Part shown: positions 1 through 55,864 of the stretch, piece after piece
How positions within the stretch are numbered: position 1 is the stretch's first letter
How the letters are laid out: every line of letters starts with the position of its first letter
The notes under the pieces: model-generated
The model's input: only the letters and a program-made list of their open reading frames with translations
Databases searched by the model: none
What the model was told of the DNA's origin: nothing
Made by a program: the position numbers and the translations under genes
DNA from: Minisyncoccota bacterium
GTDB taxonomy: Bacteria > Patescibacteriota > Minisyncoccia > Phycocordibacterales > JAGLOS01
DNA length: 55,864 nucleotides
Assembly: GCA_023137615.1 (NCBI GenBank)
Contig: JAGLOS010000002.1
Coordinates: 1 to 55,864 of the forward strand
Direction of reading: 5' to 3'

Positions 1-109
1 AGTTACAACCACAATACTCTGGATTACTTCGTCATTCTTCTCCGCTTCGCTACGTATCATTCCTCGCAATGACGACGATGGTTTAACAAACATAATCACC
101 GTTTCCCTA
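1..109. repeat. Window-truncated copy of dispersed hairpin family A (GTCATTGCGAG...CTCGCAATGAC type): right arm plus conserved tail
   Basis: ACTCTGGATTACTTCG (16-31) and CTCGCAATGACG (63-74) match the right arms at 36781-36815 and 38185-38219. The tail TTAACAAACATAATCACCGTTTCCCTA (83-109) matches 38229-38256. Confidence 0.6.
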
Positions 110-184
110 AAAACTAAAAACTAGAAACTAATGTACGTTTTTCTACAAGCTACAAGCTGTAAGCTAAAACCTAACCCCTAACTA
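107..184 (+). repeat. Two blocks of degenerate 7-nt periodic repeats (CTAAAAA/CTAGAAA; CTACAAG/CTGTAAG/CTAAAAC/CTAACCC/CTAACTA)
   Basis: Read in register, block 1 is 107-131 and block 2 is 143-184. The same family occurs at 42291-42325, 43408-43463 and, reverse-complemented, at 47526-47565. Confidence 0.7.
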
Positions 185-247
185 AACATGTGAATAAGTG
201 TTGTTTTTTTCGTTCAGTTTATAGACAATAGGTGGTACAATAACAAC

Positions 248-778
248 ATGGCTTTTGTTGATCCAAAAGGTAATATTGCTCAACTGGGGAAAATTGAGGG
301 TTTGCAAGTAGCTGACTTTGGTGCGGGCACAGGTGTATACACTATGTTGCTTGCGCAAAAAGTGGGTGATACGGGACGAGTATATGCCATTGAGGTACAA
401 AAGGATTTCTTATCTCGAATACGAGATGCGGCACAAGATACCGATCTTACAAATATTGAAGTTTTGTGGGGTGATATCGAGCGTCTTGGTGCGACAAAGC
501 TGTCGGATAATTCTATTGATATTGTTGTTCTTGCTAATGTATTTTTCCAAGTAGACGACAAGCGTGAGACACTTGAGGAAGTGAAGCGCGTGCTTGTGCC
601 GCAAGGACGCGTTCTTTTTGTTGATTGGAAGGATTCGTATGGGGGTATTGGTCCGCAGCAAGACATGATCGTAAAGCCGGATAGTGTCCGGCAGGTCTTT
701 GACGAAAGTGGATTTTCATTACAAAAGAGCATCGAAACAGGTGACCAGCATTATGGTTTTATTTTTATGAAAAAGTAA
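248..778 (+). CDS. Class I SAM-dependent methyltransferase
   Basis: 176-aa ORF with the glycine-rich SAM motif VADFGAGTGVYT and the later motif VLFVDW. It is a clear paralog of the ORF at 40004-40540. Confidence 0.8.
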   Translation: MAFVDPKGNIAQLGKIEGLQVADFGAGTGVYTMLLAQKVGDTGRVYAIEVQKDFLSRIRDAAQDTDLTNIEVLWGDIERLGATKLSDNSIDIVVLANVFFQVDDKRETLEEVKRVLVPQGRVLFVDWKDSYGGIGPQQDMIVKPDSVRQVFDESGFSLQKSIETGDQHYGFIFMKK

Positions 779-793
779 TTTTATATAAGTACT

Positions 794-2134
794 ATGAAAG
801 AAACGAATACATTCCAGCTCATACTCCTCGGTGTTTTTGGTTTTTTTATTATTATCGGAGTGATGTATTTTGCGGGCGGGGGCGGGCTTGAGCAAGATGA
901 AGACGAAATAAACTACGGGACGATCACTGTATGGGGGTTTATTTCAGAGCGTGATTTTTCTGATATATTCAGTGAGCTGGATTTCACGATGGAAATAGAA
1001 TATGTCCAAAAGCCGGAGGAGACTCTGCTCCGCGAAATGGAAAAAGCGCTGGCAAAATCAAAAGGTCCGGATGTGATCATTATGCCGCCGGGACAGTTCA
1101 TTAGTTTTAGAGAATATCTTTTGCCTCTTCCGGAGACGTATATTACGAATCGAGATTTCTCTGATCTTTTTGTCGAACAAGCAGAGGCGTATATTGGAGA
1201 AGAGGGTATATATGCTATGCCACTTGTGATCGATCCGATGGTTATGTACTGGAATAGAAGCATTTTTAATTCAAATGGAGTGAGTCGGGTGCCATCGGTG
1301 TGGGATGAGTTCAAAACCCTTACTCCTAAGATGACCATCGTTGAAGGCGGTACTACAATAACCCGAAGTACACTGCCAATGGGTGAATTTGTGAATGTTA
1401 CTCATGCGAAAGATATCTTGTCGATGCTTATTATGCAGTCCGGCGCACCTATCGTGTCCTCAGACCGTGGTGTTTTAGAGGTGGATGTGAATTCTCCAAT
1501 AGATGGGATATATCCGGGTGTAACCGCTTTTGATTTTTATACGGAGTTCTCAAATCAGAAATTACCAACATACAACTGGAATCGTTCACTTCCGTCGTCG
1601 GTAGAGATGTTTGCCGGGAATAATAGCGCGGTGTATCTGGGGTATGCAAGCGAAGCTGCTGACATAAAGCGTCAAAATCCACATCTTAATTTTGATGTGG
1701 CAATGGTGCCGCAGAAGCGTGATACGAACAACAAGATCACATATGGGAGGATGAGCGGTGCGGGTGTGTTGATAAATAGTAACAACAAACAAGGTGCGGC
1801 GAAATTTGTGAGTGTCTTATCAGGCAAGAGCAGTGACCCAAATAAACTTACATATTCTCTTTTGTTATCAGAAACACTCCATCTTCCCCCGACGCATCGA
1901 CTTCTTCTGAACAACAAACCAAATGATGCTTTTATGTCAGTATTTTATGATTCGGCGAGTATTAGCAAATCGTGGCCGGACCCATCACCGGGGGAAACAA
2001 ATATCATATTTAGCGAAGCTATTGACACAGTGGTCTCCGACCGTTTCTCGACCGACGTGGTGGTCAGTGGATTGGAGAGGCAGCTTGATAGTATAATCAG
2101 TGAGTTTATCAGAAGTAGCACGGTTGAAGAATAA
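794..2134 (+). CDS. Membrane-anchored extracellular solute-binding-like protein (ABC family-1 SBP fold, tentative)
   Basis: 446-aa ORF with an N-terminal TM helix. Segments GPDVIIMPPGQF, YAMPLVIDPMVMYWNRSIF and VPSVWDEF resemble sugar-type SBPs. No permease or ATPase is adjacent. Confidence 0.55.
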   Translation: MKETNTFQLILLGVFGFFIIIGVMYFAGGGGLEQDEDEINYGTITVWGFISERDFSDIFSELDFTMEIEYVQKPEETLLREMEKALAKSKGPDVIIMPPGQFISFREYLLPLPETYITNRDFSDLFVEQAEAYIGEEGIYAMPLVIDPMVMYWNRSIFNSNGVSRVPSVWDEFKTLTPKMTIVEGGTTITRSTLPMGEFVNVTHAKDILSMLIMQSGAPIVSSDRGVLEVDVNSPIDGIYPGVTAFDFYTEFSNQKLPTYNWNRSLPSSVEMFAGNNSAVYLGYASEAADIKRQNPHLNFDVAMVPQKRDTNNKITYGRMSGAGVLINSNNKQGAAKFVSVLSGKSSDPNKLTYSLLLSETLHLPPTHRLLLNNKPNDAFMSVFYDSASISKSWPDPSPGETNIIFSEAIDTVVSDRFSTDVVVSGLERQLDSIISEFIRSSTVEE

Positions 2135-2135
2135 T

Positions 2136-2507
2136 ATGAAAATAAAGATAAAAAATATTTTGTACACAATGGCGGCGTTCGTGCTTTTTTTACCATATTA
2201 CTCTTCTGCGGCAGATGAGGGATTGGTACCATGTACCGGAGCAGATTGTCATATCAGCGATCTTGGTGAATTGGTGAACAGGATCATTACATTTCTTATT
2301 GCAATTTCCTTTCCTCTTGCGGCGGTAATGTTTGCAATTGGTGGTTTTATGCTTATGTTCTCAGGAGGAAATCAGGGTAAAATAGACACTGCAAAATCTT
2401 TAATGAAGTCATCGGTGTTGGGTCTTTTGCTTATTTTGTTCGCATATCTTATTATAAAGACACTTCTCGGTGTTCTTGGTTTGGGGGGAGAGTATTCTTG
2501 GCTTTAG
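2136..2507 (+). CDS. TrbC/VirB2-like (T4SS-type) pilin paralog P1
   Basis: I chose the ATG at 2136, 1 nt after the upstream stop, over the 2100 start. It has a signal peptide ending SSAA and two TM helices flanking the short loop SGGNQGK. A strong terminator follows. Confidence 0.65.
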   Translation: MKIKIKNILYTMAAFVLFLPYYSSAADEGLVPCTGADCHISDLGELVNRIITFLIAISFPLAAVMFAIGGFMLMFSGGNQGKIDTAKSLMKSSVLGLLLILFAYLIIKTLLGVLGLGGEYSWL

Positions 2508-2531
2508 TATAGAAAGAAAAACAGTATAGAA

Positions 2532-2577
2532 AAAACAGCTCAGTATGGTCATAAATGATCATACTGAGCTGTTTTTG
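2532..2577 (+). terminator. Rho-independent terminator
   Basis: Perfect 16-bp stem AAAACAGCTCAGTATG (2532-2547) / CATACTGAGCTGTTTT (2560-2575), ending in a T-run. Confidence 0.8.
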
Positions 2578-2604
2578 GTGGAAGACATGTCTTTCACTAC
2601 GAGG

Positions 2605-2633
2605 TTGACAAAGTGTCAAGAATGTGCTTAACT
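2605..2633 (+). promoter_or_regulatory. Candidate sigma70-like promoter (TTGACA, 17 nt, TTAACT)
   Basis: TTGACA at 2605-2610, then a 17-nt spacer and TTAACT. It would give a leader of about 170 nt before the ATG at 2808. Confidence 0.3.
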
Positions 2634-2807
2634 TATAGGTAGAAATTTACATTAACAATTAATTTATAACGCGTATATGCAACACGTAATTTTCTTATGT
2701 AGAGCAGCGCGTTATGGTTAATTACGTGCAGTCGATGTTCTACTAGTTGGTAAAACGCTCGACCGGCGCGTTTAAGCTCGGTCTTTAATAATTTAATATT
2801 TAGTCTT

Positions 2808-4058
2808 ATGGAAAAAGAATCAATTTTTAAGATCCTGTGGGAGAAAGTTTCAAAAAAGAAACCTGTATGTTTTCTTGGTCTTCTAAAAAAGAAGTGGAAA
2901 GCATTGGTTTCTTGGCTACGGCTCAAAAAGATAAAAAATGATGATGATGTAAAAACAAAAGAATGGATTCGTCCCATTGCTCATGTGATTATGGCGAGTT
3001 TGTATGCTTTAGTGGTTTCAATTGTTTTGACAATTTTATTGTTTGTCTTCTTTGATCCAAAATGGTGGCAAGCACTGCTCTATGTAATTGCATTTGCAAT
3101 TCTTGGAGTAGGTGTTTATGTCGCTCATTGGCTTTCGTCTCTTACTGAGACATTGCCGAATAACTGGCGAGCAAGAACTATCTTTGGATGGTCTGTCGGT
3201 TATCAAGGAGAAGGAGTCGGATTCCTTATTCCTTGGGTGGAGAGATTCGAACCACCTATTCTACCGGACACAGACGGCAAAGCAACCTTTCATACTAAGC
3301 TGCTTATAATACAAATGTATTCTGAACAGTTTGGAAATGAAGGAAAAAAAGGAATCTTATCAAGACAAATGGCAGACCTTGAGACGGAGGACGCCTATGG
3401 TGTCGGTATAGACGCCGGTATTTATGGAAGTATCGGCGGGTCTGCAAAAACAGATAAAGAAAGATTTGAAGCATTCCACAAAGCTGTTTTTGTTACCGGA
3501 GATAAGTTTATCCATCGTATAGAGGATGTGTCGGAAGGACACCTTCGAACTTGCTACTCTCAGTTAAAGCTTAAAAAAGCTTTAACTCTGGGAGGAGAAA
3601 AACTCTGGGAGGATAAGAAGTTCCTTAAAACAAGAGAGGAGACCCAAGATGCCTATGAGGACACTGGTTTTGCGGTTAGAGATGCAAAAGGATTTGTGGT
3701 AAAAGGACTTGCTGTTCCCAAAATTATTTTGGATGCAAACCAGCAAAGTAAAGCTGACGGTATCCGAGGGGAAGGCGAGCACTTAAGAGCTCAAAAGGGT
3801 CTTATCCGGATTCTTGATGAACTAAAAAAGAAAGGTCATTCCGGAGATTATTACCTTATCAAGGAATACACAGAGACAATGTCTGACATGAACGATGCTA
3901 CTTTCTTCTTGAGTGGATTACCTGGTGTGAATTCCCGCTCTGGTGATGGATTGGATTCTCAAAAAACGAATCCGATGGTGCCGCAGCCGGTTCTTGATTT
4001 ATCATCAAAGAAAAAGAAATCGGAGAAATCTGTTTCAGAAGAAGCGAAACAGGATTAG
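2808..4058 (+). CDS. Membrane protein, possibly a divergent SPFH/band-7-like domain
   Basis: 416-aa ORF with a basic N-terminus and two TM helices. GFLIPWVERFEPP resembles the SPFH entry motif. The C-terminus is K/E-rich. Product assignment is weak. Confidence 0.55.
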   Translation: MEKESIFKILWEKVSKKKPVCFLGLLKKKWKALVSWLRLKKIKNDDDVKTKEWIRPIAHVIMASLYALVVSIVLTILLFVFFDPKWWQALLYVIAFAILGVGVYVAHWLSSLTETLPNNWRARTIFGWSVGYQGEGVGFLIPWVERFEPPILPDTDGKATFHTKLLIIQMYSEQFGNEGKKGILSRQMADLETEDAYGVGIDAGIYGSIGGSAKTDKERFEAFHKAVFVTGDKFIHRIEDVSEGHLRTCYSQLKLKKALTLGGEKLWEDKKFLKTREETQDAYEDTGFAVRDAKGFVVKGLAVPKIILDANQQSKADGIRGEGEHLRAQKGLIRILDELKKKGHSGDYYLIKEYTETMSDMNDATFFLSGLPGVNSRSGDGLDSQKTNPMVPQPVLDLSSKKKKSEKSVSEEAKQD

Positions 4059-4080
4059 TAACTAATCATATATTAAAAAT

Positions 4081-4791
4081 ATGAAGAATTTTATTTTTGA
4101 TGTGGTTAGTGCGAGTACTGTAACCACATCAACAGAAGTTGTCTCAGAGGGGGTGAGCATTCTTCCTGTGGGGATCATTATCCTTGTTTCGATTGTTGTT
4201 CCAGTCGTTGCTTTATTGTTCGCTGTGGTGCGAATAAAAAACAGCCGTGAAGAAAGTGCATCGGCTCAAACCGACTCTTCTGATGACAAAAAAGAGGAAG
4301 AAGAAGTTGTCGTCAAAACCAAGAGAGACTGGTCTTTCATTTGGACCGGCTTAGCAATTCTTTTTTGGGTGTCTGTGGCTTCCGTTATCTTGTGGTTCGC
4401 CGTTCAGTGGATAGTTTCTCTGAGTGATGATCCTGTCGTGATACAGCCCGTAGCTGTTGCGGCTCCACCCATTTCAGGGATAGATAGGTATTACTTTTTC
4501 TGTTTTGAGGGAGGTGGCTATAGTCGGACATGTTCCGACAGAGAAGGCAACAAATTTATGGTCACTGTGGAACATTATGTTCCGGGAGAAGTCCTCAACT
4601 TCGTGGTTTCTGGAAACACTTATACTAGATATACAAGTGATACAAACTCCTCGACAAGGGGTCTGTATAAACAGGGATCAACTGAAGGAGTTTGGACTCT
4701 TTCTTTTGAAGATGGTGGTGCCGTTGGTACTGCCGTAGAGACTAAAGGAGATGTGGGGGAAAGATATGAAATTTTTCTCCTACCTCTATAA
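4081..4791 (+). CDS. Hypothetical membrane protein with a beta-rich C-terminal ectodomain
   Basis: 236-aa ORF with two predicted TM helices, an acidic linker (DDKKEEEE) and a terminator directly downstream. I recognise no motif. Confidence 0.6.
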   Translation: MKNFIFDVVSASTVTTSTEVVSEGVSILPVGIIILVSIVVPVVALLFAVVRIKNSREESASAQTDSSDDKKEEEEVVVKTKRDWSFIWTGLAILFWVSVASVILWFAVQWIVSLSDDPVVIQPVAVAAPPISGIDRYYFFCFEGGGYSRTCSDREGNKFMVTVEHYVPGEVLNFVVSGNTYTRYTSDTNSSTRGLYKQGSTEGVWTLSFEDGGAVGTAVETKGDVGERYEIFLLPL

Positions 4792-4795
4792 ACAC

Positions 4796-4829
4796 AAAGG
4801 AGGTTGCGTATGCAACCTCCTTTTGTTTG
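4796..4829 (+). terminator. Rho-independent terminator
   Basis: 12-bp stem AAAGGAGGTTGC / GCAACCTCCTTT with loop GTAT, followed by a T-rich tail. Confidence 0.8.
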
Positions 4830-4894
4830 TGTGGACAAAATAAGTGGGAAAAAATACCGGTGTGGTGTATTATAAAGATATAATTAAAAAACTT

Positions 4895-5260
4895 ATGTTA
4901 TTAAAAAGATACAAAAAAATAGTAAAAACATTGTCCGCACTTGCTCTAGTTGTGCCTTTTGGGGTTTTTGCAGCGCCGGCGGATGTGGGCACAGGAGAAA
5001 TAAAGAATCCGATCGGGGATGCGACCTTTAATTCCATTTTGACAAACCTTTTAAATATATTAGTGGCGCTTGGTGCTATTGTGCTTGCTATAATGATCGT
5101 GTACACTGGCTTTCTTTTTGTACGCTCTGGTGGAAATGAAGAACGGCTCAAAGAGGCAAAAAATTCACTTACTTATGTGATAATAGGTGGTGCAATTATT
5201 CTCGGAGCTCTTGGTATACAGGAAGTGATCAAAGACACAGTAGATATCATTACCAGTTAG
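4895..5260 (+). CDS. TrbC/VirB2-like pilin paralog P2
   Basis: I prefer the internal ATG at 4895 (MLLKRYKK...) to the GTG at 4844. It has a signal peptide (VFAAPA), two TM helices and the loop RSGGNEERLKEAK. It is closest to P1. Confidence 0.65.
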   Translation: MLLKRYKKIVKTLSALALVVPFGVFAAPADVGTGEIKNPIGDATFNSILTNLLNILVALGAIVLAIMIVYTGFLFVRSGGNEERLKEAKNSLTYVIIGGAIILGALGIQEVIKDTVDIITS

Positions 5261-5313
5261 ACTGTTTAGATCATATCGTGTTACAAAATATAAACAAAAG
5301 AATCAAAAAAAAT

Positions 5314-5646
5314 ATGCTGATCGGATCTGTTGTCGGTAGTTTGACATCAATTATGCCATTACAGGCACTTGCCGCGGCATCGATCTGGTGTGACTCTGCA
5401 GGGGATTGTTCGTTTAAGATATTTGTTGGCGGAGTTATCGATAGTATATTAAAACCGATCGTTCCGATCATTGTAGGGCTTACTGTTGTAATGTTCTTGT
5501 GGGGTTCGACACAATATCTCACGCACGGAGAAGATCCTGAACAAAGATCAGAAGGGAAAAGGAAGATGCTCTTGGGGATCATTGCTCTTGCAATGATGGT
5601 AAGCTTTTGGGGATTTGCAAAATTGCTTAAAACAACATTCTTTTAA
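5314..5646 (+). CDS. TrbC/VirB2-like pilin paralog P3
   Basis: I prefer the ATG at 5314 to the GTG at 5278. It has a signal peptide (ALAAAS) and the core IVPIIVGLTVVMFLWG...GEDPEQRSEG...WGF shared with P4-P7. Confidence 0.6.
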   Translation: MLIGSVVGSLTSIMPLQALAAASIWCDSAGDCSFKIFVGGVIDSILKPIVPIIVGLTVVMFLWGSTQYLTHGEDPEQRSEGKRKMLLGIIALAMMVSFWGFAKLLKTTFF

Positions 5647-5650
5647 ATAT

Positions 5651-6022
5651 ATGACAAAAATAAAAAAAGCGGCAGTTTTCATTACTTTGGTAGCTTTTCC
5701 AAGTATTTTATTTGCAGCAGATCCTCCTGCAAATGATTTTGCTATATTTCTTGGTACTTTCAAAGAAATATTAATGAAGCTCGTACCGATAATCGTGTCC
5801 ATTGCCGTTGTTGTCTTTTTGGTTGGGGTTACCAAATTTATTCGCTCCGCGGACCAACCTCAAGAAAGGGAACAGGGAAGACATCTTATTGTCTATGGCA
5901 TTGTTACTCTTTTCGTAATGCTGTCTATGTGGGGTCTGGTTGCTTTTATTGTAAATACTTTTTTTGGCAACGTGACCGATTATGAGCTCAAGAATAGTGA
6001 TGTTCCGGTATTAACGCAATAG
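5651..6022 (+). CDS. TrbC/VirB2-like pilin paralog P4
   Basis: I chose the ATG at 5651 (MTKIKKAAVF...), which avoids overlap with P3. It has a signal peptide (LFAADP) and the core LVPIIVSIAVVVFLVG...ADQPQEREQGRHLIVYGIV...WG. Confidence 0.65.
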   Translation: MTKIKKAAVFITLVAFPSILFAADPPANDFAIFLGTFKEILMKLVPIIVSIAVVVFLVGVTKFIRSADQPQEREQGRHLIVYGIVTLFVMLSMWGLVAFIVNTFFGNVTDYELKNSDVPVLTQ

Positions 6023-6037
6023 AAGATCAGATAAATT

Positions 6038-6412
6038 ATGAAAAGTAAAATTATTGGATGGTTTATGTGCGGGATAGCAGTTTGCTGTATGTTAGTGAAT
6101 AAGGCATCAGCAGCAAGCAGTGATATTCTAGATCTTGAAGATAGTGTTTTGGAATTACTGGGGTCTATTGTCCCTATTATTATTGGGATAGCTGTCGTTT
6201 TCTTTTTGTGGGCCGGTGTCAGGTTCATGAGGGCAGAGGATAACTCCGAAGAGCGTCAGAATGCGCGAGATTTAATGATCTACGGTATTGTCGGTATTCT
6301 TGTTATGGTGTCATTGTGGGGGATTATTCAATTCTTTGGAAATGTGCTTGGTATTACACCGGGTAGCGACAAAAATCTGGACACATTTAAGGAGATGATC
6401 ATAAGCGAGTAA
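6038..6412 (+). CDS. TrbC/VirB2-like pilin paralog P5
   Basis: 124 aa with a signal peptide (ASAASS) and the core IVPIIIGIAVVFFLWAG...AEDNSEERQNARDLMIYGIVG...WGI. Confidence 0.65.
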   Translation: MKSKIIGWFMCGIAVCCMLVNKASAASSDILDLEDSVLELLGSIVPIIIGIAVVFFLWAGVRFMRAEDNSEERQNARDLMIYGIVGILVMVSLWGIIQFFGNVLGITPGSDKNLDTFKEMIISE

Positions 6413-6544
6413 ACTATATCGGTATATCCACATATTCTATTGCTATATGGTGTTTGTAGTATTATAATTCAGAGTATAGCATTGTCAGGAATATATAATA
6501 AAAACAATGTTTTGTATTATTAATTATTAATAAATTTAAGTAAA

Positions 6545-6910
6545 ATGAAAAAAATAGCATTATTATCAGCAGCAAGTGTGTTCTCACTATTACTTGTTGT
6601 ACCGTTGGTAGCTTTTGGAGCAGCTGATTTTGGTCCAATTGAAAATTTGGTTACCGGAGTGGGCGGGATTGTGACCTTGCTTCCTCCTATTATTATAGGT
6701 ATCGCAGTGGTTTACTTCCTTTGGGGGGTTGTTAAGTTTGTCGGTGCGGGCGACGATGAAGAAAAACGTGGATCAGCAAAACAGATCATTACTTATGGAC
6801 TTATTGGTATTATGGTCATGGTTGCACTCTGGGGAATTATTGATGTTCTAATGAGTATTCTTGGGCTTGATGATGGGGGAGGAGCTCCAGACATAAACCT
6901 TCTTGATTAA
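6545..6910 (+). CDS. TrbC/VirB2-like pilin paralog P6
   Basis: 121 aa with a signal peptide (VAFGAA) and the core PPIIIGIAVVYFLWG...AGDDEEKRGSAKQIITYGLIG...WGI. Confidence 0.65.
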   Translation: MKKIALLSAASVFSLLLVVPLVAFGAADFGPIENLVTGVGGIVTLLPPIIIGIAVVYFLWGVVKFVGAGDDEEKRGSAKQIITYGLIGIMVMVALWGIIDVLMSILGLDDGGGAPDINLLD

Positions 6911-6936
6911 AAGGAAGTTGTTAATATAAACAGACG

Positions 6937-7170
6937 ATGGATTTTATTGACAAAATATATGAAGAAATAGTTAATCCTTTCATATGGCTTATGTTGGCGG
7001 TTGCCGGAGTCTATTTTGTTTGGGGAGTATTTCTTTTCGTTAAAGATTATGATGATGAAGGGGAGAGATCAAATGGTAAACGACATCTTGTGTATGGGAT
7101 AATTGGTTTGGCTGTAATACTCTCTGTGAAAGGTATCATTGCTCTTATAACAGACACTGTTAGTTTATAA
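6937..7170 (+). CDS. Short pilin-core paralog P7 (no signal peptide)
   Basis: 77 aa consisting only of the two-TM core: VYFVWGVFLFVKDYDDEGERSNGKRHLVYGIIG. A terminator follows. Confidence 0.55.
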   Translation: MDFIDKIYEEIVNPFIWLMLAVAGVYFVWGVFLFVKDYDDEGERSNGKRHLVYGIIGLAVILSVKGIIALITDTVSL

Positions 7171-7191
7171 TCCTGACATTAAAACTCATAA

Positions 7192-7221
7192 AAACAAAAA
7201 CCCCGAGAGGGGTTTTTGTTT
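7192..7221 (+). terminator. Rho-independent terminator ending the pilin array
   Basis: Stem AAACAAAAACCCC / GGGGTTTTTGTTT with loop GAGA. Confidence 0.8.
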
Positions 7222-7674
7222 TAGGAAGGGGGAGGACTTGGCGCCGCTTCTAAATTTACACTTCGTGCTTCACACTTGTGTTCATTAAGAGTCCTCGACC
7301 CTGTCGCTCCGCTCCGAATTTTCGTTTCTCAGATTCGGACTTCGTGCGGATTTTTTTCAGGTCCTCTTCCCGGCAGGCACGGGACTTGGTCACGAGTCAC
7401 TAATCCTTTTGTTCGTCCTATTGGACTCCAAAACGCTAAGTGCTCTCCTCCTTACAGGAGCTGTCCACTCATTGGATCTTTTGTTTCGTTTCACTCACAA
7501 AAGCTCTCAATGAGTCTTGCGAAGCTCCAAGTATTCGCTTCTCACCCCGACTCGCAGCCCCTTCTCCTACACTTCGTTACGGAGTGGGGACCCGCTGCTC
7601 CGTCTTTCAAGTCCTCTCCCCGGCAACAAATAAACGGTGATAATGCTACACATTACCACCGTTTATTTGTATTG
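7222..7674 (+). repeat. tRNA-flank repeat module converging on tRNA-Leu(TAG), ending in an inverted copy of that tRNA's 3' end plus a hairpin
   Basis: It contains a T-arm-like fragment (7356-7375 TTCAGGTCCTCTTCCCGGCA) and a structured family copy (7448-7605). A perfect 20-nt copy of the tRNA 3' end sits at 7606-7625, and a 14-bp hairpin at 7626-7639/7657-7670. The ORFs listed here are translations of repeats. Confidence 0.75.
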
Positions 7675-7756
7675 TGCCGGGGAGAGGACTTGAACCTCCA
7701 CGGATTGCTCCACTTGCTCCTAAGGCAAGCGCGTCTACCAATTTCGCCACCCCGGC
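7675..7756 (-). tRNA. tRNA-Leu(TAG): tRNA-Leu (anticodon TAG), type II with long variable arm
   Basis: The reverse complement folds as GCCGGGG/CCCCGGC acceptor, anticodon arm CTTGC-CTTAGGA-GCAAG and T-arm GGAGG-TTCAAGT-CCTCT. No CCA is encoded. Confidence 0.9.
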
Positions 7757-7835
7757 ATTTATGGGTGTTCGTATATTCTATACTATTTGGATATTTTTTT
7801 CTAGTAATATTTCGGATGAAAGTTTAACCACCATT

Positions 7836-8009
7836 TTTTGTCATTTCGAAACAAAGCATTTAGCGTAGGGAGAAATCGCTTAAATATGGAAGTATGACAA
7901 CGTATAAGGGATTCACGACTCGGGTTGACACCCTCGCTGCACTGCGATTTGTATTCAATCGCTACGCTCTTGAACAAATCGGGAGCCTCCTAAAGTCGAA
8001 ATGACAAAA
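7836..8009. repeat. Hairpin family B element (TTTTGTCATYTCGA... terminal inverted repeats)
   Basis: TTTTGTCATTTCGAA (7836-7850) is inverted at 7995-8009 (GTCGAAATGACAAAA). Related ends occur at 8020-8034, 30037-30079, 42205-42285 and 52494-52584. Confidence 0.6.
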
Positions 8010-8037
8010 CGAACGTCACTTTGTCATCTCGACGTCA

Positions 8038-8400
8038 GGACTTGTCCCACGATTACTAAGTATCGCTGGACCTGCCTGTCGGTAGGCGCGGCTCGGCGAC
8101 AGGTACTCGCTTCGCTCGTTCAAATCTATTGTCGTCACAAGTCACTAAGCATATTTTTCGTTCTCGCAAGGCGGGCTCAAAGATAAACACAGGACTTGTC
8201 CCACGATTACTAAGTATATTTCTTCACAAAGCTCCTTCAAATTTCTTGTCGTCACAAGTCACTAAGTATATTTTTCGTTCTCGCAAGGCGGGCTCAAAGA
8301 TAAACACAGGACTTGTCCCACGATTACTAAGTATATTTCTTCGCAAAGCTCCTTCAAATTTCTTGTCGTCACAAGTCACTAAGTATATTTTTCGTGCTTC
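8038..8400 (-). repeat. Tandem repeat, 117-bp period (about 3 units, the first a 154-bp variant), downstream of tRNA-Lys
   Basis: Units start GGACTTGTCCCACGATTACTAAGT at 8038, 8192 and 8309. Units 2 and 3 are nearly identical. The 39-aa periodicity in ORF 8129-8578 is an artefact of this repeat. Confidence 0.85.
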
Positions 8401-8517
8401 GCACTCAAATCTACTAAGTGCTCGCGACCCCGGCTCACCTATTTTTCTTCCATTTCATTACAGAAAAATTATGGTTCCGCCTCGGACAAGCGTCGCAAGC
8501 AAAGCAGTTTGCTTGCT

Positions 8518-8552
8518 AAAACAAAAGCACCCTAAACGGGTGCTTTTGTTTT
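8518..8552 (-). terminator. Hairpin/terminator downstream of tRNA-Lys
   Basis: 15-bp stem AAAACAAAAGCACCC / GGGTGCTTTTGTTTT with loop TAAAC. A- and T-runs make it usable in both directions. Confidence 0.75.
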
Positions 8553-8559
8553 GCGCTTG

Positions 8560-8632
8560 TCCGCCCAGTAGGACTTGAACCTACGACCGTTCGCTTAAGA
8601 GGCGACTGCTCTACCAACTGAGCTATGGGCGG
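8560..8632 (-). tRNA. tRNA-Lys(CTT): tRNA-Lys (anticodon CTT)
   Basis: The reverse complement has D-arm GCTC-AGTTGGTA-GAGC, anticodon loop CTCTTAA and T-arm GTAGG-TTCAAGT-CCTAC. The acceptor is CCGCCCA/TGGGCGG, an unusual C1:G72 pair. Confidence 0.85.
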
Positions 8633-8763
8633 TAATAAAAAAATCAGTAATTTACTGACTCTCAATAAAAGCATTATACTAAAAAAAATAGAAAAATCCA
8701 GACCAATTTGAACTTTTATTCCAAATTATTTACAACAGGAGCTTTACAATTTGTCTCTTGTTC

Positions 8764-9028
8764 GAAAGCAAAGCAGTTTGCTTTCTCCTCGGGCACAAAT
8801 TACTAAGTATTATTCGGAGCAAAGCTCCTCAAATACTAAGTACCCCCTTCCTTACAGGAACTGTACACCTTTTGGATATTTTATACATTCGCTGCTCTCA
8901 TTTTAAAATATCTCAAAAGGTTTTACAAAGCTCCAAGTGTTCGCTTCTCACCCCGCCTCGCAGCCCCACCTTCCGCTTCGCTACAGGTAGGGACCCGCTG
9001 CTCCGGCTTTCGACCCCCGCTCCGTGCT
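8764..9028 (+). repeat. tRNA-flank structured repeat (family copy B) converging on tRNA-Leu(TAA)
   Basis: It holds a mini-hairpin GAAAGCAAAGCAGTTTGCTTTC (8764-8785) and hairpins at 8848-8860 and 8867-8921. The conserved block GCTCCAAGTGTTCGCTTCTCACC follows. It ends with TTCGACCCCCGC (9009-9020), an inverted copy of the tRNA T-arm. Confidence 0.75.
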
Positions 9029-9076
9029 ACAAAACAATAAATATGACATACTATCGCATGTCATATTTTCGTTTTG
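9029..9076. terminator. Hairpin between the repeat module and tRNA-Leu(TAA)
   Basis: Outer stem ACAAAAC / GTTTTGT, whose distal T at 9077 is the tRNA discriminator position, and inner stem AATATGACAT (9040-9049) / ATGTCATATT (9058-9067). Confidence 0.65.
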
Positions 9077-9158
9077 TGCCCGAGGCGGGGGTCGAACCCG
9101 CATCCCGTTAGGGACACGATTTTAAGTCGTGCGCGTATACCAATTCCGCCACTCGGGC
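9077..9158 (-). tRNA. tRNA-Leu(TAA): tRNA-Leu (anticodon TAA), type II
   Basis: The reverse complement is GCCCGAG...CTCGGGC+A, with anticodon arm CACGA-CTTAAAA-TCGTG and T-arm GCGGG-TTCGACC-CCCGC. Confidence 0.9.
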
Positions 9159-9162
9159 AAGT

Positions 9163-9399
9163 CTACAATGATTTTAAGAACTCTCTGCCAAAACCCCTTT
9201 TTAAATATTTTTCTCTTTTTCTCGCACTATTTCTTGTTTTACATTCTTCGGAATATATAAGCGTAAATGGAGAATAATATTTTGTCTTCCTCACATATCC
9301 TAAATTATGTTCATTAAAGCGTCTTTCAACACAATTTGTCAAACCAACATAGATGTAATTTTTTTCATTACTTCTTGTCGCGTAAACATAATGAATCAT
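9163..9399 (-). CDS. Small GIY-YIG nuclease-superfamily protein (UPF0213-like)
   Basis: 78 aa: YVYATRSNEKNYIYVGLTNCVERRFNEHN carries the GIY...YIG...R...E/N signature. It sits between two tRNA genes. Confidence 0.75.
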   Translation of the reverse strand: MIHYVYATRSNEKNYIYVGLTNCVERRFNEHNLGYVRKTKYYSPFTLIYSEECKTRNSARKREKYLKRGFGREFLKSL

Positions 9400-9435
9400 T
9401 TTTATTATATGTTAATTATTTGATTCTGCCCTTTG

Positions 9436-9507
9436 AGGCCTAGACCGGAATCGAACCGGTGCATGTCGGTTTTGCAGACCGAAGCGTTACCACTTCGCCA
9501 CTAGGCC
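9436..9507 (-). tRNA. tRNA-Cys(GCA): tRNA-Cys (anticodon GCA)
   Basis: The reverse complement is GGCCTAG...CTAGGCC+T, with anticodon loop CTGCAAA and T-arm ACCGG-TTCGATT-CCGGT. Flanks 9422-9435 and 9509-9522 are perfectly complementary. Confidence 0.9.
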
Positions 9508-9552
9508 TCAAAGGGCAGAATCGGAGTTGTTCAATTGTTAGTGTACATCATA

Positions 9553-9617
9553 CATGTCGGTTTTGCACCTGCCTGCCGGCAGGCAGGGACCGAAGCGTTA
9601 CCACTTCGCCGCAAGGC
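9553..9617 (-). pseudogene. Pseudo-tRNA-Cys (5' two-thirds only) with a 20-nt perfect palindrome in the anticodon loop
   Basis: It matches the real tRNA-Cys from the acceptor 5' strand through the anticodon stem 3' strand. CCTGCCTGCCGGCAGGCAGG (9568-9587) is inserted after position 32. There is no T-arm and no acceptor 3' strand. Confidence 0.75.
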
Positions 9618-9641
9618 TAAAAAGATACGATAAGTTATATT

Positions 9642-9968
9642 CTAAGAGTTATTCAAGAGCTCGTCAATTTTTTGTCTGTTCTTTTCGCCTTTGTCGATCT
9701 CGATCTCAAAAAAAGGTATTCGTTTTAGTTTGATATTTTTTTTGACGAAATTGCGCAGGTCGGTGCGTTTGCGTTTTGCGAATTCGAGAGCGTTTAGTTC
9801 TTTATCTTCAGGAAGTACCGTGATATAGATCGTTGCTCTTTTGAGATCGGGAGAAATAGAACAGTTTGTTACTGTGATGAGGGAAGTCCTGTTGGATTCT
9901 TTTTCAAGAAACAATGCCGTGTATTGCCGCAGTTGTTCCGCCACCTTTTCCTGTCGTAGATTAGCCAT
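9642..9968 (-). CDS. rbfA: Ribosome-binding factor A
   Basis: 108 aa: RQEKVAEQLRQ...LITVTNCSISPDLKRATIYITVL is typical RbfA, and it lies directly downstream of infB as in many bacteria. Confidence 0.85.
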   Translation of the reverse strand: MANLRQEKVAEQLRQYTALFLEKESNRTSLITVTNCSISPDLKRATIYITVLPEDKELNALEFAKRKRTDLRNFVKKNIKLKRIPFFEIEIDKGEKNRQKIDELLNNS

Positions 9969-10015
9969 GTATTACATTAGTTAGATCAGTTACTTTGGTA
10001 TGAGTTTTAGTCATC

Positions 10016-11527
10016 TTATTTAGTTACCATTGTATATGGCTCGAGAACATCACCTTCGGCAATATTGATCTTCGATTCTATTTGCGCGCCAAATTCGGTA
10101 TCTTCTTTCACTTCGGAAATTTTTACTTTTTGTGATTGTAGTTCAAGTATTTTTCCTTCTCCGATAAGATTTTCTCGCCGAATTATTCTTACGGAAACAC
10201 CTGTTTCGATCTTTCCTTCAAGCACTTTTCCACCCAAGACTTGGATGTTTCTTTGCTGACTGAATATTCTGATGACCTTTACTTTACCGGTAGTCTCTTC
10301 CACTTGTACTTTGGGAGTTCGTTTTTTTGCTTCTTCTTCAAGCCACTCTGCCATTTTGTAGATTATGTTAAACGTTTCGATGGTTATGTCACCTTGTTCT
10401 GCTGCAGAGCGAGCTTGTGAATCAGTATTTACATTAAATCCGATTATGATGGCGTCTTTTGTCCCAGAAGCCATTTTTATGTCTTTTTCGGTTATTGCTC
10501 CGACACCGGTTTGAATGACCTTCAACAGAGTTCTTTCAAGTTGGATCTTTTCTATTTCATGTTTAACCGCATCAAGTGTGCCCGCAACATCAGCTTTGAG
10601 TATGAGTGGTATACAGAAAAGTTCTTTGTTATTTGTAGCGATGTCTATTTCAAAAGCTTTTTTTTCTGCCGGCTTAAAGGCGGTAGCGCATAATTCAGCA
10701 TCTTTTTTCTTTGAAAAAGAAACAAAAGAAGATCCGACACTTGGAATCTTGTTCCACCCAATAATAGTTACAGGGGAAGAGAATTGAGCTTCGTTGATTG
10801 TCTTGCCTAAAAAATTTTCGAAGATCCTCACAGGAGCAACAGCGTCTTCAGCCACCACATACATTCCGCGTTCAAGCTTCCCGTTTGTAATGATCAGTGT
10901 TGCTGAAATACCTTTTTGTGGATCTACTTTTGATTCGATCACTATACCCTCGGCCCTTTTGCCGGTTTCTCCTTTGAGCTCAGCCATCTCTGCTACAAGT
11001 AGCATCATGTCAAGTATCTCAGGAATACCCTTGCCGGTTTTTGCTGAAATAGGTTGTACCGGTATATCTCCACCATACCCCTCAATGTATATCTCATTTT
11101 CCGAAAGCGAATTTTTTGTTTTCTCTATGTCAGCGCCCGGTTTGTCGATCTTGTTTATAGCAATGATATATGGAATGTCAGCGTCTTTGATCGCCCGAAG
11201 TGCTTCGAGTGTTTGTGTCTTTACTCCATCTTCCGCAGAAACAACAAGAATGGCAATATCTGCGACAACAGCACCGCGTGAGCGCATATCAGAAAACGCC
11301 TCATGCCCGGGAGTGTCGAGGAATGTGATCTTTTTTATATCGCCTTCTTTTGTTGTGTGTTCCACCTCATATGCGGAAGTGTGTTGTGTGATGCCACCGG
11401 CTTCACCTTCAACCACATTACTCTTACGGATGTAATCGAGAAGGGCGGATTTGCCATGGTCGATATGTCCCATAATGACAATAATAGGAGGACGCTCAAC
11501 AGTTGTGTTGTCTTGTGTATTTGTCAT
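10016..11527 (-). CDS. infB: Translation initiation factor IF-2 (short N-terminus)
   Basis: 503 aa with G-domain motifs GHIDHGKS, DTPGH and NKID, followed by the IF-2 C-terminal domains. Confidence 0.95.
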   Translation of the reverse strand: MTNTQDNTTVERPPIIVIMGHIDHGKSALLDYIRKSNVVEGEAGGITQHTSAYEVEHTTKEGDIKKITFLDTPGHEAFSDMRSRGAVVADIAILVVSAEDGVKTQTLEALRAIKDADIPYIIAINKIDKPGADIEKTKNSLSENEIYIEGYGGDIPVQPISAKTGKGIPEILDMMLLVAEMAELKGETGKRAEGIVIESKVDPQKGISATLIITNGKLERGMYVVAEDAVAPVRIFENFLGKTINEAQFSSPVTIIGWNKIPSVGSSFVSFSKKKDAELCATAFKPAEKKAFEIDIATNNKELFCIPLILKADVAGTLDAVKHEIEKIQLERTLLKVIQTGVGAITEKDIKMASGTKDAIIIGFNVNTDSQARSAAEQGDITIETFNIIYKMAEWLEEEAKKRTPKVQVEETTGKVKVIRIFSQQRNIQVLGGKVLEGKIETGVSVRIIRRENLIGEGKILELQSQKVKISEVKEDTEFGAQIESKINIAEGDVLEPYTMVTK

Positions 11528-11552
11528 ATTCGTTTTTATTGATCTTTAATCC

Positions 11553-12029
11553 CTATAAGATGTGCGACTCTGCCTTTTCTAGAGCTTTTTTCTCTTCCTC
11601 AGATAGTTCAAATTCAGAAGTACCACTTTGTACCGGTTTTGCAAATGCGCTAAATCGATCTCGTCCATAAAGACTGGATATGATAACGCCATTTTTCTCT
11701 TCATCAAGAAGAGCGATCGCGAAGCTCTGGTTGCCACCGGAGCCGGTTCCCTTAAAAGCATTGAAACGAACAGTCCCAAGCCCGCGAATGCTTTTTTGAA
11801 TGCGTGCGTCCAATTTGTCTATTTCCTTAGCAATCTCTTGATTGATGACTATCTGACGCTCAACATTATCTTTGACGAGCACAAAACTATCTTCAAGGGA
11901 TTTTGCATCTTTACCTTTCAAAAAGTTTTTTAACTTGATCTCCAGTCGGATGATCCAAATTGTAAGGACAAGAACAAGCCCGACAAGAGCGTATAAAAGA
12001 ACATCCATGCTTATCATTGGAGTTTCCAT
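11553..12029 (-). CDS. DUF4446-family membrane-anchored protein
   Basis: 158 aa with an N-terminal TM helix, then RFNAFKGTGSGGNQSFAIALLDEEKNGVIISSLYGRD. From memory this is characteristic of DUF4446. Confidence 0.7.
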   Translation of the reverse strand: METPMISMDVLLYALVGLVLVLTIWIIRLEIKLKNFLKGKDAKSLEDSFVLVKDNVERQIVINQEIAKEIDKLDARIQKSIRGLGTVRFNAFKGTGSGGNQSFAIALLDEEKNGVIISSLYGRDRFSAFAKPVQSGTSEFELSEEEKKALEKAESHIL

Positions 12030-12129
12030 AGTTAGTTACTATACAACATTTGGACCTGTTTGGAAAGGTGTTTATACACGATTGTTGCATATATGACAAT
12101 TCGATAGTATCGTAAAGAAACATACATAT

Positions 12130-13305
12130 ATGAAGAGAATATATTTAGATAATGCGGCAGCTACTCCTCTTGATAAACACGTTTTTGATGGAATGAGACC
12201 TTTTTTGAAAGATTTGTTTGGAAATCCAAGCACTCTTTATGAAGAAGGTGTTGTAACAAAACATGCTGTCGAAAAAGCGCGTGAGAGTATTGCTGATATA
12301 ATGGTGGCGCACAAAGATGAGATCTGTTTTACCGGGAGCGGTACGGAATCAGACAATCTTGCTGTACAGGGCGTTGTAAGAGCATCGTTGGGTGTATATT
12401 CTAAACCACATGTAATAACAAGCTCCATTGAACACCCCGCCGTACTTGAGACGGTTAAAATACTTGAAAAAAAAGGTGTTATCGAGGCGACATATATTGG
12501 AGTAAATGAAAAAGGTCTTGTTGATTCGAAAGAAGTCAAAGAAGCTCTAAAAGGAAATACCGTACTAGTGTCTGTTATGTATGCAAATAGTGAGGTCGGA
12601 ACGGTACAGCCGGTGCGTGAGATCGTAAAAATGGTACGTGAAGTACGTGATTCGCGTAATGTAGGGTATCCGTATGTACACACAGATGCGTGTCAGGCAG
12701 TGAATTATCTTAGAATGTCTGTAGAAAAACTAGGTGTGGATCTTATGACATTCAACGGTTCAAAAATATATGGTCCAAAAGGGATCGGGATGTTGTATAT
12801 ACGGCGTGGTGTGAATATTGAGCCGATTGTATTTGGTGGCGGGCAAGAGAGTGGTTTGCGTAGTGGTACGGAAAATGTTGCTGGAATCATTGGAATATCA
12901 AAAGCATTGGAAATCACAGAAAGTATTAAAGAAAAAGAATCGCAACGGCTTGTAACTCTCCGTGACTATTTTATGCAACAATTAGAAGAGATTTCTTTGG
13001 GCATTGTGATAAACGGGGATAGACAGAAGAGATTACCCAACAATGTACACATTACTGTTCCGGACATTGAGGATGATGTGTTAGTTGTAGAACTTGATGC
13101 AAAAGGGATTGCATGCTCATCAAAAAGTGCGTGTAAAACCAAAGCAGAAGGCGCTTCTCATGTTGTGTTGGCAATGAGGGGGGAAGTGAAAGGAAGTCAC
13201 CTCAGATTTTCTCTTGGAAGAGATACGACAAAAAAAGATATTAATTATACAGTTAATGCTTTGCGTGGTATTCTAAAGAAATATAAAGACATCAATTTTC
13301 AATAA
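12130..13305 (+). CDS. Cysteine desulfurase (NifS/IscS-like class V aminotransferase)
   Basis: 391 aa: IYLDNAATTP-like start, HPAV, TDACQA, and the PLP-lysine context FNGSKIYGPKGIG. Confidence 0.9.
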   Translation: MKRIYLDNAAATPLDKHVFDGMRPFLKDLFGNPSTLYEEGVVTKHAVEKARESIADIMVAHKDEICFTGSGTESDNLAVQGVVRASLGVYSKPHVITSSIEHPAVLETVKILEKKGVIEATYIGVNEKGLVDSKEVKEALKGNTVLVSVMYANSEVGTVQPVREIVKMVREVRDSRNVGYPYVHTDACQAVNYLRMSVEKLGVDLMTFNGSKIYGPKGIGMLYIRRGVNIEPIVFGGGQESGLRSGTENVAGIIGISKALEITESIKEKESQRLVTLRDYFMQQLEEISLGIVINGDRQKRLPNNVHITVPDIEDDVLVVELDAKGIACSSKSACKTKAEGASHVVLAMRGEVKGSHLRFSLGRDTTKKDINYTVNALRGILKKYKDINFQ

Positions 13306-13342
13306 CTTTATACTTTATTACTTTTAACTTTCTACTACATTT

Positions 13343-13921
13343 ATGTACAAAGCAAAAAAATATGACGATCTTCTGGGCTTGGATGGTTTTAGTAACGGAC
13401 TTTTAAAGGATCACTTTACCCTTTATGAAGGATATGTGGCAAATACAAACAAGATAGCGGATATACTTGCGGACAAAATGAAAAGTGGCGGTGTGGGTAC
13501 TTCTGAATATTCCGAACTCAAAAGACGGTTTGGGTGGGAATTTAACGGAATGCGATTACATGAATACTACTTTGATAATCTTACGAAAAGTGCGACACCC
13601 CTTGACCCGCAGTCAAAATTAGCAAAGAAGATAATCGAGTCTTTTGATTCTCTGGAGCAGTTTGAGCAGGATCTCAAATCAACCGGCGCGATGCGTGGTA
13701 TCGGGTGGGTTGTATTGGCGTATGACAAAGATGCTGGTAAGTTGTTTAACACATGGATCAGTGAACATGACGGCGGACATCTAGCCGGTGCAACACCTCT
13801 TTTGGTTATGGATGTTTTTGAACATGCTTTTATTGCAGATTATGGTTTGAAGAGAGTTGAGTATATCGAAAATTTTTGGAATGCGATCGCTTGGAGGAAG
13901 GTGGAAGCACGATTAAAATAA
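13343..13921 (+). CDS. Fe/Mn-family superoxide dismutase (divergent)
   Basis: 192 aa. The C-terminal motif MDVFEHAFIADYG corresponds to the SOD DVWEHAYY metal-ligand motif. The N-terminal helical hairpin is present but divergent. Confidence 0.75.
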   Translation: MYKAKKYDDLLGLDGFSNGLLKDHFTLYEGYVANTNKIADILADKMKSGGVGTSEYSELKRRFGWEFNGMRLHEYYFDNLTKSATPLDPQSKLAKKIIESFDSLEQFEQDLKSTGAMRGIGWVVLAYDKDAGKLFNTWISEHDGGHLAGATPLLVMDVFEHAFIADYGLKRVEYIENFWNAIAWRKVEARLK

Positions 13922-14045
13922 GATATTTCTAAAATATCTTACTAAGACGTATTTAGTCCGATAGGTATAAGTACGTCTTAGTTGAATATTTTAAAATTTT
14001 ACAAACAAAAAAGAAAAAAAAGATTAAAATCTTTTTGGAAAATTA

Positions 14046-14075
14046 AAAACCCCGTAACGTAAGTTACGGGGTTTT
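14046..14075 (+). terminator. Rho-independent terminator
   Basis: 13-bp stem AAAACCCCGTAAC / GTTACGGGGTTTT with loop GTAA. Confidence 0.8.
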
Positions 14076-14142
14076 AGTATGTAACGAGAACATGTTGATT
14101 ACTCATTACCACATATATGGATAAATGTAGTATCATTAAGAA

Positions 14143-15096
14143 ATGGACATGGAAGAACTAAATAAATCACAACTTATTCTTTTGGCTCTTTTGGTCAGTT
14201 TTGTCACTTCGATAGCAACAGGTATTGTTACGGTGACGCTCATGGACCAAGCTCCTCCCGGAGTTACCAAAACGATTAACAATATTGTTGAAAGAACGGT
14301 AGAGATCGTCCAACCGGAGAAAGAAACACAGATCATTACACAAGAGACGGTCATTCGGGAAAGTGATCTGATCAAGGATGCGGTACAAAAAAATATCGCC
14401 GGACTTGTTATCTTGTATACACAAGAAGACGAGGCGAAGAGGGAGGTTGGAAGCGGATTTCTTGTAACGTCTGACGGTTTTTTTGCAACTGATATAGATA
14501 GTGCCCTTCTTTCTGTCGAAGAAAAGGTGTTTGCGGAATATGGCGGTAGATCCTTTAAGACGCGTCTTGTTTCATACGATGAAGATATCTATGCTGCGAT
14601 CATGCAACTGGACGAGCTTGTGCAAGAGGACGAAGAAGAGGTGAATGAAGCGTTCTTTACTCCGGTTGTATTGTCCCAAAGCTCTCCGGTATTGGGAGAC
14701 GCAGTGATCGTGATCAATGCGACAGGCGGTGTTGAGATCGCCTCAGGCATTGTAACCCATATTGAAAAAGAAAAAGTCGAACTGGAGGATGGTTCGGTTT
14801 CAAATAACAATATCAAGTTCATATACACCGATATAATAATGGCAGGATCTGTTGATGGCGGACCACTCGTTTTTTTGAATGGTGAAGTTGGTGGTTTGGT
14901 ATTTGTTTCGAAAAATGACGATCTTCTTGCCATACCTGCTCAAACGATCCAAAACATGATAAATGTTGTTATACAACAAGGTGTTGAAACTGCTGCTCAA
15001 AATGCCCAAAGCGCGGCTGTTTTGTCCGGCGTAGAAGGAATTATCGAGTCTGAAGAGTCTGTTGAGACAGAAACAGAGGTCCCGACCCTGCAGTAA
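14143..15096 (+). CDS. Membrane-anchored trypsin-like (S1C/HtrA-like) domain protein, catalytic residues apparently not conserved
   Basis: 317 aa with an N-terminal TM helix. GSGFLVTSDGFFATD has no His where TNxHV is expected. AGSVDGGPLVFLNGEVGG stands where GNSGGP is expected. Confidence 0.55.
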   Translation: MDMEELNKSQLILLALLVSFVTSIATGIVTVTLMDQAPPGVTKTINNIVERTVEIVQPEKETQIITQETVIRESDLIKDAVQKNIAGLVILYTQEDEAKREVGSGFLVTSDGFFATDIDSALLSVEEKVFAEYGGRSFKTRLVSYDEDIYAAIMQLDELVQEDEEEVNEAFFTPVVLSQSSPVLGDAVIVINATGGVEIASGIVTHIEKEKVELEDGSVSNNNIKFIYTDIIMAGSVDGGPLVFLNGEVGGLVFVSKNDDLLAIPAQTIQNMINVVIQQGVETAAQNAQSAAVLSGVEGIIESEESVETETEVPTLQ

Positions 15097-15247
15097 AGAG
15101 TAAAAAATTAGACAGGTTTTATGTCAGTCAGATTTTCCGCAACTCCGGCGGGGTTGACTGATTTGTATAATAGTTGTATTGTTTACGGACATCCAGAAGG
15201 GCTTTTTGACTGAAAACTCAATATCATAGCTTTTAAATTTTTATATT

Positions 15248-17947
15248 ATGCCTCCATTTCAAAATTTTACATCAAAAGCACGAGAAGCGATTCGCAGGGC
15301 TCATGAGCTTGCTATTGAGCGTGGTCAAAATCACGTGAATTCACTTCATTTACTCACAGCACTTATCTTACAAGAAGAAAGTATGGTTCTTTCTATTTTG
15401 GAGAAGCTTGAAGTGGACACGATGATGTTAACCGATTCTCTTGTTGAATTGATCGAGACGGGTGAAGAAAGCGGATCTACCGCGTCACAGTCGTACCAGA
15501 TATATCTTACTCAAGAACTTGCTCAAACACTTGAGGGCGGTTCAAAGGTTGCGGCAGAACTTAAAGACGAATTTGTTTCAACAGAACATTTGTTCATCGC
15601 ACTCTTTGATGTTCCCGGTCAAGCCAGAGAGACGCTTGCTCGTTTTCGAATTACCAAGGATAACGTAATGCGTATACTCAAAGAATTGCGGGATAACAAC
15701 ATCACTGACGTGACCGGTGAAAAGAAATTTCGAGCGATTGCAAAATATACACGCAATCTAACCAAACTGGCATCAGAGGACAAGCTCGATCCGGTCATTG
15801 GTCGGGATGACGAAATAGGTCGTATTATGCAGATATTATCTCGCCGTACCAAGAATAACCCAATACTCATTGGTGAAGCTGGTGTGGGTAAGACTGCCGT
15901 TGTAGAAGGTCTGGCACAGCGTATGGCAAAGAACGATGTTCCCGAGAGTCTCAAAGAAAAAGAGTTGGTGTCACTTGATCTGGGTGCGCTTATCGCGGGG
16001 ACAAAGTATCGTGGTGAATTCGAGGATCGACTCAAAAAGATCATGAAAGAGATCGAGAGATCAGAGGGGAAAGTGATATTATTCATTGATGAGATCCATA
16101 CGATCGTCGGCGCGGGTGCCGCGGAAGGATCAATGGATGCGTCAAATCTTCTCAAGCCGGCGCTTTCTCGTGGAGAACTTCGGGCGATCGGTGCGACAAC
16201 TCTCAAGGAGTATCAAAAACATATTGAAAAAGATCCCGCACTTACCAGACGATTTCAACCAGTGTATGTAAATGAGCCATCTATAGAAGATGCTGTCGCT
16301 ATTTTGCGAGGACTCAAAGAAAAATATGAGCTCTTTCATGGTGTGAGGATTACAGATGATGCTATTTTGGCGGCGGTGAATTTGAGCAGTCGATATATTG
16401 CTGATCGTTTTCTTCCCGACAAGGCGGTTGATCTTGTTGACGAAGCTGCATCGGCGTTGCGTATATCATTGGAAAATAAACCACCGGAGCTTGAAGAGGC
16501 ACATCGTAAGATAATGCGTTTTGAGATTGAAAAAGAGGCACTTAAAAAAGATCTAAAAGGGGGTGACGGACGTTCGAAAGAAACCAAGAACGTAAAGACT
16601 CGAATGAAAAAGATCGAGAAAGAGATTGCGGATCTTCGTGAGAATACCAGAGAGCTTGAGCTTAAATGGAAAAATGAAAGAGGGACTCTTTTGGAGATAC
16701 GTGAAATAAAAAAAGAGATGGAAGCGTTGCGTGTTGAGGCGGAAAACGTTGAAATTAAAGCTGATCTCGAGCGAGCTGCAGAAATACGATACGGAAAGAT
16801 ACCGACTCTCGAGAAAGAACTAAAAGTAAAATTGGGACGACTCAAAAAATTGCAAAGTTCACGACGTATACTGAAAGAGGAAATAACCGAGGGGGATATT
16901 GCGGATGTTGTGTCTCGTTGGACAAATATTCCGGTTACCCGAATGCTTGAGGAAGAAGCAAGAAAACTTGCACGCATGGAAGAGACCTTACATAAGCGAG
17001 TTGTTGGACAAAATAAAGCGGTAGAAAAGATCGCGGATGCTGTAAAGAGATCACGTGCCGGTATTTCCGATCCGGACCGTCCGATTGGTTCATTCATGTT
17101 TTTGGGTCCAACGGGTGTTGGAAAGACAGAACTCTCCAAAGCTCTTGCGGAATTTATGTTTAATGACGAAAAATCACTTATCCGAGTTGATATGTCGGAA
17201 TTCATGGAGAGACACGCCGTCTCGAAACTCATTGGTTCTCCTCCGGGATATGTGGGTTATGAGGAGGGAGGTGGTCTTACCGAGATGGTGCGACATCGAC
17301 CATATTCCGTTATTCTCTTTGATGAAATAGAAAAGGCACATCCGGAGGTATTTAATATTCTTTTGCAAGTGCTCGACAACGGTCATCTGACCGATGCCAA
17401 AGGGAGAAAGGTGAATTTCAAAAATTCGGTTATCATTTTGACTTCGAATATTGGTTCGGAACATATTGCAAAAATGCAATCATTCGGCTTTGGTGCCGGT
17501 GACGTGGCAGGTGACTATGAAGTTGCAAAGGGCAAGGTGATGGATAGTTTGCATGATTTTTTTCGCCCAGAGTTTTTGAATCGACTTGATGAAATACTTC
17601 TTTTTGATATTTTGTCAAAAGACGCGATCGCAGAGATCGTTAAAATACAGGTTGGGAAAGTAGTGAAAAGACTTGCCGAGAAAGATGTAAAACTTGTTAT
17701 GGATGACAAGGTGTTGGAATATCTTGCAAAAGAAGGATACGATCCGCAATATGGTGCACGACCTTTGAAGAGGATCATACAAAGCAAGATACTTAATAAG
17801 GTCGCGGAACATATGATCACCAACAATATGCTCACCGGCGCTACGGTACATGTCGAAAAGAGAGGAAAAGAGATCAATGTGCGTGTTGAGAAAAGGAGAG
17901 GAAGAAAGAAAAAGAGTGAGGGGATAAAAGAGAAAGTTTTGACTTAA
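15248..17947 (+). CDS. clpB: ATP-dependent chaperone ClpB
   Basis: 899 aa with a Clp N-domain, two AAA+ modules (GEAGVGKT; GPTGVGKT) and a long coiled-coil middle domain between them. Confidence 0.95.
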
Positions 17948-17966
17948 AAAGAAAATTTGCTTAGAA

Positions 17967-17998
17967 TGTAATACGTACTTTTAAAAGTACGTATTACA
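17967..17998 (+). terminator. Palindromic hairpin after clpB, abutting tRNA-Tyr
   Basis: TGTAATACGTACTTTT / AAAAGTACGTATTACA form a perfect 32-nt palindrome. Confidence 0.7.
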
Positions 17999-18001
17999 TA
18001 T

Positions 18002-18085
18002 GCGTCGGTGGCGGAGTGGTCAATCGCGGCGGACTGTAAATCCGCTGACTTTATGTCTACGTTGGTTCAAATCCAACCCGGCGCA
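18002..18085 (+). tRNA. tRNA-Tyr(GTA): tRNA-Tyr (anticodon GTA), type II
   Basis: Acceptor GCGTCGG/CCGGCGC, anticodon arm GCGGA-CTGTAAA-TCCGC, a long variable arm and T-arm GTTGG-TTCAAAT-CCAAC. Confidence 0.9.
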
Positions 18086-18087
18086 CA

Positions 18088-18129
18088 AAATACCAAAACC
18101 AGAGCGAAAACTCTGGTTTTGTTGTATTT
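18088..18129 (+). terminator. Hairpin/terminator after tRNA-Tyr
   Basis: AAATACCAAAACCAGAG / CTCTGGTTTTGTTGTATTT with one bulge. The outer stem sequence resembles the hairpin at 23381-23424. Confidence 0.75.
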
Positions 18130-18133
18130 GTTA

Positions 18134-18152
18134 CGCCGGGTTGGATTTGAAC
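18134..18152 (-). repeat. Inverted copy of the tRNA-Tyr 3' end
   Basis: CGCCGGGTTGGATTTGAAC is the exact reverse complement of 18066-18084 (19/19). Confidence 0.85.
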
Positions 18153-18263
18153 GACGAAAAGTTAAATTCGACTAGGGATTGTAAAAGAAATATTTTATTG
18201 AAAATTATTTATCCACTGAATTTTTTATGTCTCTCATTCTCTCTTGGTATAATATAATTACTT

Positions 18264-20180
18264 ATGGATACGGTAAGAGGAAAAGAAGTGCATGAGAATA
18301 GGGTTTTGATAGAGAAGCTTGTTGGTAAGCTTCTATCTTCGGGTAGCATTACGGATTCTGATATACCGGAAACAACTTTATTATTCAGAAAAACACTTGT
18401 GCGTCACCCGAATAAAACTCCTCGGGAACGTGTTGAAATATTAGTAAGTGAATTTCACAAATACAAGGACGAACATAAAAGTGTTTCTAATACCGTACAA
18501 AAAAATACTCCAATTATTACAGAACAAGTCGTGTCTGTTGTAAAAGAGCACAAGCCCTCGGAGGTGGATCAAAAGATCGTTGTTGACCCGCAAGAACAAA
18601 TGCTTATAACAAAAATCATTGGTAATCTTCTTGAAAACGACAAAGATATTCCTCTTGTATTAAAAACCAAAGCGGACGATTTTTTGACATTCGAGTCAAA
18701 ATATATTCTTGGTACCGGAGTAAGTGAGCCGGTTGTTCAGAGACTTATCGAGAATTTGCTTAAAGATTTCAAACAGAAAAAGGGTCTTGTAAAAAAACAT
18801 GCACCTGTCTCTGAGCCGGTCCTGCCGGTTGCAAAACAGGCAGTAGAGAAAATTGTTGAATCAAAAGAACCATCAGATGAGTTGCAAGCAAGCCCCGTTG
18901 ACGCTCGATTATATCCTCAAAAAGCAGAAGAAAAAGAGATTCGCAAACAACCACAGGTGCAACCTATTGTACAGGCATCGCAGATACAGTCGCAAATATT
19001 ACATAAAACATCTACTGAATTACTCTCTGACCAAACAGAAAGACCTGTTGACATAACACCGCAACTTGCTCAACAGATGCCTAAGCAGCAAATATCGACA
19101 TCAACGAAGACAGAGATTGCTGAGCAGATAGCGTCTCTTTCACAGCCCGAAGTGAAAGTTGGAGCTTCTGAACAAACACAGCAAACACAACAGACATCGC
19201 AAAGTTCATTAAAAGAAGAAAAAGTGTTTGGTACAAAAGTCATGTCACCTGTCGCACAAGCGCCACTGAGAAATATGCCCGGGATAAAGAGCAATGTTCA
19301 AGGAGTGCCTCTTTCTACCGTACAACGATCCAAAAAGTCTTTAGCAGAAAAGATGATGCAAGCAGCTCGACAGGCAGATGAATCAAATCCTTTGGTATCA
19401 AGTCAGCATCCCACCGAGATGCCAAAGAGACCGCTTGGAAGAAAGAATCTTTCGCAAATACAAAAAAAAGCATTTGAAGCAGACATAAGAAATGTAAAAA
19501 TAAAAGAAGAGGTTGTCCAACCAATTCCACAAGATACTTCAAAGAAAAACGAACAACAAAAACAAATTGCACATCAAGTTGCTCAAAGTATCAAAGAAAA
19601 AAAGGGGAGTTTGGAAAATAACATGTCTTCTGCATCAAATACAAAAATGATGTTTGATAGAAGTTTTAATCTGGACGGTACGCGTATTCAAAAAAAACAC
19701 GAAATACACGGTCAACAAAAAGACCTTTTTGGAAAATATGTATCAGAGAGAGTTGACGCGGTCATCAAAGTTGTGCGCGAGCACGGTGTAACAGATGAGG
19801 AAAAAATACAAAACACCAAAGATTCGTTAACTACGCAGGCTCAGAAAATTGTGGATGATCAGAGCGTCTCTATCAGCGAAAGGATCAGTATTCTTGATAA
19901 GATGTTCAGTGAAAAGCAACTTCAATTTGCCGCCGCCGGGCGTGTCGATATAACATCTTCCATCAAACAATTAGTGGATCCGATAATGGAGAGAGCAAAA
20001 CAGGAGATTCGTACAAAAGACGAACAGGGTGATGTAAAGTTTATGGATACATTGCATAACACATTGCATTTTAAGGTGAGACATCTCTTTGGGACCGATA
20101 TGGAAAAAGATAAGATCAAAGCTGAATTAGAGGAAGAATATATTAAGCACAAGACTTTTTATCTCAAAGGCGCGAAATGA
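18264..20180 (+). CDS. Large hypothetical protein, K/E/Q-rich, low complexity
   Basis: 638-aa uninterrupted ORF. The N-terminus has a thrice-repeated helical motif (LIEKLVGKLL / ITKIIGNLL / LIENLLKDF). I recognise no catalytic motif. Confidence 0.6.
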   Translation: MDTVRGKEVHENRVLIEKLVGKLLSSGSITDSDIPETTLLFRKTLVRHPNKTPRERVEILVSEFHKYKDEHKSVSNTVQKNTPIITEQVVSVVKEHKPSEVDQKIVVDPQEQMLITKIIGNLLENDKDIPLVLKTKADDFLTFESKYILGTGVSEPVVQRLIENLLKDFKQKKGLVKKHAPVSEPVLPVAKQAVEKIVESKEPSDELQASPVDARLYPQKAEEKEIRKQPQVQPIVQASQIQSQILHKTSTELLSDQTERPVDITPQLAQQMPKQQISTSTKTEIAEQIASLSQPEVKVGASEQTQQTQQTSQSSLKEEKVFGTKVMSPVAQAPLRNMPGIKSNVQGVPLSTVQRSKKSLAEKMMQAARQADESNPLVSSQHPTEMPKRPLGRKNLSQIQKKAFEADIRNVKIKEEVVQPIPQDTSKKNEQQKQIAHQVAQSIKEKKGSLENNMSSASNTKMMFDRSFNLDGTRIQKKHEIHGQQKDLFGKYVSERVDAVIKVVREHGVTDEEKIQNTKDSLTTQAQKIVDDQSVSISERISILDKMFSEKQLQFAAAGRVDITSSIKQLVDPIMERAKQEIRTKDEQGDVKFMDTLHNTLHFKVRHLFGTDMEKDKIKAELEEEYIKHKTFYLKGAK

Positions 20181-20269
20181 GATAAAAGAGGTTTCGGAAC
20201 GTCATACTTGATTTATTTTGTTATTTCTAGTATGATTGCTCCTATTGTAACGGTAGAAAACCAAGAATT

Positions 20270-20431
20270 ATGTCACAGAATCAATTGATCAAATTACAGT
20301 GCACCAAGTGTAAGAACCTTAATTACTGGTCACGAAAGAACAAAAAGCTTGTTGTGCGGAAAATTGAGCTTGAAAAGTATTGTAATACTTGCCGGGCAAA
20401 GACACTTCATAAAGAGATCAAAAAGAAATAA
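20270..20431 (+). CDS. rpmG: 50S ribosomal protein L33
   Basis: 53 aa, below the ORF-track cutoff: MSQNQLIKLQCTKCKNLNYWSRKNKKLVVRKIELEKYCNTCRAKTLHKEIKKK. It has the two CxxC pairs and the KYC..C...H.E.K signature of L33. Confidence 0.85.
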   Translation: MSQNQLIKLQCTKCKNLNYWSRKNKKLVVRKIELEKYCNTCRAKTLHKEIKKK

Positions 20432-20469
20432 CAAAAGAAAACAGCCCATAAGGGCTGTTTTCTTTTGTT
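20430..20469. terminator. Bidirectional terminator shared by rpmG and tRNA-Trp
   Basis: 18-bp stem AACAAAAGAAAACAGCCC / GGGCTGTTTTCTTTTGTT with loop ATAA. Confidence 0.8.
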
Positions 20470-20472
20470 ATG

Positions 20473-20543
20473 CGGGCCCACGAGGACTCGAACCTCGGTC
20501 AACGGTTTTGGAGACCGTTATTCTACCACTGAACTATAGGCCC
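20473..20543 (-). tRNA. tRNA-Trp(CCA): tRNA-Trp (anticodon CCA)
   Basis: The reverse complement is GGGCCTA...TGGGCCC+G, with anticodon arm ACGGT-CTCCAAA-ACCGT and T-arm CGAGG-TTCGAGT-CCTCG. Length 71 nt. Confidence 0.9.
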
Positions 20544-20621
20544 AATTGAATTTTTAATAAGACGGACTTTTCACGAACCAATCTTTTCAACTTTCAATTT
20601 GTTTAGTATATAGAAAAAAAA

Positions 20622-21533
20622 TTAAAACTGCAAAAAATTACTAACATACCCAAGGGTTTTTTCTTGTTCGTCAAATTGTACCCACTTTGTTCGCGTATCC
20701 TTTTTGAACCATGTTTTTTGACGTTTTGCATAATGCCAGATCGCGGTTTCGAGTTGTTCGAGCATTTGATCCTTTGGGAGTTTGTTTTGTAGATAGAGAG
20801 CAAGGTATTTATATTCGAGTCCGATCTCTTCCATGCGTCTCCATGATACACCTTGATCGTTCATCCTTTTTGCTTCTGCTACCATACCTCGGCGCATGCG
20901 TTTAAGTAAGCGTTTGGATATTCTTTTCTTTAATACATTGTCTTCTGTGGTGATACCGATCTGTAGTACATCGTATTTACTTGAGGGCCGGATCTCCATG
21001 TGGGGGACACGACCGAGCTTTGTTGCGATCTCGATCGCGCGTATAAGCCGATGAGGATTGTACCTGTCTATTTCACTAGCACGATGTTTGTCGAGTTTTT
21101 TGAGTTGAGCAAAGAGATTTTCTGTTGAAAGTTTCCCCAATTTTTTACGCAGGATCAAGTTCGGTTTGACTTCAGGGAAAAGGATGTCGTCAACGACAGC
21201 TTGAATATAAAAGCCGGTGCCGCCACACAGGATAGGGAGCTTGTTTCGTCGCGCGATGTCTCGGATCGCTTTTTCTGCCTCGCGTTTGAAACGCGATACA
21301 CTGTAGCGTCGTTTTGGGTCAGCAACGTCAAGCAAGTGGTGGGGGATTCCCGCCTTCTCTCTTTTAGTGACTTTTCCTGTGCCGATATCCAGCCCTTTGT
21401 ATACTTGCCGTGAATCGGTGGAAACGATCTCACCATTGAATTTTTTTGCAATGATAACCGCAAGATCGCTTTTGCCCGATGAGGTGGGTCCGAGAACAAC
21501 AACTAGTTTTGGTTTGTTTGGAATAGAGACCAT
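20622..21533 (-). CDS. miaA: tRNA dimethylallyltransferase
   Basis: P-loop VVLGPTSSGKSDLA, then STDSRQVYKGLDIGTGK. I prefer the ATG at 21533; the longest ORF reaches 21599. Confidence 0.9.
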   Translation of the reverse strand: MVSIPNKPKLVVVLGPTSSGKSDLAVIIAKKFNGEIVSTDSRQVYKGLDIGTGKVTKREKAGIPHHLLDVADPKRRYSVSRFKREAEKAIRDIARRNKLPILCGGTGFYIQAVVDDILFPEVKPNLILRKKLGKLSTENLFAQLKKLDKHRASEIDRYNPHRLIRAIEIATKLGRVPHMEIRPSSKYDVLQIGITTEDNVLKKRISKRLLKRMRRGMVAEAKRMNDQGVSWRRMEEIGLEYKYLALYLQNKLPKDQMLEQLETAIWHYAKRQKTWFKKDTRTKWVQFDEQEKTLGYVSNFLQF

Positions 21534-21683
21534 TTCATTAGTTGTATCAAAAATAGACTTGAAATGCAAAATGACAGATCTATAGAAATTTTGCCACACT
21601 GTGTTTTCGTGCTTTTCTCGCTCTACGTCGTTAATGAAATTGCAGTTGCAACGCTGTTATTTTTTGGTTAAGATAGAGTTCAT

Positions 21684-21765
21684 GCCGGAGTGGCGGAATT
21701 GGTAGACGCGCACGACTCAAAATCGTGTTCCTTCGGGAGTGGGAGTTCGATTCTCCCCTCCGGCA
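21684..21765 (+). tRNA. tRNA-Leu(CAA): tRNA-Leu (anticodon CAA), type II
   Basis: Acceptor GCCGGAG/CTCCGGC+A, anticodon arm CACGA-CTCAAAA-TCGTG and T-arm GGGAG-TTCGATT-CTCCC. Confidence 0.9.
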
Positions 21766-21960
21766 CATATGTAACAACGCCTTTTGGGGCGTTTTTGCAT
21801 ATGTGCCGGAGAGCAAGCAAACCGCTTTGCTTGCGTGGGAGAATCGAAAGGCGGAGCTATATCGCACGGAGCGTAGCGAGTACGACAGCGAGCCCGGGTA
21901 GGAAGCTCTTAGTGTTTTTAAGCTCTGCAAGAGCGTAAAAAATACTTAGAGACTTGACGC
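21766..21960 (-). repeat. tRNA-flank module: hairpin, split inverted copy of the tRNA-Leu(CAA) 3' end, and family body
   Basis: TGCCGGAG (21804-21811) is the reverse complement of 21758-21765. GGGAGAATCGAA (21837-21848) is the reverse complement of 21746-21757. The mini-hairpin GCAAGCAAACCGCTTTGCTTGC (21813-21834) separates them. The body resembles the reverse complement of 7427-7600. Confidence 0.75.
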
Positions 21961-22062
21961 CGATTCGCCCTACTGCAAAAACAAAAAGAATCCTTTTTTA
22001 TAAAAACGAATTGATCAAGATATTCACATACATTCATAAAAAGTACGTGATATAATACACGC

Positions 22063-23031
22063 ATGCAGAAGATTCGTGTGGGAGTTTTAAGAGGGGGAAC
22101 AAGCTCGGAATATGATATGTCTCTAAAGACGGGAGATGCGGTTCTTGCCGCACTTGATACAAACAAGTATGTATCGAAAGACCTATTGATAACAAAAGAT
22201 GGCACATGGCATGTAAATGGTTTTTCTTCCTCACCTGAGAAAATAACTCGTGAAGTCGATGTTGTATTCAACGCGCTTCATGGTGAATATGGTGAGGACG
22301 GAAAAGTACAACAACAGCTTGAGGCATTTAATATTCCATATACGGGATCTCGTATCGTGCCGTCGGCCATTGCAATGAATAAGGGTTTAGCAAAGCACTG
22401 TTTTGAATTTTATGGATTCAAAACTCCCAGAAGTATCACGGTGAAAAAGGGGGATGATATACAGAAAGCGCTCTTGCTTTTTTTCCAAGAAGTGTCCGGA
22501 AGACATGTGGTCAAACCGCTTACCGGCAGGTTGTCACTTGGTATTGGAATAACAAATAGTTTTGAGGAGCTTTTTGATGCGGTAGAAACGGTATTTAAAG
22601 AAAACGAAGCGGTGCTTGTTGAAGAATATATAAAAGGAAGGGAGCTAACATGTGGTGTTGTGGACGGACTCGGCAAAGATGATAATTATTCTCTTTATCC
22701 CATAGAGATCGTGAAAGAAGAGTCAGAAGGGGTCTGTGGATGCGGATCAAAATACAACGGGCAAATACTCGAAGTGTGTCCCGCAAATCTTGATGAGAAA
22801 CGGTCAAAAGAAATCCAACGGCTTGCGCTTGAGGCGCACAAACAGATAGGTCTTCGTCACTACTCACGATCTGATTTTATAGTAACGGGAAACAATATTT
22901 ACCTTCTTGAAGTGAATAGTTTGCCGTGGCTTGCGCCCGAATCACTTCTTCCAAAATCCCTTAAAGCCGCGAATCTTGAATTTCCCGAGTTTGTAGATTA
23001 TTTACTAACCCTTGCATTAACAAAGAAATAA
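22063..23031 (+). CDS. ddl: D-alanine--D-alanine ligase
   Basis: 322 aa: KIRVGVLRGGTSSEYDMSLKTG, FNALHGEYGEDGKVQQQLE...IPYTGS, and an ATP-grasp C-terminal part (LLEVNSLP). Confidence 0.9.
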   Translation: MQKIRVGVLRGGTSSEYDMSLKTGDAVLAALDTNKYVSKDLLITKDGTWHVNGFSSSPEKITREVDVVFNALHGEYGEDGKVQQQLEAFNIPYTGSRIVPSAIAMNKGLAKHCFEFYGFKTPRSITVKKGDDIQKALLLFFQEVSGRHVVKPLTGRLSLGIGITNSFEELFDAVETVFKENEAVLVEEYIKGRELTCGVVDGLGKDDNYSLYPIEIVKEESEGVCGCGSKYNGQILEVCPANLDEKRSKEIQRLALEAHKQIGLRHYSRSDFIVTGNNIYLLEVNSLPWLAPESLLPKSLKAANLEFPEFVDYLLTLALTKK

Positions 23032-23107
23032 GATATAATATTCAGCACTTGGTTTTTCAAGTATTTAAAAATTATATAGTTAGTAAATTTAAAAGAATTT
23101 ACTTCAC

Positions 23108-23181
23108 GGGCCCGTAGCTCAGTTGGCTAGAGCACCTGTTTTGCACTCAGGAGGTCGCAGGTTCAATTCCTGTCGGGTCCA
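23108..23181 (+). tRNA. tRNA-Ala(TGC): tRNA-Ala (anticodon TGC)
   Basis: GGGCCCG acceptor with the G3:U70 pair, anticodon loop TTTGCAC (31:39 is a T:T mismatch) and T-arm GCAGG-TTCAATT-CCTGT. Confidence 0.85.
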
Positions 23182-23700
23182 CAAAAACCAAAATCCAAGC
23201 GATAGCTTGGGTTTTGTTGTTTTTGCGAGACCCGACAGGAATTGAACGGCGCAAGGCGGTATACAAGACGACCGTAGGGAGTGCTTGTCGCCGCGCCGCG
23301 TCCAGCAGTACTTATGAACTTGGAGTCCCGTAGGGCGAACAAGCGAGTTAGTAACTGCGGGACAATTCCTCTATGTCCACAAATTACCAAAACCGAAGCG
23401 TCTGCTTCGGTTTTGTTGTAATTTGTAGGACCCGACAGGAATTGAAAGACGGAGCAGGGGTTCCCTGCCTGTAGCGAAGCGGAAGGTAGGGCTGCGAGTC
23501 AGGGTCGTGAGCACTTAGCGTTTTTGGAGCATGAAAGGAGAACAAAAAGCTTAGTGACTCCTGACCAATTCCTCTAGGTCCACAACGACAAAAAAACTCG
23601 CGTATGCGAGTTTTTTTAATGTCGTTGTGGACCCGACAGGAGTTGCGACATTGTTTCCCTGTGAGCTTGTGAGTTAGGGTGCCTTTGTTGTGAACAGCCA
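23182..23700 (+). repeat. Three tandem modules of about 200 bp derived from the tRNA-Ala 3' end
   Basis: Inverted copies GACCCGACAGGAATTGAA(C) lie at 23229-23247 and 23428-23446, with a decayed one at 23628-23645. Decayed direct copies lie at 23361-23381 and 23561-23584. Hairpins lie at 23183-23225, 23381-23424 and 23583-23628. ORFs 23163-23390 and 23384-23701 are artefacts. Confidence 0.8.
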
Positions 23701-23788
23701 CGGCTACACCGGGGGTAAATTTATTCTAACTATGATAAAATAGGAGTATTATCGATAATTATTCTCAATTTGATATTTCTTGTAATAT

Positions 23789-24430
23789 ATGAATTTTTTA
23801 AGTAAGTTCGGTGGCAGTAATGATAAACTTGCGGACAACGTTGATGACGAAGGATCTTTGGATCCTTCTGACAAAGAAGCGGAACAGGGTCTTTCGGAGA
23901 TAAATGATGCGATCGTGTATTTGCTTATTGATACTTCTGGGAGTATGAATGGTGTAAATTTGGATGCGGCGAAAGAAGGCGCGAGAAAATTTGCTTTGTC
24001 TGTAACAGAAAAAGGTCATTATGTAGGACTTATTTCTTTTGATTCATATGCGGAATATATTTCAGATCCTGTCAACGATATACCGACGATCAATCGAAAA
24101 ATTTCATTACTTAATACAGGAGGATCAACAAATATGAGCGACGCTTTTAATATGGCGTATACATGTTTTGAAGATATAAAGCCGGACCTTGCCACTGTTG
24201 TCGTGGCAACAGATGGTATGCCTGATTCAAAAGAAGATACCATACGTGCGGCAGATAAACTGAAGGATGTTGGGGTGACCATTATAACGATTGGAACAGA
24301 TGGTGCTGATGAAAATTTTTTGAAAAAAATTGCGTCGGCTAGTGACCTTGTGAGTGTGGTGGATGGAGAAAATTTCGAAGAGGCGATCTCGAAAGCGTCT
24401 GATAACATTATGCTCACTGATGGATCATAA
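23789..24430 (+). CDS. von Willebrand factor type A (vWA) domain protein, cytosolic
   Basis: 213 aa with MIDAS residues DTSGSM (DxSxS), GGSTN (T) and ATDGMPD (D). No signal peptide. Confidence 0.85.
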   Translation: MNFLSKFGGSNDKLADNVDDEGSLDPSDKEAEQGLSEINDAIVYLLIDTSGSMNGVNLDAAKEGARKFALSVTEKGHYVGLISFDSYAEYISDPVNDIPTINRKISLLNTGGSTNMSDAFNMAYTCFEDIKPDLATVVVATDGMPDSKEDTIRAADKLKDVGVTIITIGTDGADENFLKKIASASDLVSVVDGENFEEAISKASDNIMLTDGS

Positions 24431-24588
24431 TATCTCGTTTTTTAGGTTTTTGAAGATAGTCAAAAAAACGTTTTAAATAAAGGATGAATTCGTTGCATGA
24501 ATTTGTTTTTTGGGTATATTGGAGATATACTGATGTGTATTAGATTCGGTCTAAAAAATACGACAATACACTGGCAGACGAATCATAA

Positions 24589-26406
24589 ATGTTGCATTCC
24601 ATGAACGATAATGATTATTACGAAATTCTTCAAGTGCATCCAAAGGCAGATCAGGAAATGATCAAGAAGGCTTACAAGTTACGCGCTTTTAATTGTCACC
24701 CGGATCGTAAAGGAGATGATGCAAAGCTCAAAAAAATTAATGAAGCTTACGGGGTATTGAGTGACCCGAGCAAGCGAGCGGTATACGATGCAACGTATGG
24801 TGGTTCTCCTTCGTCTGTATCTGGCGGATCAAGGAACGCCGCGGCTTCTGCGGGTGCTACTCAAAGATCGTCACAACCTCGATATGGCACTCAAAGAAAG
24901 GATTATACTACGTCGCACTCAACATCATATTCGGGTGGCAGTGCGACCTATAATAATCCTAGCGGCGGTACAACACCTGGAGCTGCTCCATCCTCACCAT
25001 CATCATCCGGTCCCCAAAAGTCGAGTAATTCTTTATTGGCGCTTTGGTATCAGTTCACATACTATACCGGACAACTGCTCTCTTTTTTAGGGCAAGCTGT
25101 TGTCGGGGTTTTTGTATTTTTTATACTTTATGGCATTATTGCACCGATCATTGATCTCGTACTGTGGATATTTGGTAACAGACACTGGCTAACCGAGACG
25201 TTTATCGGACTCTTCTTCTTTTCAGGAATACTTGCCATTTTATTGTTTATTGTAAGCGAAGCAACGGGTAGCCCTAAGTATAGAAAGGTAAGTTACGTGA
25301 TGGGGGCTGTTTCATTGGTGGTGTTTTTGGCAGGAGAAGGAATTCCCGCTGCGTATTCTCATCGATTTGGAGGGGGTGATGTAGCCGATACGTATGAAAT
25401 TCATAAAATTATTCCGGCGGCAGTTACTGAAGGGTCATCGTATGTGAATAATGCATCGTATCTTCAAAATAAACAGAATCTTACATATTCAGAAGTAAAA
25501 GTATTGCAAACCGTCCTTGCAAAGGATAAGAGTATCTATCCGGAAGGATATATCACAGGGACATATGGTGAGCTTACTCATAATGCCCTCATTCGATTCC
25601 AAAAAAAGTATGGCTTGTCCCCTGAAGGATATTATGGTCCGCAAACAGAGGCAAAGATAAAAGAGGTCTTTGGTGTCACAATTGCTGTTGTACGAACAAC
25701 TACAAAAAATACAGCGACTGCACCGACTCCTGTGGCACAAGAATATCTAACACTTCGTTTTGTAAACCAATATGGTATCTCATATGAAACGCATCCTAAT
25801 AGTAGAAGCATGTGGAATTCAAAGACCCATCTTACAGACACTCTGGACGAAACGGTGGTGGGGAAGTTTCGATGGGATCAGAAAAATGGGTATTTTAAAT
25901 TTGACCAAAAAATATCTGAAAAACAATATAATGTTGTTTGGGAAGCCGGTGCGACCGAGTATGAGATCGACCCGAGTGATTACAGATCGGATGCTATTTG
26001 TCGAGGACACGATAGCGGTTCACAACTGATCACTTATAAAAAAAACGCTACATCACCGATCGTTGTCACCATCCCTCAATTAGGTACGGAATATTCACAA
26101 TTATACACAATCATATCGGTCATAAATGAGGTGGGTACTCCTGTGTCATATGTGAAAGGTGGGATATATGATTCAAATAATAATAAAATTGGGAGTGTGT
26201 GGACATTTAGAGGTGAAGAAGCAACTCATTCTTATTCTTGGGGATACAATACACTTCCGGGGGTTTATACACTTGAAATAACGGCACCATCCTATAAGCA
26301 AAAGATACTCTCTGTCACGATACCGGATCTTTCAAAATTAACCAATACACAGATCATTGCGTTACCCAAAATAGACTTAGGAGATATTGTATTGGAAAAA
26401 GAATAA
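24589..26406 (+). CDS. J-domain membrane protein with an extracytoplasmic peptidoglycan-binding domain and a beta-sandwich C-terminus
   Basis: 605 aa. It has an N-terminal DnaJ J-domain with HPD ([10 protein letters not shown]), an S/G/P-rich linker and several TM helices. The PG_binding_1-like motif is [10 protein letters not shown]...[20 protein letters not shown]. The C-terminus looks carboxypeptidase-regulatory-like. Confidence 0.8.
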
Positions 26407-26417
26407 GGCGCGCCGCC

Positions 26418-26588
26418 CTATTGTCTGTTGAAAAAGAAGCTCGATATGGTTGAGAGAGTTTCTCTGCCATAAGTGCCGATAATGTCACCGAGACTTCTTT
26501 TTTGTCCAGAGAGTAGTGCCCAAAGCACCTGAAAGATGAAAAAGATCCCAAGAAAGAGGATGATCATCATAAGGGTCGTAAGCCGCAT
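26418..26588 (-). CDS. Possible small membrane protein
   Basis: About 56 aa from the internal ATG, with one strong TM helix (LMMIILFLGIFFIFQVLWALL). No SD or terminator is evident, so coding status is uncertain. Confidence 0.3.
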   Translation of the reverse strand: MRLTTLMMIILFLGIFFIFQVLWALLSGQKRSLGDIIGTYGRETLSTISSFFFNRQ

Positions 26589-26701
26589 TGTTTTTCGCCA
26601 GATCTTAAACATAAAGGATGTGGATGTATTTTAATTATGCCATGTCCATTTGAATAAGAAAAGGAATATTATGTAAGAGAGTGGACGGGAACTAAGAGAA
26701 A

Positions 26702-26733
26702 CAAAAACACCCCGCATAAATGCGGGGTGTTTT
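26702..26733 (-). terminator. Rho-independent terminator of the csp gene
   Basis: Stem AAAAACACCCCGCA / TGCGGGGTGTTTTT. Read on the minus strand, a U-run follows. Confidence 0.8.
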
Positions 26734-26747
26734 TGTTGTTGACTTTA

Positions 26748-26948
26748 TTAAGCCAATTTTACATTCACAGCGTTTTGGCCTTTTGGACCATCAACAAGCT
26801 CGAATGTTACTTTGTCGCCCTCTTTCAAGTCGTTGTACTCAACTCCTGAAAGCTCGGTAGCGTGGAAGAACAAGTCCTTCTCAACACCCTCCTGAGCGAT
26901 GAACCCGAACCCACGATCTGTGAGTCGAGCGATAGTTCCTTCTGACAT
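26748..26948 (-). CDS. cspA: Cold-shock protein (CspA family)
   Basis: 66 aa with RNP1 GFGFI and an RNP2-like FFHAT, on the canonical CSD length. Confidence 0.95.
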   Translation of the reverse strand: MSEGTIARLTDRGFGFIAQEGVEKDLFFHATELSGVEYNDLKEGDKVTFELVDGPKGQNAVNVKLA

Positions 26949-27079
26949 AGTGTAAGTAGAAATCTAATATGAATAATGTCAAAGACAGTGATGCTGTTCG
27001 TGTAAACTTCGACTCGAATTTCTACTTACAGCGCTGAATTTGATACTAGCTATGATAACACAAGAATTTTGAAAGTCAA
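26949..27079 (-). promoter_or_regulatory. csp promoter and long structured 5' leader
   Basis: On the minus strand: TTGACT (27074-27079), 16 nt, TATCAT (27052-27057). In the leader, a 12-bp long-range stem pairs 27018-27029 with 26952-26963, directly in front of the start codon. Confidence 0.45.
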
Positions 27080-27193
27080 TGCTTTTTGGATCATTTATCC
27101 GGTTTTGGCTAATTTGAGAATATTTTATGTATAAAGTTTAACATCGTGTGCCTTGTATGTCGTATATCCATTTGTTTAAGATCTCTGAAAAAG

Positions 27194-27222
27194 TTGCAAT
27201 ATCGTAGTATCTGTTGTATTAT
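27194..27222 (+). promoter_or_regulatory. Candidate promoter upstream of typA (TTGCAA, 17 nt, TATTAT)
   Basis: Hexamers at 27194-27199 and 27217-27222. The leader contains the hairpin ATTATCAAGGA-CGG-TCCTTGATAAT (27292-27316). Confidence 0.4.
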
Positions 27223-27336
27223 ATCTTTCAATAAAGCCACTTTGTGCGGGCTTTTTTTGATACAGAGACATAAGACATTTGTGGAATAATAATTATCAAG
27301 GACGGTCCTTGATAATCAGGTAATATAAGGAAAATT

Positions 27337-29142
27337 ATGGAAATTAGAAATATAGCAATTATAGCCCACGTGGATCATGGCAAGACCACTCTGACTGACG
27401 CGATCTTAAAACAGACAGGCGCGGGGAAAGAAGGTGTGTCAATGGATAGTAACGATCTGGAAAAAGAGCGGGGTATTACTATTTATTCCAAGAATACTTC
27501 AGTATTTTACAAGGACACAAAGATAAATATTTTGGATACTCCGGGTCATGCTGATTTTGGTTCTGAGGTGGAGCGAGTATTATGCTCCATTGATTCGGTG
27601 CTTTTGGTGGTAGATGCTGCGGAAGGTCCGATGCCGCAGACAAAGTTTGTGCTTAAGAAATCACTGGAACTTGGTTTGAAACCTATTTTAATATTGAACA
27701 AGATCGACAAGCCCGCGGCGGACGTTGATAAAGCGATCGAAGGCGTGTATGAACTTTTCTTGGACTTGGGGGCGACAGACGAGCAGTTGGATTTTACTAC
27801 TCTTTATGCTATCGGGCGTGATGGAGTTGCAAAACGTAACATGGAAGACAACGCCGTGGATTTGTGTCCGATCCTTGACACTGTTTTGGAGAAAGTTCTT
27901 CCGGCATCGGGGGACAATCTTAAAGAAAAGCCACTCAAAGCGCAGGTGTTCAACTTGGCGTATGATAATTTTCTTGGACGTATGGGGGTTTGTCGTATTT
28001 ATGAAGGGTCTATTAAGAACAAACAAGAGATTATTGTAAAAGACGCGGATGGAAAAGAATTTAAAGGCAAGATCGCAAAACTTTTTACTTTTGAAGGACT
28101 TGATCGTATTGAAACAAAAGAAGCGAGCGCGGGAGATATTGTTATGATATCGGGTATTCCGGAAATTTTTATTGGGCAGACTTTACTCGATAGCGCAGAA
28201 GGCGAAACACTTCCGGCTATTGATGTAGATGAGCCAACCATATCACTCTTTATGTTTGTGAACGATTCGCCGTTTGCGGGACGCATAGGTAAATTTGTGA
28301 CAGGGAGGCAGATTCGCGAGCGTCTCGAAAAAGAACTTGAGGTGAATGTGGGGCTCAAAGTGGACTTTGGCGATGGTGCGCGGATGAAAGTGTACGGCAG
28401 GGGCGAACTTCATTTGGCGGTTTTGTTGGAAAATATGCGACGAGAAGGATTTGAACTCGCGGTGTCGCAACCCGAAGTTATTTTCAAAGAGGTTAATAGT
28501 AAGAAGTGTGAACCGTTTGAAGAGGTGTCGGTGTTGGTACCGGAGAAATTTTCCGGTGCGGTAATAGAAAAGCTTGGAAAAAGGCGGGGTGTAATGACAA
28601 GCATGGGTACGGAGCATGGAGAGGTGCGTATAATGTTTGAAGTGCCGACACGCGGACTTTTGGGATACAGAAATGAATTTATTATTGATACGAAAGGGGA
28701 GGGAATTTTAACCGCGGTGTTCTCACACTTTGGTCCACACGCGGGAGAGATCGTGAAGACGGAGCTTGGTTCAATGGTATCAATGGCGGGCGGAAAAGCG
28801 CTTGGGTTTTCTCTTGCGAATTTACAGGAGCGTGGTGTGTTGTATATCGCGCCGAATGTCGAAGTATATGAAGGCATGGTCATTGGAAACACGAGTAAAG
28901 GCGAAGACATGGAGGTTAATCCTACCAAAGGTAAGCAATTGACCAACATGCGCGCTTCCGGGTCTGACGAAAATATTAAACTGGCACCGCCTTTGGAGTT
29001 ATCACTTGAGAAAGCGCTTGGCTTTATGCGAGAAGACGAATACTTGGAGGTAACTCCTGAGGATATACGATTGCGCAAACAATTCTTGAGCGAAAACGAG
29101 CGCAGTAAGAACAAGCGCACGACCGTGAAAGCGGGGGAATAA
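27337..29142 (+). CDS. typA: Translational GTPase TypA/BipA
   Basis: 601 aa: IRNIAIIAHVDHGKTTL, DTPGHADF, NKID, then EF-G-like domains and the BipA-specific C-terminus. Confidence 0.95.
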   Translation: MEIRNIAIIAHVDHGKTTLTDAILKQTGAGKEGVSMDSNDLEKERGITIYSKNTSVFYKDTKINILDTPGHADFGSEVERVLCSIDSVLLVVDAAEGPMPQTKFVLKKSLELGLKPILILNKIDKPAADVDKAIEGVYELFLDLGATDEQLDFTTLYAIGRDGVAKRNMEDNAVDLCPILDTVLEKVLPASGDNLKEKPLKAQVFNLAYDNFLGRMGVCRIYEGSIKNKQEIIVKDADGKEFKGKIAKLFTFEGLDRIETKEASAGDIVMISGIPEIFIGQTLLDSAEGETLPAIDVDEPTISLFMFVNDSPFAGRIGKFVTGRQIRERLEKELEVNVGLKVDFGDGARMKVYGRGELHLAVLLENMRREGFELAVSQPEVIFKEVNSKKCEPFEEVSVLVPEKFSGAVIEKLGKRRGVMTSMGTEHGEVRIMFEVPTRGLLGYRNEFIIDTKGEGILTAVFSHFGPHAGEIVKTELGSMVSMAGGKALGFSLANLQERGVLYIAPNVEVYEGMVIGNTSKGEDMEVNPTKGKQLTNMRASGSDENIKLAPPLELSLEKALGFMREDEYLEVTPEDIRLRKQFLSENERSKNKRTTVKAGE

Positions 29143-29195
29143 CTCACTTTTACCGGAGTTGTGTCGAGGTAAGAAAAAAATAGTTATATATTTTC

Positions 29196-29367
29196 TTGCA
29201 ATCAATATTGTGGCGTGTATACTGGGAATAATATGAAAATATTAAAAGTATCAATTCTTCGCGGTCGCCGTACTCAACATCAATTGAGGGCGGTTTTTGC
29301 TATTTAATATATTTCAACTTCAAAATTTTGAACAACAAAAAGCGACCTCAAAAAAGAGGTCGTTTTT
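29196..29367 (+). other. Orphan small transcription unit (promoter, 24-codon ORF or sRNA, two hairpins)
   Basis: TTGCAA (29196-29201), 16 nt, TATACT (29218-29223). ATG at 29233 opens MKILKVSILRGRRTQHQLRAVFAI. A weak hairpin with a T-run lies near 29268-29300 and a stronger one at 29337-29367. Confidence 0.35.
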
Positions 29368-29429
29368 AAATTGGGACACAAACAGTTCTTTCCAGTCGTA
29401 AATATCGCAACAACAAAGGAGGTGTTATC

Positions 29430-29909
29430 GTGGATATGATATGGAATTATCTAGCCGAAGATCTCGGTCGAGAGCAAGTTTTGCTCGGAGAGAGGATTAC
29501 CGCGCAAAATCTTTACAGTATGTGGAAAAAAGACCAAGCAGTCGTACATGTTGTGGACAACCGAATAATCGGTTACACAGCGTTGTGGGATACACCACAT
29601 CCGATCTGGCTTGAATTGGGTACAGTGTGGGTGCATGAACACTATCGTGGAAACAAGATAGCTTCCGATCTTTTCTTGGAATGCACGCGCAAACTAAGAG
29701 AAGGTATGAGAATGTTCACGATAACACACAACCCTAAAGTTATGCATCTGGCAAAAAAAGCCGGTTTTTCCGAAGCAAAGGATGAAGAAACATGGTTTTC
29801 TATTCCACGGGAAATAACATGCACACCGTGTGATCGTATACCGATCTCAGGGCAACGTCTTTGTTCTATGCGCACAAAACAAAATAAATGCACATTGTTC
29901 TTTGTTTAA
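29430..29909 (+). CDS. GNAT-family N-acetyltransferase
   Basis: 159 aa. VWVHEHYRGNKIASDLF fits the acetyl-CoA motif A (Q/RxxGxG/A degenerate). GTG start at 29430, or ATG at 29436. Confidence 0.65.
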   Translation: MDMIWNYLAEDLGREQVLLGERITAQNLYSMWKKDQAVVHVVDNRIIGYTALWDTPHPIWLELGTVWVHEHYRGNKIASDLFLECTRKLREGMRMFTITHNPKVMHLAKKAGFSEAKDEETWFSIPREITCTPCDRIPISGQRLCSMRTKQNKCTLFFV

Positions 29910-29922
29910 AAGTTAAAAATTC

Positions 29923-29965
29923 GCGTGCTTGTCTTTCTGTCCCGAAGACAAGCACGCTTTTTTTT
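29923..29965 (+). terminator. Rho-independent terminator
   Basis: 13-bp stem GCGTGCTTGTCTT / AAGACAAGCACGC followed by T8. Confidence 0.85.
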
Positions 29966-30021
29966 ATCAAAATATCTGGATTATTGCAGTTTTATAATGT
30001 ATGAGGTGTAACAAAGTATAA

Positions 30022-30098
30022 GGGATCTCTCCCTTCGTCGAGATGACAAAAGCAACGTTCGTTTTATCATTCCGAAACGCAGCGTCAACGGAGGGAGG
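30022..30098. repeat. Hairpin family B fragments (…CGTCGAGATGACAAAA / GTTTTATCATTCCGAAAC…)
   Basis: It shares the GTCATCTCGACG/CGTCGAGATGAC and TTTTRTCATTYCGAAAC ends with 7836-8034, 42205-42285 and 52494-52584. Confidence 0.55.
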
Positions 30099-30389
30099 AA
30101 TTCCTTAAACTTGGGAAGTACAAACAAAGGGTAAGGAGAGCTCCCTTAAAATTAGCATAATAGCTAGCCGAGAAAAACATCACGGCAGGGGTTGACAAAG
30201 AGTAAAAAAATGGTAGTTTTGGGTACAGAAAGATATAGTCAAATATTAGTGTTTTTGGAATTCTGGATATCACTGATATCTTTTTCTTTAGTCTGCAAGA
30301 GACCTGATTTATTAACAAGCGTACTGCTTGCAATCAGGCCCTCTCTATTGAAGAAGACCTGTTTTTGTACGTTAACATTAAAAAATATT

Positions 30390-30749
30390 ATGAAAAAAAG
30401 TAAAAGTATAAAAGTATACGAAACTGGGATACTTTCTACCGGAAAAAAATGGGAATTAGTTCGTAGTAGAGAAAGCTCAGTCCCAAAAGGAGATCATCTT
30501 GTTGCTCATCCTGTAAATGATGAGAAACTTGATAACAGAAAAAAGAGACCGGTTTTCATTACAGAAGATGAGGAGATGTTGGTTACAGCGTATCGTCTGA
30601 ACCAAAAATATGCAATAAAAAATGATGATTACAGATTCGCAAAAAATGGACCAGAAACAGGAAACCTCTCTACATGGCACGCACATTGTATTTGTCCGAA
30701 CGGAGATGAAATGATCCGGCTTGTGGCACCACCAAAAAAGACAAAGTAA
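30390..30749 (+). CDS. Hypothetical protein (119 aa)
   Basis: I prefer the internal ATG at 30390 (MKKSKSIKVYE...). The upstream 66 codons of ORF 30192-30749 have a poor composition. I recognise no motif. Confidence 0.5.
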   Translation: MKKSKSIKVYETGILSTGKKWELVRSRESSVPKGDHLVAHPVNDEKLDNRKKRPVFITEDEEMLVTAYRLNQKYAIKNDDYRFAKNGPETGNLSTWHAHCICPNGDEMIRLVAPPKKTK

Positions 30750-30847
30750 TTCCCTTCGACAACCTGCTGTAAAAAGTGGGTTGTTTTTTATTAGAAATAT
30801 AGAGAGAAAGATAAGTGCAAAGCGAGGTGTTGCGTTCACCTTTCCGA

Positions 30848-30897
30848 ATAACGGGTATTGAATTCAAGAGCTTGCTCTTGAATTCAATACCCGTTAT
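30848..30897. repeat. 50-bp near-perfect palindrome (24-bp arms)
   Basis: ATAACGGGTATTGAATTCAAGAGC-TT-GCTCTTGAATTCAATACCCGTTAT. It is intergenic, between the 30390 ORF and creD. Confidence 0.85.
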
Positions 30898-30952
30898 AGT
30901 AATGATAACAATATAAAAATTATTTAATTATCAATTAATACTATAAATTTAT

Positions 30953-32383
30953 ATGGGAAATTTGGAAAATTCTAACTTTAATCATTTTGTCCGATATTCT
31001 GTCACGCTTCGAGTTGTTGTCATCGGGATACTTGCTCTTTTGCTTCTGATACCTGTTGGCATGGTACGTTCTGTTATTGCTGAGCGAGATTATACGCGTC
31101 AAAATGCGATTGCGGAGATTAGTCAGAAGTGGGGGGAAGAGCAAACAGTAGCCGGACCGGTGCTTTCTATTCCGTACACGAAATTTTATACAAATGAAAA
31201 AGAGCAGCGTGTTTCGGTAACGGAGTATGCACATTTCTTACCGGATGAGCTTGTTGTCGCTGGAAATGTTGATCCGGAAATACGTTCGCGGGGAATATTT
31301 GATGCTGTTGTTTACCGCTCCGATCTTCAGTTTTCCGGACGTTTTGAGAAGCCGGATATGGATGCTTTGGGCATTGATACTGCTTATGTTAATTGGGAAG
31401 ACGCTTTTGTGTCAGTTGGAATTCCGGACATGCGCGGGATCAAAAATGAAGTTGCTCTGGCGTGGAATGGTGTTGAACATAAATTTAAACCGGGAGTAGA
31501 GACCGATGACGTGCTAAGGGGAGGTTCATCGTTGTTGCGTATACCCTCAATGAAATCATATGATGGTCGTATTTATCATGATCCTTATTATGAAGCCGAG
31601 CTTGCTATGATGGGAGAAAATGAAAGCTCCGGCATAAGTGTTCCTGTATCGATCACGGGCAATGGTACAGAGGGCTATTCATTTGCGTTTGACCTGTCTC
31701 TAAACGGCAGTCAGTCTTTGCAATACGTTCCGCTTGGACGTACTACGAAAATTGAACTTTCGTCTCCTTGGGGTACTCCGAGTTTTGGTGGAGCTTTTCT
31801 TCCTGAAGAGCATGAAGTGACGACAGAGAAGTTCTCCGCGTCTTGGGAGATACTTGATCTCAATAGAAATTATCCTCAATCTTGGATCGGTAACAAATAT
31901 AATGTCTATTCCTCTGCATTTGGGGTCAACCTTCTCATCCCGGTGGATGAATACCAAAAATCAACACGCTCTGCGAAATACGCGCTTCTCATTATAACAC
32001 TGACGTTCATGATGTTTTTCTTTAGCGAGATATTCAACAAAAAACGCGTTCATCCAATACAATATCTTTTGGTTGGACTCGCGCTCACTTTATTTTACTC
32101 GTTGCTTATATCTATTTCGGAAGTGTTTGGTTTTGATCTGGCGTATGGAATATCCGCAGCCGCGACAATCGGATTGATAACTGTGTATTCAAAGGCGATC
32201 TTGCCGACATCACGAATGGTGTATTTTCAGGGACTTATTCTGGCGTTTCTTTATTTATTTGTTTACACGATATTACAACTTGAAGATTACGCTCTCTTGG
32301 CTGGAAGCATAGGACTCTTTGTTATTCTTTCGACAGTAATGTACTTGTCGCGAAAGATAGACTGGTACGCTGTCGGGGAATAG
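30953..32383 (+). CDS. creD: Cell envelope integrity protein CreD
   Basis: 476 aa with an N-terminal TM helix, a large external domain (GPVLSIPY...) and a C-terminal multi-TM block (KYALLIITLTFMMFFFSEIF...HPIQYLLVGLALTLFY) that closely resembles enterobacterial CreD. Confidence 0.85.
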   Translation: MGNLENSNFNHFVRYSVTLRVVVIGILALLLLIPVGMVRSVIAERDYTRQNAIAEISQKWGEEQTVAGPVLSIPYTKFYTNEKEQRVSVTEYAHFLPDELVVAGNVDPEIRSRGIFDAVVYRSDLQFSGRFEKPDMDALGIDTAYVNWEDAFVSVGIPDMRGIKNEVALAWNGVEHKFKPGVETDDVLRGGSSLLRIPSMKSYDGRIYHDPYYEAELAMMGENESSGISVPVSITGNGTEGYSFAFDLSLNGSQSLQYVPLGRTTKIELSSPWGTPSFGGAFLPEEHEVTTEKFSASWEILDLNRNYPQSWIGNKYNVYSSAFGVNLLIPVDEYQKSTRSAKYALLIITLTFMMFFFSEIFNKKRVHPIQYLLVGLALTLFYSLLISISEVFGFDLAYGISAAATIGLITVYSKAILPTSRMVYFQGLILAFLYLFVYTILQLEDYALLAGSIGLFVILSTVMYLSRKIDWYAVGE

Positions 32384-32436
32384 TAAGGAGTAATGAGGGG
32401 CAGGATCCATTTATGCTGATGATTCAGGTAATGAGG

Positions 32437-32775
32437 ATGTGGAAAAATATTATAATTGCACCACATTTAAAATAAAACAAAGGTGTCTGACCCCTTTAAT
32501 CTGACCCCTTTAATCTCGGATGCTGTTCGGCAAAACAGCAAATGTCGCGCCGTCTCGTTTCCTTAAAGCAATTCCCGAAGAACTTATCCAAAGAAAGGAA
32601 ATAAAACGAAAGCCACCGAAAGAGAAATCACCGCAGAATAATCTGTTTTAAGTTTAAGACAAAAAAGTAAGCCCCTATCCGAACGAGATAGATTTTGATA
32701 TAGTGAAAATGTGGGGAAGTGTTGTAATTACACCACAAATTAAATGTGTCTGTAAATGTGTCTGACCCTTATTAC
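32437..32775 (+). repeat. Two direct repeats of about 65 bp, about 270 bp apart, each ending in GTGTCTGACCC
   Basis: 32437-32500 (ATGTGGAAAAATATTATAATTGCACCACATTTAAA...GTGTCTGACCCCTTTAAT) versus 32709-32775 (ATGTGGGGAAGTGTTGTAATTACACCACAAATTAAA...GTGTCTGACCCTTATTAC). An extra CTGACCCCTTTAAT lies at 32501-32514. Confidence 0.7.
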
Positions 32776-32792
32776 TAATTTAGATAAAAAAT

Positions 32793-33044
32793 ATGAACAA
32801 AGAAATCAAAAAAGACAAAATAATAGAACAGCAATCTTTAAGTGGCAAGGATTTTTTAGTGGTTCTTGGAAGTATTATTATAATTGGTGTTCTGTGGGCT
32901 TTATTGGTTTCTTTTATACCAGAAGTTGCTTATGTTGCATTTTTTATTGTTATGTTTTTTAGTTTTATTCTTGGTCCAATTTTTTACTTTCGAAAAAAGT
33001 GGATTAAAGGAGACAGGATAAAACGGAACACTAGTGAGTCCTGA
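32793..33044 (+). CDS. Small two-TM membrane protein, hypothetical
   Basis: 83 aa, AT-rich codons, two hydrophobic helices. The stop codon lies inside the motif GAGTCCTGACCC. Confidence 0.5.
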   Translation: MNKEIKKDKIIEQQSLSGKDFLVVLGSIIIIGVLWALLVSFIPEVAYVAFFIVMFFSFILGPIFYFRKKWIKGDRIKRNTSES

Positions 33045-33068
33045 CCCGATTAACACATTAACTATTAA

Positions 33069-33644
33069 ATGACCCCATTAAACAAAAGAAATTGTGTCTC
33101 AAAAGCATGGCTTATTCGGTGGAGTTTTCATGGTTCTAATCCAGAAAAAAGTCTATCTGAACTAGGTATTGCTGAACGTATTTTGGACATAGTGACGTCA
33201 CGAAAAAATTATGATAAATATATATGCTTGTATGTTGAAAGTTTATATAAAGTATTTCAACTTTCTTACTCTGAAAAATTGTCTTTAGCAAAATATAATT
33301 ACACAAAAAACTGGAATAAAATATTTGGTGTTAGGATTCCAAAATATACTCACTATCAATCTGATGTATATAAAAAATTAATGGAGAGCGAACATTCTAA
33401 AGATGGTGATGAAGACTTGGTACAACAGTGGAAGATGTACCCAAAAAGTTATATTCTTGGACATAATCCATGTATTGAAGCAATTGAGGTGTTTAACATA
33501 TCTATTGTAGGTGACAATAATGAAATTCTTGAATGGGATGAGCCTATAGCAAATGGAACTAGGGTAAGAAAAATGTGCCAAGAAGGAAAGTTAGAAATTA
33601 GAAACGTAGGAGAAATAGGAGAAATAGGGTCAGGACTCATCTAA
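33069..33644 (+). CDS. Hypothetical protein (191 aa) in an AT-rich islet
   Basis: Uninterrupted ORF with no recognised motif. 12-bp inverted repeats flank it: GAGTCCTGACCC (33037-33048) and GGGTCAGGACTC (33627-33638). It overlaps the convergent endoQ stop by about 4 nt. Confidence 0.5.
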   Translation: MTPLNKRNCVSKAWLIRWSFHGSNPEKSLSELGIAERILDIVTSRKNYDKYICLYVESLYKVFQLSYSEKLSLAKYNYTKNWNKIFGVRIPKYTHYQSDVYKKLMESEHSKDGDEDLVQQWKMYPKSYILGHNPCIEAIEVFNISIVGDNNEILEWDEPIANGTRVRKMCQEGKLEIRNVGEIGEIGSGLI

Positions 33645-34927
33645 AACAAACTCTCCTGAGAGCTCAACCGTTCTCTATCTTTATCATCAAAAATCTTTAT
33701 TTTCCCGTATTCGCCGTCGTAGCCGGCGGCGATGTTGATGTTTCCGTCTCGCATTCGCTTGATCGCCTCGGCTAGCATCACTCCGCCGTGGGCTTCTATG
33801 TCTTTTATCGGCAGGTCAAGTAATATGGAAAATTCATTGCCAAGCGCTTCCAGCGTGTTTAAAAATTTCGTCTGAACTCTTTTGCTTGCCACGCCAACGC
33901 TTTCCACTTCGGAAATTATTTCAGGCAGAGGAACAATGCATTTGAAAGGGCGCGCGTTTTTTGGCTTGTATCCTTGCCGGTAGTTCGCGATATCTTCCAC
34001 GCGGTGCATTACGCCGACCGTTACCGGCTTGCCACACACCGGGCACAAAAATTTATTACGTTTTGTTTCTTTTGGAGTAAGACACGTTTTGCAGTTGCGA
34101 TGTCCATCAAGATAATATTTTCCTTCTTGCGGGTAGAATTCAATAGTGGATTCAAACGCTTTTGTGTCGTTTGTCTTTAACGCTTTTGTAATGGCGGGAT
34201 ATGAGAGTTCCGTATTAAAGATATTCGCTTCGCGTCCGAGTTTGCCCGGGGAGTGGGCATCCGAGTTTGAAATAATTGCCAGATTATCCAGCTCGGCGAT
34301 TCGCCAGTTCATCGCAGGATCGGACGAAAGCCCGGTTTCAATAGCGTAAATGTACTGGGTCAGCTCCTCAAAACATTCTTTCATCGTGTCAAAGCCAGAC
34401 CGCGAGCCGAATACTGAAAAATGCGGTGTCCAGATGTGCGCCGGTACGAACAAGCAATCTTCGGAAGCGTCCAAAGTGATCTTGAGCAGCTCTTTGGTGT
34501 CCAGTCCGAGGATCGGTCTTCCGTCGGAAGAGATATTTCCTATTTTTTGAAGCCGTGCGTTTATTTTTGCCGCTACGTCAAATGACGGCGCGAATATAAC
34601 ACTGTGAACTTTTCTGACCTTGTCGTTCTTTTTGTAAATAGTGCTTATCTCCACCGTGAGCAGATAGCGCATGTCGGTACGACAGCTTTTAAACACTTCT
34701 TTTTGAACTTCTTTTTCATATTCCGGCTTGAGGCGAAAAAGCCCGGGCTCAGCCGGTTCCAATTTCTTTTGTATTTCCTCAAACCACCGCGGATGCGTAA
34801 AATCTCCGGTACCGATCACCTCAATACCTTTCATCTGCGCCCACTTGGCAATGGACGAGATATTCATCTGCTTGGACGTCGCCCTTGAATAATGAGAATG
34901 AATATGAAAATCAGCAATAAAGCGCAT
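33641..34927 (-). CDS. Endonuclease Q-like PHP-domain protein (TIGR00375-type)
   Basis: 428 aa: FIADFHIHSHYSRATSK (PHP metal site), IGTGDFTHPRW, and the Zn-ribbon CPVCGKPVTVGVMHRV. Confidence 0.8.
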   Translation of the reverse strand: MRFIADFHIHSHYSRATSKQMNISSIAKWAQMKGIEVIGTGDFTHPRWFEEIQKKLEPAEPGLFRLKPEYEKEVQKEVFKSCRTDMRYLLTVEISTIYKKNDKVRKVHSVIFAPSFDVAAKINARLQKIGNISSDGRPILGLDTKELLKITLDASEDCLFVPAHIWTPHFSVFGSRSGFDTMKECFEELTQYIYAIETGLSSDPAMNWRIAELDNLAIISNSDAHSPGKLGREANIFNTELSYPAITKALKTNDTKAFESTIEFYPQEGKYYLDGHRNCKTCLTPKETKRNKFLCPVCGKPVTVGVMHRVEDIANYRQGYKPKNARPFKCIVPLPEIISEVESVGVASKRVQTKFLNTLEALGNEFSILLDLPIKDIEAHGGVMLAEAIKRMRDGNINIAAGYDGEYGKIKIFDDKDRERLSSQESLF

Positions 34928-35004
34928 ATGTTATTATTTTAACATCAACACCACACTTTGATAAATATAAAATATAGACGGCTATCGGAAATAGGTATAA
35001 GTTC

Positions 35005-35035
35005 AAAAAAAAATGTCACCCGTAGGTGACATTTT
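35005..35035 (-). terminator. Rho-independent terminator of the small peptide gene
   Basis: Stem AAAATGTCACC / GGTGACATTTT with loop CGTA. On the minus strand a run of at least 8 U follows. Confidence 0.8.
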
Positions 35036-35055
35036 AAGGCAACATCTAAATTAGA

Positions 35056-35157
35056 TCAAATAGACGCTACTGCGTACGCCACTAACACGATCGATGTTAG
35101 CAGACACACTATGGCGGGACAAATTCCTACCTGAGCAATCATATTGCTACTAATCAT
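35056..35157 (-). CDS. 33-aa hydrophobic peptide (candidate small membrane protein or type I toxin-like)
   Basis: It is not in the ORF track. The minus strand reads AAGGAGGTGGCTTT-ATG, encoding MISSNMIAQVGICPAIVCLLTSIVLVAYAVASI then a stop. It has a strong SD, its own promoter and its own terminator. Confidence 0.55.
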   Translation of the reverse strand: MISSNMIAQVGICPAIVCLLTSIVLVAYAVASI

Positions 35158-35239
35158 AAAGCCACCTCCTTTCTTTGTTTTTAACGAAGTTAAAATAGAC
35201 TAACATTCGTTAAATTAGTTGTGCGAATTACTATAAAAA

Positions 35240-35268
35240 AGTTTACTTCATACGAATAATAGTGTCAA
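35240..35268 (-). promoter_or_regulatory. Candidate promoter of the small peptide gene (TTGACA, 17 nt, TAAACT)
   Basis: Minus-strand TTGACA is at 35263-35268 and TAAACT at 35240-35245. The leader of about 75 nt contains the 8-bp hairpin TTAACGAA/TTCGTTAA. Confidence 0.45.
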
Positions 35269-35365
35269 TAACTTCAAAAACACTTGCGTATCGGTTTTTA
35301 GCAAATACAATCAGACTCCTTATAACATCAAAATATCAGATGTATTAAACTAAGCTGCAGTAGCT

Positions 35366-35638
35366 TTAATTATTTTCTCCTTTGTCAGTTTTATCAGCTA
35401 TCTTTTTTAGGTTTTCGTGAATTTTGAACACTACTATCAGCAGCTCACACCAGATGCGTGCTCCAATAGCTATACTAAGCATGAGAAGGAGGCCGGTTAT
35501 AAATTTTTCAAGCGTGAATCCACGTGTGAACATTGTACTAAGACCGCTAAATATGGCAGCGAGTAACATTAGCCAATAAACGAAAGTGATTATCTTTGGA
35601 GTAAGCATCTCATCAAGTAAAAATATTTTTTTTGACAT
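35366..35638 (-). CDS. DUF4282-like small membrane protein
   Basis: 90 aa. LDEMLTPKIITFVYWLMLL and two further TM helices match my recollection of DUF4282. Confidence 0.65.
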   Translation of the reverse strand: MSKKIFLLDEMLTPKIITFVYWLMLLAAIFSGLSTMFTRGFTLEKFITGLLLMLSIAIGARIWCELLIVVFKIHENLKKIADKTDKGENN

Positions 35639-35912
35639 AATATAAAAATTAATTTAATTAAAAATATATTGAATAATAACTATTTGTATCAATATTTGGA
35701 CACTTGTACATGATATAACTTTCTCTGTTTTATAAAGAGAGCGGGGAATGGTCGACGTCCAATTCCATTAAAACATCAAATACATAATGACCTCTATATG
35801 TAAATAAAGTATAGCATTTTAGGAAAATATTGGTAGAAAAAGTGGGGGTGTGTTCAAAATGACAAATGTGAAATTGTTGCCGCAATCTGGTAGAGCATGA
35901 AAAAATAAATAT

Positions 35913-36656
35913 ATGGTATTATTAAAATATATGGTTATGAGTAAACATCTCTTTTGGATCTTAGTCGCCGTTTTTCTATTTCTGGTAGTTGGAGTGACTA
36001 TTTTTGTGGAAAATAGAGATAGTGATAATAAAATAAAAGAACCTGTTGCATGTACTCTTGATGCAAAGATCTGCCCGGATGGATCTTCGGTGGGACGTAT
36101 CCCGCCTGACTGTGAATTTGCTACGTGTCCTGCAGAAATTTTCGAAGAGCCGATCGGAGGACAGCGCGATGAGTATGGTTGTTTGGGTCCAGCAGGGTAT
36201 ACTTTTGATGAAAGCATTGGAGCGTGTATAAGAAGTTGGGAGATGGATAGCGAAGAGAAAGCAACTGCGGCTCAGATCGCGGTTGGATATGTTGCTTTTG
36301 AAAAAGGGCTTACTGTGATAGATGTCGAGGTCTTTAAATGCCCCGGGTGTTTCGATGTTAGTTTAGACCAAGAAGGGGAGCGCATGTCGGTATCATTACG
36401 GGATTGGGAAGTTTCCTCAGTGAATAATTCAAAACCACAAATACCGGATGACAAAAATGATAATGGCTCTGTCTTAATTGAGAGTGACTTTGGTACAAAA
36501 ATTGTATACGGAACCAGTCAAAGTGTCGACACTGCTCCTTTAATAAAAGACTGTGAAGCTCGTGGTGGTGTGTTTAACACTTGCGGGAATCCTTGTGGAC
36601 CGGAGGCGGAAATGTGTATTACTGTGTGTGCGTTTACCTGTGAGGATATAATTTAG
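35913..36656 (+). CDS. Secreted/anchored Cys-rich protein
   Basis: 247 aa with a signal-anchor (alternative starts at 35931 and 35937). It has the motif CPDGSSVGRIPPDCEFATCP and a C-terminal Cys cluster, CGNPCGPEAEMCITVCAFTCE. Confidence 0.6.
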   Translation: MVLLKYMVMSKHLFWILVAVFLFLVVGVTIFVENRDSDNKIKEPVACTLDAKICPDGSSVGRIPPDCEFATCPAEIFEEPIGGQRDEYGCLGPAGYTFDESIGACIRSWEMDSEEKATAAQIAVGYVAFEKGLTVIDVEVFKCPGCFDVSLDQEGERMSVSLRDWEVSSVNNSKPQIPDDKNDNGSVLIESDFGTKIVYGTSQSVDTAPLIKDCEARGGVFNTCGNPCGPEAEMCITVCAFTCEDII

Positions 36657-36735
36657 AATTAAGAACAATGAACAATGAATCATGAGGGGTTCTTGATGCT
36701 ACTCTTCATTTACACTTTCATGTTCAATTTTCAAA

Positions 36736-36815
36736 CGTCATTGCGAACGAAGTGAAGCAATCTAGGGTATGCAAGTTGTAACTCTGGATTGCTTCGCCTA
36801 CGTCTCGCAATGACG
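36736..36815. repeat. Complete hairpin family A element (about 80 nt)
   Basis: CGTCATTGCGAACGAAGTGAAGCAATCTAG...ACTCTGGATTGCTTCGCCTACGTCTCGCAATGACG. The arms are imperfectly complementary. Confidence 0.8.
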
Positions 36816-36932
36816 AATTTGTAGTAAAGGGATAATTCTATTATGTTGTGTATAACGTTGTAGTTATATAGACTAGCGGGTGATATACTTTAAGATATTA
36901 AGATATATTTATTAGTTATCTAATTATTTATT

Positions 36933-37814
36933 ATGAGAATTATTTACGCACTTCCAATTTTTATTATCCGTCAACACGAGCTTGGCATATTTGAGTTTTT
37001 TGGCAAATATTCCTATTTTAGCAAGCCGGGGCTGAAGATCATGATCCCGTTTATTCACACGTGTCGTATTCGAGACATTCGGGAACATACAATGGATATC
37101 CCTCCTCAGTCTGTTATTACAAAAGATAATGTTGAGATTCGCGTGGACGGTATTATTTGGGCGAAGCCAAAAGCGGATGAGAAAAGTATTAAAGAAACAT
37201 TTTATAGTATTGATGATTGGAAATATGCTGTAATGGAGCTTGCTATGTCAAATCTTCGTCAAGAGTTTGGTAACATAACTCTTGATGAGAGCTTGATCTC
37301 CAGAGAAAAGATCTCGCATGATCTCCAAAAGAGTTTGGATCTTCTTACCAATGATTGGGGTGTTAAGGTTAGTAAAGTAGAGATGCGTTTGATCGATCCG
37401 CCAAACGATATTAAAGCTGCTATGCACAAACAAAAGACCGCAGAGCAGGAACGTCGTTCGATGCGACTTCTCGCGACAGGTCAGTTTGAAGCAGCGCAAC
37501 AAGAAAAGCTTGCGGCGATCGAAGTCGCAAAAGGTGAGAAAGAATCGCAAATTCTTCGAGCGCAGGCAAAAAAGGAAGAGCAAATTCTTCACGCAGAAGG
37601 TGAAAAAGAAGCCAAAGTACGTATTGCGGAAGGTGAAGCAGAGAAGATCAGAATGGTAAGTGAAGCCGCTATTACATATTTCCACAATGGGGCAAAAGAC
37701 CTTAAAGAGTTGGAGGTTACAGAAAATGCTCTTAAGCACAACAGTAAAGTGGTACTTACCGAAAAAGGTATTTCACCACAAGTGATAATTGGTGAAATTC
37801 CGACCACGAAATAG
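36933..37814 (+). CDS. SPFH/band-7 (stomatin/prohibitin-like) protein
   Basis: 293 aa: GLKIMIPFIHTCRIRDIREH, VITKDNVEIRVDGIIW, and an A/E/K-rich coiled C-terminus (AEGEAEKIR). Confidence 0.85.
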   Translation: MRIIYALPIFIIRQHELGIFEFFGKYSYFSKPGLKIMIPFIHTCRIRDIREHTMDIPPQSVITKDNVEIRVDGIIWAKPKADEKSIKETFYSIDDWKYAVMELAMSNLRQEFGNITLDESLISREKISHDLQKSLDLLTNDWGVKVSKVEMRLIDPPNDIKAAMHKQKTAEQERRSMRLLATGQFEAAQQEKLAAIEVAKGEKESQILRAQAKKEEQILHAEGEKEAKVRIAEGEAEKIRMVSEAAITYFHNGAKDLKELEVTENALKHNSKVVLTEKGISPQVIIGEIPTTK

Positions 37815-37832
37815 ACGAAAAAAAGGAAAAAC

Positions 37833-37867
37833 AAAAATACTCCAAGGATGGTCCTTGGAGTATTTTT
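37833..37867. terminator. Bidirectional terminator
   Basis: 16-bp stem AAAAATACTCCAAGGA-TGG-TCCTTGGAGTATTTTT. Confidence 0.8.
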
Positions 37868-38059
37868 GTTATTTAGCGGGTGCGTACATTAACCCCTTTA
37901 CCGGCTCGTCGTGATTTCTTTTTACGAGCTTGTTTTTGTTTTTTATTCATAATCTGTCTTTTAAAAATGTATAATATTGTCCTTTCTTAAGTATATCATA
38001 AAGAATTATGTATCATGATCTAAGAATCGTGAATCAAGAAAATGTTTTTGTTATCCAAT

Positions 38060-38256
38060 GTCATTGCGAGTCGCAAGTCCGCAGTGTCCGCAGACTAAGC
38101 AATCCAACACCCAACGTCATTGCGAGAAGTGATACGGAGCGAAGCGGAGTAGCATGACGAAGCAATCCAGAGTATGTTGGTATAACTCTGGATTGCTTCG
38201 CCTGCGGCTCGCAATGACGATAGTGATCTTAACCAAACATAATCATCGTTTCCCTA
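38060..38256. repeat. Two nested/adjacent hairpin family A elements plus the conserved tail
   Basis: GTCATTGCGAG occurs at 38060 and 38118. The right arm is ACTCTGGATTGCTTCGCCTGCGGCTCGCAATGACG (38185-38219). The tail TTAACCAAACATAATCATCGTTTCCCTA lies at 38229-38256. Confidence 0.8.
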
Positions 38257-38302
38257 CTCAGTTTGTTTTGGATGAAGATAAAAACAGTGTATGATATAAA
38301 TT

Positions 38303-39961
38303 ATGAAGCAGAGTCAAGCACTCGATATTCTCAAAACGGGACGTAATGTATTTTTGACGGGTCCTGCCGGGTCCGGGAAAACATATGTGCTCAATAAATA
38401 TATAGATTTTTTGCGTAAAAGTGGCGTTGCGGTCGGAGTTACCGCGTCGACAGGTATTGCGGCAACGCATATGAACGGGATTACGATCCATTCATGGAGT
38501 GGTATTGGTATCAAAGACAGTCTCTCGGGAAAAGACTTGGAAAAGATAGCGAAGCGTAAATATATTCGTGAGCGGCTTGTTGAGGCGAAAGTTCTCGTGA
38601 TCGATGAAGTGTCGATGTTGCATCATTTTCGGCTAGACCTTGTGGACATGGTCTGCCGTGCGGTGCGCCAGAAGGATGAGCCGTTTGGTGGCTTGCAAGT
38701 GGTGCTTTCCGGAGATTTTTTCCAACTTCCTCCGATCTCTCGAGGTGACGAGCTTGCGCATTTTGTACACCAGTCTGATGTGTGGAAAAAGATGGATCTC
38801 AAGATCTGTTACTTGGAAGAACAATATCGTCAAGAAGACGATGAATTGCTTCGGGTTCTTTCTGATATTAGAAGTGATAATGTAAATGACGAAACTTTGA
38901 AACCTTTGCGTAAAAGATATCGAAAAGATGTGGAAGGAGATATATATCCGACAAAACTTTATACACATAATATGGATGTTGATGTAATAAATGAGCGTGA
39001 ACTTGAAAAGATCGAAGGAGAAGAATCCGTGTATGAAATGGATGACAAAGGGAAAGGGGTTCTCGTGGACATATTGAAAAGAAGTTGCCTTGCTCCAGAG
39101 ATGTTGCGGCTCAAAGACGGAGCTGTTGTGATGTTTGTGAAAAATAATTTTGATGAAGGATATGTGAACGGGACTCTTGGAGTTGTAGAGCGTTTTGGCA
39201 GTGATGGAATGCCGGTGGTACGTATAAAAAGTGGCAAGACAATACATGTGAAGGGCGATCAGTGGATGATCGAAGAAGAGGGCGAAGTGCTTGCGGAGAT
39301 CCATCAGTTACCGCTTCGTCTCGCGTGGGCGATCACGGTACATAAGAGCCAAGGTATGAGTTTGGATGCGGCGGAGATCGATCTGTCAAAGTCGTTTGTC
39401 GCTGGTATGGGATATGTAGCACTTTCTCGTGTTCGAACGCTTTCCGGTTTGAAACTTATGGGTCTCAATGAAATAGCAAGGAAAGTAAGTCCTGACGTGT
39501 TAAAACACGATGCGGTATTGCGTGAAGATTCCCAAAATGCCGTAAAAGAATTGGAAAAGATGGGAGTTGAGAAAATAGAAAAAAAGAAAGAGAAATACAT
39601 CAGCAGTATTGCAGGTACAAAAAAGAAGAAGGAACCAAAGATCTCTACATACAATAAGACACGATTGCTCGTAGAAAAGAAATATTCTGTTGAGGCAATG
39701 ACAGAAGAAAGGGGAATGACTTCAGGAACCATATTAAGTCATCTTGAAAAAATCAAAGAAAAAGACGACAAGGTGGATATGGAATACTTGCGACCCACAA
39801 AAGCTCGCATGAAAAAGATCGAAGTGGCGTTCAATAAAGTATACAAAAAGACGAAAGACACCAAGCTTTCACCTGTACGGGATATTGTCGGAAAGGGATT
39901 TTCTTTTGACGAGTTACGGCTTGGAAGACTTTTTGTCAAGATCAAGAATATCAAGGACTGA
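38303..39961 (+). CDS. Pif1/RecD-like superfamily-1 DNA helicase with a C-terminal HTH-like extension
   Basis: 552 aa: Walker A GPAGSGKT, Walker B VLVIDEVSM, GDFFQLPPI, and AITVHKSQGMSLD near the C-terminus of the core. Confidence 0.85.
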   Translation: MKQSQALDILKTGRNVFLTGPAGSGKTYVLNKYIDFLRKSGVAVGVTASTGIAATHMNGITIHSWSGIGIKDSLSGKDLEKIAKRKYIRERLVEAKVLVIDEVSMLHHFRLDLVDMVCRAVRQKDEPFGGLQVVLSGDFFQLPPISRGDELAHFVHQSDVWKKMDLKICYLEEQYRQEDDELLRVLSDIRSDNVNDETLKPLRKRYRKDVEGDIYPTKLYTHNMDVDVINERELEKIEGEESVYEMDDKGKGVLVDILKRSCLAPEMLRLKDGAVVMFVKNNFDEGYVNGTLGVVERFGSDGMPVVRIKSGKTIHVKGDQWMIEEEGEVLAEIHQLPLRLAWAITVHKSQGMSLDAAEIDLSKSFVAGMGYVALSRVRTLSGLKLMGLNEIARKVSPDVLKHDAVLREDSQNAVKELEKMGVEKIEKKKEKYISSIAGTKKKKEPKISTYNKTRLLVEKKYSVEAMTEERGMTSGTILSHLEKIKEKDDKVDMEYLRPTKARMKKIEVAFNKVYKKTKDTKLSPVRDIVGKGFSFDELRLGRLFVKIKNIKD

Positions 39962-40003
39962 ATTATCGAGGACGGTCCTTGATGTGCGCCATTAAGTGGT
40001 TTT

Positions 40004-40540
40004 TTATGAGTCTTTCTTTAAGTATATAGCGCCGTAATGGTAATTACCCGCAGAGATGTTTTGTGTGAAAGTAAATCCGGCGGAAGTTGCGAGCTCTGTC
40101 GCTTGTTGCTGGGTTACGACATTTTCAGGAGTCGGACCCATGTTTGAAAACGAACTGCGCCAATCGACAATGAGCAAACGACCGCTCGGTTTTACTATAC
40201 GGTATGCTTCTTTGAGTATTGCCGGTTTGTCGTCGTATGAGAAAAGAGTATTGGGTATGATGACCACATCAATAGAATTTTCTTTTTGCTTTGTTCCGTT
40301 CGGACTTTCCACGTTTCCGTGAATAGGTGTGATGTTGGTAAGGTTTTGTATCATAGCATCTGTTTTGAGCTTTTGCAACATATCGGAGCGAACATCTACC
40401 GCATAAACGTGACCGGAGTCTTTCAGTGCGCGTGATGCGGCAAACGAATGTCCTCCGACACCGGAACCAAAGATCACAATATGGTCGCCCGTGTTGAGTC
40501 CGAGCTGGTCTATATTTTTATTGGGGTTTGTGAATGACAT
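40004..40540 (-). CDS. Class I SAM-dependent methyltransferase (paralog of 248-778)
   Basis: 178 aa: IFGSGVGGHS, LLIVDWRSSF and NYHYGAIYLKK align along the full length with the 248-778 product. Confidence 0.8.
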   Translation of the reverse strand: MSFTNPNKNIDQLGLNTGDHIVIFGSGVGGHSFAASRALKDSGHVYAVDVRSDMLQKLKTDAMIQNLTNITPIHGNVESPNGTKQKENSIDVVIIPNTLFSYDDKPAILKEAYRIVKPSGRLLIVDWRSSFSNMGPTPENVVTQQQATELATSAGFTFTQNISAGNYHYGAIYLKKDS

Positions 40541-40652
40541 AATAAATATATTATATCATGCATTATTAACAAGGAGGAAGTATGTGTGGGCAGACGCGCT
40601 CTTGAGCACGGCGAATTAAGAGCTACCTTTTTAATTAAAATTTAGTTTTTTG

Positions 40653-40681
40653 TTGACTATATCTTTGTTTTTGCGTTTAAT
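40653..40681 (+). promoter_or_regulatory. Candidate promoter giving a leaderless mRNA (TTGACT, 17 nt, TTTAAT)
   Basis: The -10 ends 6 nt before the ATG at 40688, and no SD is possible. Confidence 0.4.
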
Positions 40682-40687
40682 ATACAA

Positions 40688-41179
40688 ATGGATACAACAC
40701 AACAATATATTACGGAAATACAGAACAGTCGGGGAAAGGTGAGTACCAACTTTGCCTCACTCGAGTATTTTATCGCACAGTTTATAACAATGCACTATTT
40801 CAAAGGACCGAATCATGACTTTACCGCAGAAGTATTGGAAGATGAGTATTTCAGTTTTGGACTTTTGGCAAAAATATTTGATAAAGTATTAAAAAAATAT
40901 CCGGACCTCTATAAAAAATTTCCGTTTCAGAAATTGCGGCGACTGCAAAAGTTGAGAAACGTGATCGTACATGCGCGTCTACAAAGTAAGGCAACACTCG
41001 ATGGTCGCAAAGAGAATATTAAAAAGATCGGTATGACCTATTTTTATCATGCCGGTAAAGAGTATCAAGTGGAGGAGGTGTTTGAAGAATACGAGAAACT
41101 TCGAAATATCGTACAGCCCGCAATCATAGATCTTCCCGGGGTGAAAAATGATGTCGAGAGAGTGTTGCTTAGATCATAA
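40688..41179 (+). CDS. Hypothetical all-alpha protein with a HEPN-like Rx4H motif
   Basis: 163 aa. KLRRLQKLRNVIVHARL carries the R-N-x-x-x-H signature common to HEPN RNase families. Nothing else is recognised. Confidence 0.5.
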   Translation: MDTTQQYITEIQNSRGKVSTNFASLEYFIAQFITMHYFKGPNHDFTAEVLEDEYFSFGLLAKIFDKVLKKYPDLYKKFPFQKLRRLQKLRNVIVHARLQSKATLDGRKENIKKIGMTYFYHAGKEYQVEEVFEEYEKLRNIVQPAIIDLPGVKNDVERVLLRS

Positions 41180-41231
41180 AAATATTTATCCACTGATTTT
41201 TTTGTTTGTGAGTATGTATGTAAAGCAGGTC

Positions 41232-41240
41232 TGGTATAAT
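41232..41240 (+). promoter_or_regulatory. Extended -10 promoter (TGgTATAAT), probably leaderless sppA
   Basis: TATAAT lies at 41235-41240 and is preceded by TGG. The ATG at 41248 is 7 nt downstream. Confidence 0.45.
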
Positions 41241-41247
41241 TGTGCAC

Positions 41248-42171
41248 ATGGATACGCAAACAGATATTTATGACTCAACACCAAAATCGTCTGTATCTAT
41301 AGAAAAACAAAAAACTACTTTTTTTGTGAAGGTTTTTTATGTGGTTGTATTTATTGCGGCACTTTTTATTATAAAAAATGAAGTGTACTACTCGTTGTAC
41401 TATTTGGACGATCAAGAGATTATATTTGATGATTTGACTACCTGTAATGTGTTGGGTGTACAGCTTGTAGGTGGGTTGGTCACTTATGCGTCTCAAGACG
41501 AGATCGAAGAACACGGGTTTACGTTGGCTGATGAGATACTGTTCGCGATCGATGATGCACAGCAAGACGAAGAAACAGATGCCCTTATTTTGGAGATTGA
41601 TTCTTGGGGAGGAAGTCCTGTTGCAGCGGATGAAATAGCTGATGCATTGAAGCGTTTTACCAAACCGTCGGTCGTGTATATTCGCGGTGCCGGTGTCTCG
41701 GGAGCATATTGGGCGGCGACAGGAGCTGACTATATTTTCGCTACAAAAAATTCCGATGTGGGAAGTATTGGAGTGACTATGTCGTATGTGGAAAATTCTG
41801 AACAGAATGAGAATGCCGGATTGAAATATATAAGTTTGAGCAGTGGCGAGTTTAAAGAAGCGGGTGATCCGAACAAAGAATTAACGGAAGAAGAGCGTAC
41901 TCTCTTTGAGCGCGATATTGATATTGTATACAATAATTTTATTGATACCGTATCGGAAAACAGAAGTCTTCTGCGAGAAGATGTTAAAAAGATCGCTGAC
42001 GGATCAAGCGTTATAGGACAAATGGCGCAGGACCTCGGTCTTGTCGACAAGATCGGTACATTTTATGATGTTAGAGAATACGTGGAGAACCTCATCGGTG
42101 CGGAGGCAGAGGTTTGTTGGTATTTTACAGGAGAAGAGACGGAATACAGCGAGGAAGAGTATGATTATTAA
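41248..42171 (+). CDS. sppA: Signal peptide peptidase SppA (S49, 36K type)
   Basis: It has a TM anchor, then LILEIDSWGGSPVAADEI and GAGVSGAYWAATGADYIFATKNSDVGSIGV. The ORF track starts at the GTG at 41242. Confidence 0.85.
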   Translation: MDTQTDIYDSTPKSSVSIEKQKTTFFVKVFYVVVFIAALFIIKNEVYYSLYYLDDQEIIFDDLTTCNVLGVQLVGGLVTYASQDEIEEHGFTLADEILFAIDDAQQDEETDALILEIDSWGGSPVAADEIADALKRFTKPSVVYIRGAGVSGAYWAATGADYIFATKNSDVGSIGVTMSYVENSEQNENAGLKYISLSSGEFKEAGDPNKELTEEERTLFERDIDIVYNNFIDTVSENRSLLREDVKKIADGSSVIGQMAQDLGLVDKIGTFYDVREYVENLIGAEAEVCWYFTGEETEYSEEEYDY

Positions 42172-42204
42172 CTCAGTATAATCAAAGATCATGAAAGCGG
42201 TTGT

Positions 42205-42325
42205 CTCTGTCGTTTTGAAACAAAGTGTTTAACCACCTGTTTTATCATTTCGGACTAAACGAACGTGGAGTGACGGAAACACCGTTTTTTCTAAAATCTC
42301 AAACCTATAAGCTAAAACCTAACTC
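42205..42325 (+). repeat. Hairpin family B fragment followed by a 7-nt periodic array
   Basis: GTCGTTTTGAAACAAAGTG... and TTTTATCATTTCGG... resemble 7836-7860. The junction CACCGTTTTTTCTAAAAT leads into the heptads at 42291-42325. Confidence 0.6.
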
Positions 42326-42474
42326 ATTATTTATACAATGAGCGATCGGTCATAAGTACTATTGTCTTATTGATCTTCTCATGGTAGAAAGAGGGCAGTA
42401 AGGTCGAGTTTTTACCAATCACGTTTTGGTGCTCGATCTGTATCGGGTTCTTTGACGTACTAATCATAAATATT

Positions 42475-42882
42475 ATGGATATATGTTGTAAATCTACTCG
42501 AGAGGATTTCGAGGAAATTCGTTTGAGTATGGAAAACATCTTTCTTTGTCATGTGGCGGAGATTCTGTGCCGGAGTCCCCTGTATAACAAGTATATAAAA
42601 GATTCGAGATTCTTTTTTGATATCAGGGGATGTTATCCTACTGGCACCGCAAGTGTGTATGTTATTGGTGAAAAGAAACAACATACTTGTTGTTGTGGGA
42701 GAAATATGTATCTTAGTATTTCTCCTGCAGAAGAGGGCTGGTACGGCAGAGAATATCCTGAAGACGGTCTCAAGTTTGTTGGAGTATGGAGATGTCCGCT
42801 ATTGCGTGTGTGGAACACGCACAAGCATGACGTATGCTGGGACAGAGTTTTGGTTAGCAAAAAGATCCTATGGGCGACATGA
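42475..42882 (+). CDS. Hypothetical Cys-rich protein (135 aa)
   Basis: A strong terminator follows immediately. I recognise no motif. It competes with the minus-strand ORF 42327-42539. Confidence 0.4.
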   Translation: MDICCKSTREDFEEIRLSMENIFLCHVAEILCRSPLYNKYIKDSRFFFDIRGCYPTGTASVYVIGEKKQHTCCCGRNMYLSISPAEEGWYGREYPEDGLKFVGVWRCPLLRVWNTHKHDVCWDRVLVSKKILWAT

Positions 42883-42884
42883 TT

Positions 42885-42919
42885 AAAAGCGTTGTTGTAA
42901 AGTTACAACAACGCTTTTT
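42885..42919 (+). terminator. Rho-independent terminator
   Basis: 15-bp stem AAAAGCGTTGTTGTA / TACAACAACGCTTTT. Confidence 0.8.
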
Positions 42920-43132
42920 CTATATGAGTGTAGTATGCTAACCCTTATGGTAAAAAATTGAAAAAAGTCATTGTGAAATTTTGTATTTATTGTATAGTTA
43001 AGTCGTGCCTGATTCTTAAGGAGTCAGGCACTCTAAAAACATCCGTTCGGGTGTTTTTAGTCTCAACTTTGTAAAAGAACCGGTGCTCTGATACAATGTG
43101 TGAATTATCAAATAATATTTTGAATATATACT

Positions 43133-43384
43133 ATGGGAGTTAAAGACTTTTTTATGAAGAAGATGCTTGAAAAGCAGCTCAAGGATCTGCCGGCTGACCA
43201 ACGGGATCAAATGATCGCGGTTATCTCTGAAAATCCGGAATTTTTTCAAAAAATAGCTGCGGAGATCAAACAAAAACAAAAAGAAGGAAAAGATCAAACG
43301 GCGGCAACTATGGAGGTTATGCGGAAACACCAAGGTGAGTTGCAGAAGATCATGGGTCCGCAACAGGGGCAGAAACAAAGATAG
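43133..43384 (+). CDS. Small K/Q/E-rich hypothetical protein
   Basis: 83 aa, helical and charged. No motif recognised. Confidence 0.5.
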   Translation: MGVKDFFMKKMLEKQLKDLPADQRDQMIAVISENPEFFQKIAAEIKQKQKEGKDQTAATMEVMRKHQGELQKIMGPQQGQKQR

Positions 43385-43407
43385 AAAAAATTTGTAAAAA
43401 TTTTTTT

Positions 43408-43463
43408 CTAAAACCTAAAACCTAGAACTTAACACCTATCAGCTAACACCTAAAAGCCAGAAA
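43408..43463 (+). repeat. Eight degenerate heptads abutting the ychF start codon
   Basis: CTAAAAC CTAAAAC CTAGAAC TTAACAC CTATCAG CTAACAC CTAAAAG CCAGAAA, then ATG. Confidence 0.75.
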
Positions 43464-44567
43464 ATGTCATTATCTATCGGAATTGTTGGTTTACCAAATG
43501 TGGGGAAGTCCACACTATTTAATGCTCTTACTGAAAAAGGTGTGGAGATGGCTAATTATCCGTTTTGTACCATCGACCCGTCAGTGGGTGTTGTTGCTGT
43601 GCCGGATGAGCGAGTAGACAAACTTGCTGAATTTTCACATTCAGCAAAACGTATTCCCGCGGCTGTTGAATTTGTGGATATTGCAGGGCTTGTCAGTGGT
43701 GCGTCAGAAGGTGAGGGGCTTGGTAACAAGTTTTTGACAAATATTCGGGAAACTGACGCTATTGCGCAGGTTGTACGGATCTTTGAAGATGAGGAGGTTG
43801 TCCATGTTTCAGGAGAAATAAATCCGCTCCGTGATATTCAAGTGATCAATATGGAGCTTATTTTGGCCGACATGCAAACACTCGAAAAACGTTTGGATAA
43901 TATAGAGCGTGATGTGAAAAAGCAAGTAAAAGAAGCTGTGTTTGAAAAAGAAGTACTAACCAAAATCCAAATAGCACTTGAAGAAGAAAAACTCGCATCT
44001 CAAGTATCCCTTGAAGAAAAGGAAATTCCGGTAGTAAAGGCGATGCACTTGCTTACCGCAAAGCCGATGTTGTTTGTATTAAATAAAAAAGCGGGAGGAA
44101 AAAATCTCAACGAGATGCATGACACGCGCTTTGATGAACTTATGGAATATCTAAATTTAAATAAATTTAATTATTTAGTGGTGGATGCAAGTATTGAACA
44201 GGAGTTGTCCGGGCTTGATGAAGAAGAAAAAAATGAAATGCGGCTTGAATTTGGTTCGCATGAAGGAGCAGATGGTATTCGAGAATTGATACAACAAGCG
44301 TACAGGACGCTTGGTCTGATGACATATTTTACAACAGGAGAAGACGAAACGCGTGGTTGGACCATCAAAGTGGATTCTACCGCACCCGAGGCGGGAGCAG
44401 CTATTCACAACGATTTCAAGGAAAAATTTATCCGAGCGGACGTAGTTTTTTGGGAAGATCTGTTGAGTGTCGGTTCATACGCGGCAGCTCGAGAAAAAGG
44501 TTTGATCCGCACCGAAGGAAAAGAGTATGTCGTAAAAGACGGGGATGTGATCGAGTTTAAGGTTTAA
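43464..44567 (+). CDS. ychF: Redox-regulated ribosome-binding ATPase YchF
   Basis: 367 aa: GIVGLPNVGKSTLFNALT, the coiled insertion, and the TGS-like C-terminus (EGKEYVVKDGDVIEFK). Confidence 0.95.
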   Translation: MSLSIGIVGLPNVGKSTLFNALTEKGVEMANYPFCTIDPSVGVVAVPDERVDKLAEFSHSAKRIPAAVEFVDIAGLVSGASEGEGLGNKFLTNIRETDAIAQVVRIFEDEEVVHVSGEINPLRDIQVINMELILADMQTLEKRLDNIERDVKKQVKEAVFEKEVLTKIQIALEEEKLASQVSLEEKEIPVVKAMHLLTAKPMLFVLNKKAGGKNLNEMHDTRFDELMEYLNLNKFNYLVVDASIEQELSGLDEEEKNEMRLEFGSHEGADGIRELIQQAYRTLGLMTYFTTGEDETRGWTIKVDSTAPEAGAAIHNDFKEKFIRADVVFWEDLLSVGSYAAAREKGLIRTEGKEYVVKDGDVIEFKV

Positions 44568-44587
44568 GACGATTTCTTTAGGTAAAC

Positions 44588-44617
44588 AAAAACTCCATGG
44601 GTTACATGGAGTTTTTT
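44588..44617. terminator. Terminator between ychF and the convergent membrane gene
   Basis: Stem AAAAACTCCATG / CATGGAGTTTTT. Confidence 0.8.
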
Positions 44618-44621
44618 TATC

Positions 44622-45014
44622 TCAATAATCTATGTCGTTAACAACTAGGTAAATACCTAGTCTTATAAAAGAAAGGAGTAATATCACTACTCCAGAAATT
44701 GCTATTGACATAGCAATAGATGTTTTTAACAAGAGAAATATTAATATAAATATAGTTATAGATAACCACATCTCAAAAAATATTTTTTGTCTTTTTGGAT
44801 GACTGAGAATATAGTCGGGTGTGCTCGGAGGAAATTTCTTATAAAGAGTAAACCCAAGAAAAACCCAAGCCATAGCTGAAATTACTACAATAATAACGAG
44901 AAAAAGTTCAATAATGGATATTATTGACACAATCCCGAAAAAATCCAATCCCCACACGGTCATGGAAATCGATAGTAGAATTAACATTACACCAAAGATT
45001 TGTTTTATACTCAT
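44622..45014 (-). CDS. Hypothetical integral membrane protein (4 TM)
   Basis: 130 aa, strongly hydrophobic and AT-rich. Confidence 0.55.
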   Translation of the reverse strand: MSIKQIFGVMLILLSISMTVWGLDFFGIVSIISIIELFLVIIVVISAMAWVFLGFTLYKKFPPSTPDYILSHPKRQKIFFEMWLSITIFILIFLLLKTSIAMSIAISGVVILLLSFIRLGIYLVVNDIDY

Positions 45015-45162
45015 AAATTAATAATTTTAATAGATCCTATTAATATAGAATATAGAATACCGGCACAATAAAATATTTATTTGTTAAAAAACTGCTCGAC
45101 CGGCAGTTTTTCGTCTGCCAGTATTATTATATTACTGACGTGTATAATACTTACGTTTGCTA

Positions 45163-45588
45163 TTATGTCAACAAATTGTTTATATGCGGTACAAAAATAA
45201 GGAGACCCACAAAGACGGAAAAGACAACGGCTATAAGTACCATTCCGGCGGATACGTCTTTAGCGCGTCTGGCATCAAGATGATATTTGTCGGTGAGTAG
45301 GTCAACCACGGATTCTATTGCTGTGTTGACCGTCTCTGCTACCAGTACGGTCATAATGGTAAAACCGATAACGATCCATTCTATTGTTGATACTTTGAAA
45401 AAGAACCCTGCCGCGATCACACAAAAAGCGGCGAAAAAGTGAAATCTGAAATTCGGTTGTGTCTTGAGCGCGTATACAATGCCGTTCCACGCATGATAAA
45501 AAGAGATTAAATGCACCCGTTCTTTTTTGAAAGGGGCAGAAATTCTTCGACGAAGAACATCAAGATGGACTTTGTTTGAGTGTTTCAT
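45163..45588 (-). CDS. dgkA: Diacylglycerol/undecaprenol kinase
   Basis: FYHAWNGIVYAL, EWIVIGFTIMTVLVAETVNTAIESVVD and AKDVSAGMVL are DgkA hallmarks. I prefer the ATG at 45588 to 45621. Confidence 0.85.
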   Translation of the reverse strand: MKHSNKVHLDVLRRRISAPFKKERVHLISFYHAWNGIVYALKTQPNFRFHFFAAFCVIAAGFFFKVSTIEWIVIGFTIMTVLVAETVNTAIESVVDLLTDKYHLDARRAKDVSAGMVLIAVVFSVFVGLLIFVPHINNLLT

Positions 45589-45651
45589 AATAATTATTGT
45601 AACATACCCAAACGCAGTCAAGTTGCGTAATTATGAAAAGCAAAACCCCGC

Positions 45652-45918
45652 CTACGCGGGGTTTTTTTGGGTTTTACTTCTTAGTTCTTCGATTTTTTCT
45701 GTGTTTTTACACAAGAAGTAAGTATGTCCATTTGCTCTCTCAAAATCATGAGTACAGCCACATTCCCTTAGAGTCAAAAACATTTCATCAAATGTTTTTG
45801 TTATATGGAGGTATTCTCTGTTTTTTGGATATTTTTTTTGAGTATATATGGCGAAGTATCTTTTTTCATTAGAACCTTTTTTCTTTATGGCACCATAAAC
45901 TTTGATAGAGTTTTCCAT
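45652..45918 (-). CDS. Hypothetical protein (88 aa)
   Basis: Internal ATG (MENSIKVYGAIKKK...). The stop lies inside the hairpin AAAACCCCGC-CTAC-GCGGGGTTTT at 45642-45668. Confidence 0.45.
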   Translation of the reverse strand: MENSIKVYGAIKKKGSNEKRYFAIYTQKKYPKNREYLHITKTFDEMFLTLRECGCTHDFERANGHTYFLCKNTEKIEELRSKTQKNPA

Positions 45919-46019
45919 ATTTTTATATATACAAAGAACGTATGTCGACCACACACGTTCTTTGATATTAGTTAGTAAATAAAACTAATAATAACAGGTA
46001 TTAAACCCCCGTGAGCCAA

Positions 46020-46262
46020 GCTCCGGACTCAATTTTGAGTTCGCTTCGCTTTCGCTTTCCAGCGGCAAGCCGACGGGGTATTTACCTGATATTATTTCCT
46101 TACAGGAACTGTCCACTTATTGGACTTTTTATTTCGTTTCACTCACAAAAATTCTCAATAAGTCTTGCGAAAGCTCCAAGTGTTCGCTTTCTCACCTCGG
46201 CTCGGGAATGCAAAAGTTACGCTTCGCTCCACTTTTGCATTCCGCTCGCTCTACGTCGCTAA
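46020..46262 (+). repeat. Orphan copy (C) of the tRNA-flank structured repeat family, with no tRNA adjacent
   Basis: 46096-46196 aligns with 7448-7545 and 8848-8953: TTCCTTACAGGAACTGTCCACTTATTGG...CAATAAGTCTTGCGAAAGCTCCAAGTGTTCGCTTTCTCACC. ORF 46011-46262 is an artefact. Confidence 0.75.
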
Positions 46263-46433
46263 TAAAAACGAGTGTGTCGTTTGCTGCGCTCCATATAACA
46301 TTAAATGTTATAAGAAGTCAATATTTTAGTGTTACAAATTCGTTTAAGTCGGACTTTTTGCTGCGTCAAAAGGAAATTGTAAGAGCCATTATCTCGGAAT
46401 TTTTTGAAGTAAATGAAATATTTTACAAAATAG

Positions 46434-46462
46434 TTGACATGTTAGCAAGTTAGTGATAAAGT
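46434..46462 (+). promoter_or_regulatory. Candidate promoter (TTGACA, 17 nt, TAAAGT)
   Basis: Consensus -35 at 46434-46439 and -10 at 46457-46462, about 27 nt upstream of the ATG at 46489. Confidence 0.5.
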
Positions 46463-46488
46463 ATTTTACAATAACTTAATAAATATCT

Positions 46489-47517
46489 ATGGCTATTATT
46501 ACATTCAAACCAAAACAAGTTACAAAACGATTGTCAAATGTTCTTGGGGAACGTCCTCGGTTTGTCATTATGAATCGTTTTGGCTTGGGGGATAATGCTT
46601 CTCGTATGACTCTCGAGTCTATTGGTGGTACCTACGGCATTACAAGAGAGCGTGTCCGGCAGATCGAGAACTTTGGTCTGAATGCTATTCGCAAGTCAGA
46701 TATGTTCAATAAAGAACAAGCGGTTTTTGAGGAGTTGGTAAAGATCGTGACTGAGCTGGGAGGGATCGTATCCGAGGAAGACCTTTTGGGACATATTTCA
46801 AAAGATCCAAAAACACAGAATCACGTCCACTTCCTACTTGTACTTGGCGATGAATTTAAGAAAGAAAAGGAAAATAAAGAGTTTAAACACAGATGGAGTG
46901 TCGATAAAGATATTGCGGATATTGTTCACATATCACTGCAAGAGATGTCAAAAAAACTTACAAAGAACGATATTGTGTCAGAGGGTGAAATGATCGCAAA
47001 TTTTGTTAATCAATTGAAAGACATATCAGAACAATATAAAAATGAGGAGATCATCAAACGATGGCTCGGGCTTTCGAAGGTCATTGGACGAAACCCTCTT
47101 GGAGAATGGGGGATCGCGGAATCTTCAAACATAAATGCTCGGGGTGTTCGAGATTATGCTTTTTTGGTTATTCGACGCCATGGTTCTCCGATGCACTTTA
47201 CTGAAGTTGCCGAGGCGATCACAGACTTGTTCGGCAAGAACGCACATACCGCAACATGTCACAATGAGTTGATCAAAGATAAACGTTTTGTGTTGGTGGG
47301 TCGTGGATTGTATGCTCTGAAAGAGTGGGGGTATCAGACCGGTGTAGTAAAAGATGTTATTAAAAAAGTCCTTCAGCAACACCAACCGCTATCAAAAGAA
47401 AAGATCGTTGAGCAAGTGCTTAAGGAGAGATATGTCAAAGAAAATACCATTGCGGTAAATCTACAAGACACAAACATTTTTAAAAAAGACAAACAGGGAA
47501 AGTACTCACTTGTATAA
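46489..47517 (+). CDS. Sigma-70 region-4-like HTH protein with a C-terminal HARE-HTH-like domain
   Basis: 342 aa. TLESIGGTYGITRERVRQIENFGLNAIRK is a sigma region 4.2 motif. The C-terminus (MHFTEVAEAITDLF...FVLVGRGLYALKEWGY) resembles the RNAP delta/HARE-HTH fold. Confidence 0.7.
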   Translation: MAIITFKPKQVTKRLSNVLGERPRFVIMNRFGLGDNASRMTLESIGGTYGITRERVRQIENFGLNAIRKSDMFNKEQAVFEELVKIVTELGGIVSEEDLLGHISKDPKTQNHVHFLLVLGDEFKKEKENKEFKHRWSVDKDIADIVHISLQEMSKKLTKNDIVSEGEMIANFVNQLKDISEQYKNEEIIKRWLGLSKVIGRNPLGEWGIAESSNINARGVRDYAFLVIRRHGSPMHFTEVAEAITDLFGKNAHTATCHNELIKDKRFVLVGRGLYALKEWGYQTGVVKDVIKKVLQQHQPLSKEKIVEQVLKERYVKENTIAVNLQDTNIFKKDKQGKYSLV

Positions 47518-47525
47518 GCAGCAAA

Positions 47526-47565
47526 TTAGGTTTTAGCTTATGGGTTTGAGGTTTTAGGTTTTAGG
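47526..47565 (-). repeat. 7-nt periodic array (reverse complement orientation)
   Basis: The reverse complement reads CCTAAAA CCTAAAA CCTCAAA CCCATAA GCTAAAA CCTAA. Confidence 0.7.
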
Positions 47566-47590
47566 AAAAACGCGCACAAGCGCGTTTTCC
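47564..47590 (+). terminator. Terminator-like hairpin
   Basis: GGAAAAACGCGC-ACAA-GCGCGTTTTCC. Confidence 0.65.
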
Positions 47591-47683
47591 ACATGATTCG
47601 TAATTCTTAATTCCAGATTCATTTTTAAAATCAACTATCCAAAAACCATCATTTACGATATTATATAAACGTATACTATTATT

Positions 47684-48916
47684 ATGCTTGATAGCTTAAT
47701 ACAGAAATTTGCCGAATCGTTTGTTGTTGTGGGAGTTATTTTCCAATATTTTATTTACTGGGGACCATTTGTCTTGGGTTTTTTGTTATGGAATATGTGG
47801 AGAGATTTCTTGCTGAAGAAGTGGCTTTCTAATATGAATTGGATTCTTCTTGAAGTTAAGCTTCCTAAGGACATAAAAAAAACACCGCTTGCTATGGAGC
47901 TTATGCTTAATTCTTTGTATCAGACCAGTGGTGGGCCGTGGACAGATAAACTTTTTAAAGGGCGGACCCAAGATTGGTTTTCCCTTGAGATTGTTTCTAT
48001 TGAAGGTTCTATACATTTTTTTATTCGTGTTAGAGATTTTTACAAGAACTTTGTGGAGTCGCAAATATATGCACAGTATCCAAGTGCGGAGATCTACGAA
48101 TCTGCTGATTACGCACGAAGGATCAACTATAAGGGCGATGAATCACAATGGCAGCCATGGGGTCTCGAATACAGACTGGCAGGACCGGATCCGTTGCCGA
48201 TCGCGACTTATGTTGATTTTGGTATGAACAAAGGAGGTGTTAAAGACGAGGAGCAGATAGATCCGCTTACTACGATACTCGAAATGATGGGTACGTGCGG
48301 TAAGGGTGAACAGATATGGCTTCAGATCGGCGTGAAAGCATCGGGAAAACGATTCAAAAAACCCGGTTCATCTTTTGGAAAACAAGACTGGGTAGCCGAA
48401 GGGGAAAAAATGATCAATGAAATAAATACTAAATATAAAAGTGCTACAGGAGGTACTGAGGTTGGAGATCTTGGTATGACAGCTTCAGATAAAGCCAAGA
48501 TACAGGCAATAACACGCAATATATCAAAGATCGGTTTTGATTGCGGTATTCGTGGGTTTTACTGGGTCAATAAGAAACAAGCATCATTTGACGTGTCAAA
48601 AGTAAAGGGTCTTGTCGGTATGTTTATACCGTTCAAGCTCGATAGTTATAATGAGATCAAGATCGCACGAGCTACGGATTTTGATTTTCCGTGGGAGGAC
48701 TTTATGAATATACGCGTACAACATGAAAAGCGAAATATGTTTGATGCGTACAAACGTCGCTCTTTTTTCTTTGCGCCACACAAACGAAAACCATTTGTAT
48801 TGAATGCCGAGGAGCTTGCTACGATTTACCACTTTCCCGGTATGGTTGCTGAAACGCCGACGTTTGGTCGTATTGAATCACGTAAAGGTGAACCGCCGAC
48901 GAATCTTCCTATATAA
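47684..48916 (+). CDS. Conserved hypothetical membrane protein
   Basis: 410 aa with an N-terminal pair of TM helices and a large soluble domain (ILLEVKLPKD...FSLEIVSIEGSIHFFIRV...QIYAQYPSAEI). I recognise no function. Confidence 0.6.
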   Translation: MLDSLIQKFAESFVVVGVIFQYFIYWGPFVLGFLLWNMWRDFLLKKWLSNMNWILLEVKLPKDIKKTPLAMELMLNSLYQTSGGPWTDKLFKGRTQDWFSLEIVSIEGSIHFFIRVRDFYKNFVESQIYAQYPSAEIYESADYARRINYKGDESQWQPWGLEYRLAGPDPLPIATYVDFGMNKGGVKDEEQIDPLTTILEMMGTCGKGEQIWLQIGVKASGKRFKKPGSSFGKQDWVAEGEKMINEINTKYKSATGGTEVGDLGMTASDKAKIQAITRNISKIGFDCGIRGFYWVNKKQASFDVSKVKGLVGMFIPFKLDSYNEIKIARATDFDFPWEDFMNIRVQHEKRNMFDAYKRRSFFFAPHKRKPFVLNAEELATIYHFPGMVAETPTFGRIESRKGEPPTNLPI

Positions 48917-48924
48917 TATTAAGT

Positions 48925-49923
48925 ATGAGACTCTTAGTTGATAAAATAAAAGAATATTCTCAGTGGGTGTTAGATGATACTAAACGCAGTTTCGTTGCTC
49001 TCTCCGGCGTTGTAGCGGTAATTGTTGCTGTTTTCGTACTGTCTGTTACTTTGGCACCAAGAGATTTTCCGGTTGGGCGTATCGTAACGATCACGGAGGG
49101 TGCGACTCTTACAGAAATATCAGAACTTTTTAACGAAAAGTCTGTGGTTGCATCTCCTTTTTTCTTCAAGATGCTCGTAAAGGTATCGTCAAATGATAAA
49201 GAGATATTAGCTGGAGATTATTTTTTTGAAAAGCCGCTTACTGCATTTTCTGTTGCACAAAAAGTATCAAATGGTGAATATGGACTCGAACCCAAAAGAG
49301 TAATGATTCCTGAAGGAGCGACAGTTCTTGATATTGCGGCAATATTTGCGGCGAACTTTGCAGAGTTTGACTCTTTACGTTTTCTTGAATTGGTCGAAGA
49401 CAAAGAAGGATACCTTTTTCCGGATACGTATTTCTTTTTACCAAATGTACGGGAAGAACAAGTGATCCGTGAACTTATGGAAACTTTTGAGGTCCGTGTC
49501 GCTTCTATCGGAGATACAATAGAATCATCCGGAAGATCGTTTGAAGATATTGTCATTATGGCATCGATCATCGAGAAAGAGGCGTGGAAGGAAGATGATC
49601 GTCGTCTTATTTCCGGAGTGCTTTGGAATCGGATCGATATCGGTATGCCGCTCCAAGTAGACGCAACCTTTTTGTACATCAATGGTAAGAACACATATGA
49701 TCTAACCCATGATGATCTCGACATTGATTCACCGTATAATACGTATAAATATCTTGGACTTACTCCGGGACCCATCTGCAATCCCGGCTTGAATTCGATC
49801 GAGACGGCAGCGGCTCCTGAAGAGTCTTCGTATCTTTTTTATTTGGCTGACAGGAGCGGCAATACTTACTTTAGTTTGGATTTTGAAGAACACAAAAGAT
49901 ATAAATGGCTTTACTTGGACTAG
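48925..49923 (+). CDS. mltG: Endolytic murein transglycosylase MltG (YceG-like)
   Basis: 332 aa with a TM anchor: IPEGATVLDIA, GYLFPDTYFF, ASIIEKEA, LQVDATFLY, SPYNTYKYLGLTPGPICNPG. Confidence 0.9.
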   Translation: MRLLVDKIKEYSQWVLDDTKRSFVALSGVVAVIVAVFVLSVTLAPRDFPVGRIVTITEGATLTEISELFNEKSVVASPFFFKMLVKVSSNDKEILAGDYFFEKPLTAFSVAQKVSNGEYGLEPKRVMIPEGATVLDIAAIFAANFAEFDSLRFLELVEDKEGYLFPDTYFFLPNVREEQVIRELMETFEVRVASIGDTIESSGRSFEDIVIMASIIEKEAWKEDDRRLISGVLWNRIDIGMPLQVDATFLYINGKNTYDLTHDDLDIDSPYNTYKYLGLTPGPICNPGLNSIETAAAPEESSYLFYLADRSGNTYFSLDFEEHKRYKWLYLD

Positions 49924-49949
49924 AGTTTATTCAAAAGTTAAACACTAAA

Positions 49950-51332
49950 ATGGATATTGAGAATATTAAAAAAGTTCACTGTATCGGCATTGGCGGGATC
50001 GGGGTTTCTGCAGTCGCGCGTTTTTTTCATACGAAAGGTGCAAATGTGTCCGGATCGGATGTCGGTCTTTCTGAACAACTGCATGAGTTGAAGAAAAAAG
50101 GAATTTGTGTCTATGGTTCGCACGATCCGCAAAATGTTCCAAAAGATGCAGATATTGTGGTATATTCACCTGCTGTGCCGGATGATAATGTAGAGATGCA
50201 AGCGGCAAAGGAATATGGGATCCTTAATTTGTCATATCCGGAAATACTCGGACGAATTACTGAACATTTTACAAGTATTGCGGTCTCCGGGACCAACGGC
50301 AAGACAACGACAACCGCCTTGTTGGGAAAAATGCTTGAATCAGGGGGGAAAGATCCGACAGTGATCATCGGTGGCAGAGTTGCCGGATGGGATAATAATC
50401 TTCGTGTCGGTGAAAGTGACTTGTTTGTTGTGGAGGGGTGTGAATACAAACGATCAATGCTCAATTTGCAGCCATATATGATCTTACTGACAAATATTGA
50501 AGAAGATCATTTGGATTACTATAAAGATATTGATGACATCCTTGATGCGTTTACCGATTATGTGTCAAAACTTACCGAAGATAACGTCCTTGTCTATAAT
50601 AATGATGATGAATATGTACGCGATATATCAAAAAACACTGTTGCACGAACAATTCCGTTTGGTATGGAGGATGGTGCCGGTATTCGTGCAAAAAATGTTG
50701 TCGTAGAGGACGGAAAGCAAAGTTTTACTCTCGAGGTCTATGGAGAAGAGCGGGGAATACTCACTACACATATTCCGGGTACGTTCAATATTTATAATAT
50801 CTTGGCGGCTTTAACCGCAGCGTTAGATATGGGGGTTTCGTTTGAAGAGATCAAGAAATCACTTGATAGTTTTAAGGGGATGTGGCGACGATTTGAAAAG
50901 GTTGGTGAATATGAAAACGCGATTGTTATTTCCGATTACGCGCATCATCCCACAGCCATTAGGGGTACAATAAAAGCGGCTCGGGAATTTTTCCCGGACA
51001 AAAAAATTCTTGCGGTATTTCAACCGCATCACGAAGATAGAACCATAAAACTTTTTGATGATTTTGTAGAATCATTTGCAGATGCGGATGAGACTATTAT
51101 TGCGGAAATTTATCATGTACAAGGGCGCGAAGAAAAAGAATCGAAAATATCATCGAAAGACCTTGTAAAAGCCGTTGAAGACAGAGGCGGAGTAGATATG
51201 GTGTCGTATGCAAAGGACTTAGAGACGACAGAAAAAATGATTCGAAAAAAAGCAAAAGATTACAATGTAATTCTTATTATGGGAGCGGGGGATATAGACA
51301 GTGTTGCTAGACAGTTAGTCAGTAAAAAGTAG
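49950..51332 (+). CDS. murC: UDP-N-acetylmuramate--L-alanine ligase
   Basis: VHCIGIGGIGVSAVARF, GTNGKTTTTA and DYAHHP. I prefer the ATG at 49950 to 49905, which would overlap mltG. Confidence 0.9.
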   Translation: MDIENIKKVHCIGIGGIGVSAVARFFHTKGANVSGSDVGLSEQLHELKKKGICVYGSHDPQNVPKDADIVVYSPAVPDDNVEMQAAKEYGILNLSYPEILGRITEHFTSIAVSGTNGKTTTTALLGKMLESGGKDPTVIIGGRVAGWDNNLRVGESDLFVVEGCEYKRSMLNLQPYMILLTNIEEDHLDYYKDIDDILDAFTDYVSKLTEDNVLVYNNDDEYVRDISKNTVARTIPFGMEDGAGIRAKNVVVEDGKQSFTLEVYGEERGILTTHIPGTFNIYNILAALTAALDMGVSFEEIKKSLDSFKGMWRRFEKVGEYENAIVISDYAHHPTAIRGTIKAAREFFPDKKILAVFQPHHEDRTIKLFDDFVESFADADETIIAEIYHVQGREEKESKISSKDLVKAVEDRGGVDMVSYAKDLETTEKMIRKKAKDYNVILIMGAGDIDSVARQLVSKK

Positions 51333-51398
51333 GAAGCATCAAATTAAAAGTATCCCAATTTGCTTGCGCAAATTGGGATGGGGTTATAGAGTGTTTGT

Positions 51399-52469
51399 AT
51401 GAAAAAGAAAAAAGTGTTTGTGGGACTTTCCGGCGGTGTTGACTCATCGGTGTCGGCGGCACTTCTGAAAAAACAAGGATATGGTGTGACAGGGGTTTTC
51501 ATTAAAGTATGGCAACCGGATTTTCTAGAGTGTACATGGAAAACTGAGCGTCTTGACGCTATTCGGGTTGCCGCGCATTTGGACATTCCATTCATGACGC
51601 TTGATCTGGAAAAAGAATACAAGGAAAGTGTAGCGAATTACATGATAGAAGAATACAAGATGGGGAGAACACCAAACCCGGATGTAATGTGCAACAAGAC
51701 TATTAAGTTTGGCGCGTTTTTGAAAAAAGCATTGGAATTGGGAGCTGACTATGTGGCGACCGGACATTACGCGCGCAACACATTCAACAAAGAAGCCAAT
51801 TCATACGAACTTTACACCGGAATTGATACAAATAAAGACCAGTCATATTTTTTGTGGACACTAAATCAAGAGCAATTAAAACATATTATTTTCCCGATCG
51901 GGGAGTATGAAAAACCGCAAGTGCGAAAACTTGCCGAGAAATTTAATTTGATAACTGCGACCAAGAAAGACAGTCAAGGTTTGTGTTTTATGGGTAAACT
52001 TGATATGAAAGATTTTCTAAAGGAGTTCATTCCGGAAAACAGAGGAGATGTTTTGGACGAGGAAGGTAAGGTGATCGGCTATCATGATAACGCTATGTAT
52101 TACACGCTTGGTCAGCGTCGCGGTTTTATTATTACTCAAAAGACACCGGAAGATATTCCGTATTATATTGTTGCAAAAGATATGAAGAATAATACGATCA
52201 CAGTGTCGCATAAAAAAGGTGAGCATTTGCATAATGAGCAAAAAGAAGTTGAACTTGTTGATACAAATTGGATCTCGAATGCTCCGAAGGACGGTGAAGA
52301 GTTATCCGTCCGTATTCGTTATCGGCAAAAATTACATAAATGTGTTGTACGACACAAAGACGAGAAGATCTTACTGAAATTTGATGAACCGCAAACGGTG
52401 GATGCGGGACAGTCCGCTGTACTCTATGATAAAGAGCGATGCGTTGGTGGCGGAATCGTTGAAAGTTAA
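51399..52469 (+). CDS. mnmA: tRNA 2-thiouridine(34) synthase
   Basis: 356 aa: PP-loop VGLSGGVDSSVSA, NPDVMCN, ATGHYAR, KDQSYFL and catalytic KDSQGLCF. Confidence 0.95.
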   Translation: MKKKKVFVGLSGGVDSSVSAALLKKQGYGVTGVFIKVWQPDFLECTWKTERLDAIRVAAHLDIPFMTLDLEKEYKESVANYMIEEYKMGRTPNPDVMCNKTIKFGAFLKKALELGADYVATGHYARNTFNKEANSYELYTGIDTNKDQSYFLWTLNQEQLKHIIFPIGEYEKPQVRKLAEKFNLITATKKDSQGLCFMGKLDMKDFLKEFIPENRGDVLDEEGKVIGYHDNAMYYTLGQRRGFIITQKTPEDIPYYIVAKDMKNNTITVSHKKGEHLHNEQKEVELVDTNWISNAPKDGEELSVRIRYRQKLHKCVVRHKDEKILLKFDEPQTVDAGQSAVLYDKERCVGGGIVES

Positions 52470-52493
52470 AATTTTGTTATCGCGGACGTTTGT

Positions 52494-52584
52494 TTTTGTC
52501 ATCTCGACGCTTAGGAGAGATTTCCTATACTTAACCTTTGCAATTCGATGTTCAAGGGATCCCTCCTGTGTCGGGATGACAAAA
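52494..52584. repeat. Complete hairpin family B element (91 bp)
   Basis: Terminal inverted repeats TTTTGTCATCTCGAC (52494-52508) and GTCGGGATGACAAAA (52570-52584), 14/15 complementary. Confidence 0.75.
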
Positions 52585-52617
52585 CGGACAGTGAACAGTG
52601 AAATGAATAAAGAAAAC

Positions 52618-52645
52618 AAAAACAGCGGGGTCAGCCGCTGTTTTT
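52618..52645. terminator. Bidirectional terminator
   Basis: AAAAACAGCGG-GGTCAG-CCGCTGTTTTT. Confidence 0.8.
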
Positions 52646-52668
52646 CCCGTATACGTACAATTTGTAGA

Positions 52669-53340
52669 CTATTTCAACCCAATCCTATGTAAAAAAGAAA
52701 AAAAGAAATTTTTTTTACATTCATCCAAAACCATTTCTTTGGTTTTGAAATTTGATAAACTCAATCCCTCGGGTTCAATTATCCAAAATAGACGGATAAA
52801 TTCTTCCTTGTCTATACTATTCTGAGTGAGGGTTTTCTCTCTTAATTTTCTTAAGAGGTCTCCTTTTTGAAATCCACAGCTCCAATTTGATGAGTTGCTA
52901 ATACCAAAAGGAGGATGCAAAAATATATCCTTTATAATTTTATCATAATTATCCACAGAATAGCACTGAATAAATAGTGCATTTGTAAGTAGCGGGATTA
53001 GCCACAGTCGTTTTCTGTTTTCGACCCCTATTTCTTTCGCTCGTAATGCCGTGATGTTGTCGGGTCTGTTTTTCAAAATGAAATTTATCATTCTGAACCA
53101 TTTGCCCCATGATTTACCTTCATAACAGGAAGGCATCAAATTTATTAAATCTCGCATCTCTTGCCCCATTTGAATTTCTGCTGGTGTAAACGCAAACGCT
53201 AAAAGGCCCTTTTTTTCTTCTTCAGTAGGAGCATGTTCTATTAGAATTTGCAGAGTTCTTTCGAAAGCCATTTGCTGATCCCGGTTATTTTTGAAATTTT
53301 TTGATTTCCAAAATTGCATTGTACGAATAATATCATTCAT
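52669..53340 (-). CDS. Hypothetical protein (223 aa)
   Basis: Uninterrupted, AT-rich ORF with no recognised motif. It is divergent from the ATP-cone nuclease gene. Confidence 0.5.
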   Translation of the reverse strand: MNDIIRTMQFWKSKNFKNNRDQQMAFERTLQILIEHAPTEEEKKGLLAFAFTPAEIQMGQEMRDLINLMPSCYEGKSWGKWFRMINFILKNRPDNITALRAKEIGVENRKRLWLIPLLTNALFIQCYSVDNYDKIIKDIFLHPPFGISNSSNWSCGFQKGDLLRKLREKTLTQNSIDKEEFIRLFWIIEPEGLSLSNFKTKEMVLDECKKNFFFSFLHRIGLK

Positions 53341-53480
53341 ATTGTTATTTAATTATTAAAGACCCGTTTCCGGATCTTACTACTAATAAGAGTCCGGTTA
53401 GACTACATATATATCTAACATAAAATACATTTGTGTCAATAATTTCACACATTTAAAAAAATCGGTATAATGAATGAATT

Positions 53481-54356
53481 ATGGTAGTGAAAGCGAAACA
53501 GAAAAAAGGAGTTGAGATCATAAAAGGAGACGGACAACGAGAAGTTTTTTCAAAAAAGAAACTTCTTCGTTCACTGCGTCGTTCAGGTGCATCGCCTGCA
53601 GTGGCGGAGCGCGTTGCAAGCGAGGTAGAGAGTTCGTTGCACGATGGCATGCAAACACGCGATATTTATCGAAGAGCGTTTCAGTTGTTGCGGAAGAAAG
53701 ACACACTTTTGCCTGTTGCACATAAATATAATTTACGCAAAGCGATCATGGAATTGGGTCCGGACGGATTTGCGTTTGAGAAATTCGTCGGGGAGATATT
53801 CAAAGCTCTCGGATTTAAGGTCAGGGTAGGTGTGATGATAGATGGTTGGTGCATAGATCACGAAGTTGATGTTTCAGCAAAAAAGGACGGCGTACACAAT
53901 TTGATCGAATGTAAGTTTCATAACACGACAGGGTACAAAACAGATCTGAAAGTTGCTTTGTATGTACGAGAAAGATTTCAGGATATTGAAAAAAAGAATG
54001 AACACGATACTCCGGAAAAAACCCGTGAACATGAAGGGTGGCTGGTAACCAATACGAAACTTACAACGAAAGCGATCAGGTATAGCGAATGTGTTGGCAC
54101 TCATGTTATTGGATGGGGATATCCTAAAAAGGGTCAAGATAATCTCGAGGATCTGATCGAGAGATCGGGTATCTACCCGGTGACGATCCTTACTTCTCTT
54201 TCCAAGCAGCAAAAAAAGATTTTGATGCAGGATGGAGTCATTACGTGCCGACAAATATATAAAAACAGGCAACCACTTCTTGCTGCCGGGATAAATGAAA
54301 ATAAGATAGCTCTGATCATAAAAGAGATAGAAATACTCTGGCATCATCTCGGTTAA
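53481..54356 (+). CDS. ATP-cone domain fused to an Mrr-like PD-(D/E)xK restriction-endonuclease domain
   Basis: 291 aa. The N-terminus VEIIKGDGQREVFSKKKLLRSLRRSG...RDIYRRAFQLL is ATP-cone-like. GFAFEKFVGEIFKALGF...HEVDVSA...NLIECKFHN is an Mrr_cat-like core. Confidence 0.7.
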   Translation: MVVKAKQKKGVEIIKGDGQREVFSKKKLLRSLRRSGASPAVAERVASEVESSLHDGMQTRDIYRRAFQLLRKKDTLLPVAHKYNLRKAIMELGPDGFAFEKFVGEIFKALGFKVRVGVMIDGWCIDHEVDVSAKKDGVHNLIECKFHNTTGYKTDLKVALYVRERFQDIEKKNEHDTPEKTREHEGWLVTNTKLTTKAIRYSECVGTHVIGWGYPKKGQDNLEDLIERSGIYPVTILTSLSKQQKKILMQDGVITCRQIYKNRQPLLAAGINENKIALIIKEIEILWHHLG

Positions 54357-54450
54357 GAACTAAGCAGAGATTGTAAAATAATATATGGATATATACATCT
54401 GTGTATTAGTTCTGTTTTGTTGAGCTTTAGCTTGTGGTATTATCAGAGGA

Positions 54451-55864
54451 ATGAAGAAGTGTTTTTCCCGATTTTCTTTCTTGTCGCGTACATTGCTTAT
54501 TGCTTTTTTTCTTGGTTTGGTTGCGGTGAGCCCTGTCTTTGGTTCTGAAATAAGCTTCACGGGAGAAAGTGCGGATCCAATAGAGCAAGAGCTTTATACA
54601 CAAGACGAGCTTGTGGATATTATGAGTCCATCTGTGGTGCGTATATTGCAACATATTAAAGGCACCGCACAAAGACCGTATTTTATCATTGATGAAGCAT
54701 CTCATACTATTGCGATCGACACCTCAAAAGATGCCGAAATTGTTGATATCAACAGGATTATCCTTGGTACCGGCTTTTTTGTAACACCTGACGGATATAT
54801 TGTTACTAATGCGCACTATGTCTCTGATTCGATGATCAAACTTGCCTTTGTAGACGAGTATATAAAAACTTCTCTCAAAAGTGATGTTATTGATAGGGTC
54901 TTCAATGAAAAAATGGTTAGCTTTATGATGGAAAAGATAACATTTGATCTTACAAAAGATATTGTTGTGATCGATCCAAATAATGAGGATTCTTTTTCTG
55001 AAGATGAATTGTTTAACATATATGATATCGGTTTTGCTGCGAGCGTGGCATATGCCAATGACAATTTTTATTCAGGAGAGGAAAATATTGCTCTCATAAA
55101 GATCGCAGGAAGCGATTATCCGGCAATGGCATTCTCTGAGGAGGAGTTTGATGTAGGTGATGTGGCGTATATGTTCAACTCAGCTTCGTTGGAGACAGGT
55201 CATGTGAGTGATTCGGATGTGTATAATGTTGTGTTACACGATGCTGTTGTGGTAAAAAAGACATCGTTTGCATTGTCTACAGAGATATTGTATCAGACAG
55301 ACCTTACAGTATCTGACCAGACGGGCGGTAGTATTGTCTTCAATGACAATGGAGAGGTGTTTGGAATGACCTCCTATAGTGGGTATGAAAACGTCGCAAG
55401 CAATAAAGATATCCCGATAGATATTTCATCAATTGCCATGATAACCTCTGTTTTGGATAAAGTTGATGTGACACATTCGGTCAGTGTTTTTGACACATTG
55501 GCAAAAAAGGGTGTAACTGCGGTAAAAAATAATAATTGCAGAGAAGCTCGGACAAATTTTGCCGTGGCTTTTGCCGCAGACAATCCCTTTATACACACTG
55601 TTTCTTTCAATGAATACATAGCAAATTGTGCTGAAGAAGTTGTGTCGGATCAACAACAAGACGGAGCTTTCTCAGAGATTCTGTCTTCATTGCAACAACG
55701 TATTTCCGCAATGACAATATCAGACTGGGTTGTTCTTGCTGCGTTGATCTTACTGACCATAGTTCTTGTTGTTATTGGTAATGTTCTTATTCGAAAAACG
55801 CGTAGAAAAAACGGTGATGTTCTAAAGACAAACAAAAAACCGGAACGTAGTGAGGCAATGCGTA
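54451..55864 (+). CDS. Trypsin-like peptidase-domain protein with a C-terminal TM anchor (3' end runs off the window)
   Basis: It is not in the ORF track because it is open-ended. I read frame 1 from the ATG at 54451 through 55863 and saw no stop. It has a signal peptide, GTGFFVTPDGYIVTNAHYV, NIALIKI, TGGSIVFNDNGEVFGM and a late TM helix (WVVLAALILLTIVLVVIG). Confidence 0.7.
   Translation, partial: MKKCFSRFSFLSRTLLIAFFLGLVAVSPVFGSEISFTGESADPIEQELYTQDELVDIMSPSVVRILQHIKGTAQRPYFIIDEASHTIAIDTSKDAEIVDINRIILGTGFFVTPDGYIVTNAHYVSDSMIKLAFVDEYIKTSLKSDVIDRVFNEKMVSFMMEKITFDLTKDIVVIDPNNEDSFSEDELFNIYDIGFAASVAYANDNFYSGEENIALIKIAGSDYPAMAFSEEEFDVGDVAYMFNSASLETGHVSDSDVYNVVLHDAVVVKKTSFALSTEILYQTDLTVSDQTGGSIVFNDNGEVFGMTSYSGYENVASNKDIPIDISSIAMITSVLDKVDVTHSVSVFDTLAKKGVTAVKNNNCREARTNFAVAFAADNPFIHTVSFNEYIANCAEEVVSDQQQDGAFSEILSSLQQRISAMTISDWVVLAALILLTIVLVVIGNVLIRKTRRKNGDVLKTNKKPERSEAMR

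Follow-up and report, generated by a model that had tools for sequence, protein, structure and literature searches.

Inverted copies of tRNA 3' ends were found to be real, and to be the inner arm of non-coding, hairpin-rich elements of 130-450 nt rather than a stand-alone feature. The elements sit directly behind tRNA genes in Paceibacteria (ultra-small CPR bacteria) and form a family that is so far undescribed; no relevant publication on such elements was found in a literature search. As an explanation of the whole, we lean, if not strongly, towards a family of inserted elements that are closed by a helix between the inverted copy and a displaced direct copy of the tRNA 3' segment, this helix copying the acceptor/T-stem stack of the tRNA. 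The window is the whole stretch of DNA that was analysed (55,864 nt).

Inverted copies of tRNA 3' ends

tRNA genes were called with ARAGORN and Rfam, and eight were found in the window. We denote the T-loop-to-discriminator segment of a tRNA as X and the inverted copy of this segment as X'. In six of the eight genes a terminator hairpin and then X' of the gene's own X followed the tRNA. The initial annotation had described each copy as matching its own tRNA and starting in the T-loop, and this was seen throughout. It was right about the arms at tRNA-Leu(TAG) and tRNA-Ala, the core at tRNA-Leu(TAA), the split copy at tRNA-Leu(CAA), where a 23-nt hairpin lies between the two parts, and the inverted match at tRNA-Lys, which is only 10 nt long and covers the tRNA end and the trailer. 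The match at tRNA-Tyr also held, but its first arm lies at 18065-18083, one position away from where it had been placed. The central hairpin at tRNA-Leu(TAG), given earlier as 14 bp, pairs at 19 of 20 positions (7626-7645 with 7651-7670). No inverted 3'-end copy was found at tRNA-Trp or tRNA-Cys in the window; the absence at tRNA-Trp, where the terminator is common to the convergent rpmG, had been pointed out before.

The tRNA genes, arms and hairpins in the window are:

7675..7756, minus strand: tRNA-Leu(TAG); X is its last 20 nt (7675-7694)
7626..7670, no strand assigned: hairpin between X and X' of tRNA-Leu(TAG), 19/20 bp, with A-rich and T-rich flanks
7606..7625, minus strand: X' of tRNA-Leu(TAG), exact reverse complement of X (20/20)
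9077..9158, minus strand: tRNA-Leu(TAA); X at 9077-9096
8796..9068, minus strand: element of tRNA-Leu(TAA), with terminator (9039-9068), X' (9009-9029, 12/12 match in its 12-nt exact core) and body
8473..8559, minus strand: region downstream of tRNA-Lys (gene at 8560-8632), with trailer and terminator (8518-8552)
8495-8517, minus strand: conserved hairpin (hpC) of the tRNA-Lys region, AGCAAGCAAACTGCTTTGCTTGC
within 8473..8559, after hpC, minus strand: decayed inverted copy of tRNA-Lys, CGCTTGTCCG...GGAACC
18065..18152, plus strand: palindrome of tRNA-Tyr, X at 18065-18083 and X' at 18134-18152 (19/19), with no recognisable body after X'
18094-18121, both strands: central hairpin of the tRNA-Tyr palindrome, terminator-like on both strands
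20428..20543, minus strand: tRNA-Trp site (gene at 20473-20543), with a perfect terminator of 20-bp arms common to the convergent rpmG; the site is empty here
21746..21977, plus strand: element of tRNA-Leu(CAA), with X (21746-21766), terminator hairpin, first part of X' (X'a, 21803-21811), hpC (21812-21834) and second part of X' (X'b, 21835-21848)
23161..23645, plus strand: array of three tandem units at tRNA-Ala
Unit 1 of tRNA-Ala, plus strand: X (23161-23179), terminator (23189-23216), X'1 (23229-23247, 19/19) and body

The earlier statement that X' has no tRNA fold was borne out: it is the reverse complement of the T-loop and 3' strand, with no T-stem 5' strand in tRNA order, and neither ARAGORN nor Rfam called a tRNA in the X' regions. 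X' is a true reverse complement and reads ATTTGAA where the direct copy is TTCAAAT. A degenerate tandem or convergent tRNA copy was rejected, as X' reads ..GGATTTGAA or ..GGATTCGAA and not GGTTCAAAT. A tRNA primer-binding site was rejected as well: X' lacks the TGG for pairing with CCA, has TTG, GTT or the like in front of it, and corresponds to the genomic ..CAC-AAA rather than to a mature end with CCA.

Ranked by length, the short-range inverted repeats of the 55.9-kb window were headed by the three palindromes of tRNA-Tyr, tRNA-Ala and tRNA-Leu(TAG), and dinucleotide shuffles gave 0.00-0.02 expected matches for these 19-20-mers. An exact inverted copy of the 3' end of at least 9 nt within 150 nt downstream was then scored in 93 tRNAs (the window and 80 related loci). 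Such a copy was found for 19 of the 93, and the copies recur in related genomes. The controls in the same tRNAs gave none for the inverted 5' end downstream, none for the inverted 3' end upstream and two for the inverted 5' end upstream. With local alignment of 126 tRNAs, the inverted T-loop/T-stem part was matched at 10 of 12 positions or better in 26 cases, vs 0 in controls.

An assembly artefact was ruled out, as three other assemblies were 99.9-100% identical over the regions covered (L081 covers all three palindromes, L082 that of tRNA-Ala, and L083 the tRNA-Leu(CAA) site). When close relatives were sought that might reveal strain-level polymorphism, only such identical contigs and relatives with at most 79% Ddl identity came up. 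The elements also break assemblies: two contigs stop 48 nt short of ddl.

Architecture of the elements

The initial annotation had set aside integrase scars on the ground that these are direct and not inverted repeats. This objection fails, since the segment X also occurs as direct repeats that flank the elements as an att-like identity block. Those of relatives are perfect 16-21-mers; those of the window have changed but can still be recognised. Conserved, repeated and structured DNA between the inverted and the direct copies had been overlooked. On the tRNA-sense strand the layout is tRNA with X, terminator, X', modules, a second direct X, and then the ancestral trailer and terminator, with X spanning the T-loop to one position beyond the discriminator. 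X' is whole in the window genome except at tRNA-Leu(CAA); elsewhere it is mostly split by hpC, which is 23 nt long. Type-1 modules form a three-way junction, GGGGUGAGAA-H1-GCAAGACC-H2-GGUGUACAG-H3, with a UGUAA loop on H3, and the type-2 domain reads GACGGAGC..GCGAGNCGGGGUC..CUUAGUGAYUCGUGACC. In the window these parts are:

7382..7605, minus strand: structured body of tRNA-Leu(TAG), on the tRNA-sense strand, holding AGACGGAGCAGC...GCUGCGAGUC
about 7447-7548, minus strand: three-way junction of tRNA-Leu(TAG), GGGGUGAGAA-H1-GCAAGAC-H2-GUGGACAG-H3
within 7382..7605, minus strand: further motif of the same body, ...CUUAG...GAUUAGUGACUCGUGACC
7382-7387, minus strand: relic distal X at the end of this body, AAGTCC, which pairs with GGACTT of X'
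7356..7375, minus strand: second, older inverted 3'-end copy of tRNA-Leu(TAG), 2 mismatches in 20
7228-7239 (in 7191..7239), minus strand: outermost relic of direct X of tRNA-Leu(TAG), AAGTCCTCCCCC
7191-7222, minus strand: terminator-like hairpin after this relic, probably ancestral
8942-8954, minus strand: GGGGTGAGAAGCG of the three-way junction in the body of the tRNA-Leu(TAA) element, with H3 at 8848-8866
8765..8795, minus strand: older split inverted copy of tRNA-Leu(TAA), TGCCCGAGGAG, then a small hpC-type hairpin
after X'b of tRNA-Leu(CAA), plus strand: type-2 body, AGGCGGAGC...GCGAGCCCGGG...CTTAGAGACTTGACGCC
21962-21977, plus strand: relic distal X of tRNA-Leu(CAA), GATTCGCCCTACTGCA
Unit 2 of tRNA-Ala, plus strand: X2 (23364-23379), terminator (23388-23415), X'2 (23428-23446) and type-2 body (23447-23566)
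Unit 3 of tRNA-Ala, plus strand: X3 (23567-23582), hairpin and X'3 (23628-23645)
46096..46292, minus strand: solitary structured module, GGAGCGCAGC...GAGGTGAGAAAGCG-H1-GCAAGAC-H2-GTGGACAG-H3

Comparison of the window with itself brought out the repeated body beside X' (7436-7608, 8836-9011, 46097-46204 and 23412-23505). The tRNA-Leu(TAA) and tRNA-Leu(TAG) bodies are 76.5% identical over 179 nt. The solitary module has no nearby tRNA and is 88% identical to the tRNA-Leu(TAG) copy over 108 nt.

The same layout was found at 28 metagenome loci, at Ile, Leu, Ala, Pro, Ser, His, Thr, Arg, Asp and Tyr tRNAs, and the junction was always ..TYGAA|RRVCYTT. Perfect direct repeats of the tRNA segment, 16-21 nt long, were found at L001, L004, L012, L015, L034, L045 and L071, and the direct copies in relatives lie 130-330 nt downstream. 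At tRNA-Trp/rpmG the window and L045 have an empty site and L005, L015 and L071 a filled one, and tRNA-Leu(CAA) of the closest relative, L085, has no downstream inverted or direct copy. Tandem units occur at tRNA-Tyr of L004, tRNA-Leu of L086 and tRNA-Ala of the window. Elements at different tRNAs can be 80-86% identical (Leu vs Tyr within L004; Ala of L089 vs Leu(TAA) of the window). In several elements, read by eye, the distal X is followed by CCA and the proximal X by C and A-rich sequence. In at least one pair of elements, L092 (Ile) and L103 (Pro), which differ in tRNA and contig, the proximal terminator is conserved and hence element-borne; a simple local inverted triplication (X-terminator-X'-X-terminator) was rejected on this conservation. 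We also rejected the idea that reverse transcriptase stopping at m1A58 sets the boundary of the direct repeat, which ranges from position 54 to 58.

One exact module motif matched at least 120 metagenome contigs. Among the matches listed, about 70% of the module copies lie away from tRNAs, and the module is a more general repeat for which tRNA genes are one of several contexts.

The elements contain no ORF, and no recombinase lies beside the loci examined. Among 30 ORFs of the window scanned with Pfam, none encoded a transposase, integrase, reverse transcriptase, TnpB or Cas protein, and the ORFs next to 120 metagenome loci, among the matches listed, included no consistent partner gene. At these loci a truncated reverse-transcriptase pseudogene that abuts the module of L164 was, apart from one false positive, the sole find of this type. 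In the window and 12 related loci Rfam returned only tRNA, 5S, 23S and a group I intron, and no covariance model matched the modules at E up to 1-10. Likeness to the SRP Alu domain or to a T-box, suggested by GGUG and UGUAA motifs, was rejected on the misfit in helix order and the lack of an Rfam match. Viral contigs searched with three patterns gave 0, 0 and 9 matches; the nine were chance matches in coding DNA without H2 or H3, and no type-1 or type-2 element was found there.

Origin of the inverted arm

The initial annotation had proposed that the palindromes grew by template switching. In its neutral form this would be quasi-palindrome extension or correction at strong hairpins, which makes both X' and the distal X: selection guards the tRNA arm, the far arm becomes a functionless X', and the same process around the modules gives the distal X. 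Like the products of such mutagenesis, X' is an exact inverted copy of a hairpin flank, away from the selected arm. X, hairpin and X' form one continuous palindrome including the trailer and the A/T tracts, the tRNA-Lys match spans the tRNA end and trailer, and X' follows the genomic ..CAC. The terminators in the window are perfect palindromes of unusual length, their 16-24-bp arms matching at 100%, and at tRNA-Trp/rpmG, where both arms are constrained, there is no extension. In L164 what closes the module is a protein gene's end together with the inverted copy of that end, and the perfect tRNA-adjacent X' in the window fits ongoing arm-to-arm correction. However, a mutational process predicts no conserved modules, fixed junctions or direct copy, and it leaves the modules, the element-borne terminator, the invariant ..TYGAA|RRVCYTT junction and the hpC at the same position of X' in dozens of independent tRNAs unexplained. 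In addition, X'2 of tRNA-Ala is perfect to the tRNA though its hairpin partner X2 differs. We therefore consider template switching a plausible contributing step in making or maintaining X' and not a full account; that it explains everything is possible but rather unlikely.

Strand-specific structure

Whole elements fold closed, with z-scores of -2.8 to -10, and the sense strand was the more stable in 7 of 7. For module copies the sense strand was the more stable in 101 of 106, and G.U pairs numbered 365 vs 197. Three variable pairs of H3 are paired in 111-113 of 115 copies, with 3-4 pair types each. The modules have the same orientation as neighbouring tRNAs in 39 cases and the opposite one in 3. 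The modules are thus strand-specific, with G.U pairs and orientation following the tRNA strand; the asymmetry of G.U pairs would also fit a strand-specific single-stranded DNA intermediate.

Another earlier proposal was that a convergent, opposite-strand transcript ends in a mimic of the tRNA 3' end and uses a shared terminator. The central hairpins of tRNA-Tyr and tRNA-Ala were indeed called as terminators on both strands, and the conserved body, read on the opposite strand, runs directly into the sense sequence of the tRNA 3' end. The Leu(TAA) hairpin was called on the tRNA strand and those of Leu(TAG) and Leu(CAA) were not called; the terminator proper does not include the X and X' arms. 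By the above counts of stability, G.U pairs and orientation, it is the tRNA-sense strand that carries the conserved structure, and this disfavours the convergent transcript to the point that we give it hardly any credence.

The third proposal was a read-through pre-tRNA in which a long X:X' helix serves for processing of the RNase III type or for quality control, to which stronger termination can be added as a possible role. The helix is thermodynamically real: if X' is transcribed, the X:X' hairpin is more stable than the tRNA fold by 16-24 kcal/mol, and X' is perfect in the window genome. There is no sign that it is the selected function. The tRNA fold would be lost in forming it, hpC interrupts an already imperfect X' in the canonical relatives, and the distal X is a competing partner of X'. 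The helix is also dispensable for tRNA maturation, because many orthologous tRNAs in relatives lack the feature. Such a role is in our judgement very unlikely.

In the closing-helix explanation that we favour, X' pairs with the distal X and closes the element as a multi-branch fold. The helix formed in this way copies the stacked acceptor and T stems of the tRNA next to it, and complementarity of X' to the tRNA 3' end comes with it automatically. Units at tRNA-Ala, tRNA-Leu(TAG) and tRNA-Leu(CAA) in the window are still closed by an X'b:distal X helix. The direct copies of X in the window differ from the tRNA whereas X' is perfect, and pairing with the tRNA itself fits this at least as well as a constraint on the closing helix.

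Comparison with known systems and possible mechanism

As at the T-loop crossover att sites of phages, ICEs and genomic islands that target tRNA genes, the T-loop-to-3'-end segment is duplicated directly around an insert, the proximal copy preserves the tRNA, the distal copy has the ancestral trailer, starting with CCA in several, and units accrete in tandem. Unlike those insertions, the elements have no integrase or coding capacity, measure 130-450 nt instead of kilobases, carry an internal inverted att copy and a conserved RNA-like interior, and use many different tRNAs for homologous elements.

In CTXphi/IMEX attP and integron attC, the predicted integrated order is site, loop, inverted site, rest of the element, site. 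By analogy, the element could be a small single-stranded circle in which an X:X' duplex mimics the tRNA gene end and undergoes one-strand exchange, giving X, loop, X', the rest of the element and X. Two close inverted target-like sites that can fold into a duplex were found here, and the predicted layout is the one observed, including the arrangement of units in tandem and the presence of sequence belonging to the element behind the proximal X; the structure is strand-specific as well. The target here is a tRNA gene end and not dif or attI, however, and the arms copy each individual tRNA and not one conserved site. No linked Xer, IntI or Rep gene was seen, a heterologous crossover within X would break a single-copy tRNA, and no type-1 or type-2 copy was found in viral contigs. 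We know of no such elements near 130-200 nt, all being far larger, so that units of this size fall far below the range. A folded attachment site is accordingly a doubtful explanation.

An RNA of the element might instead steer a trans-encoded enzyme to tRNA gene ends with X' as the guide, as in TnpB omega-RNA, bridge RNA or the EBS pairing of group II introns, complementarity then being selected at the level of the element. A conserved scaffold with flanking 17-21-nt target-identical segments suits such a guide, as does the X'2 of tRNA-Ala, which matches the tRNA at 19/19 though 250 nt away from it. Unit 2 at tRNA-Tyr of L004 resembles a Leu-type element that was partly re-matched to its new tRNA. 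On the other hand, neither the window nor the inspected loci contain a nuclease, recombinase or reverse-transcriptase partner, and most relatives have an imperfect X' (9-13 nt) but a perfect direct repeat. The likeness to IS200/IS605 omega-RNA and non-autonomous PATEs, a structured scaffold followed by 17-21 target-identical nt, is one of architecture alone; no TnpB or TnpA was found, and the target copy here is duplicated and also inverted. A guide function is thus improbable, more so than the folded site.

The elements share with REP/BIME sequences, MITEs and Rickettsia palindromic elements that they are small, non-coding, multi-copy, hairpin-forming and lineage-specific, lie in extragenic 3' regions and sometimes within RNA gene copies, and show presence/absence polymorphism. 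They differ in that the neighbouring gene is the source from which the closing arms are copied, and in having as their core a complex multi-helix junction with conserved unpaired nucleotides. Their ends derive from the host by copying; we recognised neither fixed terminal inverted repeats nor short target duplications, and saw no transposase. The acceptor/T-stem-like end helix could recruit RNase P, RNase Z or the CCA enzyme, as in tRNA-linked small RNAs, mascRNA-type 3' ends, bacterial YrlA and viral tRNA-like structures. Unlike those handles, the putative handle here is a copy of the adjacent tRNA sequence, and the T-loop is replaced by large modules.

For the inserted, closed element that we prefer, we propose the following course. 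The element would be mobile now or have been so formerly, with the ..TYGAA end of X' recognising the near-universal T-loop. Strand-switch copying across the hairpins, during insertion or later, may generate X' and the distal X from the target, and may also maintain the perfect X' in the window genome. The element sits behind a terminator, and its putative transcription would be read-through from the tRNA; the tRNA-like closing helix could let RNase P, RNase Z or the CCA enzyme set its ends. A bolder version, which we put forward as speculation and think unlikely, is a new class of selfish RNA/DNA element that targets the universal tRNA T-loop, rebuilds the tRNA tail, and forms an acceptor/T-stem mimic from its internal antisense copy and the displaced tail. 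It would be excised from read-through transcripts by RNase P/RNase Z and CCA-tagged, with X' as both guide and structural strand, and would be a prokaryotic analogue of tRNA-derived SINEs. Related copies are also present at 5S rRNA and other gene ends.

Implications

CPR genomes are usually described as streamlined and repeat-poor. If our reading is true, the few mobile or repetitive elements known in CPR would be joined by a new kind of repeat associated with tRNA genes. The three-way-junction module is widespread and, being absent from Rfam, is a candidate for a new class of structured RNA. The elements could mislead the annotation of tRNAs, terminators and small RNAs in CPR MAGs. If the closing helix recruits tRNA-processing enzymes, or if X' guides insertion, they would represent a new non-coding exploitation of tRNA biology.

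Inverted copies of tRNA 3' ends

Eight tRNA genes were identified in the window, with ARAGORN and Rfam in agreement. The initial annotation had described, downstream of several of them, an inverted copy (X') of the segment from T-loop to discriminator (X), and this was borne out. At tRNA-Leu-TAG (20/20 nt), tRNA-Tyr and tRNA-Ala (19/19 each) X' is an exact reverse complement beyond a hairpin, 44-50 nt further on from X; the central hairpins at Tyr and Ala are terminator-like on both strands. No other short-range inverted repeat of the window is as long as these three palindromes, and the expected number of such matches in shuffles was 0.00-0.02. The copy at Leu-TAA has an exact core of 12 nt, that at Leu-CAA is split by a 23-nt hairpin, that at Lys is decayed and extends over the trailer, and tRNA-Trp has none. 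Other assemblies had identical sequence wherever their coverage reaches these regions.

Among the window tRNAs compared, no inverted copy of the 3' end was found at tRNA-Cys. This gene lies within a perfect 22-bp helix (9422-9443/9501-9522) formed by the acceptor stem with 13-15 nt of 5' leader and 3' trailer, an extended, processing-stem-like duplex distinct from the X/X' layout. About 50 nt upstream there is a partial copy of its 5' part, from acceptor to anticodon arm (~9552-9617, minus strand), with the anticodon loop broken by a 20-nt palindrome, CCTGCCTGCCGGCAGGCAGG (about 9568-9587).

The window belongs to a Paceibacteria/Parcubacteria (CPR) chromosome, with genes including those for IF-2, ClpC, MiaA, Ddl, MurC and MnmA. 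The layout was not confined to it: among 93 tRNAs from the window and 80 MiaA-centred loci of related MAGs, an inverted 3' end (at least 9 nt) was present within 150 nt downstream of 19, compared with 0, 0 and 2 matches for three control queries. By alignment-based scores on 126 tRNAs, the T-loop/T-stem part was inverted in 26 cases and the acceptor part in 16, vs 0 in controls for each. Direct copies of X showed enrichment as well (20 vs 4); those of relatives are perfect 16-21-mers at a distance of 130-330 nt downstream.

An inserted, structured element

X' proved to be an arm of a structured element that is repeated and has been inserted. Beyond X' the window holds repeated non-coding DNA (7436-7608, 8836-9011, 46097-46204 and 23412-23505 resemble one another), and relatives share a canonical layout.

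Canonical layout of the element in relatives, on the tRNA-sense strand
Part 1: tRNA, then terminator
Part 2: X'a, reverse complement of the acceptor 3' strand
Part 3: hpC, small hairpin AGCAAGCAAAnnnnTTTGCTTGC
Part 4: X'b, ..GGATTCGAA
Part 5: H2, long hairpin ACCTTTTGAG..CCAAAAGGT, then GTACAG
Part 6: H3 hairpin with UGUAA loop
Part 7: direct copy of X (distal X), followed by the old trailer

The motif AAAGGTGTACAGNNNCTGTAAG was found in at least 120 stretches of metagenome contigs. Among the matches listed, 28 are found 80-180 nt behind a tRNA on the same strand, with many specificities; this layout is common to all 28 tRNA-linked loci, as is an invariant junction, ..TYGAA|RRVCYTT. The body also exists in a second type, GACGGAGC-hairpin-GCGAGNCGGGGTCGCGAGCACTTAG-hairpin-CTTAGTGAYTCGTGACC, with X after it, and composites of both occur at window Leu-TAG, window Leu-TAA and an Ala locus (L089). 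Downstream of tRNA-Lys, a 117-nt tandem repeat (8114-8403, copies 96% identical) is built from pieces like those of the second type (..ACTTAGT.., ..CTTAGTGACTTGTGACGA..).

At tRNA-Trp/rpmG the window and one related locus (L045) have an empty site, and three other loci (L005, L015, L071) a filled one, in which the element separates the tRNA from the ancestral shared terminator. Behind tRNA-Leu-CAA, neither an inverted nor a direct copy is present in the closest relative recovered (L085, with a 79% identical Ddl), and L086 has two units in tandem. Arrays also occur at tRNA-Tyr of L004 and at window tRNA-Ala (three units). In the latter, X'2 (23428-23446) matches the tRNA 19/19; the direct copies beside it, X2 and X3 (AATTCCTCTAKGTCCA), deviate from the tRNA, yet are similar to one another. 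Elements at different tRNAs are 80-86% identical, and the proximal terminator is conserved between tRNA-Ile (L092) and tRNA-Pro (L103) on different contigs. In several elements, read by eye, CCA follows distal X and C, then A-rich sequence, follows the proximal copy; this difference suggests that the original end of the gene is the distal one.

Because the junction is invariant, the position of hpC conserved and the terminator element-borne, insertion would be a precise, T-loop-directed process. The layout observed is exactly the one predicted for a folded single-strand att site like those of CTXphi or attC, but no enzyme supports this mechanism and we consider it improbable. The copies themselves may have been made by DNA-level strand-switch copying, since the continuous palindrome takes in trailer and A/T tracts, X' fits the genomic sequence and not the CCA end, and long perfect palindromic terminators are habitual in this genome. 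Such intergenic palindromes, with unusually long arms of 16-24 bp and 100% complementarity, lie at 30848-30897, 17966-17999, 20428-20471, 26700-26737 and 42885-42918.

Strand-specific folding

Whole elements, from X' to distal X, gave closed multi-branch folds (z-scores -2.8 to -10) in which distal X pairs with both X'a and X'b, hpC branches where acceptor and T-stem meet, and the place of the T-loop is taken by H2 and H3. The sense strand was the more stable in 7/7 whole elements and in 101 of 106 distinct module copies, across which G.U pairs numbered 365 on the sense vs 197 on the opposite strand. The three variable pairs of H3 were paired in 111-113 of 115 copies, with three or four pair types each. 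Modules and neighbouring tRNAs had the same orientation in 39 cases and opposite in 3. The window units are still closed by an X'b-distal X helix, namely GGACTTG/CAAGTCC at Leu-TAG and GTAGGACC/GGTCCAC plus AGGAATT/AATTCCT in Ala unit 2.

Should transcripts include X', the X:X' helix would win over the tRNA fold by 16-24 kcal/mol; pairing of X' with distal X instead would leave the tRNA free. Complementarity to X' is common to the tRNA 3' end and the duplicated closing tail, and pairing with the tail is probably its source.

The module beyond tRNA genes

The module belongs to a three-way junction, GGGGUGAGAA-H1-GCAAGACC-H2-GGUGUACAG-H3, and is more general than its tRNA context, with about 70% of the matches listed lying away from tRNAs. 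A solitary junction is found in the window at 46096-46292. In L109 it lies behind a true 5S gene (1711-1817, minus strand), within a duplicate of the 5S 3' part, with a direct repeat of 23 nt. In L096 and L182 an antisense module is inserted within 5S-like pseudo-copies; that of L096 also contains a mini-hairpin one base different from CCTGCCTGCCGGCAGGCAGG, and the 23S of this locus has a group I intron match. In L164 (motif 1475-1497, oriented locus) the module follows a pterin-carbinolamine-dehydratase-like ORF, its closing stem is formed by the last codons of the ORF and their inverted copy, and its other side is flanked by a truncated pseudogene, on the opposite strand, that resembles a reverse transcriptase.

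The junction is also the apex of a longer conserved non-coding RNA, absent from Rfam (L107, L116, L143, L186, L207, L208 and L106). Its closing helix is 15 bp (e.g. GAAGTTTTGGCAAA/TTTGCCAAAACTTC), a GGAGGGGTYTGGGGAGGAAT motif often comes after it, and it sometimes lies directly behind tRNAs. No Rfam family matched the element modules, and no description turned up in the literature searched.

Other repeats and genome assembly

Small repeats unrelated to the tRNA elements, such as ACTCTGGATTGCTTCG...CGCAATGACG hairpin repeats, were seen at 8-110, 36754-36816, 38088-38256 and 138-175/42286-42342/47505-47557. This 56-kb CPR stretch is unexpectedly rich in repeats. Two contigs from other assemblies (L082 and L084) both end at about 22016 of the window, which is 48 nt upstream of ddl and some 40 nt past the tRNA-Leu-CAA element on its downstream side. 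As they break at the same point, repeats may be a cause of fragmented CPR assemblies.

Follow-up and report, generated by a model that had tools for sequence, protein, structure and literature searches.

Three copies of a hairpin-forming repeat in the 55,864-nt stretch of DNA analysed here (the window), which derives from a Patescibacteria (CPR) metagenome-assembled genome, are members of a large family of folded elements of 100-200 nt that is found across Patescibacteria genomes. The fold is under selection, the hairpins being kept through hundreds of compensatory changes, and between 25% and 45% of the copies, depending on the set examined, lie within 400-500 nt of a tRNA gene, almost always in the same orientation, and are bordered by copied pieces of that tRNA. 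The family is absent from Rfam 15 and no description of it was found in the papers searched. It is best interpreted as a modular, non-autonomous and structure-constrained interspersed element that colonises tRNA loci and is probably expressed as RNA with them, though mechanism and function are only inferred and this reading as a whole is held at a probability of about 0.5. Given the small, streamlined genomes of Patescibacteria, a family of non-coding elements with this many copies, and with covariation about as clear as comparative analysis can give, is unexpected.

The hairpin arms and repeats described in the sequence-only reading were all confirmed at their positions, and copies A, B and C are the only full copies in the window (Table 1). 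P1 reads CTCCTTACAGGAG in A and TTCCTTACAGGAA in both B and C, giving 3 matches to the pattern against 0.17 expected by chance. The base of P2 is formed by ACTCATTG (7467-7474) and CAATGAGT (7508-7515) in A, by ACCTTTTG (8867-8874) and CAAAAGGT (8914-8921) in B and by ACTTATTG and CAATAAGT in C, with the additional pairing of GATATTTTA and TAAAATATC present in B. The 23-nt conserved block GCTCCAAGTRTTCGCTTCTCACC matches exactly in A and B, with 0 matches expected, while C carries a 1-nt insertion. A and C are 89% identical over 75 nt and A and B are 84% identical over 63 nt. The reverse-complement relatives noted after tRNA-Ala and tRNA-Leu(CAA) are also real (8950-9033 against 23422-23505, 84 nt, 81% complementary), but share only the M3 module and the tRNA-derived part and not P1-P3. 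A covariance model built from 47 relatives finds the three full copies at 103, 98 and 92 bits, with the next hit scoring 11.5 bits. The region is the same in two other records that carry this stretch, L001 and L002 (L numbers denote the records and loci examined), and the IF-2 encoded in the window is found on an ENA scaffold and on a contig of GCA_030634645.1. The window also contains eight tRNA genes, type IV secretion pilin-like ORFs and genes for ClpB, MiaA and Ddl, and its IF-2 is short.

Table 1. Positions of the three copies, their hairpins and their neighbouring features in the window.
Position	Strand	Feature	Details
7448-7460	-	Copy A, hairpin P1	CUCC-UGUAA-GGAG; an extra U:A pair leaves a GUA triloop
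7461-7466	-	Copy A, conserved linker between P2 and P1	GGACAG here; family consensus (U)GUACAG
7467-7515	-	Copy A, long hairpin P2	Base CUCAUUG/CAAUGAG, covarying with CCUUUUG/CAAAAGG and other forms; apex variable
7518-7544	-	Copy A, hairpin P3	Base UGAG/CGCA with a conserved A·G opposition; stem AAGC/GCUU; 11-nt loop GAAUACUUGGA
7549-7604	-	Copy A, module M3	Closing helix GAC/GUC, internal loop GGAG/CGA, then CAGC/GCUG and a variable hairpin
7606-7625	-	Inverted copy of the last 20 nt (T-loop to discriminator) of the adjacent tRNA-Leu(TAG)	20-nt exact match
7626-7673	.	A/T-flanked hairpin between tRNA-Leu(TAG) and the inverted copy	Looks like a bidirectional intrinsic terminator; identified by eye and not listed by the terminator scan
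7674-7756	-	tRNA-Leu(TAG)	Upstream of copy A on the same strand
7190-7447	-	Distal part of the array after copy A	Degenerate modules, a truncated direct copy (CAAGTCC) and a second inverted copy of the tRNA 3' end, then a diverged direct copy followed by a terminator (7191-7222)
8848-8950	-	Copy B core	P1 8848-8860, P2 8867-8921, P3 8924-8950
8955-9007	-	Copy B, module M3	Closing helix GCC/GGC
9009-9029	-	Imperfect inverted copy of the tRNA-Leu(TAA) 3' end	Followed by a terminator (9039-9068, listed by the terminator scan) and the tRNA gene (9076-9158, minus strand)
46096-46194	-	Copy C core	P1 46096-46108, P2 46115-46163, P3 46166-46194; no tRNA gene nearby
46197-46269	-	Copy C, M3-like hairpin and conserved tail	Tail ...GCTCGCTCTACGTCGCTAATAAAAAC
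23422-23507	+	Relative containing M3 only, after tRNA-Ala	Inverted tRNA-Ala 3' end plus M3; one of three successive units at 23183-23640
21836-21905	+	Weaker relative containing M3 only, after tRNA-Leu(CAA)	Inverted tRNA 3' copy interrupted by a small palindrome at 21811-21835

The constant core of the element is three consecutive hairpins joined by conserved linkers, which on the purine-rich strand reads GGGUGAG-[P3]-CGCAAGA-[P2]-UGUACAG-[P1, loop UGUAA], and a fourth hairpin, M3, often precedes it. The conserved block had been described as looking single-stranded, but this is not the case, as AAGC/GCTT and the flanking TGCG/CTCA close an 11-nt loop and the block is the top of P3. To investigate the extent of the family, one genome per species was scanned for GCTCCAAGTNTTCGCTT, for which roughly 280 chance matches are estimated in 596 Gb, and the hits outside the CPR mostly lack any flanking structure. 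Hairpins with the same loop do, however, occur in Treponema and Spirochaetia MAGs (L011, L013, L047, L091), with the same flanks derived from the tRNA 3' end in L047, and in one 'Phenylobacterium' MAG on short contigs, which may be mis-binned. Alignment of 47 distinct copies gave P1 as NNCC-UGUAA-GGNN and P2 as a long hairpin with a covarying base and a variable apex. The covariance model from this alignment gave 83 hits in 100 loci, including copies in which P3 has quite different stems and a shorter ...UGGGA loop. Three matches to the motif in IMG/VR lack any flanking structure and are chance; no copy occurs there and a phage origin is not supported.

Both RNAalifold and explicit pair counts show strong covariation. 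In the 47 relatives ascertained through the P3 loop 91.9% of cells pair, against 35-52% when the partners are slid, and there are 106 double-change cells against 26.7±5.0 in shuffles, a value reached by 0 of 500. To remove the bias of searching with the P3 loop, metagenomes were scanned with the end of P2, the linker and P1 (AGGTGTACAGNNNCTGTAAG). On the 126 model hits obtained in this way all 20 pairs covary, including seven in P3, 92.8% of cells pair against 49% or less when slid, and 451 double-change cells compare with 116.9±10.6, again reached by 0 of 500 shuffles. All five pairs of P1 covary in the two sets. P3 keeps its base and a ...GGA loop motif while its stem is replaced many times; it is present in 77 of 117 copies of the second set, where the canonical loop accounts for only about a fifth of cases. 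In 29 of 117 an inverted T-loop sequence (TCGAA/TTGAA) lies directly before P2 instead. M3 also covaries, its three-pair closing helix appearing as GAC/GUC, GCC/GGC or GGC/GCC around a constant GGAG/CGA internal loop, and its apical hairpin is replaced outright between copy C and L098, a locus of another MAG. As judged by these shuffle and slid-partner controls, the inference of the sequence-only reading that selection acts on structure and not on the spurious ORFs spanning these regions is supported.

The strand that folds is most likely the purine-rich one, opposite to that on which the repeat was first described. For A, B and C this is the minus strand, the sense of the neighbouring tRNA genes, and the assignment is made with roughly 75% confidence. 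Outside the internal-loop columns G·U outnumbers A·C by 15:6 and 17:4 in the two sets (32:10 together). On the purine-rich strand the non-Watson-Crick positions are tandem G·A/A·G in P2, seen in about 17 of 50 and 32-34 of 90 copies, A·G in P3 and GGAG/CGA in M3, whereas on the other strand they would be C·U-type clashes. The P3 of B has two A·C oppositions on the plus strand that are G·U pairs on the minus strand, and pairs fully only on the latter. Although raw folding energies favoured the reverse strand in 47 of 47 copies, this difference vanished when dinucleotide-shuffle z-scores were compared (-2.8 against -3.0), and it was discarded as an artefact of composition.

The description of the repeats as a family flanking tRNA genes is only partly right. 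In the set ascertained through P3, 19 of 75 copies have a tRNA gene within 500 nt, 18 of them co-oriented, and in the unbiased set 53 of 117 have one within 400 nt, with 47 co-oriented and 6 opposed, at a tRNA density of 105 per 728 kb. The remainder, more than half, sit like copy C in unrelated intergenic DNA and show no orientation bias toward protein genes (32:31 and 31:29), which does not favour a cis-regulatory leader or a 3'-UTR stabiliser. In tRNA sense the recurring architecture is the tRNA, often a terminator, an inverted copy of the tRNA's own T-loop-to-3'-end segment, then (M3)-P3-P2-P1, and then a direct copy of the same segment and a terminator. Among 52 tRNA-to-core pairs a direct copy of at least 10 nt, exact, of the tRNA's own 3' 24-mer follows P1 in 25, against 7 of 387 mismatched controls, and an inverted copy precedes the core in 22, against 11 of 387. 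Other junctions fall at the anticodon loop (L075, a 37-nt direct repeat; L183, in which the tRNA-Pro 5' half is fused to GUGAG; L165 and L161) and at the D-arm (L201). In the window, tRNA-Tyr, tRNA-Ala and both flanked tRNA-Leu genes carry long palindromes running from the tRNA 3' end through the terminator to an inverted copy. In the array after tRNA-Ala the inverted copies match the present tRNA while the direct copies share 3-4 differences. The helix that the two could form is therefore not compensated, and these borders are treated as scars of a copying process rather than as a selected minihelix. The inverted copies match the genomic trailer and not CCA, arguing against a primer-binding site.

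The copies behave as repeats. There are 3 in 56 kb in the window and 2-5 per locus elsewhere, up to 5 within 500 nt and in both orientations, and some are truncated or mosaic. Copy A is 96% identical over 98 nt to a copy in a Kaiserbacteria MAG, and copy C with its M3 and tail is 93% identical to the unit at the non-syntenic locus L098, where the flanking proteins have no homologue, while tRNA genes shared with another MAG are only 84-86% identical. Such high identity could, however, also reflect strong purifying selection on a housekeeping RNA rather than spread. All-against-all clustering of the neighbouring ORFs around 74 and 237 loci found only housekeeping genes, with no transposase, integrase or reverse transcriptase; a small GIY-YIG ORF recurs in 3 of 74 loci, which is not convincing. 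The repeats also generate spurious ORFs and tRNA pseudo-fragments and break MAG assemblies, the contig of L002 ending inside the array.

It would seem likely from these observations that the element is made as RNA together with, or like, the tRNAs, as a trailer or spacer transcript, although without expression data RNA cannot be separated from single-stranded DNA. Hairpins that look like intrinsic terminators lie between each tRNA and the element in the window, so that co-transcription would need read-through, and the promoter and terminator scans were not informative, revealing no consistent promoter or terminator. The invariant loops and linkers may be a recognition surface for a factor supplied in trans. 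Multiplication may occur by a copy or integration process that breaks tRNA genes at their loops, mostly the T-loop and sometimes the anticodon or D loop, and duplicates the flanking tRNA segment in direct and inverted form, producing the arrays at 7190-7673, 8640-9075 and 23183-23640. This would be a possible new way in which repeats colonise and rearrange tRNA loci, though the inverted copies are not explained by ordinary site-specific integration, no mobilising enzyme is identified and insertion polymorphism between close relatives could not be used as a test.

A possible though less favoured alternative is that the element is a bona fide cellular non-coding RNA domain, such as a protective or processing module, a protein sponge or a tRNA-related cofactor in tRNA operons, whose copies are maintained because each one functions, the tRNA fragments at its borders being by-products of local rearrangement. 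Consistent with this, loops and linkers are invariant while stems covary freely, sequence conservation between genomes equals or exceeds that of tRNA genes, and co-orientation with tRNA genes is strong. Interestingly, every module carries a conserved GGA (M3 CGGAGC, the P3 loop ...UGGA/GGGA and P1 UAAGGA), which may resemble protein-binding hairpins such as CsrA sites. On the other hand, copy number and location vary, copies occur in both orientations within clusters, many are truncated or mosaic, nearly identical units occur at non-syntenic loci and there is no conserved gene neighbourhood.

It is less likely that the element acts purely at the DNA level, with single-stranded DNA hairpins recognised by a transposase or recombinase encoded elsewhere in the genome, in the manner of REP/RAYT, IS200/IS605 ends or integron attC sites, and with any transcription incidental. 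Wobble pairs are rare overall (about 1-2% of cells), so the arms are close to perfectly complementary, clusters contain alternating orientations like BIMEs, the long palindromes run from tRNA 3' ends through terminators, and the junctions fall in tRNA gene loops, where extruded DNA hairpins would be cut. Tandem G·A pairs are probably stable in DNA also. However, the asymmetry of G·U (G·T) against A·C and the conserved purine-purine oppositions indicate that only one strand is constrained, no Y1/HUH transposase or tyrosine recombinase was seen near any of the 237 loci, and orientation is tied to tRNA genes and not to anything replication-related that could be seen.

A role in processing tRNA precursors, either as a new self-cleaving ribozyme or as a tRNA-like RNA whose closing helix mimics the acceptor/T-arm minihelix and is cut by RNase P and RNase Z, is doubtful. 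Where an inverted T-loop lies directly before P2, a tRNA-derived helix can close P2 and P1 into a three-way junction, as read in single cases (L130, L166, L172), with conserved linkers (AGA, UGUACAG) and variable stems. In L046 and L166 the inverted and direct copies can form a helix of 18-21 bp whose ends coincide with acceptor positions 1 and 73. In several loci (L035, L061, L062, L081) the element lies directly 3' of the tRNA gene without a terminator, a position reminiscent of that which theta/HDV-like ribozymes appear to have 3' of phage tRNAs. However, the closing helix is absent or uncompensated in many copies, that of A having only 7 bp and B ending with a second inverted copy, and more than half of the copies have no tRNA nearby. 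No Rfam ribozyme model scores, the linker CUGUACA (on the strand first described) shares only 4 of 7 positions with CUGAUGA by inspection, and by eye neither a hammerhead-like core nor a tRNA-like cloverleaf or anticodon-like loop in module M0 fits. It is conceivable, but unlikely, that the core is a new class of RNA living in tRNA transcription units, as a self-cleaving or processing module or a tRNA-minihelix-capped RNA, that also propagates by copying itself into the loops of tRNA genes. In that case Patescibacteria would carry a mobile, catalytic or processing RNA that parasitises or services tRNA genes with no protein of its own. Finally, although with only three copies, A and C being 89% identical, each paired change could be a single event, the suggestion that these are young duplicates or co-converted palindromes under no selection is refuted by more than 170 further copies in unrelated genomes, which keep every helix through many different pair types while loops and linkers stay constant.

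Among Rfam families only tRNAs, plus RNase P in L084, pass the gathering threshold. At E up to 10 on 7150-9200 and up to 1 on four other loci nothing overlaps the element apart from one weak, chance-level match at E 7.4 (WT1-AS_5, a human lncRNA region, 7484-7561) and miRNA-type hits on the terminator palindrome. P1-P3 are not followed by the U tracts that would be expected of intrinsic terminators, the terminator-like hairpins after the tRNAs being separate features. The element works most like the mosaic, hairpin-forming interspersed repeats. With the REP, BIME and REPIN elements of proteobacteria it shares an extragenic, multi-copy and non-autonomous character, hairpin formation, mosaic clusters with units in both orientations and a position often just after terminators. 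However, its core is much larger (90-200 nt, three to four hairpins), it is conserved across many named Patescibacteria candidate groups rather than one genus, no GTAG-type 5' tetranucleotide is seen at the hairpin feet, its borders are copies of the neighbouring tRNA and no RAYT gene was seen within 2 kb of the 237 loci, whole genomes not being available. The BOX elements of Streptococcus pneumoniae and the Rickettsia palindromic elements (RPE) are similarly modular (boxA-B-C-like) or palindromic interspersed repeats of 100-300 nt with stable predicted folds, no coding capacity and an unknown mobilising enzyme, but are confined to a genus and have no tRNA co-orientation or tRNA-derived flanks, and to our knowledge covariation with invariant loops has not been shown for them. 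In contrast to MITEs there is no constant terminal repeat, as the inverted and direct border sequences differ from copy to copy and match the neighbouring tRNA.

As in elements integrated in tRNA genes by tyrosine integrases, and their deleted non-autonomous derivatives (CIMEs), direct repeats running from the T-loop or the anticodon loop to the tRNA 3' end flank the insert (37 nt in L075, 24 nt in L062, 18 nt in L046; also L047), successive insertions form tandem arrays and orientation relative to the tRNA is fixed. Here, though, the insert is only 100-300 nt, many different tRNA species are used, inverted copies are about as common as direct ones and the conserved part is a folded single strand rather than duplex arm sites. 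No tyrosine or serine integrase lies in or beside any copy examined, although a partner acting in trans cannot be excluded. Functional RNAs carried in tRNA precursors, such as the 3'ETS-leuZ sponge of E. coli and, it appears, theta/HDV-like ribozymes 3' of phage tRNAs, are likewise structured RNAs located in the trailer or spacer of tRNA transcription units on the tRNA strand, but show no sequence or model similarity to this element, which is multi-copy and also found far from tRNAs. Integron attC sites are recombination sites defined by a folded single strand, in which stems covary while a few unpaired bases are conserved and only one strand is functional. The present element has three separate hairpins rather than one, and no cassette array, IntI gene or R''/R' core sequences, yet its one-strand, fold-defined constraint recalls either these sites or a genuine RNA.

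Four of the tRNA genes, those for Tyr, Ala, Leu-TAG and Leu-TAA, are each followed by a palindrome of about 85-90 nt that runs from the tRNA 3' end, starting at the T-loop, through an intrinsic-terminator-like hairpin to an inverted copy of the same tRNA segment. tRNA-Tyr has this palindrome without any further element. Downstream of tRNA-Lys there are about two and a half tandem copies of a 117-nt unit (96% identical), which are built from the same kind of short modules (…ACTTAGTRA…, GTGAC) as the arrays around copies A and B of the element. A partial duplicate of the 5' part of tRNA-Cys lies upstream of the real gene, with a 20-nt perfect palindrome (CCTGCCTGCCGGCAGGCAGG) inserted at the anticodon loop, while the intact tRNA-Cys is bracketed by a 14-nt inverted repeat, GATTCTGCCCTTTG / CAAAGGGCAGAATC. 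A second small conserved palindrome, (A)GCAAGCAAACYGCTTTGCTTGC, recurs in tRNA flanks, in one case inserted inside the inverted tRNA-Leu(CAA) copy, and is also seen in other Patescibacteria loci (L027, L035, L050 and L167). The deposited contig of the metagenome-assembled genome (MAG) GCA_030634645.1 stops inside the repeat array downstream of tRNA-Leu(TAA), and these elements break short-read assemblies.

Wedged between tRNA-Cys and tRNA-Leu(TAA) is an ORF for a 78-aa stand-alone GIY-YIG nuclease (Pfam E 8.5e-17). Although similar small ORFs occur near the element in 3 of 74 other loci, these are too few to call an association. The 13-mer CGAATACTTGGAG, identical to the loop of hairpin P3 on its folded strand, occurs within the coding sequence of typA/bipA (…EDEYLEVTP), where it is preceded by GAGAAG, as in P3. 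An exact 13-mer is expected about 0.002 times in the window.

Two further repeats were observed. A repeated A/C-rich motif (TTTTTCTAAAAYCT.AAACCTA..GCTAAAACCTAAC) lies in four intergenic regions just upstream of genes, in one of them inverted, and may be a shared regulatory or promoter element. In addition, a 67-nt inverted repeat, 88% complementary, has its arms 38 kb apart.

Coordinates of the additional features, in the window unless another locus is named
Feature	Position	Strand
Palindromes following tRNA-Tyr, tRNA-Ala, tRNA-Leu-TAG and tRNA-Leu-TAA	18065-18152, 23161-23247, 7606-7694, 9009-9096	
Tandem 117-nt units downstream of tRNA-Lys	8107-8400	
Partial tRNA-Cys duplicate, and intact tRNA-Cys (9435-9507) with its bracketing inverted repeat	9553-9620 (-) and 9421-9521	
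GIY-YIG nuclease ORF	9163-9399	-
13-mer identical to the P3 loop, inside typA/bipA (27337-29142)	29031-29049	+
Second small conserved palindrome	8493-8517, 8762-8786, 21811-21835	
A/C-rich motif	138-175, 42286-42323, 43403-43440; inverted at 47510-47570	
67-nt inverted repeat	8-74 and 38115-38181	
Contig break inside the repeat array	L002 (GCA_030634645.1 contig), end of contig	

Hairpins with the same AAGCGAAnACTTGGAGCTT apex occur outside Patescibacteria, in loci from Treponema/Spirochaetia MAGs (L011, L013, L047 and L091) and on short contigs, which may be mis-binned, of a 'Phenylobacterium' MAG (L067 and L086). In L047 the hairpin sits after tRNA-Pro, between an inverted and a direct copy of the tRNA 3' end, with an ~80-nt direct duplication that includes the terminator.

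Follow-up and report, generated by a model that had tools for sequence, protein, structure and literature searches.

Genes for tRNA and tmRNA serve as targets of many integrative elements (prophages, islands and ICEs with tyrosine integrases), which make use of the segment from the T-loop to the 3' end, regenerate the gene and leave the displaced 3' segment as a direct repeat at their far end; in stacks of such elements the newest lies next to the tRNA. The same traits appear to be shared by small units located behind tRNA genes in a Minisyncoccota bacterium (source genome G000, 0.77 Mb, 19 or more units). In contrast to the known elements, these units measure 140-200 nt, encode no protein and have no integrase of their own, occupy about 20 different tRNAs in a genome with one Xer-type recombinase, and, in addition, have a conserved three-way-junction fold and carry a copy of the target in antisense orientation. 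CTXphi and IMEX, in which XerCD acts on a folded single-stranded attP and dif, offer a second comparison. Strand exchange by a folded single strand takes place in CTXphi at dif and in integron cassettes at attI. The order hybrid site, short loop, inverted arm, body and hybrid site is common to CTXphi/IMEX and the present units, tandem arrays are frequent, and an Xer-type enzyme is the sole recombinase found in G000. However, the target here is a tRNA end and not dif, the arms vary with the tRNA and phage genes are absent, the likeness being an analogy of layout only.

Integron cassettes are also small units with an imperfect-palindrome site (attC, with conserved extrahelical bases), added one after another at a single entry point so that the newest comes first. 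The attC sites are recognised by their single-strand fold and not by their sequence. The fold of our units is conserved on one strand; they differ from integrons in lacking IntI, an attI platform and cargo genes, in standing behind many separate tRNAs and in having palindrome arms that are copies of the target. Integron-integrase models scored 138.6 and 93.2 bits on G000, below their cut-offs of 265 and 435. MITEs and REP/BIME/REPIN sequences resemble the units as gene-less, hairpin-rich, intergenic and multi-copy elements, sometimes nested or arrayed, with compensatory changes in their fold. Terminal repeats of MITEs are element-specific, with target duplications of 2-10 bp, whereas the arms found here are target-specific, with a duplication of about 20 bp, and change with the neighbouring tRNA instead of being common terminal repeats from a parent IS. 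REPINs need a RAYT (Y1) transposase, and the Y1/HUH family PF01797 was absent from G000 (controls were positive). As in the tmRNA domain, viral TLS and mascRNA-type ends, intact arms form an acceptor/T-stem-like helix of 17-19 bp that ends at the discriminator, but here the T-loop is paired instead of free, only 4 of 26 loci have kept the acceptor part in both arms, and there was no Rfam match. Retroelements (group II introns, retrons) differ as well, the reverse transcriptase family PF00078 being absent from G000 and Rfam giving no intron or retron match. These searches were made in a genome 96% complete and covered reverse transcriptases, Y1/HUH transposases and serine and tyrosine recombinases; serine recombinase (PF00239) was also absent, and PF00589 was represented by one gene, the Xer-type tyrosine recombinase, on another contig.

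The window, i.e., the whole stretch of 55,864 nucleotides analysed, contains an array of such units behind tRNA-Ala (Table 1). The order hairpin, inverted copy, body and direct copy in the original prediction was confirmed, as was the spacing of about 200 bp: 17-mers of the inverted copies were located at 23228, 23428 and 23629 (200 and 201 bp apart), and the spacing of the tRNA end and the first direct copy was 199 bp. Direct copies derive from tRNA positions 56-75 (23164-23183) and inverted copies from positions 53-72 (23161-23180). The 16-mer GACCCGACAGGAATTG, with up to two mismatches, occurred four times in the window against 0.04 times in shuffled sequences (0 of 100 shuffles reached four), and the 621-nt stretch as a whole folded far better than shuffles (z = -12.8 for the + strand, z = -12.2 for the - strand). 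Immediately 5' of IR1 the sequence GCGAG leaves a small mismatch opposite the discriminator; IR2 is preceded by GTA, giving a GTAG boundary with a bulged A that recurs at other loci. The T-loop/T-stem part of DR1 pairs with IR1 in the stem P1, which closes module 1.

Table 1. Features of the tRNA-Ala array, in window coordinates (IR, inverted copy; DR, direct copy of the tRNA 3' end).
Feature	Position	Strand	Evidence and remarks
tRNA-Ala(TGC)	23108-23182 (ARAGORN), 23108-23181 (Rfam, 67.9 bits)	+	Without encoded CCA
Hairpin 1	23183-23225	.	Terminator-like on both strands; member of a recurring hairpin family
IR1	23229-23247	+	Inverted copy of tRNA positions 53-71, 19/19
Module 1 core	23234-23373	+	Three-way junction, subfamily B; R1 covariance-model match of 100.1 bits, alignment, fold
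DR1	23363-23381	+	Direct copy of tRNA positions 56-75, 17/21, 1-nt deletion
Hairpin 2	~23381-23426	.	Same family as hairpin 1; terminator-like on both strands
IR2	23428-23446	+	Inverted copy of tRNA positions 54-72, 19/19
Module 2 core	23434-23576	+	Three-way junction, subfamily A; R1 match of 129.9 bits, blastn, alignment
DR2	23566-23584	+	Direct copy of tRNA positions 56-75, 18/21, 1-nt deletion
Hairpin 3 (AACGACAAAAAAACTCGCGTATGCGAGTTTTTTTAATGTCGTT)	23583-23629	.	blastn, 80-81% to the post-tRNA-Ala hairpins of G016 (L010) and G026 (L012)
IR3	23625-23645	+	Inverted copy of tRNA positions 56-76, 20/21
Putative nested hairpin insert 'E' (GCGAC...TGTTGT)	23646-23692	+	Alignment
Probable third-body remnant, truncated (GAACAGCCACGG..., cf. 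GAACGGCGGAG)	23693-23715	+	Sequence

The 'E' insert appears to interrupt IR3 at its T-loop end. Inserts of the same type were aligned after inverted arms behind tRNA-Arg-TCG and in the second tRNA-Asp unit, and another lies within the tRNA-Lys-TTT array. The short segment following it in the tRNA-Ala array is, tentatively, probably what remains of a truncated third body; no third direct copy was recognisable there (23693-23715). A VWA-domain gene (23789-24430, Pfam VWA) is located further downstream, and its promoter region follows the remnant. With Rfam 15 (positions 22000-25000, E up to 10) the tRNA alone passed the gathering cut-offs and the bodies gave no match, the other matches falling far below (E from 0.0035 to 9.6); two antisense ORFs had no match in Pfam.

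Hairpin 1 follows the pattern ACCAAAAyCnnAGC...GCTnnGGTTTTGTTGT, and its family has further members behind tRNA-Asp, Tyr, Ser-GCT and Leu-GAG. Together with tRNA-Ala it was 91.6% conserved in G002, a genome of the same genus. Hairpin 2 was 80% identical to the tRNA-Tyr hairpin (18084-18131), a likeness already noticed in the original prediction, and 86% identical to the hairpin of tRNA-Asp. Hairpin 3, in turn, is homologous to the hairpin directly 3' of tRNA-Ala in G016 and G026, and DR2 plus hairpin 3, which resemble the tRNA end and terminator of those genomes, are probably a former gene end with its own terminator.

In the alignments the two bodies and the truncated unit 3 each fell into a separate subfamily. 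Over 135 nt, the core of module 2 shared 88% identity with a tRNA-Asp element on another contig (G000 C8:7389-7523; blastn), and it was 83% identical to the one behind tRNA-Leu-GAG, whereas modules 1 and 2 shared just one 35-nt blastn match. Module 1 has GAACGGCG...CCGCGTCCAGC...TTAGTAAC..GGGAC in common with elements of tRNA-Val, Met, Ser-GCT and Lys-TTT. Three decayed tandem copies of a single module, as had first been proposed, do not agree with a first module of subfamily B, a second of subfamily A and a third that is truncated and carries a nested insert; the bodies are different subfamilies and not diverged copies. Thus, a tandem triplication of one module followed by divergence, in which selection would hold nothing but the complementarity to the tRNA 3' end, for instance as an antisense regulator of tRNA-Ala, is largely refuted and we regard it as highly improbable. 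The regular period of 199-201 bp that would suggest it just reflects how long a unit of this family is, and each of the three subfamilies has members at other tRNAs. Other observations are in its favour: the inverted arms match the tRNA better than the direct arms in this array (Table 1) and follow tRNA-Ala in relatives, and three of the differences from the tRNA occur in both DR1 and DR2 (CCTGTCGGGTCC changed to CCTCTA[T/G]GTCC), suggesting a common history or conversion within the array. The seven differences of the two direct copies are not seven independent events, since these three are common to both.

The claim that complementarity to the tRNA 3' end is what is preserved held for the local pattern, with nearly perfect inverted and weaker direct copies, but not as a rule of the family. 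Among 26 elements from 26 genomes the mean match was 14.5/21 for inverted arms and 14.8/21 for direct arms, so that across the family direct arms are retained no less well than inverted ones, contrary to what selection on the antisense match alone would give. Intact arms (≥16/21) were direct in 16 of these loci, inverted in nine and both in four; the full acceptor plus T-stem minihelix ending at the discriminator is consequently not conserved. Perfect direct copies occur elsewhere in G000 behind Gly-TCC, Glu-CTC, Phe, Val, Met, His, Thr and Ser-GGA. What both arms invariably retain is the T-loop/T-stem part, which forms the element's own P1.

In relatives, the inverted copies matched the local tRNA-Ala in the T-loop part (AATTGAA, ATTCGAA or AATCGAA), the T-stem part (CAGG or GAGG) and the acceptor part (GGACCCGA or GGACCAGA), so the expectation that they track the tRNA 3' end was upheld. 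Module number was not fixed either, with 0, 1, 1.5 or 2 units at tRNA-Ala. Loci L011, L012, L016, L018-L021 and L025 were empty of the family, L015 held a different small insert alone, outside this family, and L010, L013, L014, L017, L022 and L023 carried other subfamilies; metagenome contigs with an identical tRNA tail contained 0, 1, 1.5 or nested units. At L010 the inverted arm has an acceptor part that looks like that of a tRNA-Glu element, and this was the sole possible intermediate of arm rewriting seen. The use of CCA as a marker of the original versus the new end was inconsistent (in the far copy at L080, in the near copy at L074 and L084) and was discarded. An exact-flank search of metagenome contigs and inspection of the same-genus genomes gave no near-identical filled/empty strain pair, and G001 (also of the same genus) and G002 are too diverged for a base-level comparison (ddl about 75% identical at best); insertion is, for this reason, deduced from distant relatives.

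A complete unit consists of a hairpin, an antisense arm (tRNA positions ~54-75), a folded core with stems P2 and P3, and a direct-copy arm (56 to ~75), the arms pairing through their T-loop/T-stem parts to form P1. An alignment of 14 sequences gave a three-way junction with compensatory changes in 24 of 33 pairs. Among 49 matches to the R1 covariance model, 95.6% of the cells were paired and changes on both sides affected 32 of the 33 pairs (340 cells); none of 500 shuffles reached this level, and pairing fell to 33-43% when partners were slid. The family was found in 120 of the 151 genomes of the order (80%) and in 10 of 251 sampled across the phylum, and is widespread at tRNA 3' ends in CPR/Parcubacteria-type bacteria. 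It is absent from Rfam and from the literature searched in full text, in which a description of the family was not found; one article dealt only with tRNA fragments from islands (PMC9897764). Among the best 30 loci, taken from different genomes and representing more than 15 tRNA identities, 26 lay behind a co-oriented tRNA and the other four were cut at contig ends. The distance from tRNA to element was 49-85 nt in 21 of those 26 and 214-287 nt in five arrays. Every strong R1 match in G000 sits behind a tRNA.

Such conservation would fit equally well with strong purifying selection on a host-beneficial RNA. The units could be structured RNA genes resident at these sites, or tRNA trailers acting in cis, that take their closing stem from the T arm of the neighbouring tRNA and spread only by local duplication and gene conversion instead of transposition; they would act in tRNA transcription, processing or stability or as decoys. 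The massive covariation, the excess of G-T (37) over A-C (11) pairs on the tRNA-sense strand, on which the predicted fold was the more stable in seven of seven elements, and the constant co-oriented position just downstream of a tRNA all point in this direction, together with the terminator-like hairpins after the units and the presence of the family in most genomes of the order. The conserved CGGAG/CGAG internal loop of P2 may also be a protein-binding G-A motif, and the search of G000 for reverse transcriptases, serine recombinases and Y1/HUH transposases found no mobility enzyme. However, a terminator-like hairpin separates the tRNA from each unit, and no promoter-like site occurs inside the units. 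Occupancy of a given tRNA is patchy among relatives and the subfamily varies; the R1 covariance-model search found no family member in the congeneric G001. Stacks of mixed subfamilies, together with truncated and nested units, have the look of debris left by insertions, the decay of the acceptor/T minihelix is at odds with conserved mimicry of a tRNA end, and the precise duplication from position 56 to 75 is a signature at the DNA level. On balance we find RNA genes or trailers a rather unlikely account of these units.

Boundaries of the duplication were sharp. It started at tRNA position 56, directly after the conserved ...TGAC, in 13 of 18 R1-core loci, and in 21 of 23 loci its end lay 0-4 nt beyond the discriminator; its length was 18-22 bp. 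Direct repeats spanning the T-loop and the rest of the tRNA 3' segment are reportedly a classical signature of tRNA-integrating elements (Williams 2002, cited in PMC9897764), which that paper is reported to divide into 'sublocation' classes. The units could then be att scars, in the manner of CIMEs, of larger integrase-bearing islands, including those with large serine recombinases, the tRNA ends being attL/attR leftovers. Genes for such recombinases were indeed present in 94 of 151 genomes of the order, with about 19 of 30 loci abutting a convergent tRNA/tmRNA 3' end. Nevertheless, none of 30 serine-recombinase genes had an R1 match within 1.5 kb, element and recombinase were not associated among the 151 genomes (counts 76/44/18/13, odds ratio 1.25, p = 0.68), and G000 combines its many units with zero serine recombinases. 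Islands of this type were consequently rejected as an autonomous partner. Serine integrases are not known to make 20-bp direct repeats. The cores are conserved, compensatorily evolving folds and not random leftovers, the antisense arm is left unexplained, and copies of tRNA ends far from their own tRNA, possible marks of large islands, were not found, all copies lying within ~450 nt of it. An origin as island scars appears, overall, very unlikely.

The reading that we prefer, with moderate confidence, is that the segment 23183-23715 is a stack of three separately acquired, gene-less members of the family, built by serial insertion of an element that is, or formerly was, mobile. Each insertion would enter the tRNA gene between positions 55 and 56, which is equivalent to entry immediately after the discriminator. 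It would regenerate an intact tRNA and push the older end and older units downstream, and the unit adjacent to the tRNA would thus be the youngest. Regarding this order of ages, hairpin 3 resembles the post-tRNA-Ala hairpin of G016 and G026, and hairpin 1 that of G002. Repeated units behind tRNA-Leu-GAG and tRNA-Ser-GGA were identical in G000, which we take as a sign of probable recent activity or duplication within this genome. Simple serial insertion followed by neutral decay does not explain the intact inverted arms or the changes shared by DR1 and DR2. Homogenisation of the array may contribute to the local decay of direct copies beyond their P1 part next to intact inverted copies, and the palindrome may also have been corrected to match the tRNA end, which is under selection. 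The lack in G000 of a reverse transcriptase, a serine recombinase and a Y1/HUH transposase, with one Xer-type tyrosine recombinase as the only candidate, counts against insertion. If the arms are carried by the element, both would need rewriting for a move to a new tRNA, which also counts against it, and gene conversion between resident elements could be an alternative source of the similarity of bodies across tRNAs.

As for the mechanism of serial insertion, the strand that folds would be the tRNA-sense strand, in the form of RNA or of single-stranded DNA. Once integrated, the parts follow one another as direct copy, hairpin, inverted copy, body and direct copy. Exactly this order is predicted for a single strand exchange between the tRNA gene and a small, folded circle of one strand (arm A, hairpin, arm A', body) at the 5' edge of arm A, and such an exchange is the mechanism we favour, speculative as it is. 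A bolder version, which we judge unlikely, is a mobile element free of protein genes whose folded nucleic acid itself specifies the target: its antisense arm would pair with the sense strand of the tRNA gene from the T-loop to the 3' end, a small single-stranded form composed of arm, hairpin, anti-arm and three-way-junction core would be joined at 55/56, rebuilding the tRNA and leaving the old end behind, and the arms could be matched anew to other tRNAs. Joining might be carried out by a host enzyme, possibly the single Xer-type recombinase, or by the conserved core itself. If true, this would amount to an integration system of about 150 nt that is programmable by nature.

Either way, partial tRNA copies contributed by the units confuse tRNA annotation, their long palindromes break assemblies, and the presence or absence of units provides a fine-scale marker between related CPR lineages. 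If the units are RNAs, a major uncultured radiation would possess a large class of conserved RNAs that has escaped annotation, is linked to tRNA expression and reaches 20 or more copies in genomes of 0.6-1 Mb. If they are mobile, they would represent a very small site-specific insertion system in which target recognition resides in exchangeable, target-copying arms and which is active in genomes without recognisable transposases; this would bear on the plasticity of reduced CPR genomes and on the tolerance of tRNA genes to invasion, and may be relevant to programmable DNA insertion.

Downstream of tRNA-Ala(TGC), hairpins, inverted copies of the tRNA 3' end (IR1-IR3), folded bodies and weaker direct copies (DR1 and DR2) lay at the places given in the original prediction, and equivalent points of the array were spaced 199-201 bp apart. 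A 16-mer of the tRNA-Ala end occurred four times (0.04 expected by chance), and on each of the two strands the folding of the region surpassed that of shuffles by around 12 standard deviations. The G+C content of the units was 52-56% (window 23234-23576) vs. around 40% for the genome (G000; 0.77 Mb in 45 contigs, 96% complete), where the closest relative of Ddl was labelled Candidatus Parcubacteria (44% amino-acid identity).

Features of the tRNA-associated units and smaller inserts in the window
Feature	Position	Match or length	Remarks
Covariance-model match	7230-7618		Behind tRNA-Leu-TAG
Separate element (GAGAAGCGAATACTTGGAGC...GGACAGCTCCTGTAAGG)	~7448-7546	~100 nt	Minus strand; nested inside P3 of several units
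Covariance-model match	8360-8492		Behind tRNA-Lys-CTT
Covariance-model match	8932-9021		Behind tRNA-Leu-TAA
Mini-hairpin (GCAAGCAAACnGCTTTGCTTGC and variants)	21813-21834	22 nt	Exactly between acceptor and T-stem parts of inverted arm
Covariance-model match	21836-21971		Behind tRNA-Leu-CAA
tRNA-Ala(TGC)	23108-23182		Between D-Ala-D-Ala ligase gene and VWA-domain gene
Hairpin 1	23183-23225
IR1, inverted copy of tRNA-Ala 3' end	23229-23247	19/19
Folded body 1		113-114 nt	After IR1
DR1, weaker direct copy	23363-23381	17/21	1-nt deletion
Hairpin 2	~23381-23426
IR2, inverted copy of tRNA-Ala 3' end	23428-23446	19/19
Folded body 2		113-114 nt	After IR2
DR2, weaker direct copy	23566-23584	18/21	1-nt deletion
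Hairpin 3	~23583-23629
IR3, inverted copy of tRNA-Ala 3' end	23625-23645	20/21
Hairpin insert 'E' (GCGAC-TTGTTTTCT...AGAAAACAA-GTGCC..TGTGGT)	23646-23692		Interrupts IR3 at T-loop end

About 20 of the 34 tRNA genes of G000 carried this same arrangement: a terminator-like hairpin, then the gene's own 3' end in inverted form, a conserved body and the 3' end again in direct form. Copies of tRNA ends were never far from their own tRNA in this genome, which therefore has no large islands. When 14 units were aligned, modules 1 and 2 and units of relatives among them, they folded into a three-way junction. In P1, the T-loop/T-stem part of the inverted arm pairs with its counterpart in the direct arm; P2 has a conserved internal loop (CGGAG/CGAG) and a hairpin that varies; P3 is a long hairpin with conserved CTTAG...CTTAGT. 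Compensatory changes occurred in 24 of 33 pairs (MAFFT/RNAalifold). Among 49 matches of a covariance model of this core (R1), 95.6% of cells were paired and 32 of 33 pairs changed on both sides (340 cells), in an alignment that is biased towards structure by being fitted to the model and that agrees with the independent 14-unit result; none of 500 shuffles reached its covariation, and slid controls paired only 33-43%. G-T pairs outnumbered A-C pairs (37 vs. 11) and the fold was more stable on the tRNA-sense strand in all seven units tested; thus, it is the sense strand whose fold is constrained, either as RNA or as single-stranded DNA.

The model found the family in 120 of the 151 genomes of the order, with at least 21 matches as the highest recorded figure per genome. 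In a sample of 251 genomes from across the phylum only 10 had a match, so that the core is essentially order-specific; G001, a genome of the same genus, gave zero matches. A co-oriented tRNA preceded the unit in 26 of the best 30 loci, each from a different genome, at a distance of 49-85 nt in 21 of them and of 214-287 nt in five arrays; the other four loci were cut by contig ends. The tRNAs concerned included Ala, Glu, Leu, Ser, Tyr, Lys, Thr, Phe, Trp, Gln, Pro, Gly, Asn, His, and Arg. The stretch behind tRNA-Tyr (window 18087-18153) had a hairpin of the family and an inverted copy of the gene's own 3' end (19/19 match) but neither body nor direct copy; it may represent a minimal or truncated unit.

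The view of the three modules as diverged tandem copies did not hold. Module 2 was closer to the tRNA-Asp unit on contig C8 (88% identity over 135 nt) and to the unit behind tRNA-Leu-GAG (83%) than to module 1, with which it shared only a 35-nt match. In alignments, module 1 clustered with units behind tRNA-Val, Met, Ser-GCT, and Lys-TTT, and module 2 with those behind Asp and Leu-GAG, as well as Leu-TAG and Leu-TAA. Module 3 was an inverted arm with a small inserted hairpin (GCGAC...TGTTGT) interrupting it at the T-loop end, followed by a probable stub of a body. This insert, 'E', also appeared in G000 behind tRNA-Arg-TCG (C6), in the second tRNA-Asp unit (C8) and in the tRNA-Lys-TTT array (C1), either at the T-loop end of inverted arms or inside arrays. 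Judging from these alignments, the modules are three different family members; the 200-bp period is thus the length of the family unit and no mark of local triplication.

The uneven decay of the copies, from which preferential preservation of the antisense match had been proposed, was real at tRNA-Ala but local: over 26 loci the mean match to the tRNA was 14.5/21 for the inverted and 14.8/21 for the direct arm. Intact arms were direct in 16 loci, inverted in nine and both in four, and the invariant part of both arms was the T-loop/T-stem segment forming P1. In G000, a perfect inverted and a short direct arm were found at Ala, Asp, Leu-GAG, Leu-TAG, and Ser-GCT. All of these except Leu-TAG had a repeated hairpin-plus-inverted-arm unit, and the same four shared the recurring hairpin; the direct arm was perfect at Gly-TCC, Glu-CTC, Phe, Val, Met, His, Thr-TGT, and Ser-GGA. 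The decay at tRNA-Ala rests on few independent events, because three changes with respect to the tRNA were common to DR1 and DR2. It might stem from homogenization within the array and from the near-palindrome being corrected against the selected tRNA end.

At the tRNA-Ala(TGC) loci of 17 relatives, the inverted copies co-varied with the local tRNA 3' end, as had been anticipated: the T-loop part was AATTGAA, ATTCGAA or AATCGAA, the T-stem part CAGG or GAGG, and the acceptor part GGACCCGA or GGACCAGA, in each case according to the local gene. The inverted arm of L010 (G016) was chimeric, its T part fitting tRNA-Ala and its acceptor part (AGAACTCTAC) being that of the G000 tRNA-Glu-CTC unit. 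Unit number also varied, in agreement with the original prediction. Eight of these loci had no small insert, several having just a terminator; L015 had only a different small insert, six held units of other subfamilies, and some loci had two direct copies. On metagenome contigs with exactly this tRNA-Ala tail, some sites were empty, L080 had a complete unit whose direct copy was perfect, L056 had an array of 1.5 units, L082 had a unit with a nested second family, and other kinds of small inserts were also seen. Unit-free, closely related tRNA-Ala genes of several genomes encoded CCA (L011 of G001, L061, L066, L072, and L079), which is not encoded in the G000 gene (window 23181-23183); the relation between CCA and units was inconsistent (L074 vs. 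L080).

Other small inserts accompanied the family. The ~100-nt element was also present in G000 contigs C41 and C44 and stood alone in G001 (L011 240-350), the congener without the main family. The 22-nt mini-hairpin, placed at the point from which the D and anticodon arms branch off in a real tRNA, recurred behind tRNA-Phe, Met, Val, and Lys in G000 and in L014, L017, L023, L049, and L050. Behind tRNA-Ala on metagenome contigs, a different insert duplicated the gene from the D-loop onward (CTCAGTTGGCTAGAGCG...), not from the T-loop (L062, L069, L077, and L081), and another small family had arms matched to the T-loop (L064, L065, L074, L082, and L084). The latter displayed G(G)AATTGAA, a GTAA(T/G) motif and then 5-19 nt of tRNA T-stem/3' end, the copy beginning at position 56 or 60; in L082 it was nested in the direct copy of a main-family unit.

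The duplication was sharply bounded (~20 bp). In most units with the R1 core, identity of intact direct copies with the tRNA began at position 56, directly past a conserved ...TGAC, and ended 0-4 nt past the discriminator. DR2 and hairpin 3 resembled the tRNA end and hairpin of G016 and G026; hairpin 1 matched that of the same-genus genome G002 (91.6% identity for tRNA plus hairpin). These matches are consistent with units being inserted at the tRNA and displacing older material downstream. In G000, recent duplication or insertion was shown by repeated units behind tRNA-Leu-GAG that were identical and by a 65-nt block (end, hairpin, arm) that was identical behind tRNA-Ser-GGA. The 3' halves of tRNA-Lys-TTT and tRNA-Lys-CTT, with around 145 nt downstream, were identical (C1:56233-56430 and window 8430-8632), suggesting recent conversion or duplication that included the trailing elements.

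Like tRNA-integrating islands, the units have a regenerated gene and a displaced 3' repeat; like MITEs and REPs, they are small and have hairpins; and like attC cassettes, they have sites defined by their fold and are stacked serially, but each of these systems failed a defining feature when tested on the units. Rfam 15 gave no match, and no description of the family was found in the literature searched. Reverse transcriptase, serine recombinase and Y1 transposase were absent from G000, which has one tyrosine recombinase, of Xer type. Large serine recombinase genes (430-640 aa; loci L092-L118) occurred in 94 of the 151 genomes of the order, and in around 19 of 30 loci their 3' end faced a convergent tRNA/tmRNA 3' end. 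As partners of the units they were ruled out, with no unit near the 30 genes and no genome-level association (odds ratio 1.25, P = 0.68); they are a separate, unlinked type of island targeting tRNA ends.

From the layout, we hypothesize that the substrate would be a small single-stranded circle that is folded and consists of arm A, hairpin, arm A' and body. A single strand exchange between this circle and the target, at the 5' edge of arm A, would give exactly the integrated order observed (direct copy, hairpin, inverted copy, body, direct copy). Such single-strand exchange has reportedly been described for CTXphi integration at dif by Val et al. in 2005, and is said to have been described for recombination of integron attC sites by Bouvier et al. 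in 2005. This model would explain why each hairpin lies within a long palindrome, why P1 exists as an alternative pairing, why the boundary at position 55/56 is sharp, why the fold is biased towards one strand, and why units are stacked with the newest nearest the tRNA.
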